Assembly (NCBI GenBank): GCA_018221205.1
Contig: JAAOYF010000012.1
Location: 1 to 34,744 of the forward strand
Direction: 5' to 3'
From: Candidatus Woesearchaeota archaeon
GTDB lineage: Archaea > Nanobdellota > Nanobdellia > Woesearchaeales > WJIZ01
Length of the DNA stretch: 34,744 bases
Part shown: positions 1 to 34,744 of the stretch, one piece after another
How the letters are laid out: each line of letters opens with the position of its first letter
Position numbering within the stretch: position 1 is the first letter of the stretch
Made by a program: the position numbers and the translations under genes
The notes under the pieces: model-generated
The model's database searches: none
The model's input: the letters and a program-made list of their open reading frames with translations, nothing else
Told to the model about the DNA's origin: nothing

Positions 1-38
1 AGACAGACAGAGCCTGGGTCATGATCGTCCTACACACC
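1..38 (+). ncRNA. possible 3' end of RNase P RNA (truncated by window edge)
   Basis: ACAGAGCCTGGGTCATG at 7-23 resembles the conserved 3' region (ACAGAAnnnGGnUUAU, 3' strand of P4) of RNase P RNAs. The 5' partner would lie outside the window, so this cannot be verified here. Confidence 0.3.
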
Positions 39-41
39 AAA

Positions 42-326
42 ATGAAAGACATATCCATCATTAAAGCAAAGGGATTGCCGACAACCATGCGTATCGGCAA
101 ATCTGGACTGAACGAAGGGGTCATCAATGAGCTTCAGCTGCAATTGAAGAGAAAGAAGATGGTGAAAGTCAAGATCCTCAAGCCTGCATTTGAACATCTG
201 ACAAAGGCTGAGTTAAAAAAAATGCTCGAGGACAAGACAAACAGCACAATCATCCATAGCATCGGCAATGTTTTCGTGCTGAAGCATAAGTTATTTATAG
301 ACCGAAACCGAGGAAGAACAATATGA
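42..326 (+). CDS. yhbY: YhbY/CRM-domain RNA-binding protein
   Basis: RIGKSGL..GVINEL...L....MVKVKIL and IGNVFVL motifs typical of YhbY; about 95 aa and basic. ATG at 42 preferred over 21. Confidence 0.85.
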   Translation: MKDISIIKAKGLPTTMRIGKSGLNEGVINELQLQLKRKKMVKVKILKPAFEHLTKAELKKMLEDKTNSTIIHSIGNVFVLKHKLFIDRNRGRTI

Positions 327-1717
327 TTACCGAGGATCAGCTGAAGGAGATGAACTTCGATCCAGAGATGGCTGAAGAAGCTAGGAATCATGCCCCTGTC
401 TTCACCGGCTATCCCAGTCCGGTGAGAAGATACCGGATGGTGGTTGAAGCATATCATATGGCCATCGAAGAGCCTTATTTCTGGGTATTGGAGTATCTCA
501 GAAACATGTCTGGATTCCATCATATCATCAAGATAACAGATGTCTTTTCAGCAGCTGAGAACAGCTCTTTTTTCGGCGCCTCTCAGCAGAGGCTTGGATT
601 GCAGCAGGATAAAGTGAGCCAGTTTCTCGCCACTATCGGAAAGATGGTCAAGGAGCTCTTCCAATTGGTGAGAGAATTACGGGTACTGGACGAAAGACTT
701 GGCTACTATGCCGACAGCTATGACTCTGAATCAAGATCAAGGGAAAGTGCTGAGATCACCTTAAAGGGAATATGGGTAGACATGGTAGAGCAGGGAGCGA
801 AGAATCCTGCTTCTGTCTATGGAATGGCGAGAGAGGTGCAGTTCACGACCTTACCTGATCTCTTCTTCAACATCCATCCCTTGAAACAGGAAGATGTCGA
901 TGATGTTGTCGAATCTGATTCATCACAGTTCAACAGAAAAGTACGGGAAGTGCTGAAAAGGAAACTACGAAGTTTCCTGGCGTGGAAAGAGCATACCTAT
1001 GAAGAGCTGAAGAACAGACGTATCTTCACGTTGAAATATCTGAGGCAGCATTATGATATCATCAAGATGTATATGACCTGGGTGAAGCCTTATCTGAAGA
1101 ATATCGAAAGGCTGACCATGGACCAGCAGAAGATGGAGACTCCTGATCTGTTGGCTGCTTTCGAAACAAGCATGATCGAAGTCGAGCTTCTTGCCAAGAA
1201 ACCTTCTGGGCCGGTGAATGAATGCGTCCTGGTGCATTTCTGGTATAGGACAAGGCCTGATATGAATTACCAGCAGGAATACCAGAGAGGGCCATTGCAT
1301 GTCGGCAGGGCAGAGATAACCTTCAGGGCATATGTCTGGACCGATGAAGAGATCGAGAATTATCAGAAGATGAGGGCACGTGAGGATTTCAACCTCTTGG
1401 GTGTTGTCGACAGATCAGTCAAAGCAGCTATGGAGAGTTTAGGAGATGAGCTTATGCGCTATCTAGAGGAAGCAGGAGAGGATTTCCAGTCAAAGCAGAA
1501 ATCTGATCTCGAAAACGTCAAGGCAAAGGGAAGAAGGCTCTCGAGAAACTTCTCCTCAGTGAGATCATTATTCAGCAGGGTGAAGGAAAGCAAGAAAGAG
1601 AAGCAGGATCTATGGGATATAGAGATCGCAAAAGACAAGGCAACTGCCAAAGTGAAAGGCAGCATGTGGACTGTCTATCATCATTTCAAAAAACATCATA
1701 ATATGCTGAACTGGTAG
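323..1717 (+). CDS. conserved hypothetical protein (DPANN-type), helical/coiled-coil
   Basis: 464-aa ORF with GAGG-type SD and ATGA overlap with yhbY; heptad segment LGLQQDKVSQFLATIGKMVKELFQLVRELRVLDERL; no recognisable catalytic motif. Confidence 0.8.
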   Translation: MITEDQLKEMNFDPEMAEEARNHAPVFTGYPSPVRRYRMVVEAYHMAIEEPYFWVLEYLRNMSGFHHIIKITDVFSAAENSSFFGASQQRLGLQQDKVSQFLATIGKMVKELFQLVRELRVLDERLGYYADSYDSESRSRESAEITLKGIWVDMVEQGAKNPASVYGMAREVQFTTLPDLFFNIHPLKQEDVDDVVESDSSQFNRKVREVLKRKLRSFLAWKEHTYEELKNRRIFTLKYLRQHYDIIKMYMTWVKPYLKNIERLTMDQQKMETPDLLAAFETSMIEVELLAKKPSGPVNECVLVHFWYRTRPDMNYQQEYQRGPLHVGRAEITFRAYVWTDEEIENYQKMRAREDFNLLGVVDRSVKAAMESLGDELMRYLEEAGEDFQSKQKSDLENVKAKGRRLSRNFSSVRSLFSRVKESKKEKQDLWDIEIAKDKATAKVKGSMWTVYHHFKKHHNMLNW

Positions 1718-1783
1718 AGATTTTTGCCCGTTCCCTACGGTCACTTAAAAATCTCGTAAAAAGCGCTCATGTGGAACATCCTC

Positions 1784-1839
1784 ACGTCAGAAATGCAAAG
1801 CATTTCTGAGCGTCATCAGGAATCTTCGATTCCTGAGAC
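1784..1839. repeat. twin-hairpin palindromic element (intergenic copy 1)
   Basis: TCAGAAATGC-AAA-GCATTTCTGA immediately followed by TCAGGAATC-TTC-GATTCCTGA. Confidence 0.85.
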
Positions 1840-1904
1840 TTTGTTCGGAGTTCCACGACAAAGGAAAAAGTGCGTGTCCCACCCCGACACGTTTAGGTGA
1901 ATAG

Positions 1905-4142
1905 ATGCAATTCAACAACGGATATCACTCAGGAGCAGCAGATCTTTATGGATCGAGCCCTATGGATAGATCTTTCTATGTCGATAATCCTGATGCTGCA
2001 GGCGCAGCTACCGGCATCCGCGATTTCGGAGCCAAGGCGCCGATCGGTCAGCTTGACAGTGAATTCGGCTTGACAGTCAAAGATGTGGGCATGAGCGTTC
2101 CGATGGGAATCTCTGCCCCTAATGTCCAGGGCATCTACAGCAAGATACGGGCAGGATTGAGCAAGATCGAGATCGGTTTTCCTGCTGCAGGTTCGGGCAA
2201 TAGGCAGGCACAAAGTCCAGGCATGTATGGTAAGGATATGCGTCAGGCCATCAAAGAGCTGGGCATTGCGAATGAAGTTGAATTCAACACCCACGCTGCC
2301 TATAATGTCATGGGCATGACCGGAAGCCTTGAGCAGGCAGGTGACCTGATAAAATTTGATATGAACCGGGCGAGAATGGGACAGCATGAGATTGAACGAG
2401 CTGTCGATTTTGCAGCTGATGTTCCTGGTGGAGGCAGTGTTGTTATCCACACTGGTGAATTTCTCAGGCCATTGACCGATATCTATGTGCCTGATGAAGA
2501 GGGCAATCTGGCCAGAGGATCTGATGGCAGGACCATGTGGAAGCAGCGCCTGACAGAAGATAAGGATGCGACGTTCTATCTTATCGACGACAGAACTGGA
2601 CAGGCGATGAGAACAGTCGAGAAAGACCGATTGGTTGCGTATCCTCATTGGCTACGGTCTAAGAAGGAAGGCCATTGGGGAATGGACAAACAGGGCAACA
2701 GAGCATTCATCAAGAAGGATGACTATGTCGATTATGAAGGACTATTGATTCTCGATGCGTATGACCCTGTTGTCGGAAGAGTTCCTGAATTCGACGATAA
2801 AACAAGAGAGTTCAAGGTCGATTATCTTAGTTTTAATGATTTTGAGGTTGTCGCGAAAGAAAAGAATGATGCCCTGAAGAAAAGACTGGGCAGATCTTTG
2901 ACGTTCCAGGAAGCGACAACACAGACAGAGGCCTATTTTCATGCTACGCTTGAGACGAACGAGGGCCACTCTCGTGGTTGGAGCGGCCAGTATGCAGAGG
3001 ATGTCGACACCAATATTGAGATGCTGGAGAAATTGAACAAAGCGAAGGACTTCTACCAGAAGATAGACGCAAAGCTTCCGCCAGAGGAGAAGTGGAAGAT
3101 AGCCATCAAAGAGCCGAATATGCGTGTTCTCGATCAGATCATCCCTCCAGAGACAAAAGATCCGTTAAAGTATATCGAAGAACAGATAACAAATGCGAGG
3201 ACAAGAATCAATTTCGCCCGACAAGCTTCTGTCTCCCAGCTGCAGCAAGCGCAGGACACTGCTGAGACAAAAAGGCACATCATCGATCCTATAAAATATG
3301 TTGATCGGTATGCTGTACGGCACTATGCTGAATCTGCTTTGCATGCTATGGACCGGTCTAAAGACCCCAATAACCCTATCGTACTCACGATGGAGCACAT
3401 CTTTCCTGAGCGGTTCGGAGGGCATCCTCAAGAGCATAAGTGGCTGATTAAAAAAGCACGTGAGCGTTTTGTGGAATACCTGACTGAGCCTGAAATGGAG
3501 CTTGGTGTTACGTATGACGGCAAGCCTGCCATGGCGAAGAATAAAGAAGGCCTATTGGAATTGCAAAAGCAGCCGAATCCGTATTATAAAGCTGGGCTAG
3601 ATAAGGAGCAGGCTAAAAAGCTGGCTGAACGGCATATCAAGGCGACGATCGACACCGGCCACCTTAATCTTTGGCGGAAATATTTCCAGCCCAGGCCTGG
3701 AGCGACTCCAGAAGACAATGAGAATGAATTCAAGCAATGGTTCCTGGGGCAGATAGAGGACTTTGCAAAGGATAACCTGGTGGGGAATGTCCATCTTGTG
3801 GACAATTATGGGTATCAGGATGATCACCTCTCACCCGGACAGGGCAATGCCCCTATCAAAGAGACGATGAAGATACTGAAGAAATTCGGTTATGACAAAG
3901 CCTATACTGTCGAGCCGGGTGCAGATGCGTCCACAGACCTTTCTGATTTCCATGGTGTGATGAAGACCTGGAGATTCTTGGGTGCGCCTATCTATGGTCT
4001 GGGAGCGCCGAGTAAGTCACAACAGACCTGGGGCAAAGTGCAGTATAGCTACTTCGGCCAGAATCAACCTCCCTACTTCATCTTCGGCTCCTATTCACCG
4101 AGCAATGACTGGACGCTCTGGAGCCAGTCACCTATGGAGTAA
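1905..4142 (+). CDS. large xylose-isomerase-like/AP-endonuclease-2 TIM-barrel protein
   Basis: AGGTGA SD at 1895-1900; metal-binding motifs VIHTGE, LTMEH, TIDTGHLN, HLVDNYGYQDDHLSPGQG, TVEP; long internal insertion. Confidence 0.75.
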   Translation: MQFNNGYHSGAADLYGSSPMDRSFYVDNPDAAGAATGIRDFGAKAPIGQLDSEFGLTVKDVGMSVPMGISAPNVQGIYSKIRAGLSKIEIGFPAAGSGNRQAQSPGMYGKDMRQAIKELGIANEVEFNTHAAYNVMGMTGSLEQAGDLIKFDMNRARMGQHEIERAVDFAADVPGGGSVVIHTGEFLRPLTDIYVPDEEGNLARGSDGRTMWKQRLTEDKDATFYLIDDRTGQAMRTVEKDRLVAYPHWLRSKKEGHWGMDKQGNRAFIKKDDYVDYEGLLILDAYDPVVGRVPEFDDKTREFKVDYLSFNDFEVVAKEKNDALKKRLGRSLTFQEATTQTEAYFHATLETNEGHSRGWSGQYAEDVDTNIEMLEKLNKAKDFYQKIDAKLPPEEKWKIAIKEPNMRVLDQIIPPETKDPLKYIEEQITNARTRINFARQASVSQLQQAQDTAETKRHIIDPIKYVDRYAVRHYAESALHAMDRSKDPNNPIVLTMEHIFPERFGGHPQEHKWLIKKARERFVEYLTEPEMELGVTYDGKPAMAKNKEGLLELQKQPNPYYKAGLDKEQAKKLAERHIKATIDTGHLNLWRKYFQPRPGATPEDNENEFKQWFLGQIEDFAKDNLVGNVHLVDNYGYQDDHLSPGQGNAPIKETMKILKKFGYDKAYTVEPGADASTDLSDFHGVMKTWRFLGAPIYGLGAPSKSQQTWGKVQYSYFGQNQPPYFIFGSYSPSNDWTLWSQSPME

Positions 4143-4173
4143 TTTTATATATTCTGACTATTCTAGAATAGAT

Positions 4174-5436
4174 ATGCACACTATCCACATCATGAGCAAT
4201 CCCTGCTCATTGAACAATGTCCACGCTGAGCAGATTGCCGGCCTGCTGCATATCCATGGATTCATCATTGAGAAGAACATCAAGGCAGCTGACATCCTCA
4301 TCTCTGTCGTGTGTCCGGTCATCGATGAGCTGACTATGCTTGTCGAGATCAAGCAGCTGATCAAGGCACATAAGAAGAAAAAGATCATCCTTGCCGGATG
4401 CCTCAGCCAAAAGATGGTCCCTCAGGTGAGGAAGATCACCCATACCGCTTCATTGGTGAGCAGCCATAACATCTCCGGCATAGTGGGGGTTGTGGAAGAG
4501 GTCATCAATGGCAATGCCATTGATGCTGTTTCGTATCAGGAAGAGCGGAAGCTGCACCAACCTAGAGTTAGGATCAACCCTTTCAGCGGTATCATCCCTC
4601 TGCAGCCAAGCTGCGACCATCATTGCCCTTATTGTGAATTTCATCTCTCCCAAAAGCACATCGTAAGCTATAAGAAAGAAGATATCCTGAAAGAGGTGCA
4701 TACTGCCTTAAGAGATGGGTGCAAAGAGATCATTGTCGCGAGCCATGATGTGAGCAGCTATGCCACTGAAGAGATCTGGAGGAGTTCCCTGCCTGAGCTG
4801 CTCAAAGAGATCCTGGCTATAGATCATCCTTTCAAGCTGAGGATGGGAAAGCTGAATGTGAAGAATATCAAGCCCATCTTAGATGAGCTCATCGAGATCT
4901 TCAAGAGCGATAAAGTATACAAATACCTTTTCCTGCCCCTGTTGTCCGGCAATGATGCTGTGCTTAATACGTTGGAAGCAGGCTACACTGTCGACGATTT
5001 CCGGAATATCATAAACCGGTTCAGGACTGAGATCCCTAATCTTACCATCGCAACAGAGGTGGTCATCGGGCATCCAGGGGAGAATGTAGAAGGATTCAAT
5101 GAAAGCCTTGAAGTCATCAGAGAAATGAGGCCAGACAGCGTCTCTATCACCAAGAGCGAATCAAAGCATACTGAGCGTGTAGAGGAGAATGTGGTGAAGG
5201 ATAGGATGCGAATCATCCATGACATCTCAAAGAATATCTCGCGGATGAACAATGAGCGATGGCTCGACTGGCAAGGTGAGATCCTCATTGATGAGAGAGG
5301 CAAAGGAGATTCCTGGGTCGGGCGAAACTTCTCATATAAGCCTGTCATGGTGAATGGGGACTATTCTTTAGGGCAGACCGTGCAGGTAAAAGTGATCACC
5401 ACTGATGTCAACCAGCTGAAAGCTGAGAGAATTTAG
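4174..5436 (+). CDS. MiaB/MtaB-like radical SAM tRNA methylthiotransferase (divergent)
   Basis: N-terminal UPF0004 cysteines (PCSLN, VVCPV, AGCL), CxxxCxxC (CDHHCPYC), VIGHPGE, C-terminal TRAM domain. TATA-like TTTTATAT at 4143-4150 supports a leaderless ATG at 4174. Confidence 0.8.
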   Translation: MHTIHIMSNPCSLNNVHAEQIAGLLHIHGFIIEKNIKAADILISVVCPVIDELTMLVEIKQLIKAHKKKKIILAGCLSQKMVPQVRKITHTASLVSSHNISGIVGVVEEVINGNAIDAVSYQEERKLHQPRVRINPFSGIIPLQPSCDHHCPYCEFHLSQKHIVSYKKEDILKEVHTALRDGCKEIIVASHDVSSYATEEIWRSSLPELLKEILAIDHPFKLRMGKLNVKNIKPILDELIEIFKSDKVYKYLFLPLLSGNDAVLNTLEAGYTVDDFRNIINRFRTEIPNLTIATEVVIGHPGENVEGFNESLEVIREMRPDSVSITKSESKHTERVEENVVKDRMRIIHDISKNISRMNNERWLDWQGEILIDERGKGDSWVGRNFSYKPVMVNGDYSLGQTVQVKVITTDVNQLKAERI

Positions 5437-5461
5437 AGAATCGCTTCTCCGATTCGGGGAG

Positions 5462-5513
5462 TATACGAAAAGCGAAGCTTTTCGGATATCCGAAAATCTT
5501 TGATTTTCGATAT
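5462..5513. repeat. twin-hairpin palindromic element (intergenic copy 2)
   Basis: CGAAAAGC-GAA-GCTTTTCG then CGAAAATC-TTT-GATTTTCG, joined by GATATC. Confidence 0.85.
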
Positions 5514-5627
5514 ATCGTTGAGGGACTTATCAGTCCCCCGGTAGAAAACGTGAAATGCTCTAGGTCAGTACGCTTGCGACATAGCCAATTAGAAAGATAT
5601 ATATACCTCTTTCAGTATTCTTTATAT

Positions 5628-5867
5628 ATGGGACAAGGGGAAGTCATCACTTTTTTGAAGAAGTATAGACAGAGCACTCCTTATCTGAAAAAGCCCTGGC
5701 TGACTGTTCGAGAGATCTATGAGAAGATGAAAAATACAAGGCTGGCCAGTGAATTGGGCTCGGTGACGAATTCTTGCAAAAAATTACGGGAAAGCGGCAT
5801 GATCAAGTTCAGAGAGATGACTTCTAAGAAAGCGAATAGAAGGATCTTTCATTATCAGATAAAATAA
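5628..5867 (+). CDS. small winged-helix DNA-binding protein
   Basis: WLTVREIYE...GSVTNSCKKLRESGMI wHTH pattern; TATATATA about 25 nt upstream of ATG 5628. Confidence 0.7.
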   Translation: MGQGEVITFLKKYRQSTPYLKKPWLTVREIYEKMKNTRLASELGSVTNSCKKLRESGMIKFREMTSKKANRRIFHYQIK

Positions 5868-5874
5868 AAAATAA

Positions 5875-6903
5875 TTATTTCTCTACCATACCGTGTTGTG
5901 GAATGCCCAAAGATTCATTTGTCTTCTGCATGCTGGTTTCTGCATCGCATACATCCAACGCTGCCCTGATGGCATCGATATTCTCGCAGACCACATCACT
6001 CTCTTGATGGATTGCCTGCAGATAGAGTAGTTTGTTTCCGACTACTCCGATGGCTTCTTTCCAGACACAGATCTCTGGCATATCTCCTCTAGGATAGCCC
6101 CAGTCTTTTGCCAGTTCCATGATCTCTGCAGTTGATCGGACCAGTGATTCGTTATACACCACCCGTACTCTTGGTGTTTTCTTGAATATCTCTACCGCTT
6201 CCTCAACTGTCGGAGTCTTCTTGCACTCGCAGGTTATGGTATGGACATGCATCAGCGTTGAGGAGACAGATAATGCTGTTGTAAATATCTCGACATCGGG
6301 CAAGACTGTCTTGAGGTCTGGTCCGTGATGAGAAGGAAGTTCTAATACCGGAACAACAGCGTTGATCGGTCCATGACGGATGTCCCAAGGATCAGCGCCT
6401 CTCCTGATCATAGTGGCATACACTTCTTTGATGCCATATTTTGTATGGATCGCTCCCAATGTCCTTGCCAATCCGGTTGTGTTGCAACTTACAACCCTGA
6501 TATGGTCTTTGCCGCGGCATTCATCATAATTGCATTGAGCAGTAAAGCTGACCTCTCCTACATCTGGTTTTTCGCCGCCCTGGTAGATCGCTTTCATCTT
6601 AGCTGGCTCGTAGTATTTGGCCCTGTTCTCCTTTCCTTTTGGCTTAGGGGCGCAATCGATTATGATATCCACTTTCTTGAGCAGGTCTTGTATTGTTCCT
6701 TCGAGCTTGAAACCGTGGCCATCCAGCTGATGATCAGGTATGGTGTAGATAGGGATGCCTTTCCTATGTGCTGACCGAATCCGCCAGTTATGGCTTCTTC
6801 CTGTAACTCCAATTAATTCCATATCCTCCTGCTTCATCACTGCATCAGCTACTCTTTTGCCGATCGTACCAAAACCCATAATGCCTACTCTGATTTTTTT
6901 CAT
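5875..6903 (-). CDS. gap: archaeal type II phosphorylating glyceraldehyde-3-phosphate dehydrogenase
   Basis: GFGTIGKRVADA, VVSCNTTGL, SHHGPD and IHQESDVVCENIDAIRA motifs; GGGTGA SD before ATG 6903. Confidence 0.95.
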   Translation of the reverse strand: MKKIRVGIMGFGTIGKRVADAVMKQEDMELIGVTGRSHNWRIRSAHRKGIPIYTIPDHQLDGHGFKLEGTIQDLLKKVDIIIDCAPKPKGKENRAKYYEPAKMKAIYQGGEKPDVGEVSFTAQCNYDECRGKDHIRVVSCNTTGLARTLGAIHTKYGIKEVYATMIRRGADPWDIRHGPINAVVPVLELPSHHGPDLKTVLPDVEIFTTALSVSSTLMHVHTITCECKKTPTVEEAVEIFKKTPRVRVVYNESLVRSTAEIMELAKDWGYPRGDMPEICVWKEAIGVVGNKLLYLQAIHQESDVVCENIDAIRAALDVCDAETSMQKTNESLGIPQHGMVEK

Positions 6904-6914
6904 TTCGTTCACCC

Positions 6915-7922
6915 TCACTCCATATCAGTCGAGTATTCTCCTTTTGTCGCAAGACCATTCAGCTTTGCGCGCTTAAAGAACGCATCCTGGCACGCTTTCT
7001 CATTCTCAGCTTTGCCGGCCCATGCTTTCAATGCTGGTTCTTGCAATGCTCTTCCATAGGAAAAGCTCAGGTACCAAGGAGCATCATCCATCTTGTTCAT
7101 CGCCTGCAGATGTGCAGTTGATTCTTCAGGGGTCTGTCCTCCTGAAAGGAAATTGATCGTCTGGACAGATTCAGGAATGGTCTTCTTGAATATTTCGAGA
7201 GTCTGCTTTGCCACTTCCTCTACTCCTGCTCGGCTATCATTCTCTTTTCCGGAAATGACCATGCTCGGCTTGAGGATCATGCCTTCTAAGAGGACCCCTT
7301 CTTTATCTAGCGCAACGAACACTTCTTTCAGCACTGCTTCAGTAACTTCAGCACATCTCTCGATTGAATGGTCTCCGTTGATCAAGACTTCTGGCTCGAC
7401 GATGGGAGCGACATCATGTTCTTGACAGACTTTCGCATATTTTGCCAATCTTGAAGCGTTCTCCTTTATGACTGCATCAGAAGGTGTAGAATCTGAGATG
7501 GAATAGACAGCGCGCCATTTGGCGAATCTCGCACCATGTTGCTTATAGTCATCTAATCTATCCCCTAATCCTTCGAGGCCTTGAGTGACTTTTTCAGATG
7601 TTCCTTCCAGCTCGACAAGGCCTTTGTCAACCTTAATTCCAGGAACAATGCCTTTTTTCGTCAGTACTCCTGACAGTGGTGTGCCGTCTCGTGCTTTCTG
7701 TTTCAGTGTTTCCTCGAACAGGATGACTCCTGAGATGAACTCTTCGCAGCCTGATGTAGTGAAGAGGGCCTGCCGATAATCCCTTCTCTTTTCCTCTGTG
7801 GATTCGACATTGATGCCTGCCAACCTCTTTCCCATGGTAGGGGTGGATTCATCTGCTGCCAATATCCCTTTTCCTTTTGTTGCGATCTCCTTTATTGTCT
7901 GTTTTAGTGCTTGAGCATCCAT
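6915..7922 (-). CDS. fba: fructose-1,6-bisphosphate aldolase class I (bacterial/eukaryotic glycolytic type)
   Basis: GKGILAADES, GIKVDKG, FAKWRAV, PIVEPEV, LKPSMV, FLSGGQ and SFSYGRALQ motifs. Confidence 0.95.
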   Translation of the reverse strand: MDAQALKQTIKEIATKGKGILAADESTPTMGKRLAGINVESTEEKRRDYRQALFTTSGCEEFISGVILFEETLKQKARDGTPLSGVLTKKGIVPGIKVDKGLVELEGTSEKVTQGLEGLGDRLDDYKQHGARFAKWRAVYSISDSTPSDAVIKENASRLAKYAKVCQEHDVAPIVEPEVLINGDHSIERCAEVTEAVLKEVFVALDKEGVLLEGMILKPSMVISGKENDSRAGVEEVAKQTLEIFKKTIPESVQTINFLSGGQTPEESTAHLQAMNKMDDAPWYLSFSYGRALQEPALKAWAGKAENEKACQDAFFKRAKLNGLATKGEYSTDME

Positions 7923-7925
7923 CTT

Positions 7926-8987
7926 CTATCCCTCCAAACCAAAAAATAATCTTGCTTCTTCGACTCTTTTCTTCGGAACTGTCTTCAACTGGCCAAGAGC
8001 TGCTTTCATGTCTTGGGAGACAATCTCTGTCCCTTTCAAACAGGATATCTTTCCGAATTCCTTCTTGTGGATCATCTCTGCAGCATGCACCCCTAATCTC
8101 GTGCCTAAGACACGGTCGAAGGCTGTCGGATGACCTGCTCTTTGCAGATGACCAAGAACAACATGTCTTGTCTCTTTTCCGGTCTCTTTCTGGATCACTT
8201 TGGCAAGCCTTTGTGCTATCCCGCCTAGACGGACATTGCCGAAAGCGTCTTTTTCATCAGTCTGTAACACCATCCCTCCCTCTTTGGGAACAGCTCCCTC
8301 AGAGCAGGCGATGATCGTGTAATGATATCCTTTCTTTTCCCGATTCTTTATTATTTTAACTATCTCCTTCATGTCGAACTTCTCTTCTGGAACAAGAATG
8401 ATATGTGCACCACCTGCCATACCTGCATGCAAGGTGAGCCAGCCGGCATGCCTACCCATAACCTCTACAACTAAGACACGGTCATGGCTTTTCGCAGTGG
8501 TATGAAGGTTGTCGATAGCATCTGCTGCAATATTGACTGCTGTATCAAAGCCAAACGTATAATCGGTCGCGTTGACATCATTGTCGATCGTCTTCGGCAC
8601 ACCAACTGCCTTTACCCCTTCCTGATGGAGCTTCCAGGCCACTCCCAGCGTATCATCCCCGCCGATGGCAATAAGATAATCACATCTGAACTTCTTGAGA
8701 TTCTTCTTTACCTGCTCAACTCCTCCCTCTACTTTGTAGGGATTCGTCCTTGAGGTACGTAGAATCGTTCCTCCTAGCATGTGGATATCCTGGACTCGGT
8801 CCAGGTCCAATGGATGAGGTTCTCCTTTTCCTAACAAACCGGCCCATCCTCTTCGAAAACCGAGAACATCATAACCGAGAGAAATCGCTTTTACAGTTAT
8901 GCCGCGTATAACGGCATTTAGCGCAGGCGCATCACCGCCTCCATTTAAGATTGCTATCTGCTTTTTTTTAGCACCAGTAACCGCCAT
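7926..8987 (-). CDS. pfkA: 6-phosphofructokinase, PfkA family, predicted PPi-dependent
   Basis: GGGDAPALN, GGTIL, GGDDT, PKTIDND, VEVMGRHAGW and LGHLQR motifs; GAGGGGTG SD. Confidence 0.92.
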   Translation of the reverse strand: MAVTGAKKKQIAILNGGGDAPALNAVIRGITVKAISLGYDVLGFRRGWAGLLGKGEPHPLDLDRVQDIHMLGGTILRTSRTNPYKVEGGVEQVKKNLKKFRCDYLIAIGGDDTLGVAWKLHQEGVKAVGVPKTIDNDVNATDYTFGFDTAVNIAADAIDNLHTTAKSHDRVLVVEVMGRHAGWLTLHAGMAGGAHIILVPEEKFDMKEIVKIIKNREKKGYHYTIIACSEGAVPKEGGMVLQTDEKDAFGNVRLGGIAQRLAKVIQKETGKETRHVVLGHLQRAGHPTAFDRVLGTRLGVHAAEMIHKKEFGKISCLKGTEIVSQDMKAALGQLKTVPKKRVEEARLFFGLEG

Positions 8988-9063
8988 CTGCACCCCTCTA
9001 AATTATATTTTTTGTGGAAGATGCCTGTATTTAAAGGTTTTGATGGTAGGACAAAGGAGGATA

Positions 9064-9975
9064 TCAGTTTAGAAATTTCTTCAGCCTTATGAGATTATGT
9101 CTCAACCATTCTTTATTCTTAAGCTCATGTGAGATGTTTATCATGCTTATCCTGTGCCAAAGTTCATAGAGCTCTTTTCTCTCGGTGTAGTCCTTTGAGA
9201 TGGATCCATGCTTTGTATAGCCGTCAAAGAATACTTTCCGCATCTTAGGATGCTTGGTAAAATCCCATAGCTCCATCTTAGTGAAATCGTTCTCATTATG
9301 GCCTGCGATGGCCCACTCAACATCGATGATCCCGGCTATCTTATCCTTGTCAGCCATGATGTGGGAAGAATGGAAATCCTTATGCACCATGCAAGGCTTG
9401 CTCCTTATCTGAAAAAGATGTTCCTGCTCATTTATGGAGCTCATCACTCTCGGAAGCAATCGCTTCACTTCATGATAATGCTTAATCTTCGCAAGCTTCA
9501 ATTCAATATCATATTCAGCAAAATCTTTCCACCTGTCGAAAGCAGGATTGATGTCCTTGCCGATGATCCAGCCGAACTTCTTGAACTTGATAGAATGGAG
9601 CTTTGCCAGCAGTTCCCCTGCTTTATGATAGATGTCCTCATTCTTGCATGAACGGTAGCACTTCTCCAGCTTTATCCCAGGTATGTGTGACATCAGGGTG
9701 TAGGCGAAAGGAATAATCTCCAGAGAGTCATCTGCTGTATAAATCCGGGGAATAGGGATATCTGTATGAGTAGAGATGGTCTTATAGACAAAAGATTCTT
9801 TCTTTGCCTTCCATGCTTCATTGAATACTCTCAGAATGATGTCCTTGCCCTTGTCAAGCTTGATATCCCACAAGGTGTTGATATGGCTTCCCTTGAATGG
9901 AGTAATACTCCTTATCTTTGTCGGGCCGAAGCAGTCATCGACAACGTTCTGGATATCCTTTCTTGTAATCTTCAT
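9064..9975 (-). CDS. APH/choline-kinase-like phosphotransferase
   Basis: LAKLH, Brenner motif HKDFHSSHI, GIIDVEWA. Confidence 0.8.
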   Translation of the reverse strand: MKITRKDIQNVVDDCFGPTKIRSITPFKGSHINTLWDIKLDKGKDIILRVFNEAWKAKKESFVYKTISTHTDIPIPRIYTADDSLEIIPFAYTLMSHIPGIKLEKCYRSCKNEDIYHKAGELLAKLHSIKFKKFGWIIGKDINPAFDRWKDFAEYDIELKLAKIKHYHEVKRLLPRVMSSINEQEHLFQIRSKPCMVHKDFHSSHIMADKDKIAGIIDVEWAIAGHNENDFTKMELWDFTKHPKMRKVFFDGYTKHGSISKDYTERKELYELWHRISMINISHELKNKEWLRHNLIRLKKFLN

Positions 9976-10035
9976 CAAAAGGGTATTGGTCGGGCTAGAC
10001 TTTATAATATTAACCCTTAGAAATACTGGCCATTT

Positions 10036-10581
10036 TCAAGTCTTCTGATACGTGCCCATAAGGACAATTTCCTCAATCTTATGCACCTCTACCTGTGCGT
10101 AAAAATCCTGGCTATTGTCAGCATCAAGCCTATCGACATCCAACGCATAGAGCTTGAAGAAATATCTATGAGTGCCGGATGGGGGGCAAGGGCCGCCATA
10201 AGCCCCTCTCTTGAAGGAATTGATGACTTCGGTTCCTGGAATGGAGTTCTCTTTTATCTCCCTGGCTGTTGCAGGAATGTCCTTCACGAGCCAGTGGATC
10301 CACGTTCCCATGGGGGCATCCGGATCGTCCATAATAAGGGCGAAACTTCTTGTAGCTTCAGGAACACCATCCCAGCTCAGCTGAGGATTGATGTCTTCTC
10401 CCTGGCAAGTATACTTGATTGGAATAGTCTCTTCATGTTGGAAAGCAGTCGATGTGAGTCTCATAGCAGCATCACCTTGAATCTCTTTTGCATCAATCTG
10501 AGGACCGACATATTCGCGCTCAGTCATCTGTATACATCCTGCTAAGAAGACAAGAGTGAGAAGTATAATGACTGTCCTCAT
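10036..10581 (-). CDS. YbhB/YbcL (PEBP) family lipoprotein
   Basis: Lipobox LAGC; DDPDAP, WIHW and YGGPCPPSGTHRYFF motifs. Confidence 0.9.
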   Translation of the reverse strand: MRTVIILLTLVFLAGCIQMTEREYVGPQIDAKEIQGDAAMRLTSTAFQHEETIPIKYTCQGEDINPQLSWDGVPEATRSFALIMDDPDAPMGTWIHWLVKDIPATAREIKENSIPGTEVINSFKRGAYGGPCPPSGTHRYFFKLYALDVDRLDADNSQDFYAQVEVHKIEEIVLMGTYQKT

Positions 10582-10658
10582 GAATCGATCCAATAGTGGA
10601 TTGCTTAAAAATTTTTCCCATAGAAAAGCTTTTAAACAATACCCCTCAAGGAAAGAAT

Positions 10659-11006
10659 ATGTTTAAATCCATGCGAAGACTGAAAAAAGAGGAGAAATGG
10701 GTCCTCGGCATAGGTGTCATCTTCACTGTTGTCATCTTCTATCTGATCAACTTTTATTTCACCGGCCAGCAGCTCATCTTCTGGGCAATAGTGGAAGCAG
10801 GCATCATGTGGCTGGTCATCATCTCACTCCTGATCCTGGCCGACAATCATCGCATCTTGAATGATGAGCTCAAAGAGATCCTCAGGGAACATATCAAAGA
10901 AAGCAAGACCCTGAAAGAAATCAGCCACGAAGAACTGCAGGAAATAAAACTTCTTAAGAAGGTCGCCAAGGAAGCAATGAACCTAATGAAAAAGAAGAAG
11001 ACCTGA
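10659..11006 (+). CDS. small membrane protein, 2 TM plus C-terminal coiled coil
   Basis: Two hydrophobic segments; TTTAAA box at 10631-10636 upstream of ATG 10659. Confidence 0.65.
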   Translation: MFKSMRRLKKEEKWVLGIGVIFTVVIFYLINFYFTGQQLIFWAIVEAGIMWLVIISLLILADNHRILNDELKEILREHIKESKTLKEISHEELQEIKLLKKVAKEAMNLMKKKKT

Positions 11007-11451
11007 CAAAAAGAATCTTTCCTTCTACTTTATGAATAAGATCTGAGCGGACTGTAGTATACTCTAAGATGATATCTCCTTCTACCTTCTTGGGCATGGG
11101 ATTACAGTTGATCGCGACCTTCTGGGTTTTTCGCTGCTCAAGCCGTAAGGGCGGATCAAAGACCTGCTCATACGGACATAAAGCATTGTCCAGCCTTATG
11201 GACCTCAATCTTATCTCAACAGGATTGAGACTGATTAGGGTAAACGAAAGTGCCTTGTCATCGATATAAGGATCACGGCACATGAAATCCATAGGTGGGG
11301 AGCATCTCAATGATCCCAATAATCCGAAACTGAAGACTCCTGTATAGAAGAGAAATGCCATGATGCCGATGAAAAATATCAGCAGCCATCCATAGTTTGA
11401 AAGGTATTCAAAGAAAATCCCTCCTTTTTTATCCACTACCAACCCATCCAT
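10954..11451 (-). CDS. pilin-like/class III signal peptide-like protein
   Basis: N-terminus KKGGIFFEYLSNYGWLL resembles the KKGQ..MEFLMTYGW class III signal; followed by a Cys-containing beta-rich domain. Confidence 0.6.
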   Translation of the reverse strand: MDGLVVDKKGGIFFEYLSNYGWLLIFFIGIMAFLFYTGVFSFGLLGSLRCSPPMDFMCRDPYIDDKALSFTLISLNPVEIRLRSIRLDNALCPYEQVFDPPLRLEQRKTQKVAINCNPMPKKVEGDIILEYTTVRSDLIHKVEGKILFVRSSSFSLGSLLPWRPS

Positions 11452-11484
11452 ACATGATGAGTCCAGAATTAATTCTATATAAAA

Positions 11485-11769
11485 TTATTCATCTACGGTA
11501 AAGAGCCTTGAATCTTTCACATCAAACATCTTTAATCGGGCGCCTGCATCAAGCCATCCGTGAGCATAGTTAAGGGCAGCGAACGCTGTCACTTTATCGC
11601 CTTTCTCTGCAAAATGATGGGCATCGCTGAGATAACGCTGGATCATATCAAGAAAATCTTCACGCTCCTTTTCCAGGTTTGTTTTGTTGGAAGAGGCCTT
11701 TGCCTTTTCAAGGGCCTCTGTAGTCAGAGAAAAGTAATGTTTGAGCTTCTCTTCGCTTACTGCATTCAT
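11485..11769 (-). CDS. DUF357 protein
   Basis: RYLSDAHHF...GD.VTAFAALNYAHGWLDAGARL signature. Confidence 0.9.
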   Translation of the reverse strand: MNAVSEEKLKHYFSLTTEALEKAKASSNKTNLEKEREDFLDMIQRYLSDAHHFAEKGDKVTAFAALNYAHGWLDAGARLKMFDVKDSRLFTVDE

Positions 11770-11987
11770 GCTTGTTCCTGCAGCTTATTCCTGGAGACAG
11801 GCATCGGTCTTTTCACTGCTATGGGGATGATGCCCTTCGCAAATTCTATCTTGGCGATCTCCACAGGATTATACCCTATCTTCTTCAGCTCTTCCTCGCT
11901 CACCTTTACCAAAAAAGGTGCGCCCATGCTGATCTGCAGGGCTCGAGAACCGACGACCCTTGCCTGCTCATATTTTGTCATTTTCAT
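11766..11987 (-). CDS. rpoK: RNA polymerase subunit K (Rpo6)
   Basis: TKYEQARVVGSRALQISMGAP. Confidence 0.95.
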   Translation of the reverse strand: MKMTKYEQARVVGSRALQISMGAPFLVKVSEEELKKIGYNPVEIAKIEFAKGIIPIAVKRPMPVSRNKLQEQA

Positions 11988-11995
11988 GCTATCAC

Positions 11996-12763
11996 CTAGA
12001 GGGCTTTCCGATACTCTTTAGACTTTTCTGATGCAATATCAATCATCTTGGAGACTTCCTCTTCTGTCAATGGATGGTCTCCTCCTTTCTGGAGTGCACA
12101 GATCGTCCCGTCCGCTGTTGTGGTTATGGTCAATCGTGCGTCCATGGCCTTGTCTTCCTCTGTCAAGGGATCGACAATGAAATACTTCCCGAGCTTATAT
12201 ACTGTCACTGCAATGGGTTCTTTGCTCAGCTCGACAGGCTTCTTTCCGGGATTCCTATAGTCAAGTTTTCCGTCGACCATATCCGGGAATTTCGCGTCCT
12301 TCAGTGCTGCTAGAGCTGCTAGAGCTGAGATGTCGAACAGGCCGCCTGCATCATTAATGGTCACAATGTCAATGATGACAATCCACACTTTCTCGCCCTT
12401 TTCAATGCAGAGCTTCTTGAAATCGATGGCTTTGCTCTCTCTCAAACCTCGATCCACCACTCTTGCCAGCTCCACTGCCTTGATGCTCGGTGGACCGGGT
12501 TCATAGTCTGGACTGGAAAGGGGCAATAATTCTGCACCTACCATGATCGTTCCTTTATCCGGAGAATCCGGATAGGGAGTTCCCATCTCCATCTTTACGC
12601 CGACAATGACTTCAGTTTCACCACAGGTTACTTTCGCAGATCCTTCTGCTGTCTTTGATACTCCATACTCCACTATCAATGGCTGTCTGATATCTAAAGC
12701 AGACCTTCCGTCTAATCTCTTTCCATTGTCAAGGAGTTTGATGATATGTGATTTTCCGTTCAT
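11996..12763 (-). CDS. rrp42: exosome subunit Rrp42
   Basis: RLDGR, AEGSA.V, ELARVVDRGLRES, ALQKGG; operon position. Confidence 0.95.
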   Translation of the reverse strand: MNGKSHIIKLLDNGKRLDGRSALDIRQPLIVEYGVSKTAEGSAKVTCGETEVIVGVKMEMGTPYPDSPDKGTIMVGAELLPLSSPDYEPGPPSIKAVELARVVDRGLRESKAIDFKKLCIEKGEKVWIVIIDIVTINDAGGLFDISALAALAALKDAKFPDMVDGKLDYRNPGKKPVELSKEPIAVTVYKLGKYFIVDPLTEEDKAMDARLTITTTADGTICALQKGGDHPLTEEEVSKMIDIASEKSKEYRKAL

Positions 12764-12764
12764 C

Positions 12765-13460
12765 TTATTCACTTCCGTATTTCGCTTTCAGTGCTTTCTT
12801 CTGCACTTCGTAGATCTTTATACATGCGTCCTTTGCCATGCTAATGCCTTTGAGGAGCATGTCTTTGCTCACTTCTCCATCCATCTGCAGCAAGGTTATC
12901 TCATTCGTGCGGTTGATCATCGCGACAGGTATATCTGCCACTGGTCCGTCCTCATATGCCTCTTCTGCATAATCCAGATCGACGAGCATCTGGTCGCCAT
13001 TCAGACCTACCGATACTGCGCTGACCAGATCTTTCATGACCAGGCCAGCATCTGCAAGGGCCATGGAGGCAGCGCAGATACCTGCGCATCTCGATCCTGC
13101 CTCTGTCTGAGGCAGCTCGATGAAGACATCCACTACTGAATTCGGATATTCTTCCAGATCAAGAACTGGCAGCAATGACTTCACTGTCACAAAAGAGATC
13201 TCTTTTGACCTTCGGCTCTGGCCGGGCCTTACTCGATCTCCTGCGCCTGAGAAAGGCATCATATTGTAACTGCACCTTAAAATCCCTCTTCCTGGATCCT
13301 GCAGAAATTTCGGATAGAGATTTCTCGGTCCGTACACTGCTGCATATGCCCAGGTATTTCCGATCTTGAAATAAGCGGATCCGTCAGCGTTCTTGATAAC
13401 ACCGACCTTTGCTTCCATCTTTCTGAGATCTTCCGGTTGCCTACCATCATGCCTTTTCAT
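12765..13460 (-). CDS. rrp41: exosome subunit Rrp41
   Basis: DGSAY, AAVYGPR, RRSKEIS, GSRCAGI, LQMDG; GAGGTG SD. Confidence 0.95.
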   Translation of the reverse strand: MKRHDGRQPEDLRKMEAKVGVIKNADGSAYFKIGNTWAYAAVYGPRNLYPKFLQDPGRGILRCSYNMMPFSGAGDRVRPGQSRRSKEISFVTVKSLLPVLDLEEYPNSVVDVFIELPQTEAGSRCAGICAASMALADAGLVMKDLVSAVSVGLNGDQMLVDLDYAEEAYEDGPVADIPVAMINRTNEITLLQMDGEVSKDMLLKGISMAKDACIKIYEVQKKALKAKYGSE

Positions 13461-14163
13461 TTTGCACCTCAATCTTCTTCCCTGTCTGTTTCTCGAGGTA
13501 TTCCTTTATGGTGTTCGTCAATCCGGGAATATGGGATTCTCGTTCTATCTTCTTGATCGTTTCGATAGCGATGAATTCATTATTCACATCTCCCTGTATC
13601 CAGACGATACCGTTCTGCCCTACAACAATCCTGCAGCCGGTCGCGTTCTTGATCATGCTCACCATCGAGCCTTTCTTGCCGATTATCCTCGGCACCTTGT
13701 TGGTGTTGACCTTGACTATACGTCCATCAACCAGCTTCTTCAGACCTGGCTCGCGCATACTTACATCGACAAGCTTCTGCGATGTTACGTTGGTTATCTT
13801 ACAGACGACATGATCTTCCAGATTATAATACTCTGTGAGATCAGCACCTCTGCCGATATAATCCGATGTTGCGTCCTTGAGTGACATCATCGCGGAATAG
13901 GCTGAATTGGTCTCTAATCTCCAACCGCTGAATGTGATGTCAATCACCTTGCAGATGATGGTGTCTCCGGTTTTAGGTATATAGACGCCTGAAAGCGGGA
14001 CCACTTTTATTGTCCGTCCATCAATATAGACCACTCCTAATCGTGAAGAATAAATCTCTTCGTTATCTCTGTAGGCTCCAGGTCCTGGAAAATTGTCCAT
14101 GCCCTTCACTAAGAGCTCTCCTGGAACTACAATGTCTTTTGGTTTAACTAATACTTCTGTCAT
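13447..14163 (-). CDS. rrp4: exosome RNA-binding subunit Rrp4
   Basis: VVPGE, S1 domain and KH motif KVPRIIGKKGSM, VGQNG. Confidence 0.95.
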   Translation of the reverse strand: MTEVLVKPKDIVVPGELLVKGMDNFPGPGAYRDNEEIYSSRLGVVYIDGRTIKVVPLSGVYIPKTGDTIICKVIDITFSGWRLETNSAYSAMMSLKDATSDYIGRGADLTEYYNLEDHVVCKITNVTSQKLVDVSMREPGLKKLVDGRIVKVNTNKVPRIIGKKGSMVSMIKNATGCRIVVGQNGIVWIQGDVNNEFIAIETIKKIERESHIPGLTNTIKEYLEKQTGKKIEVQNEKA

Positions 14164-14172
14164 TTTAACTCC

Positions 14173-14904
14173 TTATTTCTTTCTTTTTCTTCCGTTCGAT
14201 GCTGCTGTAATCTCATCTTTTGTAAAGACGCTGAAGTCTTTATCTTTAAGAGAGATGTACGCTGCATCGATACGTTCTGCGTTGAAATTATCGCCAAGCA
14301 CCTGTTTCAGCGCTTTCACTGAAATGGCCAATCCTTCGGCCATCGAGATATCATCACGATACTCTTTCTTGAGTATCTCTTCGATCTCTACTTCGCCTTC
14401 TCCGATGACTGTTGCCTTGTATTCAAAGAATATTCCCGTTGGATCAGTCTCATACAGGTGAGGTCTTTCATCAATCCCGCCTATGAGCAATGATACGCCG
14501 AATGGTCTCAAGCCTCCGCTTTGAGTGCAGATCTGCTTCAGATTAGCGATATCCTTGACTATGCTCAATGTATCAATCATCGTATCATAGGTTACCCTGT
14601 GCTGCTGGGCTTTCACTTGTGCCCTTTCTGTCAAGACTCTCGCATCAGACAAGATGCCTGAAGCGGTCGCCATGATATGATTGTCAATCTTAGAGATCTT
14701 CTCCACTGAATCACTTACAATTAAAGGATCGATGAGCCTCTTATCGGTCACGAAGATAACTCCATCCTTGCAGACCACTCCCATAGCAGTCGATCCTTGC
14801 CGTACGGTCTTCTTTGCGTACTCTACCTGTAGGAGTCTTCCGTCAGGAGAAAACATCGTAATTGCCCTGTCGTATCCCATCATCTGATGTTGCATTGGTT
14901 GCAT
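14173..14904 (-). CDS. psmA: proteasome alpha subunit
   Basis: GYDRAITMFSPDGRLLQVEYA, RPFGVSLL. Confidence 0.97.
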   Translation of the reverse strand: MQPMQHQMMGYDRAITMFSPDGRLLQVEYAKKTVRQGSTAMGVVCKDGVIFVTDKRLIDPLIVSDSVEKISKIDNHIMATASGILSDARVLTERAQVKAQQHRVTYDTMIDTLSIVKDIANLKQICTQSGGLRPFGVSLLIGGIDERPHLYETDPTGIFFEYKATVIGEGEVEIEEILKKEYRDDISMAEGLAISVKALKQVLGDNFNAERIDAAYISLKDKDFSVFTKDEITAASNGRKRKK

Positions 14905-14908
14905 GATA

Positions 14909-15244
14909 TCACCTTAAAAATTTGTTTTTTGCTTTTTTCAATATGCCGGATATTCCTTTTATATTGAGTATGATTTTCTTTCCTGCTACTGATTTTACGA
15001 GGAGAAGAGCTTTCTTGGTGTCATTAAGCATCTTATTGTTCACTCTCAGCATGCCTTGGTTGTTGCTGAAGGTGTTCTTTATGATATACATATTTGCTCG
15101 TTCCCAGCCGAACTCTCCTAATAATCGTAGACTGGTTTGCTGTATGGCCTTGCTGACCTGTGCAAAAGAAAACTTGTCTTGTGACTGTATTTGGTACACA
15201 ATATACCGTTTTCTTTCCCTTTGACTCGGTCTTAATTTAGCCAT
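14909..15244 (-). CDS. rnp2: RNase P protein Rpp14/Pop5
   Basis: LRPSQRERKRYI, LLGEFG, GISGILKKA; canonical position before psmA. Confidence 0.88.
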   Translation of the reverse strand: MAKLRPSQRERKRYIVYQIQSQDKFSFAQVSKAIQQTSLRLLGEFGWERANMYIIKNTFSNNQGMLRVNNKMLNDTKKALLLVKSVAGKKIILNIKGISGILKKAKNKFLR

Positions 15245-15306
15245 GAGAAAAAAGCTCCCTTTCTCTCTGTGTTGAGAGATTAGATAAGGCTATATAAAGG
15301 TTACTA

Positions 15307-16863
15307 TTAGCCGCATCTGATGGCGCGTTCATAAGGCCTTCCGCCTTCTTTCCGGCCTTTGCGATAGTTTTCTACGGCTATCTTGATGAGTTTCTTTCCT
15401 GTAGGGGTAGGATATTGCCTATTGATGCAAGCCGTACAGAGATCTCTTTTCGGAAGGCCAATCGCCTTTATGAGTCCTGGAATGGACTGATAGATCACCG
15501 TGTCTGCCCTAAGATATCTTGCCATCTTTTTTGCAGCTTTCTCCGGCATACTTTCTGCAGGCTCTTTCATGAATCTTGGGGCGAACAGCTCTGTCACGGT
15601 CGACATATCAATGCCATAGAAGCACGGACCGATGATAGGCGGACAGCTCACCCTGACGTGGACTTCTGCTGCACCTGCATCTTTCAAGGCCCCGACAATC
15701 TGCTCTGTGGTTGCTCCTCGGACTATGCTGTCATCTACCAAGAATATCTTCTTTCCTCTGATGACTTCCTTCACTAAGGTATATTTATTTGCGATCTTGT
15801 CCTTTCTTGATGTGCCCTCTATAAAAGTCCTGCCGACATATCTGTTTCTGATCAGGCCTTCTTTCACTGGAACTCCTAATTCATAGGCGAATGCGTCTCC
15901 GGCTGCTTTTGCGCTATCGGGGACGGGAATGACGATATGGTCTTTTGTTACCTGCTGGGTCTCCAATCTTGCGAGCTCTTTTCCTAATCTGACCCTTGTC
16001 ACGTAGACTGATCTGCCGTCCAAAACAGATGAGACATTCGCGAAATAGACCCATTCGAACATGCAATGCGCTTTTCTTGTAGAGGGGGCATATCTTTTTA
16101 TCGAGATATTGCCATTGTCGATCTGGATCATCTTTCCAGGCTCAAGATTCTTGAATCTCTCAAAGCCGCAGTTCTGGAGAGCATTGGATTCTGACGCTAC
16201 CAAGACATTTCCATCTTTTATGGCGTAGCTCAATGGCCTGAATCCTAAAGGATCCCTCACTGCAGCGATATCTCCCAAAGCATTGATGAAGGTGATATTG
16301 TAGCTTCCTTCAAATTTTTTTGAAAGATTGTTAAAGACTGCCCGTAGATTTGGCTTTTTGTTTCCGACCAAAGCTCTTGCCAGATAGTGCATGAGCATCT
16401 CTGTATCGTTCTCTAAGGTAAAATGATATTCTTTCTTCTTCTCTAATGCCTCCCTCAATGGATAATAATTGACTAAGTTGCCATTGAAACCAAAGGAGAA
16501 CCATTTCCATAGACGGCCATGATGCCTCTCAAACGGCTGGGCAAACATCCTTTCGCTCCTTCCGAATGTTGCATATCTCACATGTCCGATGCCTTTATTT
16601 CCTGAGAATTTCTTGAAGATATCCAGGCTTTTTTCGAGCTTGCTCGTCCGAAAGACCTCATTCACTGTCCCGATATCCCGGTGAGTGTGAAGAATCTGCC
16701 TTCTTTCCTGGTTATAGGTCGTGATGCCTGCGCTCAATTGGCCGCGATTCTGCAAGTTCAGAAGAATCTTATAGAGATAGAACAAGGCCTTATTTGAAGA
16801 ATCCTTATTCGGCTTGAGGTAGACTGCCGCTACCCCACACTCGTCGTGGACTTCGCCTGACAT
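15307..16863 (-). CDS. purF: amidophosphoribosyltransferase
   Basis: Short propeptide then CG, LQNRGQ, GHVRYAT, CMFEWVYFA, VDDSIVRGAT, PCFYGIDM, CTAC. Confidence 0.95.
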   Translation of the reverse strand: MSGEVHDECGVAAVYLKPNKDSSNKALFYLYKILLNLQNRGQLSAGITTYNQERRQILHTHRDIGTVNEVFRTSKLEKSLDIFKKFSGNKGIGHVRYATFGRSERMFAQPFERHHGRLWKWFSFGFNGNLVNYYPLREALEKKKEYHFTLENDTEMLMHYLARALVGNKKPNLRAVFNNLSKKFEGSYNITFINALGDIAAVRDPLGFRPLSYAIKDGNVLVASESNALQNCGFERFKNLEPGKMIQIDNGNISIKRYAPSTRKAHCMFEWVYFANVSSVLDGRSVYVTRVRLGKELARLETQQVTKDHIVIPVPDSAKAAGDAFAYELGVPVKEGLIRNRYVGRTFIEGTSRKDKIANKYTLVKEVIRGKKIFLVDDSIVRGATTEQIVGALKDAGAAEVHVRVSCPPIIGPCFYGIDMSTVTELFAPRFMKEPAESMPEKAAKKMARYLRADTVIYQSIPGLIKAIGLPKRDLCTACINRQYPTPTGKKLIKIAVENYRKGRKEGGRPYERAIRCG

Positions 16864-16979
16864 CTGATAAAATTTAATGGAGATTGGTTTTTAAATCTTT
16901 GCTTTGAAATGATTTATAGAAACTTGAGAATTATAAACTCCCTGGATTTCTTATATAATCATCATCCTAATAGTTTAAA

Positions 16980-17558
16980 TTGAGTAAACGATTCTTCTTT
17001 GGAATGGATCCTTATACCTTACCTAGAAATTCCTTAGATCGTGCCCGTGTATTGGCAAGTGAACTCAAACCTGGAAATGCCATACTTGTGCATCAGGGTG
17101 ATAATTTTACTGGAAGGAATGATCTTCTTATTTTCCAAGGATATGATATCCCTTCTGAGGTTTCTACTAGGGGTAAAGAACTTACGATTTATGGCTCTCC
17201 TCATTTTGTTCTGGAATTTGATGACCAAGGAAGGACCAACCCCCGAAAGGGAAGAGACTATATTAACATCAAAGATGATAGATTGGCCTATGTTGTGACG
17301 GGCAGTGTAATACCTCATGCAGTAAGGAGGATCGGAGAAACGAGAGAAGGTCCTATCGCTGGCCCTGGCCAATATGAAGAAATGCTTGAGGATGTGGCAT
17401 CATTTCAGGGAAGAGGTAGAATTCCGCGAGAATTCGTCGATGCTGTTGTCCGTTTCCATACTGGTATTGCGACGATGAAAACAACTATGATTGGCCATAC
17501 GCTTTCTCAATACCCCTTACCAAGGAAAACCTTAATAAATCTGTTCGAAATGGCTTAG
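16980..17558 (+). CDS. hypothetical protein (orphan-like)
   Basis: 192-aa ORF filling the intergenic space; T-ending-codon bias unlike its neighbours; start (TTG 16980 or ATG 17004) uncertain. Confidence 0.55.
   Translation: MSKRFFFGMDPYTLPRNSLDRARVLASELKPGNAILVHQGDNFTGRNDLLIFQGYDIPSEVSTRGKELTIYGSPHFVLEFDDQGRTNPRKGRDYINIKDDRLAYVVTGSVIPHAVRRIGETREGPIAGPGQYEEMLEDVASFQGRGRIPREFVDAVVRFHTGIATMKTTMIGHTLSQYPLPRKTLINLFEMA
17523..17540 (+). promoter_or_regulatory. BRE/TATA promoter of the outer tRNA-Ser
   Basis: Purine-rich AGGAAAA followed by TTAATAAA (17532-17539), about 25 nt upstream of 17564. Confidence 0.6.
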
Positions 17559-17585
17559 GATATGCTGACGTCGCATAACCTGGTA

Positions 17586-17642
17586 TGCTCAAAAACGCTT
17601 CGATGTGTTTTTGGCACGCCAAAAAGCTTTGCTTTTTCGGCG
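17586..17642 (+). repeat. twin-hairpin insertion 1 (D-loop, position 21/22 or 22/23), 57 nt
   Basis: TGC-T-CAAAAAC...GTTTTTG-GCA then CGCC-AAAAAGC-TTT-GCTTTTT-C-GGCG. Confidence 0.85.
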
Positions 17643-17678
17643 TTGCGGTGGCCTTGAGAGCCACTTTCCGCAAGGATA

Positions 17679-17832
17679 CTGATGAGAATTTCCCTTGATG
17701 CCGTCGTGGCACAATCTGGTACTGCGGTGGCCTTGAGAGCCACTTTCCGCAAGGATATCTCGGTTCAAATCCGAGCGACGGCGTAATGAGGGAAATTCTC
17801 ATTGCACAATAAGACCTATGGTCTTATTTGTA
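17679..17832 (+). repeat. twin-hairpin insertion 2 (154 nt) carrying a full tRNA in its first loop
   Basis: TGATGAGAATTTCCCT (17680-17695) pairs with AGGGAAATTCTCATTG (17789-17804) around the inner tRNA; second hairpin AATAAGACC-TAT-GGTCTTATT. Boundaries ambiguous by 2 nt. Confidence 0.85.
17700..17783 (+). tRNA. inner, uninterrupted tRNA-Ser(UGA)
   Basis: GCCGTCG/CGACGGC acceptor plus G, GCA/TGC D-stem, GTGGC-CTTGAGA-GCCAC, long variable arm, CTCGG-TTCAAAT-CCGAG; 84 nt, no encoded CCA. Confidence 0.95.
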
Positions 17833-17842
17833 TCCCGGTTCA

Positions 17843-17893
17843 TCCTCAAAAATCGTAGATTTTTGGGAACTCGGGGAGCTTTGCTCTCAGAGT
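17843..17893 (+). repeat. twin-hairpin insertion 3 (T-loop, TTCA^AAT), 51 nt
   Basis: TCC-T-CAAAAATC-GTA-GATTTTTG-GGA then ACTC-G-GGGAGC-TTT-GCTCTC-A-GAGT. Confidence 0.85.
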
Positions 17894-17909
17894 AATCTGG
17901 GCGTCAGCG

Positions 17910-17915
17910 TTTTTT
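17910..17915 (+). terminator. oligo-T terminator of the outer tRNA
   Basis: TTTTTT directly after the discriminator base. Confidence 0.6.
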
Positions 17916-17919
17916 AGAA

Positions 17920-19314
17920 TTATGCAGCAACTTTCTGCTCAGCAAGATAGGTATTGGCTATTGATTTGAGTGTGTTATGTGAATATCGTGCCATCAAATG
18001 ATTAACATGCTTTTTATCAAACCGAAGGTTATCCAACGTCGCAAACTTCTCATTTCTGGGTCGGTATGCCTTGAGGAGATCGGGTTCAGCTCGACTTAAA
18101 GCGACTACTTGCTCGTTTGTTAGATTCAGTTTCTTGCTGACTTTATCAATTTGATATGTTGCTCGATTATAGGTTTTATCTCCGGCATGGAGTGTATACT
18201 GTTCCAGTTTCTTATAGGATCCATCATCAGTGAGGGTGAAAAGTGCTCTGTTCGTTGGAATGTTCACTCCGTTTTCTCTCAATTCACTCTTAATCTTAAC
18301 CGTGTCAAGTTCCTCGATATCTTCGGAATCATCGAATTTTAAAACTCTGTATCTCTTGTCTCCACTCACTTTAAAATCTACTTCATTTATTTTTTTCGCA
18401 ACATCAGCAACATTGAGATACGCCCTGTCATTAGCTGTCCTGGTTTTTCTAATAGTGCCTTCAGCGAGACATTCTTCGAGTGAAATTCCAATCTCAGCAA
18501 GTTTTTTATCAGCAAGATGATAGCTCACTTCACCATCTATTGGTTGTCGAATTAAGCGGTCCCTTACTCTTGAGCCATAAAAAGTTTGGCCGGCGACATG
18601 CACTGACGCATGTTCTTCTTTGTCAAGAACTTGCTCTAGCTTGTCTTCTGGAATTTTTGTATATCGGGAAAGTTCTTTTTTTGATAGAATTCCACTTTGC
18701 TTACGGAGATCATTCATTTCTTCCTTGTCAAAATATATTTTGCCATGCACCTTTCTTTTCTTAAGTCTTCCACTTTTCATTCCCAGTGCTCTTAACGTTT
18801 GCACTGTTTCTTCTAGTGGGACTTCCCAGGATAATTGCCCTTTTAGTTTACTAATATCTTGATCTGAGAATTTAAATGCGCTACCGTCACGATAGCCGAT
18901 TTCGTCTCCGCTTGATATTGCTCGCTTGATTTCTTCTACTGACCGTTTTGACAATCGAGATGCTTTTTCCAATGTATGGCAGTATGTATATTCTGGGTCC
19001 CATGGCAGAGTCCCCTGAAGTGTCGAGATATCTTCTTCAGGAAATCGAAGATTTTCTCCTTCCCTGAATGGTTCGAGAATCCCTTCACCAACAGCTCGCT
19101 TTACTTCATCACCCGATCTGCCAGATCGTTGTGCAATTTCTTCAAGTAAAAGGCTTGCTTTTGGTTTTGTAGGTAAAGTCATGTCCTTGTTCTGCATCCA
19201 AGGTACGGAGAATTCATCCTTTTCGTGCCATTTCCTGCTTACGTATTCTGCTGCTTTCCCTATGGATCCAGTAACCTTCCCCGCATATCCCAGCGCCTTC
19301 TTGAACATACCCAT
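17920..19314 (-). CDS. protein with multiple excisionase/MerR-like (HTH_17-like) winged-helix repeats
   Basis: Two clear tandem repeats (LEEIAQRSGRSGDEVKRAVGEG.LEPFREGENLRFPEEDI and LEKASRLSKRSVEEIKRAISSG.EIGYRDGSAFKFSDQDI) plus weaker copies. TATA-like box near 19337-19344 suggests ATG 19314. Confidence 0.65.
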   Translation of the reverse strand: MGMFKKALGYAGKVTGSIGKAAEYVSRKWHEKDEFSVPWMQNKDMTLPTKPKASLLLEEIAQRSGRSGDEVKRAVGEGILEPFREGENLRFPEEDISTLQGTLPWDPEYTYCHTLEKASRLSKRSVEEIKRAISSGDEIGYRDGSAFKFSDQDISKLKGQLSWEVPLEETVQTLRALGMKSGRLKKRKVHGKIYFDKEEMNDLRKQSGILSKKELSRYTKIPEDKLEQVLDKEEHASVHVAGQTFYGSRVRDRLIRQPIDGEVSYHLADKKLAEIGISLEECLAEGTIRKTRTANDRAYLNVADVAKKINEVDFKVSGDKRYRVLKFDDSEDIEELDTVKIKSELRENGVNIPTNRALFTLTDDGSYKKLEQYTLHAGDKTYNRATYQIDKVSKKLNLTNEQVVALSRAEPDLLKAYRPRNEKFATLDNLRFDKKHVNHLMARYSHNTLKSIANTYLAEQKVAA

Positions 19315-19363
19315 ATCATGCACAATTGGCCAGCCTTTTAAAAAGTTTTCGTCTGCTACTACT

Positions 19364-20227
19364 CTAAAGTAGTATAATGAAGAGAACTCCAGCTACCATA
19401 AGAGAAGCCCCTACTAATCGCTCCTTTATGCCCATCTCCTTAAAGATGAAGAAACCGAGAATAACGCTCAATACTGCACTGAATCTTTTTATCGAGATGA
19501 CATAGGCTACTAGCGTTAGACTGATTGCTAGATATTGGAAGATAATCCTTATTGCGCCTGTTGTGCCTACCAACGCTAATTCCTTCCAGTGGGTCTTCAG
19601 CTGGTGTAGATGCTTTCTCGACATGATGAAGGCAATGGGTAAGGCTGCGAGTGTGAGGAAGGTGTACATGCCAAATGCCCAGAAATAGGGTGAGGAGTTC
19701 TGTATGCCGATCTTATCGAGATTTGAATTGATGCTCCAGATGAAGGCGACAAAGAGCATATATCGTGGACCTTTTTTCTTTACGAGTGCTTTGAAGGGTG
19801 CAAATAAACCGTGCTTGAGTTCCTTGATGTTCAATGCATAGGAGCCGATGACGATGAGAAGTATGCCTATCAAGCCAGTGAATGTCGGGAACTCTCCATT
19901 GATCAACGGTGAGGTTATCAACAAGAAGAGAGGAGTGAAGGTAAGCATAGGTATACTTACTGAGAGATCTGCATACTTCAAGGATTTCATGAAGAGTATA
20001 GAAGCAACGGTTGCTATTGATCCCCCTATGATAAGGACTGTCCAGAACTTTGCATTCAACGAAGGAAAAGGAAAGAAAAACATAAGTGGAATGATGATGG
20101 GAAGGGCATATAACCGAAATGCGAGGGCAACGATGAATTCATCCACTTTCTGGAGAGACTTTTTGCTGAACACATCCTTCAATGCCTCGAACAACGCTGT
20201 CAGCAATGCAAAGAGTACCCAGATCAT
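19364..20227 (-). CDS. EamA/DMT family transporter
   Basis: About 10 TM segments in two EamA repeats; LFALLTA, SLKYADLS, ISIKRFSA..SVILG. Confidence 0.9.
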   Translation of the reverse strand: MIWVLFALLTALFEALKDVFSKKSLQKVDEFIVALAFRLYALPIIIPLMFFFPFPSLNAKFWTVLIIGGSIATVASILFMKSLKYADLSVSIPMLTFTPLFLLITSPLINGEFPTFTGLIGILLIVIGSYALNIKELKHGLFAPFKALVKKKGPRYMLFVAFIWSINSNLDKIGIQNSSPYFWAFGMYTFLTLAALPIAFIMSRKHLHQLKTHWKELALVGTTGAIRIIFQYLAISLTLVAYVISIKRFSAVLSVILGFFIFKEMGIKERLVGASLMVAGVLFIILL

Positions 20228-20387
20228 AAGAAAATTATTCTCATAAACTTAATAAGTGTTTGTAATAAATATCTAGACATCTCCAAACACCTGTTCAAAA
20301 TTTCCATGCTCCTGAGAATGAATCTTAACGTATAAAATCAACTTTTTTGTAAATACATTTAAATATCTCCTTTATTTTCATTTTACC

Positions 20388-21476
20388 ATGGATTATGACT
20401 ACCAAAAAAGGGAAGAGAAGGCTGTTGCTGCCATCAAAAAAGCGATCCCTTCTTCACTAAAACAAGATATGCTCAAAGAAAGCAAAGGCATGTTTGCTGA
20501 GATGTATGAAAACAAAGAGGTCTTCCCGAATCATATCATGGGGAGTGCTATTGATTCTGTCGGTACTAAGGTTATTCTTGCAGAGGCCATGCATAAGTAT
20601 GATACTATAGGCATCGATTGTGTTGCGATGTCTGCGAATGATCTCGCAACATTTGGCAAGATGTCTCCCTTCTTATTCATCGACTGCTTGTCTGTCCAGG
20701 ACAAGATCCAGGAGGAAAGGATAAGCGGTGAAATCATCAAAGGGATTGTCAAAGGCCTTGAAGAATGTGATGCCTCTTCGATCTTACGGAATTCTATCCG
20801 ATTGAACTTTGGAAAAGGGGAAACGGCTTCAGTCCATGAGATTCTGGCTGGGCCGAAAGAAGGGTATAGTTTCGACTTAGTCGGTGGTATGATCGGTTTC
20901 ATGCCGAAACAAGAGATTGGTTTCGAAGTGAAAGAGGGACAGAAGATCATTGCCCTAACAAGTTCAGGATTGCACAGCAATGGCTATACTGATGCCCGGC
21001 TTCAATTATTGAACGGAGACTTTGAAGAACGGCCAGAGTATAAGAAACGATACAAAGGAAAATATTCTCTGAATGATGAATTCGACGGCTCTACCATAGG
21101 AAAAAGATTATTAGAACCGACAAAGCTGTATGTCGAAGACATGGCTCGTGCATCTAAGGATCATAGTGTTATTGGCATCAACAATACTGGTTATGGATTG
21201 AAGAACCTGAATCGGTTAAAGGGAAATGTAGATTTTATCATCACTGATCCGATCAAACCGCAGCCTATCTTTGAACTGATACAGAAAGAATCTGGATTCA
21301 GCGACGAAGAGATGTATCGAAAATTCAACATGGGTATGGGCTTCTTCATCATCACCGATGATGCTGAAGCTGTCCTTCAAAAAGTACAGGATGGAAAAAT
21401 AGTTGGGGAATTGGTCAAAGGCAAAGGACGGACCATCTTGAAAAGAGATACTGACATCATCTTCGAAGGCTATTAA
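20388..21476 (+). CDS. purM: phosphoribosylformylglycinamidine cyclo-ligase (AIR synthase)
   Basis: DSVGTKV, IGIDCVAMSANDL, GETA, SSGLHSNGY, LLEPT, EMYRKFNMGMG. Confidence 0.9.
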   Translation: MDYDYQKREEKAVAAIKKAIPSSLKQDMLKESKGMFAEMYENKEVFPNHIMGSAIDSVGTKVILAEAMHKYDTIGIDCVAMSANDLATFGKMSPFLFIDCLSVQDKIQEERISGEIIKGIVKGLEECDASSILRNSIRLNFGKGETASVHEILAGPKEGYSFDLVGGMIGFMPKQEIGFEVKEGQKIIALTSSGLHSNGYTDARLQLLNGDFEERPEYKKRYKGKYSLNDEFDGSTIGKRLLEPTKLYVEDMARASKDHSVIGINNTGYGLKNLNRLKGNVDFIITDPIKPQPIFELIQKESGFSDEEMYRKFNMGMGFFIITDDAEAVLQKVQDGKIVGELVKGKGRTILKRDTDIIFEGY

Positions 21477-22480
21477 TCAGTTATATTCATCACTATCCTT
21501 GCTATCATCTTCTCATCAGAGACCATCGATCGCAGATTTGTTATGATCTCTGTCATGATCATATGCTCATGGACATGATCTCCGAATTTCTCTGCAATAT
21601 CCTTTCTCACCTGTCTGTATTCCTTCTTGAGATCCCTTGAAAGGAACCTGTTGCAGGCTTTCATCTTCTCTTTTGAAGAGAGCTCGATCTCCATCGCTGA
21701 TTTATCATCTCTTTTATAGTATGATGTCATGGCCTTGACATACGCTTCCTTGATGCTGCCATAGAGATCTAAGAATTCTTTCCTGAATTTCTTTGAGAGC
21801 TGAAGCCGTTCGAGATGCTTTGAGATGCGCTTCTGCTGGTCTGCCACCCTCTCAAGATGCCTTCCGAGCCGGATATAGGTCATCATCTTCCATGGATTAT
21901 CGTCGAGCGCACGTCTTGAGGTCAGCGCCTCTCTCACTACCCTGCCGAGGAGGAAATTCAATCTGTTCACATCAAGATCGCGCTGTTTGATCGAGAAATA
22001 GGTGCAGACGCCGTTGACAGATTCCATGGAATCTGAGATAAGGCCGCGGATGATATTGTCCATCCTTCGGATTACTGATTCAGGAGAGAGGTCCTTGGTA
22101 TCGAGCAGATATCGGGTAGACATCTTGGTGCTTGTCATCTCTAATATCTCCATGCCTGCCAGATTCTTGAAGATATCCTTGATCCTCTCTGCCTGGTGGT
22201 TCATCCTCTTAGAATAGATATCGATGACGTCATAGTTCCTCAGGTAAGCGGTGATGATCTCTGCCCGTATCTGATCAATATCTTTCTTTTCTGCATTCAC
22301 GGTGATGGTCTTTATCTCGTCTGGACTGTCATCCAGATCTGTAGAAATGACCAATGAACGGGGCATCTTTTCTAACGTCAGGACTGAGCCTTTTGTCAGG
22401 CTGTTCTTTATTACCCAATCTTTTGGTAAAGATAATACATAGCTGCCTTTGCCGAACTGTATCACTTTTCTATAGTCCAT
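21473..22480 (-). CDS. phoU: AbrB-PhoU family phosphate-uptake regulator
   Basis: RKVIQFGKGSYVLSLPKDWV (AbrB), DLDVNRL and LERVAD (PhoU); GGGGTG SD. Confidence 0.88.
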   Translation of the reverse strand: MDYRKVIQFGKGSYVLSLPKDWVIKNSLTKGSVLTLEKMPRSLVISTDLDDSPDEIKTITVNAEKKDIDQIRAEIITAYLRNYDVIDIYSKRMNHQAERIKDIFKNLAGMEILEMTSTKMSTRYLLDTKDLSPESVIRRMDNIIRGLISDSMESVNGVCTYFSIKQRDLDVNRLNFLLGRVVREALTSRRALDDNPWKMMTYIRLGRHLERVADQQKRISKHLERLQLSKKFRKEFLDLYGSIKEAYVKAMTSYYKRDDKSAMEIELSSKEKMKACNRFLSRDLKKEYRQVRKDIAEKFGDHVHEHMIMTEIITNLRSMVSDEKMIARIVMNITD

Positions 22481-22494
22481 GATTCCACCCCACT

Positions 22495-22540
22495 ATTATA
22501 AAGATTATACCAAAATTATAAGTATTATAATTAAATTATA
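22495..22540. promoter_or_regulatory. five phased ATTATA repeats, putative operator
   Basis: ATTATA starts at 22495, 22504, 22515, 22524 and 22535 (spacing 9/11/9/11), upstream of phoU. Confidence 0.5.
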
Positions 22541-22632
22541 AATTTTCTGGAATACCTATATGATATATATACTATATAGCATAGGTATATATATTTGTTT
22601 CGATACTAGAGTATATAGGAGGGGTGAGCCTA

Positions 22633-22752
22633 ATGGAGTTCCTAGACAATTTTGATAGAGAAAACATGAATAAGAAGCCCTTATCTGAAGACTTTGAAGC
22701 TGGCAACAGGTACTGTTTCAAGTATATCATGCATGAATTTCCTAGGGGGTGA
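22633..22752 (+). CDS. micropeptide 1 (39 aa)
   Basis: MEFLDNFDRENMNKKPLSEDFEAGNRYCFKYIMHEFPRG; strong SD GGAGGGGTGA. Confidence 0.55.
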   Translation: MEFLDNFDRENMNKKPLSEDFEAGNRYCFKYIMHEFPRG

Positions 22753-22757
22753 TTGAG

Positions 22758-22841
22758 ATGGGAAGATATGAAGATGAATATGGAGATTTCTTCACCCGGT
22801 ACTATTTCAACGACTCTATGGGTGATTTCAGGGATAAATAA
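22758..22841 (+). CDS. micropeptide 2 (27 aa)
   Basis: MGRYEDEYGDFFTRYYFNDSMGDFRDK; SD GGGGGTGA overlaps the previous stop; T-rich tract follows. Confidence 0.55.
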   Translation: MGRYEDEYGDFFTRYYFNDSMGDFRDK

Positions 22842-22974
22842 CTTTTCTAAATTTTTAAGATATAGGCCTTGAACCGTTGAAATTTTACCGAAAGATATAT
22901 AAAGCTTGGTCGCATCCTTCAGAGAGTTCTCAGACCAGAAAATAGCAGTTTTATCGTCGAGGAATAGTGTGTAA

Positions 22975-24855
<1,881 letters not shown>

Positions 24856-24892
24856 TTAATTTTATAAACCACCTAGAAGTCCAGGATAGAGA

Positions 24893-25687
24893 ATGGCAAA
24901 AGCAGTAGCAAAGAAGAAATGGTTCAAGATTGTAGCTCCAAAACTCTTCAGAGAGAAGGTGATCGGAGAGACGACCTCTTTTGATCCCAAGACCATCATG
25001 GGCAAATCCATGAAGGTGAATATGTTCACCCTTACTGATAATATCAAGAAGCAGAACACTGAGGTCAACCTTGTTGTCGATAATGTCGATACTGATAAGG
25101 CCACGACAAGCATCGTCGGACTGAAGATCCTTCCTACTTCTATCAAGAGATTGGTCCGGAAAGGACGATCAAGGCTTGATGTCATAGTCAAAGGAATCAC
25201 CAAGGACGAAAAGGTGGTCACGGTGAAATTGCTGCTCATCACCCGGAATGTCATCCAGGGCGGTGTATCCACTGCATTGCGGCATGCTGCCCGAGCATTC
25301 ACCCATAAGAAGATAGCCTCATCCAGCCTAGCAGGGCTCACTGAGATCATCGCCACTACAAACCTGCAGAAGGAGATGAAAGGATCATTGGCAAAGATCT
25401 ATCCTATGCGAATATGTGAGGTCAGGGTGTTCAAATTTGAGCGGTTCATCAAGAGTGTTGATCTGCGGAAGATCAAAGCGCAGCTTTCAGGCATGCCTCA
25501 AGAAGTAAAGGAAGAGTCTTCTGAAGAAAGCCAAGCTGAAGAGCAAAAGGGAGAACAGGCAGAAGAAACCCAAGCTGAGGCAAAGGAAGAACCTGTAGAA
25601 GAGCCCAAAGAAGCTCAGCCTGAAGAAAAAGTAGAAGAGCCCAAAGAAGAAGTACAGGCAGAAGAGCCCAAAGAAGATAATTCTTAA
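24893..25687 (+). CDS. rps3ae: 30S ribosomal protein S3Ae (eS1) with acidic C-terminal extension
   Basis: KKKWFKIVAPKLF, IKRLVRKGRSRLD, KIYPMR.CEVR; EEPKE repeats in the tail. Confidence 0.9.
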   Translation: MAKAVAKKKWFKIVAPKLFREKVIGETTSFDPKTIMGKSMKVNMFTLTDNIKKQNTEVNLVVDNVDTDKATTSIVGLKILPTSIKRLVRKGRSRLDVIVKGITKDEKVVTVKLLLITRNVIQGGVSTALRHAARAFTHKKIASSSLAGLTEIIATTNLQKEMKGSLAKIYPMRICEVRVFKFERFIKSVDLRKIKAQLSGMPQEVKEESSEESQAEEQKGEQAEETQAEAKEEPVEEPKEAQPEEKVEEPKEEVQAEEPKEDNS

Positions 25688-25715
25688 ATAGTGATTAGGT
25701 TTTTCATAATTCCAC

Positions 25716-25836
25716 AGCCCCATAGTGTAGTGGTCAAATGGGATCGGAGATCCCAGTTACTCAGAAATCTCCGATTTCAGAGCAATCATCTTTGGTTCTG
25801 GGCCAAAGGACCTCGGTTCAAATCCGGGTGGGGCTA
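25716..25836 (+). tRNA. tRNA-Gln(CUG) with a 48-nt D-loop insertion/intron (about 25738-25785)
   Basis: AGCCCCA/TGGGGCT acceptor plus A; after removing 48 nt the D-arm reads GTGTAGTGGTCAATCAT; TTTGG-TT-CTG-GG-CCAAA; CTCGG-TTCAAAT-CCGGG; 73 nt joined. TTAAATA box at 25684-25690. Confidence 0.92.
25738..25785 (+). repeat. twin-hairpin insertion in tRNA-Gln (position 21/22)
   Basis: TGGGATC-GGA-GATCCCA then CTC-A-GAAATC-TCC-GATTTC-A-GAG; CAA repeated at both junctions. Confidence 0.85.
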
Positions 25837-25868
25837 TATACCATTCCGTGATGAATGGGAGGTTAAGA

Positions 25869-26084
25869 ATGGTAAAGAGAAAGATGCCTGAGGGCGCATA
25901 TAAATTCTATGAGAATATAGTGGCTGGATCTGTGGCAGGCCTGATTATTTTTTGGGTTGGGTGGTTTTCTATCCAACATGCTGAGAACTTTTCCGATATT
26001 GTTGGGCTTAGCTTTGGTCTAACTGTTGTGTTTTTGGTTTTAAGCTTTTTTGTGATAAAGAAGATATCTACACGAAAGGATTAA
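25869..26084 (+). CDS. small 2-TM membrane protein
   Basis: GGGAGGT SD before ATG 25869; two hydrophobic helices. Confidence 0.6.
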   Translation: MVKRKMPEGAYKFYENIVAGSVAGLIIFWVGWFSIQHAENFSDIVGLSFGLTVVFLVLSFFVIKKISTRKD

Positions 26085-26204
26085 GGAAACACCAAGTGCC
26101 CCTTTTTAAAGCATAGAATAGTTACAGTCATATAATAATGATTATTTGTATATTTTGTAAGACGTACCTAAATATTTAAAAAGCTGAAAGTAACAGTCTT
26201 TTAG

Positions 26205-26984
26205 ATGATGAAACTAAAGCCAATCCTTATTAGTATTGCAATCATAGTCACCATACTATTTATTTCTTCTTGTCAATTAAATCAAATCAAAGATATAGGA
26301 GAGAATATTGGGGGGAATATCCAAAATACCGAAGAAAGTAAATGCAGAGTATGGGCAGAGTCGTTAGTTCCTGGTTATTTGATATTCGGACCAGATTGGG
26401 AAATGAAGCAAGATATGGACTCATTTAATATATACAATGTATATCCTGTTACAAGCAAGTGGAAAGATGGTAAATCATTTGATGATAACTATCAAAGGAT
26501 GCCTATAAGTGGCTCAAGCGAGGGGCAAAATATAAATCTGCATTACAGAGACCTTCAATTTAAGAGATCTGAGCAAGTCATTAGCAAGGAAGGAGAAATA
26601 TTGGGTACAAATAGTTTTTATTTCAAACCACATATCTTCCGATTAGTGAATGTAAATATCTATACTTCATTAGAAGATGATGGATGGATACCCGCTGGAG
26701 AAGAGATTGAGATAAGTGTTAGTTGGAGTGGATTATTAGATGCATTAGAAGTATTAGATATAGACTCTCTAAAATTATTTATGACAGAAGAGAAGATGAA
26801 TGCAGATTCTATTGATACTATCTTTAATTTCTTGACTGATGATGATGAAGGAGTTTACTCTATAAAATATATATTTGATGTTGGCTCAACGACTATCATC
26901 TCCTCAGAACCAGAATTGATAGGAGAAAGACTCTTTGAGATTGTTGAATATGATATAATTGACTGTAGTTGGGTTGATGATTAA
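26205..26984 (+). CDS. hypothetical lipoprotein, AT-rich
   Basis: Signal peptide ending ISSC; acidic mature region. Confidence 0.65.
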   Translation: MMKLKPILISIAIIVTILFISSCQLNQIKDIGENIGGNIQNTEESKCRVWAESLVPGYLIFGPDWEMKQDMDSFNIYNVYPVTSKWKDGKSFDDNYQRMPISGSSEGQNINLHYRDLQFKRSEQVISKEGEILGTNSFYFKPHIFRLVNVNIYTSLEDDGWIPAGEEIEISVSWSGLLDALEVLDIDSLKLFMTEEKMNADSIDTIFNFLTDDDEGVYSIKYIFDVGSTTIISSEPELIGERLFEIVEYDIIDCSWVDD

Positions 26985-27013
26985 AGAAAGCAACAGAAAA
27001 AGACCACAACCCC

Positions 27014-27505
27014 TTATTCTAAAGAAGGCTCGTAGATCCCGATATTTCTTTGTACTTTTGCGCGGGAATCATCTCTGTTCTTGATGACCATACCTGCTGA
27101 GAAGGGGATGTAGCATTCTCCCACTAATGTGGTGCAGTCTTCGTAATACGCATTGGATTCCTGGAAATCCTCATAGCTGGGTACGATGTAGAACTCAATG
27201 TTGTTTTCTGAAGCAAATGCATACTCAACTTTATGGGCCAATAAGACGCCCTTCTGCACCTCAAAACGCTCTTTCTTGAGTGCGTCTGTCTTGGTATCGA
27301 CTAAAGTGATGAAGACGGATTCCTGGGGATCGAGATACAATAACCCAGAGATCTCATTGATCAAGGTATAGGTCACTTCTGACTCAGGCTGCTCTTCTGC
27401 CACAACAGTCTTCTCTATCTTCTCTTCTTTTTCTGGAACATACTGGACCTCTACACAGCCAATCAAGAGAATGAGCAGCGCAACCAGAGCGATAGTCCGA
27501 ATCAT
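27014..27505 (-). CDS. hypothetical lipoprotein
   Basis: Lipobox LIGC; TATA-like box upstream. Confidence 0.7.
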   Translation of the reverse strand: MIRTIALVALLILLIGCVEVQYVPEKEEKIEKTVVAEEQPESEVTYTLINEISGLLYLDPQESVFITLVDTKTDALKKERFEVQKGVLLAHKVEYAFASENNIEFYIVPSYEDFQESNAYYEDCTTLVGECYIPFSAGMVIKNRDDSRAKVQRNIGIYEPSLE

Positions 27506-27540
27506 GTGAAATCAGAAGACCAATGGGTATATAAAATTTG

Positions 27541-27858
27541 TCACTTCAACTTCTTCTCAATCCTATCTAATCTCTTGATGATCTCGTTAAGGTGAGGATT
27601 CCTTTTTGCAGTCACTTTCTGCTCTTCTTCAAAAAAACCCAGCCGGTCTTCCAGAAAACCGAGCAGGACCAACATCACTATCAAGAGGATAAAGATGGGT
27701 ATGCCCCATGTCTCTAAACGGATATCCATGCCGTATTTCTCTAAGTTAGAGAGGGCTAGGAAGAGGATAAGTGCCATGTTGATTATGCTGGCATAGGTCA
27801 GAGCGCGGTGCATGAAAACCTTTGCGTGCGTCAGTTTGCTGCGGATTTTTGATAGCAT
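27541..27858 (-). CDS. small 2-TM membrane protein with coiled-coil tail
   Basis: Two TM segments; tail IIKRLDRIEKKLK. Confidence 0.65.
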   Translation of the reverse strand: MLSKIRSKLTHAKVFMHRALTYASIINMALILFLALSNLEKYGMDIRLETWGIPIFILLIVMLVLLGFLEDRLGFFEEEQKVTAKRNPHLNEIIKRLDRIEKKLK

Positions 27859-27961
27859 CTTAAGTATCCATAATGAATTATGAGTAATTTAAAAGGTTTT
27901 CTTCCATTATATATTTTCTAGAAGATAAATATGTTTAAAATAGAATTCATTTTGAATTACT

Positions 27962-28456
27962 ATGATAGCAGAGCGTAATGTTCATATTCCTCTGGATGAG
28001 TTCTTACAAAGACTGGAGGCTCTTGGTTTAGATCTTGGACAAACGGTAGAATGGGTGTGGAATGGAAGTGAACCTACTATAAATCTTTATCGAGAAGGTC
28101 GATTCATTGCTTCTAACGACCGACCATTGGCCCGAGATCTGGAAGGAACGGATTATGAGATCCAATGCATTATTCCTATAGGATATCATATTCTTCGTGA
28201 ATTAGGGCGAAAAGATTCTCCGACTGCTGTTATCGAGTTAAATCGATTAGGTGATTTAGGGACTCATTCACATGTCACCTGGCCTGCTGAAGCTCTCGCA
28301 ATTATGGGGGTTCTCCGAGTTGCAGGGGAAATCAAAAAAGAAGGGTATTCAGCGCAACCTCGATACGAAATAACTGATCTTTCTCCTTATGGTGTGGTAT
28401 TCTGTGAATTGGGAAAAAGAAATCCAGAAGCCTCAGCGGCAGCTCCTCGCCGTTAG
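27962..28456 (+). CDS. hypothetical protein
   Basis: 164-aa ORF with TTTAAAA box about 25 nt upstream; no motif recognised. Confidence 0.55.
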   Translation: MIAERNVHIPLDEFLQRLEALGLDLGQTVEWVWNGSEPTINLYREGRFIASNDRPLARDLEGTDYEIQCIIPIGYHILRELGRKDSPTAVIELNRLGDLGTHSHVTWPAEALAIMGVLRVAGEIKKEGYSAQPRYEITDLSPYGVVFCELGKRNPEASAAAPRR

Positions 28457-28513
28457 AGTTTTAACTACTCTAGAATAGAAAAACTTATATAAGAGGCTTC
28501 TATTAGCGTTTAT

Positions 28514-28945
28514 ATGGGGCATAAAGGAAACTACTTTGTCATTACGCTGCTTTTATTCATATCGCTATTCGGATTACTGAGCTATATCTTTGACTTTTCT
28601 GGCATTAGGTTCTATCTTGAATTCATTGTCCTTATCGGGCTCTTAGTGTTTGGTTTCTTTTCTGTTATCTTGATCTATAACAGATCCAACTTCGGCTACA
28701 TCCTTTCAGCATTTGTCTCTACTGTTGCGCTGCTGAACTTGGTGCTGCTCTATTTCAAGAGAGAGATGTCTACCTTGCTTTTTGCAGCTTTGATTGCGGC
28801 CATGACTGCTTTCATCGTAAGCATAGTCAATATCGGGGAGAGGAGAGGAATGCCTAAAGTGCCTGTTGTCCTTGAGACCTACCCTGGCAAGAAGACTGCA
28901 AGAAAAAAAACAACAAAAAAACGAAAGAAGAAGCGAAAGAAATAA
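28514..28945 (+). CDS. 4-TM membrane protein with highly basic C-terminal tail
   Basis: Four hydrophobic helices; KKTARKKTTKKRKKKRKK; TTATATAA box upstream. Confidence 0.7.
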   Translation: MGHKGNYFVITLLLFISLFGLLSYIFDFSGIRFYLEFIVLIGLLVFGFFSVILIYNRSNFGYILSAFVSTVALLNLVLLYFKREMSTLLFAALIAAMTAFIVSIVNIGERRGMPKVPVVLETYPGKKTARKKTTKKRKKKRKK

Positions 28946-29075
28946 AAAGCTGCTACTATCTCTGATTTTCTTAGGCAATAGGGGGAACCCTTTTCATTTT
29001 TCTCGTCTACAAGCGGTTTTTTCTCATTTCCACCACAAGATTTAAATAAACGGCATTACTCATAAAAATCTCAAG

Positions 29076-29993
29076 ATGAGCTTCAAAGGAAGAGACATTA
29101 TCTCGATCCGAGACCTTTCTAAGCGGGACTTATTGGCGATACTTGATGTCGCTGCAAAACTGGAAAAGAATCCGGAACCTGAACTGATGAAAGGAAAGGT
29201 TCTTGCGACCTTATTCTTTGAACCTTCCACAAGAACAAGGCTGAGCTTTGTGAGTGCCATGGAACGATTAGGCGGACAGGTACTGGGATTCGAGAATTCT
29301 GATGTCACGAGCGTCAAGAAAGGGGAGACTGTCTGGGATACCATCAAGATGGTGGAAAGATATGCTGATGTGATTGTGCAGAGGCATAAGATCGAAGGCT
29401 CTGCCAGACTTGCGGCAGAAGCAAGCTCTATTCCGGTGATCAATGCAGGGGATGGGGCTAACCAACATCCTACTCAGACTTTGCTTGATCTGTATACTAT
29501 CCAGAAAGAAAAAGGCAAGATAGACGGCCTGAACATAGGCTTTGTGGGAGACTTGAAGTATGGAAGAACAGTCCACAGCCTGTGCATGGCCCTCAGCCAT
29601 TTCAAGACAAAACAATATTTTATCGCTCCTCCTGCCTTGCAGATGCCTCAATATTATCTTGATGATCTCGATGAGAAGAAACTCCCTTATGTTGTTGAGC
29701 AGGACCTGCTGAAAGCAGCCCCTGAGCTCGATATCATCTACATGACCAGGATACAGAAGGAACGATTCCCTGATCCTGTTGAGTACAATAAACTAAAAGG
29801 AGTGTATCAGATCGACAAATCACTCTTAGAGCATTCCAAACCCGATGTAAGAATCCTTCATCCACTTCCTCGTGTGAATGAGATCAATATGGACCTTGAT
29901 GAAACTGAGAATGCTGCTTACTTCAGGCAGGCAGCCAACGGTGTTGTGGTGAGGCAGGCTATCATCGGCCTTGTCTCGGGGATGATACCATGA
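29076..29993 (+). CDS. pyrB: aspartate carbamoyltransferase catalytic subunit
   Basis: FFEPSTRTRLSF, HPTQTLLDL, GDLKYGRTVHS, HPLPR. Confidence 0.97.
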   Translation: MSFKGRDIISIRDLSKRDLLAILDVAAKLEKNPEPELMKGKVLATLFFEPSTRTRLSFVSAMERLGGQVLGFENSDVTSVKKGETVWDTIKMVERYADVIVQRHKIEGSARLAAEASSIPVINAGDGANQHPTQTLLDLYTIQKEKGKIDGLNIGFVGDLKYGRTVHSLCMALSHFKTKQYFIAPPALQMPQYYLDDLDEKKLPYVVEQDLLKAAPELDIIYMTRIQKERFPDPVEYNKLKGVYQIDKSLLEHSKPDVRILHPLPRVNEINMDLDETENAAYFRQAANGVVVRQAIIGLVSGMIP

Positions 29994-30445
29994 CAAAGAA
30001 AGAGATAAAGATCCCTGCCATCAAAGAAGGTACGGTCATAGACCATATCAGGAGCAGGGAGACCTTCAAGATCATGCGGCTGGCAAATCCTCAGGAGTTT
30101 GAGCATACCATCAACGTCGCTTTGAACCTTAAGAGCAAGAAGATGGGGAAGAAGGGAGTGATAAAGTTCAGCAATAGGGTACTGACACAGGATGAGGTAA
30201 ATAAGGTTGCTCTCTTAGCACCTGAAGCGACAGTCAGCATCATCGAAGACTATAAAGTGAAGAAAAAGATCAGGATCAAGATCCCTCAGATCATTGAGAA
30301 TATCGTCAAATGCTCAAATCCAAATTGCATCACTAATAAGGAAGATGTCAAAACAAGATTTGACCTTGCGAAAGAGGAGCCTTTGCAGATCAGGTGCGCA
30401 TACTGTGAGCGTATGATGGGAAGAGAGGATATCCACCTCAACTAA
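29990..30445 (+). CDS. pyrI: aspartate carbamoyltransferase regulatory subunit
   Basis: IKEGTVIDHI; zinc ligands CSNPNCIT and CAYCE. Confidence 0.95.
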   Translation: MTKKEIKIPAIKEGTVIDHIRSRETFKIMRLANPQEFEHTINVALNLKSKKMGKKGVIKFSNRVLTQDEVNKVALLAPEATVSIIEDYKVKKKIRIKIPQIIENIVKCSNPNCITNKEDVKTRFDLAKEEPLQIRCAYCERMMGREDIHLN

Positions 30446-30446
30446 C

Positions 30447-31349
30447 ATGTTATCAACAACCTTATGTGGCATGAAGCTGAGAAACCCTACTATTCTTGCT
30501 TCTGGCATTTTAGGAGTGACGAAAGAGAGTGCTGCAAAAGTCGGCAGGATGGGGGCGGGTGCGGTCACTCTGAAAAGCCTATGCCATGAAGAGCGGAAAG
30601 GGAATCCCAATCCGACCATGTTTGGAAGGAAAGGACAATTTCTTAATGCGGTCGGTCTGCCAGGACAAGGAATCGACAATGCAATCGATGATTTCAAAAA
30701 GCTGAATGATCTTGATGTTCCGGTCATCGGCAGCATCTTCGGCTATACTATCGAGCAGTTCGGGGAGGTTGCCAAGAAGATGGCCTCTCTCAAGCCTGCG
30801 ATGATCGAGGTTGATATCAGCTGTCCCCATATGGAGTATAGCAAGCCGTTCTATGCTGATGAAGATTCAATCGAGAAAATAACCAAGATGGTGAAGAAGA
30901 ATTCCGGAAAGATTCCTGTGAGCATCAAATTAAGCCCTAACGTCCATAACATCGCAGACCTGGCTAGAGCAGCTGAGAAAGCTGGCGCAGACTGCATCAC
31001 TGCAATCAACACTGCTTCTGCCATGAAGATCAACATCGAGACAGGGAAGCCGATTCTTGCGAATAGGATAGGCGGGTTATCCGGTCCTGCCCTACGGCCT
31101 ATCGCTGTACGGTGTGTGTATGAGATCTATGAGAAAGTCAAGATCCCTATCATCGGCACAGGTGGAGTGACGACTGGAGAAGATGCTATCGAGATGATCA
31201 TGGCTGGTGCGGCTGCTGTCGGAGTCGGAACAGCTTTCTATTATAATGGATTAGAGGCGATGAAAAAAATAACCTCTGAGATGGAAGCGTGGATGAAGAA
31301 ACACAAGGTGAAGACTCTTAGTGAGATCAGGGGGAAAGCCCATGAATAA
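30447..31349 (+). CDS. pyrD: dihydroorotate dehydrogenase family 1B catalytic subunit
   Basis: NP.ILASG, ISCPH, IKLSPN, AINT, GGLSGPALRPIA, PIIGTGG. Confidence 0.95.
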   Translation: MLSTTLCGMKLRNPTILASGILGVTKESAAKVGRMGAGAVTLKSLCHEERKGNPNPTMFGRKGQFLNAVGLPGQGIDNAIDDFKKLNDLDVPVIGSIFGYTIEQFGEVAKKMASLKPAMIEVDISCPHMEYSKPFYADEDSIEKITKMVKKNSGKIPVSIKLSPNVHNIADLARAAEKAGADCITAINTASAMKINIETGKPILANRIGGLSGPALRPIAVRCVYEIYEKVKIPIIGTGGVTTGEDAIEMIMAGAAAVGVGTAFYYNGLEAMKKITSEMEAWMKKHKVKTLSEIRGKAHE

Positions 31350-32139
31350 ATGTGGATTGCGTAATGATATTCCTCAGATTTATGAAGTGAGTAGAGTTGA
31401 GAAAGAAGGGAAAGATCTGTTTACTGTTTTCTTGAAAGGGCAATTCCTTTGCAAACCAGGACAATTTGTCATGGTGTGGCTGCCAAGAGTTGATGAAAAG
31501 CCGATGGCTGTCAGTTATCTGGGAAAGGATGAGTTTGGATTTACTTTCCATACACTTGGAACGTTCACTCAAGAATGCAGTAAGGTGAAGAAAGGAGATA
31601 AAATCGGCATACGCGGACCGTATGGAAACTGGTTCTCTCAGGAGAAGAATTCAGTTATAGTCGGTGGAGGGGTTGGATTGAGCTCTGTTTCTACGCTGAT
31701 TGATGGTATGAAAGCTACGGTCATCCATGGTGCCCGGGACAAGGACCATCTTCTCTATACCAAGCGGTTCAAAGACATGATCATCTGCACTGATGATGGA
31801 AGTGCTGGTACAAAGGGTTTTGTGACTCTCGCTCTTGAGGAAGTGTTGGAAAAAAAGAGAACTAAGAAGGTGTATTGCTGCGGTCCTGAGATCATGATGA
31901 AGAAAGTCCTTGAACTTTGCAACAAGTACCATGTTGATTGCGAGGCTTCTTTAGAACGATATATGAAATGCGGTTTCGGGGTTTGCGGTGCATGCATGAT
32001 CGATGATAAAGTAGTTTGTAAGGAAGGCCCTATCTTCTCGAGTAAAGAGTTGAATACTATGAAAGAATTTGGAGAGTATGCGCGGATAAAGACCGGAAGA
32101 AAGGTGACCTTACAAGAATACTCTGCGTGGCGAGGATGA
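31342..32139 (+). CDS. pyrK: dihydroorotate dehydrogenase electron-transfer subunit
   Basis: PGQFVM, RGPYG, GGGVG, CGPE, MKCGFGVCGAC...VCKEGP. Confidence 0.93.
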   Translation: MNKCGLRNDIPQIYEVSRVEKEGKDLFTVFLKGQFLCKPGQFVMVWLPRVDEKPMAVSYLGKDEFGFTFHTLGTFTQECSKVKKGDKIGIRGPYGNWFSQEKNSVIVGGGVGLSSVSTLIDGMKATVIHGARDKDHLLYTKRFKDMIICTDDGSAGTKGFVTLALEEVLEKKRTKKVYCCGPEIMMKKVLELCNKYHVDCEASLERYMKCGFGVCGACMIDDKVVCKEGPIFSSKELNTMKEFGEYARIKTGRKVTLQEYSAWRG

Positions 32140-33302
32140 GTCTGGTAATAAAGAATGGGACACTCTCTGGGGAGAAGAAAGATATTCTGATTGTAGATGG
32201 AAAGATCAAAGAAATTGGTTCTCAGCTTGTTAGTGATAATGAAATTGATGCTTCTGGATTATTGATACTGCCTGGTGCAGTAGACTGTCATGTGCACCTT
32301 CGCGAGCCAGGACATGACTACAAAGAAGATTTTCTCTCTGGCAGCAAAGCAGCTGCGAAGGGTGGAGTCACCAGCTTTTTAGTGATGCCCAATACTGATC
32401 CTCCTATCGATACGGTTGAACATCTTTCTCAGGAAAGAAAGCTTGCTGCTAAAAGTGTGGTGAATTATGGCTTGTATATGGTGGGGATGGATAATGTTCC
32501 GGAAATACAGAAGGCAAAGAATATTGCTGGAGTGAAGATCTATTTAGATGTCACGACTGGAAATCTCAACGTTGAGGAGAATCTTGATGCATTGTTCTCG
32601 AGCTTTAAACGGATAGCAGTGCATGCTGAAGGAAAACATGTTGACGAGTCTATCTTAAGGATAAAGAAGACGAAGAATAGATTATACCTTTGTCATATCT
32701 CTACCCGGGATGAGATCGACTTCATCCGGGAGAATAAAAATAAACAGATCTTTTGTGAAGTAAGTCCTCACCATTTATTTTTGACTTCTGAGGATGAAGA
32801 AACATTGAAAGGCTATGGTATGATGAAGCCTTCTTTGAAGACTAAAGAAGATCAAGATAGCCTTTGGAAAGGGATTGCTGATAGAACTGTTGACACGATA
32901 GGAACAGATCATGCTCCTCACGCAAAAAAAGAGAAAGAAAGTAACAGTCCTCCTTGGGGTGTACCTGGATTGGAGACCATGATGCCCCTATTATTGGATG
33001 CAGTGAATAAAGGAAGATTGCCATTGCAGCGGCTTGTTGAATTAGTTGCTGAAAATCCTTGCAAGATCTTTGATATTCCAAACAAAGGGAAGATTAAGGA
33101 AGGATATGATGCTGATATCATGCTTGTTGATATGGGTCTAGAGAAAAAAGTGAAGAATTCAGATATGATGACGAAATGTGGCTGGAGTCCTTTTGATGGA
33201 AAACTATTAAAGGGTTGGCCGGTTATGACGATTGTCAATGGACATCTTGTGTATGATGGCACCATCCATGATATGAAAGGAAAGGAGATTGAGTTCAGAT
33301 GA
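32136..33302 (+). CDS. pyrC: dihydroorotase
   Basis: DCHVHLREPG, MPNT, VHAE, HIST, TDHAPH. Confidence 0.93.
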   Translation: MSLVIKNGTLSGEKKDILIVDGKIKEIGSQLVSDNEIDASGLLILPGAVDCHVHLREPGHDYKEDFLSGSKAAAKGGVTSFLVMPNTDPPIDTVEHLSQERKLAAKSVVNYGLYMVGMDNVPEIQKAKNIAGVKIYLDVTTGNLNVEENLDALFSSFKRIAVHAEGKHVDESILRIKKTKNRLYLCHISTRDEIDFIRENKNKQIFCEVSPHHLFLTSEDEETLKGYGMMKPSLKTKEDQDSLWKGIADRTVDTIGTDHAPHAKKEKESNSPPWGVPGLETMMPLLLDAVNKGRLPLQRLVELVAENPCKIFDIPNKGKIKEGYDADIMLVDMGLEKKVKNSDMMTKCGWSPFDGKLLKGWPVMTIVNGHLVYDGTIHDMKGKEIEFR

Positions 33303-33928
33303 AAGAGATTGCAGAACTGTTATTGAAACTATCAGCTGTTGAGCTGGATACAGAGAATGGATTTACCTATGCAAGCGGTATCAAAAGCCCTATTTATTGC
33401 GATAATCGAGTTATTATTTCTTATCCTCAAGAAAGGAGTATGGTCGTGGATGCATTCCTCAAGCTCATCAATGAAAAGAAATTATCTTTTGATATCATCG
33501 CAGGAGTGGCTACTTCTGGCATTCCCTGGGCAGCTATTATCGCAGAACGGCTGCAGAAACCATTGGTGTATGTAAGAGCGTCTGCGAAAGATCATGGGAA
33601 GGAAAATAAGATCGAGGGTGAGATCGAAGAAGGAAAAAGTGTTCTGGTCATCGAAGACCTTATCAGCACTGGCGGAAGTTCTCTGGGGGCGTGCAAGGCT
33701 CTTCAAGATTCACCCTGCAGTGTAATTGCTTGCCTGGCAATCTTCAACTATGGCCTTGACATCTCTGCAAAGAGTTTCTCTGAAGCAAAGATTCCTTTAT
33801 ATTCTTTAAGCGATTTTTCTGAATTGCTGCGAGTGGCAGTAGAAACAAAATATATAGAAGAAAAAGAAAAAAAATCATTGCTGAATTGGCATAAGCACCC
33901 AAAACAGTGGAAGCCTAAGCCGACATGA
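33299..33928 (+). CDS. pyrE: orotate phosphoribosyltransferase
   Basis: ASGIKSPIYCDNR, KDHG, VIEDLISTGGS. Confidence 0.95.
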   Translation: MKEIAELLLKLSAVELDTENGFTYASGIKSPIYCDNRVIISYPQERSMVVDAFLKLINEKKLSFDIIAGVATSGIPWAAIIAERLQKPLVYVRASAKDHGKENKIEGEIEEGKSVLVIEDLISTGGSSLGACKALQDSPCSVIACLAIFNYGLDISAKSFSEAKIPLYSLSDFSELLRVAVETKYIEEKEKKSLLNWHKHPKQWKPKPT

Positions 33929-34601
33929 ATGCTTCTCCGATAAGAGAGTACATGAATACTCCTGTTATGAAGAATGCAATCGCCTGTCCTACCCAAGGGA
34001 TAAAGGACAATATGCCACTGACAACCATACTCACAATAATGGCAATGATCCAAGCAGTGAAATAATTTGTGGTAAAGGCCTTCTTGAATACTGATCCAAA
34101 GTTAAAGGCATCACCCATCTTATTGGATTGGATGTAGTGGAGCACCGCAGATGGTGAAATATAGCTGATGATCACTCCTAACAGAATTGCCACGAGGATC
34201 AACGGAGCAGCTCCCACCAAGGCTGGTGCGACTGCTGCCCAGTCTTGATTGATCAATGCAGTCATCAACTCTGCGTCTGTTCCTGCATCTGCACCTGGAA
34301 ATCCTCCAAGAGAGCCGACAAGAGAAAAGATTGCTGTTCCTAAGCCGATCATAAAAATGATCAACACGGGGATCATATAGACAAGGCCGATGATCATTGC
34401 TAGCAGACCTTTGACAAACAGATCTCCCCAATCTGTCCATTCTGGCATCTGATTTGTCACTTTCTTCTCTTTTACGCCGGATGCCTTCAGAATGAATCCG
34501 AGTGCAAAAAAGTTAATTATTGGCACAATACTGAGCACAATACCGATGATTAATTTTTTCATATCGGTAAAGGGCTTCATAAATGCTGATTTAAAATTCA
34601 T
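33915..34601 (-). CDS. DUF4013-like membrane protein
   Basis: AF..PF, IIG.VLSIVPIINFFALG, MPEW.DW..LF..G; GGGGTGGT SD. Confidence 0.85.
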   Translation of the reverse strand: MNFKSAFMKPFTDMKKLIIGIVLSIVPIINFFALGFILKASGVKEKKVTNQMPEWTDWGDLFVKGLLAMIIGLVYMIPVLIIFMIGLGTAIFSLVGSLGGFPGADAGTDAELMTALINQDWAAVAPALVGAAPLILVAILLGVIISYISPSAVLHYIQSNKMGDAFNFGSVFKKAFTTNYFTAWIIAIIVSMVVSGILSFIPWVGQAIAFFITGVFMYSLIGEAFMSA

Positions 34602-34744
34602 GTTACCACCCCATTGGTTTTAGTTACCTTTAGTCTTAGGGTTTAAAAATTATTCTATTTTGGACAGTGGTTACTTATCATCAATAAGTTACTGGCTTAA
34701 GATTGAGTAAAATCTCAATTAATGTCAAGAATCGATTCCTTTTC

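Follow-up and report, generated by a model that had tools for sequence, protein, structure and literature searches.

Nested tRNA-Ser genes in archaea: a recurrent and apparently undescribed architecture

How does a complete tRNA-Ser gene come to lie inside another tRNA-Ser gene, and which of the two supplies the cell with tRNA? The question is raised by a locus in a 34,744-nt stretch of DNA (the window), which is contig C44 of a 1.28-Mb archaeal genome, 95% complete, designated G000; other genomes and loci are labelled with G and L numbers. Exosome, proteasome and gyrase B genes were located near the locus. Its features, in window coordinates on the forward strand, are the following.

17523–17539, forward: BRE-like purine run and TATA-like box, putative promoter; the box starts 32 nt 5' of the outer gene
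17564–17585, forward: outer tRNA-Ser exon 1, 22 nt (acceptor 5' strand, D-arm to nt 21)
17586–17642, forward: D-arm insert at 21/22, 57 nt, abutting bulged hairpins 17586–17616 and 17617–17642; z −4.0
17643–17677, forward: outer exon 2 (D-stem 3' strand, UGA anticodon arm, variable arm), from the sequence
17678–17699, forward: left arm of cassette hairpin 1 and short leader of the inner gene; insertion at GGAT^ATCC
17700–17783, forward: inner intact tRNA-Ser(UGA), 84 nt, with G73 and no encoded CCA (ARAGORN and Rfam)
17784–17805, forward: short trailer and right arm of cassette hairpin 1, from the fold
17806–17831, forward: cassette hairpin 2, 26 nt, 25/26 identical to hairpin 2 of the G003 nest
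17832–17842, forward: outer exon 3 (T-stem 5' strand, T-loop to nt 57), from the sequence
17843–17893, forward: T-loop insert at 57/58, 51 nt, abutting hairpins 17843–17868 and 17869–17893; z −4.9
17894–17909, forward: outer exon 4, 16 nt (T-stem 3' strand, acceptor 3' strand, G73)
17910–17915, forward: T6 run, probable archaeal oligo-U terminator

All three inserts were of one design, two abutting hairpins without a linker; an additional base usually lay close to the foot of each, on the 5' arm in the first hairpin and on the 3' arm in the second. The middle insert, a 154-nt cassette between the variable arm and the T-arm (V/T cassette), was placed at the centre of GGAT^ATCC, with a boundary slidable by 1 nt (exon 2 ends at 17677 or 17678), and the loop of its hairpin 1 was replaced by the inner tRNA, flanked by a few nucleotides of leader and trailer. 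An earlier sequence-only reading of the locus had given the exon pieces correctly, but had missed that each insert is a pair of abutting hairpins and that the inner tRNA of the middle insert occupies the loop of the first one. The 356-nt region folded with z = −10.7, and none of 100 shuffled sequences was equally stable. Homologues of the D-arm insert and of the T-loop insert were present in other outer genes (L141, at the same site, and L006, L066 and L131, respectively). An Rfam search over the inserts at E up to 10 returned chance matches only, and nothing was found in a scan of the locus for sigma-70 promoters and terminators, which is unsuited to an archaeon.

The inner gene displayed the cloverleaf, long variable arm, G73 and invariant bases of a functional tRNA-Ser and was the only intact Ser(UGA) gene in the G000 assembly. 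It was recognized by ARAGORN and by Rfam RF00005 at 17700–17783 (54 bits, E 4e-9), confirming that an intact tRNA-Ser(UGA) lies inside a second one. The outer pieces of 22, 36, 10 and 16 nt were joined in silico (17564–17585, 17643–17678, 17833–17842 and 17894–17909) and formed, as had been proposed, an 84-nt tRNA with 7/7 acceptor and 5/5 T-stem pairs. ARAGORN called the joined sequence as Ser(UGA) up to threshold 114, the corresponding values being 118 for the inner gene and 116–118 for the other three Ser genes of G000. Neither refuting outcome foreseen in the sequence-only reading was observed, given this score and the recurrence of the layout described below. Outer exon 2 was identical to the inner gene over 35 nt, a tract comprising the anticodon and variable arm and bounded by inserts. 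The two genes differed at 11 structure-compatible positions, in line with the earlier view that they are distinct genes and not a tandem copy. The assignment of promoter and T6 to the outer gene only was also upheld, as a TATA-like box was detected at −32 of the outer gene and none before the inner one; such a box was present at −29 to −38 in 23 of the 27 other tRNA genes of G000.

The same arrangement was sought elsewhere, and 25 non-redundant nests, all with one insertion site, were tabulated from genomes and metagenomes. A 5' junction pattern gave 19 matches in 185,579 species genomes (11 full nests, 1 partial nest, 5 outer 5' halves only and 2 unrelated sequences) and 26 matches in metagenomes (11 new nests, 12 repeats of other loci and 3 unrelated), and the nest pattern had no match in viral contigs. 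A strict 3' pattern was found in 7 of 401 genomes of the order of the window, with no match of the reversed control; one of the seven genomes (G371) is unpublished and L057 has the same letters in the match, so that without them the counts are 6/401 and 24 nests. Three loci stand outside the 25: L073 at a contig end, L053 with a scrambled 5' side, and L006 (G014 C40:560–960), which has another insertion site. L006 represents a second nest type, in which an intact Ser(UGA) gene is located in hairpin 2 of a double hairpin at T-loop 57/58, its hairpin 1 closely resembling hairpin 1 of the T-loop insert of the window.

The named nest records were mostly from Woesearchaeota and Nanoarchaeota. Nest anticodons were UGA, GGA, GCU and CGA, and the inner anticodon, read by eye after intron removal, equalled the outer one in 25/25 nests. 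Hairpin 1 was kept in all 25 and hairpin 2 in 24 of them, with very different sequences. Among six genomes of the same family, two (G003 and G006) had the same nest beside purF, and the close relative G001 had a plain Ser(UGA) gene. A genome of another family, G008, contained a three-level nest with damage growing outward. Two Ser loci of G008 were nested three deep, L005/L059 (UGA, complete) and the scrambled L053 (GGA), and their cassettes were related. Six records (L052, L060, L061, L062, L065 and L069) carried the title 'uncultured Methanosarcinales archaeon'; these titles are probably wrong, judging by the near-identity of the L060 nest to that of G247 from the order of the window.

Such recurrence in separate assemblies is a strong argument against mis-assembly. 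An assembly chimera or a one-off local tandem duplication might be suspected from the direct repeats at the locus and from the contigs of one public run, possibly the source sample, in which no piece spans 17630–17886; a second run gave no match, and these data count as evidence neither way. Contigs of the first run did match the window at 16900–17629 and 17887–18302 with zero differences, so that both flanks are identical to an independent assembly. Against a chimera stands also the same breakpoint and hairpin architecture at 25 loci with different sequences, one of them in a single-cell genome record, and the 11 structure-compatible differences between the inner and outer gene speak against a chimera and a duplication alike. 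This explanation is considered very improbable. A joint between 17586 and 17759 in the run contigs (52 other letters, a 25-nt side) was taken as the tRNA of another organism.

The integrity of the two layers was markedly different. All 25 inner genes had complete D, anticodon and T stems together with U8, G18G19 and G73, and a few contained introns, at 37/38 or 59/60. Outer genes, classified by eye, had exon defects in 11 of 25 cases (L003, L052, L056, L060, L068, L121, L135, L139, L141, L143 and L144), such defects being disrupted stems, the deletion of a base, or loss of G73 or of the 3' end. A further five (window, L063, L066, L074 and L131) carried extra inserts without a full bulge-helix-bulge (BHB) motif, and nine were clean apart from the cassette. 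This asymmetry is biased, because the search pattern demanded an intact inner 5' end, and the 25 nests are related and not independent; for both reasons the Fisher values calculated for it are too strong. The outer gene of L060 was decayed and that of its near-identical relative L074 was not. Half-deleted shells were found at L054, L058, L067 and L070. An acceptor stem with 7/7 pairs was retained in 21 of the 25 outer genes (L121 being counted through G-U pairs), and most of these stems were unlike the inner one. Among the 401 genomes, only G394 had an empty cassette; it lay in a truncated 3' copy that immediately follows an intact Ser(UGA) gene, and none was found in a stand-alone gene; the only empty T-loop insert in this set was that in the outer gene of the window.

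Potential splicing of the outer gene was assessed through the BHB motif, whose central helix comprises 4 bp between exon nt −6 to −3 and the intron end and is accompanied by two 3-nt bulges. This helix scored 4/4 pairs (two of them G-U) for the D-arm insert, 3/4 for the V/T cassette and 1/4 for the T-loop insert, which has no BHB. The D-arm insert had neither linker nor tail and an inner helix of 1 bp. Both the D-arm and the T-loop insert folded without a 3' tail and cassette hairpin 2 reached the last base, whereas a BHB intron has an inner helix starting from intron nt 2 and a 6-nt 3' tail. The T-loop insert of L066 reached 2/4, and no cassette had both BHB helices together with covariation. 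For the stand-alone tRNA genes of G000, 26 of 27 cleanly aligned inserts had a central helix of at least 3/4 (18 at 4/4 and 8 at 3/4) in a generous test that allowed sliding and from which 13 of 40 insert rows were dropped as misaligned; most of these introns had a 6-nt unpaired tail in the fold. The Val(UAC) and Gln(CUG) genes of G000 had been considered as stand-alone counter-examples with double hairpins and were rejected, because a BHB-type intron with a 6-nt tail is a possible reading of either insert (the central helix of the Val(UAC) insert being 2/4 only and Gln(CUG) being read by eye). A 2-nt stagger at the ends of the cassette, reminiscent of RNase III, was likewise dropped as a trivial consequence of the palindromic target.

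A single splicing endonuclease (EndA) domain match was found in G000, a protein of 184 aa most similar to the alpha subunit of N. equitans. The protein lacked a 6-residue insertion present in that subunit, which is taken to be the L3 specificity loop. The available text of PMC5829648 links this loop to broader EndA specificity, and alpha4 EndAs with the loop in DPANN archaea to more disrupted tRNAs. G000 also encodes RNase P RNA, an RNase Z-like gene, RtcB and a CCA enzyme, which provides an ordinary exit route for the inner tRNA. On contig C31 (L021:248–1788) the splicing endonuclease gene was divergent from the RNase Z-like gene. Only 10 tRNAs of G000 were called without the intron option, and many of its single-copy tRNAs had BHB introns at 29/30, 30/31, 53/54 and 59/60 despite the one EndA without L3. 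Several introns were swollen by AAAAATC/GATTTTT hairpin modules.

The explanation to which we lean, with roughly even confidence, is that a mobile double hairpin breaks a tRNA-Ser gene and carries a rescue tRNA, the inner gene being the working one and the outer gene a shell. According to this model, a non-coding cassette of two abutting, blunt-ended, bulged hairpins would insert at the centre of GGAT^ATCC in tRNA-Ser genes and, lacking a BHB, would stay unspliced and inactivate the gene. It would persist because the loop of hairpin 1 contains a complete tRNA-Ser with the same anticodon, flanked by a short leader and trailer. A single transcript of about 350 nt would run from the outer promoter to the T-run, and RNase P, RNase Z and the CCA enzyme would free the inner tRNA from it, leaving the outer gene as a shell. 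The shell may subsequently gain more double hairpins (D-arm, T-loop), undergo partial repair through gene conversion, with the inner copy as donor, and decay or collapse. As the cargo bears the same target site, re-invasion would produce a triple nest in which the old inner gene becomes the new shell, and leftover 5' and 3' tRNA-end repeats would probably be remains of older shells. The T-loop insert without a BHB, the EndA without L3, the one-sided damage and the recurrence count for this model. The nine clean shells count against it, as do some perfect BHB introns at unusual sites (L123, L124, L138 and L072), the softness of the BHB test (4/4 for the D-arm insert and 3/4 for most cassettes), the persistence of the nest at orthologous loci, the failure to find a Y1 transposase, a tyrosine recombinase or close dispersed copies of the arms in G000, a cargo that was not simply co-inherited, the biased search and the relatedness of the nests.

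The sequence-only reading had offered two alternatives, a precursor yielding two tRNAs and an inner copy that rescues a disabled outer gene using its promoter. The rescue is favoured here, given that the assembly has no intact Ser(UGA) besides the inner gene, that damage across the nests affects the outer copies, that the T-loop insert has no BHB and that EndA has no L3 loop; the former is kept alive by the nine clean outer genes, several perfect BHB introns and the purF locus occupied in three genomes. In that case, the inner tRNA would be released by RNase P and RNase Z, the double hairpins would be cut from the outer precursor by a relaxed EndA or a non-BHB route, and the defective outer copies would mark lineages that lost outer maturation. 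We regard this as unlikely, though a serious candidate. The joined outer sequence scored nearly like live genes (114 against 116–118), 14 of 25 outer genes were without exon defects and 21 had all acceptor pairs, BHB introns were kept intact in outer genes, and the nest persisted at orthologous loci over saturated distances. The association of more disrupted tRNAs with L3-containing alpha4 EndAs of DPANN archaea (PMC5829648, as far as its available text goes) points the same way, but the G000 enzyme has no such insertion. Further points against release of an outer tRNA are the one or two central pairs of the T-loop insert here and in L066, the lack of any cassette with both BHB helices and covariation, the confinement of damage to outer copies and the lack of an empty cassette in stand-alone genes of 401 genomes. 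Nested tRNA genes might on this view be added to the disrupted tRNA genes as a fourth class, with expression of both layers and removal of blunt double hairpins without a BHB, and triple nests would then yield three tRNAs; this is held to be equally unlikely. Splicing of the outer gene, if true, would be categorically new and would mean that archaea have a non-BHB splicing route.

The shell could also be kept by selection as something other than a tRNA, an RNA scaffold or decoy that closes and protects the precursor, sets inner processing or absorbs integrating elements or nucleases aimed at tRNA-Ser genes. We hold this to be quite improbable. The preservation of hairpin 1 (25/25) and hairpin 2 (24/25) despite very different sequences would fit a scaffold, but a mobile element would equally show such conservation of structure; outer acceptor pairing outlasts other features, yet shells were often half-deleted (L054, L058, L067 and L070). 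The strict 3' pattern occurred in only 7 of 401 genomes and close relatives such as G001 had a plain gene, which also disfavours a selected role. In favour of a selected shell are mutually related ORFs (33% identity) in L124 and L138, which start just past the outer 3' end and by eye look like integrase N-termini. L122 had a nest as in L061 and a downstream flank as in L124; from the sequence, this pattern suggests an element integrated at the outer tRNA end.

The mobility that the preferred explanation presupposes was considered through comparison of cassettes and their surroundings. Hairpin 2 of the G008 nest was identical to that of the empty element of G394, a genome of a different family, and the UGA nest L060 shared an identical hairpin 2 with the GGA nest L143. 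An identical T-loop insert was present in L066 and L131, whose main cassettes differ. Hairpin 2 of G000 and G003 was identical at 25 of 26 positions; the neighbouring purF genes differed at 81 of 112 fourfold sites and the inner tRNAs at 14 of 64 compared positions. Across nests with near-identical hairpin 2, the inner tRNAs differed at 12–14 of 64 nt, and thus the cargo was not simply co-inherited. At the purF locus, shared by G000, G003 and G006, fourfold sites were saturated and the outer acceptor stems were different and fully paired. L061 and L123 had a common locus, outer acceptor and cassette type, with a neighbouring protein only 42% identical. Unchanged inheritance of a dead shell is impossible over such distances, which leaves two options, spread and re-invasion by the cassette or selection on the shell; persistence at orthologous loci is compatible with purifying selection acting on the shell and with repeated invasion alike. 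Re-invasion itself is indicated by the triple nests. In L058 and L135 the same intron was present in the inner and outer gene, which argues for copying or conversion at the DNA level and not for insertion of a mature tRNA.

No Y1 transposase (PF01797) was detected in G000, G008 or G394, which are incomplete genomes; PF01797 was present in G003 and in G001, whose Ser(UGA) gene is plain. Tyrosine recombinase (PF00589) was not found in the 95% complete G000, the ORFs flanking the nest matched no integrase family, and no close dispersed copies of the cassette arms were found in G000. These two ORFs, 16980–17558 (forward) and 17920–19323 (reverse), had no firm family assignment. The former lies between purF and the tRNA, its end overlapping the tRNA promoter, and was absent in G003. 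The latter had a weak HTH_17 or excisionase match only, and the idea that this downstream 467-aa ORF is a homing endonuclease or integrase was rejected, there being weak HTH_17 similarity and no PDB match.

Several known systems resemble the nests. In split and permuted tRNAs, the halves are joined via long complementary flanking arms, and the outer tRNA halves of the nests are held by such arms as well. However, they lie in cis around an intact copy with no BHB at the junction, in contrast to split tRNAs, and the outer exon order is collinear, in contrast to permuted ones. Short bulged hairpin pairs with a patchy distribution are known from REP/REPIN, IS200/IS605-derived palindromic elements and TA-duplicating MITEs. 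The nest hairpins share both features and the V/T cassette is also readable as TA-flanked with short inverted ends, but it lacks a conserved tetranucleotide foot, the D-arm and T-loop cassettes lack a target duplication, the T-loop insert is not readable as TA-flanked as in an IS630/Tc1-type MITE, and a Y1 HUH transposase, the enzyme of IS200/IS605 and REP/RAYT elements, was not found in G000, G008 or G394.

Archaeal multi-intron tRNA genes are spliced at BHB motifs, and their introns were transposed in Thermoproteales (Fujishima et al. 2010, as summarised in the accessible text of PMC4033280). The nests likewise have several non-canonical insertions per gene, with related inserts at the same positions across genomes, and G000 has many true BHB introns as well as EndA and RtcB; the nest inserts, in contrast, are blunt double hairpins without full BHB geometry, one with a whole tRNA gene, and were found in outer copies, not in stand-alone genes. 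A box C/D guide RNA sits in the archaeal tRNA-Trp intron (PMC4090602, available text), another functional RNA encoded within a tRNA-gene insertion and made from the host transcript. The nest differs in holding a complete tRNA of the host's identity, in not being a canonical 37/38 BHB intron and in having a possibly dead host. Integrative elements such as SSV and pNOB8 use tRNA genes as att sites and restore them, as in the model for Caldiarchaeum tRNA-Thr (available text of PMC3293823). Here too an insertion into a tRNA gene leaves one working copy and displaced tRNA fragments, the working tRNA being retained in 25/25 nests, but internally to the element. Moreover, the cassette is a non-coding hairpin of about 70 nt without an integrase, the replacement is a whole gene inside it and not a partial gene at the element end, the old gene is still present as two halves that pair, and the cassette can nest in itself. 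The nest works most like a target-restoring, tRNA-integrating element, yet is not a member of this group, owing to the lack of an integrase and the internal whole-gene replacement.

No description of nested tRNA genes was found in a literature search of mostly open-access texts without supplements, which could hold single cases. A preprint on 208 complete Nanobdellota genomes with tRNAscan-SE counts (10.64898/2026.05.13.725050) makes no mention of nests in its available text. The architecture is real and recurrent and apparently undescribed. Annotation tools report the inner gene only, which renders the nest pattern invisible in standard tRNA surveys. Judging from its gene content, G000 would have to cut its sole Ser(UGA) tRNA out of the transcript of another tRNA gene. 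Read cautiously, the cassette would be a minimal selfish element, some 70 nt long, which disrupts an essential gene and brings a whole replacement with it. The nests would then give a direct view of the invasion and replacement of archaeal tRNA genes and offer a testable source of tRNA-end repeats in DPANN archaea.

Repeats of tRNA ends were noted elsewhere in G000, at C39:209–358, C52:17459–17730, C12:16541–16726 and C53:7680–7829. The first 12–16 nt of the intact Ser(GGA), Ser(GCU) and Val(GAC) genes were copied 64–88 nt upstream together with hairpins, a TATA box preceding the upstream copy, and Ser(GCU) and Glu(CUC) were followed by a 3'-end copy. Such 5' and 3' copies may be remains of older shells. 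At C34:6447–7345, the initiator tRNA-Met gene had a perfect BHB intron at 53/54 and was followed 3' by a 244-aa minus-strand ORF with two LAGLIDADG-like motifs (recognized by eye) and then by a duplicate tRNA 3' end; this locus is likely a homing endonuclease island.

Follow-up and report, generated by a model that had tools for sequence, protein, structure and literature searches.

The 34,744-nt window, meaning the whole stretch of DNA that was analysed, belongs to a 1.28-Mb genome assembly (G000, contig C44; 94.8% complete) and carries a complete tRNA-Ser(UGA) gene inside an insert of a second, interrupted tRNA-Ser(UGA) gene. The outer gene, here termed the shell, is divided by three inserts into four exon pieces, and the locus comprises the following features, given with the two neighbouring open reading frames (ORFs).

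17564-17909, + strand: outer (shell) gene as a whole, four exon pieces and three inserts
17530..17539, + strand: TATA-like element, ~25-34 nt 5′ of the outer gene
17564..17585, + strand: shell exon 1, acceptor 5′ strand and D-arm through A21
17586..17642, + strand: insert 1, 57 nt, in the D-loop at 21/22; two neighbouring hairpins, with a bulge-helix-bulge (BHB) helix that is drawable but sequestered
17643..17678, + strand: shell exon 2, D-stem 3′ strand, UGA anticodon arm and variable arm
17679..17832, + strand: insert 2, 154 nt, at 47/48 (variable-arm/T-stem junction); TA-bounded two-hairpin cassette
17680..17695, + strand: left inverted arm of cassette hairpin 1, pairing with 17789-17804
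17700..17783, + strand: inner tRNA-Ser(UGA), complete and intron-less (ARAGORN; Rfam RF00005, 54 bits)
17789..17804, + strand: right inverted arm of cassette hairpin 1, pairing with 17680-17695
17808..17828, + strand: cassette hairpin 2, 9-bp stem
17833..17842, + strand: shell exon 3, U48, T-stem 5′ strand and T-loop through A57
17843..17893, + strand: insert 3, 51 nt, in the T-loop at 57/58; two neighbouring hairpins, borders fixed
17894..17909, + strand: shell exon 4, T-loop end, T-stem 3′ strand, acceptor 3′ strand and G73
17910..17915, + strand: T6 run, 3′ of shell exon 4
16980-17558, + strand: ORF, no family found
17920-19323, − strand: ORF, 467 aa, HTH-like units in repeats, convergent with the tRNA locus

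The sequence-only reading of this locus had placed inserts at 21/22, at the variable-arm/T-stem junction and in the T-loop, with none at 37/38, and re-deriving the coordinates gave the same sites, the joined exons forming an 84-nt molecule that ARAGORN called as tRNA-Ser(UGA). Every acceptor, D, anticodon, variable and T pair forms in the joined shell, with a single G-U pair in the T stem, in line with the intact exon stems described there. The borders of insert 1 lie at 17586-17642 or are shifted by one base, and those of insert 2 can slide 2 nt to the left because the TA is repeated. All three inserts consist of two adjacent hairpins each. The four shell exons share 20/22, 27/36, 10/10 and 13/16 bases with the Ser(GGA) gene of G000, and the outer gene is therefore not a chance resemblance.

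The inner gene, to which the earlier reading had merely alluded, is complete and sits in the loop of hairpin 1 of insert 2, whose arms form 16 pairs (14 Watson-Crick and 2 G-U), and a 6-bp helix (17674-17679 with 17830-17835) closes over the insert. It is the sole uninterrupted Ser(UGA) gene found in G000 and is likely the working gene; in the folded precursor, the pair probability of its acceptor stem was 1.0 for six of the seven pairs. Applied to the intact locus, ARAGORN and Rfam detected the inner Ser(UGA) gene alone and missed the outer one. The two genes have a 35-bp anticodon and variable-arm stretch in common (35/36 bases of shell exon 2 are identical to the inner gene) and differ at 11/84 positions, none of them in the anticodon and variable arms and most of them compensatory pairs.

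The TATA-like element likely serves as the sole promoter of the nested locus. Archaeal transcription ends at oligo-U, and the T6 run is likely the terminator of a 346-nt precursor. The protein encoded at 17920-19323 gave a sub-threshold HTH_17 match, with all Atlas matches below 0.8. The adjacent ORFs were considered as part of the feature and rejected, the downstream neighbours of the nests in G006 and G008 being different by eye.

Splicing motifs of the inserts and the tRNA endonuclease

Intron borders in the tRNA genes of G000 were placed by hand, and BHB motifs were then scored by script. The other tRNA genes contained 38 introns, 14 of them non-canonical, and 13 of these 14 formed four of four central BHB pairs, the exception being an insert at 21/22 of tRNA-Gln(CUG) with three. 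In this gene (window 25716-25836), the D-loop insert is 48 nt long, forms two hairpins and has a 3/4 central helix that lacks an outer one, and the Gln(CUG) isoacceptor may be dispensable by wobble. At 37/38 (n=24), four central pairs were present in 10 introns, three in 11 and two in 3, and the G000 enzyme is thus not strict at this position, where 14/24 introns have two or three central pairs. Hand reading also identified a two-intron tRNA-Ile gene with a UAU anticodon (G000 C63:38515-38654, − strand).

Removal of the shell inserts would restore a full cloverleaf, as expected of BHB introns, and a 4-bp central helix between two 3-nt bulges was not found for the inserts overall. The CTGG/TCGG helix proposed earlier for insert 1 can indeed be drawn with four pairs (two Watson-Crick and two G-U), but it has no outer helix and one inner pair, and forcing the BHB placed the fold 14.0 kcal/mol above the minimum-energy fold, compared with 0.3-8.1 kcal/mol for the 13 genuine non-canonical introns, leaving insert 1 without a flanking helix and an accessible motif. 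The central helix of insert 2 reached at best 3/4 pairs (1-2 Watson-Crick) in the three registers tried and that of insert 3 at best 1/4, bearing out the weak or absent BHB previously judged by eye for these two inserts. Insert 3 has no BHB spanning the whole insert, and the search for motifs in the folded precursor and its intermediates, which the sequence-only reading had recommended, led here to a BHB-like site (7.1 kcal/mol) that would free just the first 31 nt. In a search for two-step removal of each insert, the best route for insert 3 needed a 2/4 helix; none of the one- or two-step routes with good motifs removed insert 3, its last 20 nt had no removal route, and ordered removal did not create later motifs within this two-step search. 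An unrestricted BHB scan of the precursor returned many chance motifs, and BHB drawability alone is therefore weak evidence.

G000 encodes EndA and RtcB, together with RNase P RNA, Pop5 and RNase Z, and the RNase Z and EndA genes adjoin in divergent orientation (L001:248-1788, G000 C31). EndA is a single gene of 184 aa with no paralogue, and it aligns gap-free to the M. jannaschii alpha4 enzyme in the region between the catalytic Tyr and His, where the N. equitans protein has 6 extra residues. The Atlas clusters closest to this EndA come mostly from Woesearchaeota/Nanobdellota, and on the strength of this one protein G000 is provisionally treated as a Woesearchaeote. In the accessible text of PMC5829648, relaxed-motif cleavage is tied to specific EndA loops, and we infer that the N. 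equitans insertion equates with L3 of that paper. By sequence, the G000 EndA looks like a plain alpha4 type, with neither an (alpha-beta)2 or epsilon2 architecture nor an L1, L2 or L3 loop, which disagrees with the earlier appeal to a broad-specificity EndA as in Thermoproteales and ARMAN. The shell inserts are probably not spliced.

Nests, cassettes and shell decay in relatives

A DNA search of 60 relatives revealed the same nesting, and junction patterns were searched in 401 genomes of the order (two patterns), in GTDB and in metagenome contigs. In the 401 genomes, pattern 1 gave 14 matches (eight nests, one true BHB intron in G376 and five not tRNA), pattern 2 gave 23 (14 cassette ends, six intact genes that naturally end in this way and three not tRNA), and a D-loop junction search gave three (the G029 shell and two not tRNA). 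The GTDB-wide scan returned 12 matches (one nest, L103; two tRNAs without a cassette; nine not tRNA) and the metagenome-contig scan 21 (seven nests, one leftover 3′ piece and 13 unrelated). The merged set, including one added from a later check, held 25 cassette junctions, and an intact Ser gene lay inside or directly upstream in all 23 with readable context, the remaining two, both in G073, being cut by the contig end. Nests occurred in at least 11 of the 401 genomes, spread over 8 families, and the patterns used make this count a minimum; G371, unpublished and the same locus as the public L114, was left out of this count, and the unpublished G212, G248, G371 and G375 enter through class counts alone.

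The anticodon was the same inside and outside in all 18 of the 20 shells in which it could be read, the shells of G398 C2 and G008 C10 being too broken. In G014, the inner gene lies in the 57/58 insert and not in the variable-arm cassette, and at L090 (G008:C55:5500-6700) three Ser(UGA) genes form a three-deep nest. A second G008 locus, L195 (G008:C10), has two 3′ shells downstream of a Ser(GGA) gene. The L103 record is titled uncultured Methanosarcinales archaeon, and its nest is almost identical to that of G247, a member of the window's order, a likeness for which mis-binning, mislabelling or transfer come into question. Tandem 3′ tRNA-Ser fragments with hairpins were seen at L014 (G048), L016 (G053), L160 (G073) and L197 (G213), where they follow intact genes or lie at the end of a contig, and the G213 fragment bears another two-hairpin 57/58 insert.

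All 20 parsed variable-arm cassettes follow a TA, end in GTA and show a 6/6 helix closing across the insert; 17/20 start with CA, and GTAC lies between the hairpins in 18 of the 19 with the centre located. Their lengths range from 54 to 418 nt (17/20 under 200 nt), and the TA is doubled in comparison with the empty site. The cassettes keep their ends and hairpin shape and vary in arm sequence, with at least one compensatory arm change by eye (L114 vs L117), a pattern that could reflect an RNA-level role. Hairpin 2 of the window's cassette is almost identical in G003, which belongs to another genus. The window's cassette has lost two family motifs, with CT in place of CA at the start and GCAC in place of GTAC at the centre, and is therefore not brand new.

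A canonical BHB occurred in 1/20 variable-arm cassettes versus 1.8 expected after host reassignment (permutation), which, with the missing one- or two-step route for insert 3, speaks against the relaxed-motif or sequential EndA splicing put forward by the sequence-only reading; the summed central pairs of the 20 cassettes were marginally above expectation (64 vs a permutation mean of 60.9, p=0.05). True BHB motifs at the same variable-arm position, with no inner tRNA, were found in stand-alone genes of G376 and G077 C8, the latter (L194) being a four-insert Ser(UGA) gene interrupted at 29/30, 37/38, the variable arm and 59/60, with BHB-type helices of 3-4 pairs. The insert-3 (57/58) family had a tRNA context in 3 of the 45 matches read (of 47), in G000, G014 and G113, in every case within a leftover 3′ piece or a Ser(UGA) shell that is redundant, and G014 and G113 have the first hairpin of insert 3 at the identical site.

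Damage was scored in a model alignment of 19 loci as stem-breaking pairs or loss of G73, and it affected 9/20 outer genes versus 0/19 innermost genes (Fisher p=0.0012; close kin, G247/L103 and L114/L117, are not independent in this test), the initial count of 10/20 having been lowered when G077 was removed by eye as an alignment slip. Stem-breaking decay confined to the outer genes, a sign that the sequence-only reading had named as favouring a pseudogene, lends support to that option in the form of a disabled shell; removal of the inserts by another route, also raised there, may still apply. Two additional shells, in G029 and G338 C4, lack the 3′ half. The inner genes of G247 and L103 have the same alignment score and are identical by eye, and the acceptor and T stem are broken in the L103 shell and not in that of G247. 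In the other 11/20 shells, including that of the window, every stem is intact, which requires selection, or an insertion that is recent or has been renewed. In 15/19 loci a TATA-like element lies ahead of the outermost shell, compared with 0/19 for the inner gene, which would therefore be excised from a long precursor.

In the anticodon/variable segment, shell and inner genes differ by 2.55 bases, compared with 7.19 between genomes, and in the acceptor/D segment by 4.05, compared with 4.04 between genomes; these segment differences would fit separate origins plus local homogenisation. A shell closer than the inner gene to the host's other Ser genes was found in G000 and weakly in G014 among the 9 genomes tested; G006, G055 and, to a slight degree, G003 showed the reverse and 4/9 were tied, leaving a resident shell with a foreign inner gene unsupported beyond G000.

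Interpretation of the nest and its relation to known systems

The nested anatomy, the absence of BHB motifs, the repeated occurrence among relatives and a decay that affects outer genes only are direct observations, and we consider it probable that the locus is a disabled shell with an internal replacement gene, in which the shell inserts stay unspliced, the inner copy supplies the tRNA and the insertion rescues itself. A single precursor would start at the shell promoter, its first 136 nt would serve as a leader, and cleavage by RNase P and RNase Z would free the inner tRNA. An unlikely alternative is that the outer gene is a working three-intron tRNA, from which relaxed or ordered EndA cleavage, or a three-way-junction nuclease, yields two Ser(UGA) tRNAs per transcript. 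Such a gene would account for intact exons with compensatory differences from the inner gene and for the 11/20 intact shells, and the drawable 4/4 helix of insert 1, the BHB-like site in the first hairpin of insert 3 and the cassette ends conserved across families point the same way, as do the ordinary BHB introns in some shells (G008, L121, G077) and, in the accessible part of an Asgard census (10.64898/2026.10.13.758758), a sizeable minority of intervening sequences without a canonical motif. It is opposed by the last 20 nt of insert 3, for which there is no route, by canonical BHB motifs at chance level in the 20 cassettes, by an EndA without the N. equitans insertion, and by an intact twin that is always present in the 23 readable cases and remains undamaged as the outer genes decay; the BHB introns in some shells are expected if they are older than the cassette.

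How a disabled shell with its replacement gene would arise is a question on which our confidence is evenly divided for one proposal, built from sequence comparisons: cassette entry at a TA, persistence through the cargo and spread via Ser tRNA recombination. The cassette would have entered at the TA in the palindromic variable-arm/T-stem junction, would persist only by carrying a replacement for the gene it breaks, and would likely spread or be renewed via recombination between Ser tRNA genes, which would explain why the two genes have the anticodon arm in common and how a nest became three deep; intact-looking shells would likewise be renewed if homologous recombination acted on the cognate gene. 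Two distinct alleles would have been joined by the cassette and then homogenised locally, and inserts 1 and 3 would represent additional hairpin modules, which a redundant shell can tolerate. A doubtful extension holds that the cassette is a gene-less, homing-like element of Woesearchaeota that enters tRNA-Ser at a fixed TA, brings its own replacement and can re-enter that copy to give three-deep nests, its boldest form adding BHB-independent three-way-junction excision that gives two tRNAs per transcript.

No Y1 transposase (PF01797), DDE_3/IS630-type transposase (PF13358), tyrosine integrase (PF00589) or reverse transcriptase (RVT_1) was found in G000 (94.8% complete), and no full-length copy of any insert module was found elsewhere in this genome. 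A loosely defined hairpin core of insert 3 was present at 5 G000 sites versus 0-1 in mononucleotide shuffles. The cassettes were found only via searches anchored on Ser tRNA genes, and dispersed-copy searches in other genomes were likewise anchored on tRNA sequence. Viral and phage origins were tried and rejected: pattern scans of IMG/VR returned 8 and 18 matches, all outside tRNAs, and blastn against phage records gave no match, so that neither the viral contigs nor the phage records contained a cassette match in a tRNA context.

In G000, hairpins and an 11-15-nt duplicate of the gene's own 5′ end precede four other tRNA genes, and a TATA-like element lies before the duplicated 5′ fragment in 4/4.

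C12:16541: Val-GAC, preceded by a 5′ copy
C39:209: Ser-GGA, preceded by a 5′ copy
C52:17459: Ser-GCT, preceded by a 5′ copy
C64:24231: Arg-TCG, preceded by a 5′ copy

The Ser-GCT gene of G000 has a 3′ fragment downstream as well. These four genes, each with the TATA-like element first, are what an origin in place would lead one to expect, in which hairpin insertions with long target duplications (of the 5′ part and the 3′ part) were followed by allele replacement of one copy, from which the differences between shell and inner gene would stem, and no tRNA-carrying cassette moved; the leftover 3′ pieces after intact genes in G113, G213, G394 and G073 and the identical anticodon/variable segment in 8/20 nests are in keeping with it. 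We nonetheless regard this origin as quite unlikely: the arms flanking the inner gene are complementary and therefore act together as a single unit, many families have the cassette at the same site and with the same ends, the shell acceptor halves pair mutually and not with the inner gene, and the shell acceptor differs from the inner one as much as genes differ between genomes. That two Ser(UGA) alleles were mis-joined during assembly via the 35-bp repeat is very improbable. Two public runs, both of contigs and probably of DNA, were examined; the one with this stretch gave contigs covering 16800-17629 and 17887-18302, none spanning the nest, and the single joint match belonged to a different tRNA-like contig, but the two contigs with this stretch show 0 differences and extend into inserts 1 and 3, the same architecture appears in independent assemblies with unrelated arm sequences, and the arms are complementary across the inner gene.

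The following comparisons draw on the accessible portions of the cited papers. Multi-intron BHB tRNA genes of Thermoproteales, ARMAN-2 and Asgard archaea (PMC4390854, PMC5829648, PMC3239211, 10.64898/2026.10.13.758758) resemble the shell in their several hairpin inserts at non-canonical positions, in exons that rejoin, for the shell on paper, to a complete tRNA, and in an encoded EndA and RtcB. Unlike these genes as described there, two of the three shell inserts have no usable BHB, one insert holds a whole tRNA with the same anticodon, the insert types are unseen in stand-alone genes, and the outer genes decay. TA-ended MITEs of bacteria and archaea such as ERIC, Correia and RUP, as far as they are covered in PMC2229807, are likewise under 200 bp, gene-less and fold-back, with a TA on either side when compared with the empty site, an end structure that in the shell is present in insert 2 only; unlike them, the cassette consists of two hairpins with a common central GTAC and carries a tRNA as cargo, with no full-length dispersed copies and no IS630 or Y1 transposase found in G000. 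No cognate transposase of either family (PF01797 and PF13358 were sought) accompanies the cassette in G000.

Integrative elements that target tRNA genes regenerate their target gene, and Nanoarchaeum equitans makes tRNAs from split genes by trans-splicing. As with such elements and viruses (SSV; portion of PMC4090602), insertion at the nest breaks a tRNA gene and leaves a working gene plus a fragment, whereas the cassette holds the whole replacement gene, both old halves stay and the insert is only 154 bp long; G000 has no PF00589 match, the insert is gene-less, and the integrase with att duplication typical of these elements is lacking. A box C/D guide RNA in the intron of archaeal tRNA-Trp(CCA) is also a functional RNA inside a tRNA-gene insert, though in that case, as the same portion of PMC4090602 describes it, the host is spliced and essential, whereas the cargo of the nest is a same-anticodon tRNA and its host is probably dead. 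The freed shell halves would share a 16-bp complementary stem, reminiscent of split tRNAs (accessible parts of PMC3978253 and 10.64898/2026.05.13.725050). Split tRNAs differ in these sources by separate transcription units and a BHB-like joint: the nest is one contiguous locus with one promoter, the TATA-like element lying before the shell only, there is no BHB at the joint, and the intact copy makes joining unnecessary. The nest thus belongs with neither BHB nor relaxed-motif introns, nor with integrase elements or split tRNAs, and what it shares with TA-ended MITEs is limited to their end structure. The literature searched yielded no description of one tRNA gene lying inside another of the same anticodon; Sugahara 2007, Fujishima 2010 and bioRxiv supplements could list cases.

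How intervening DNA arrives in archaeal tRNA genes is called open in the accessible part of the 2026 Asgard census (10.64898/2026.10.13.758758). The nests would be snapshots of insertions that are probably unspliceable and survive only by bringing a spare gene, and, set beside true BHB introns at the same position elsewhere, they would offer a before-and-after system for intron arrival. For annotation they carry a warning: motif-free censuses would score the shells as multi-intron genes, and ARAGORN and Rfam catch the inner copy only. The nests would also provide a system for tRNA gene replacement by recombination in DPANN archaea.
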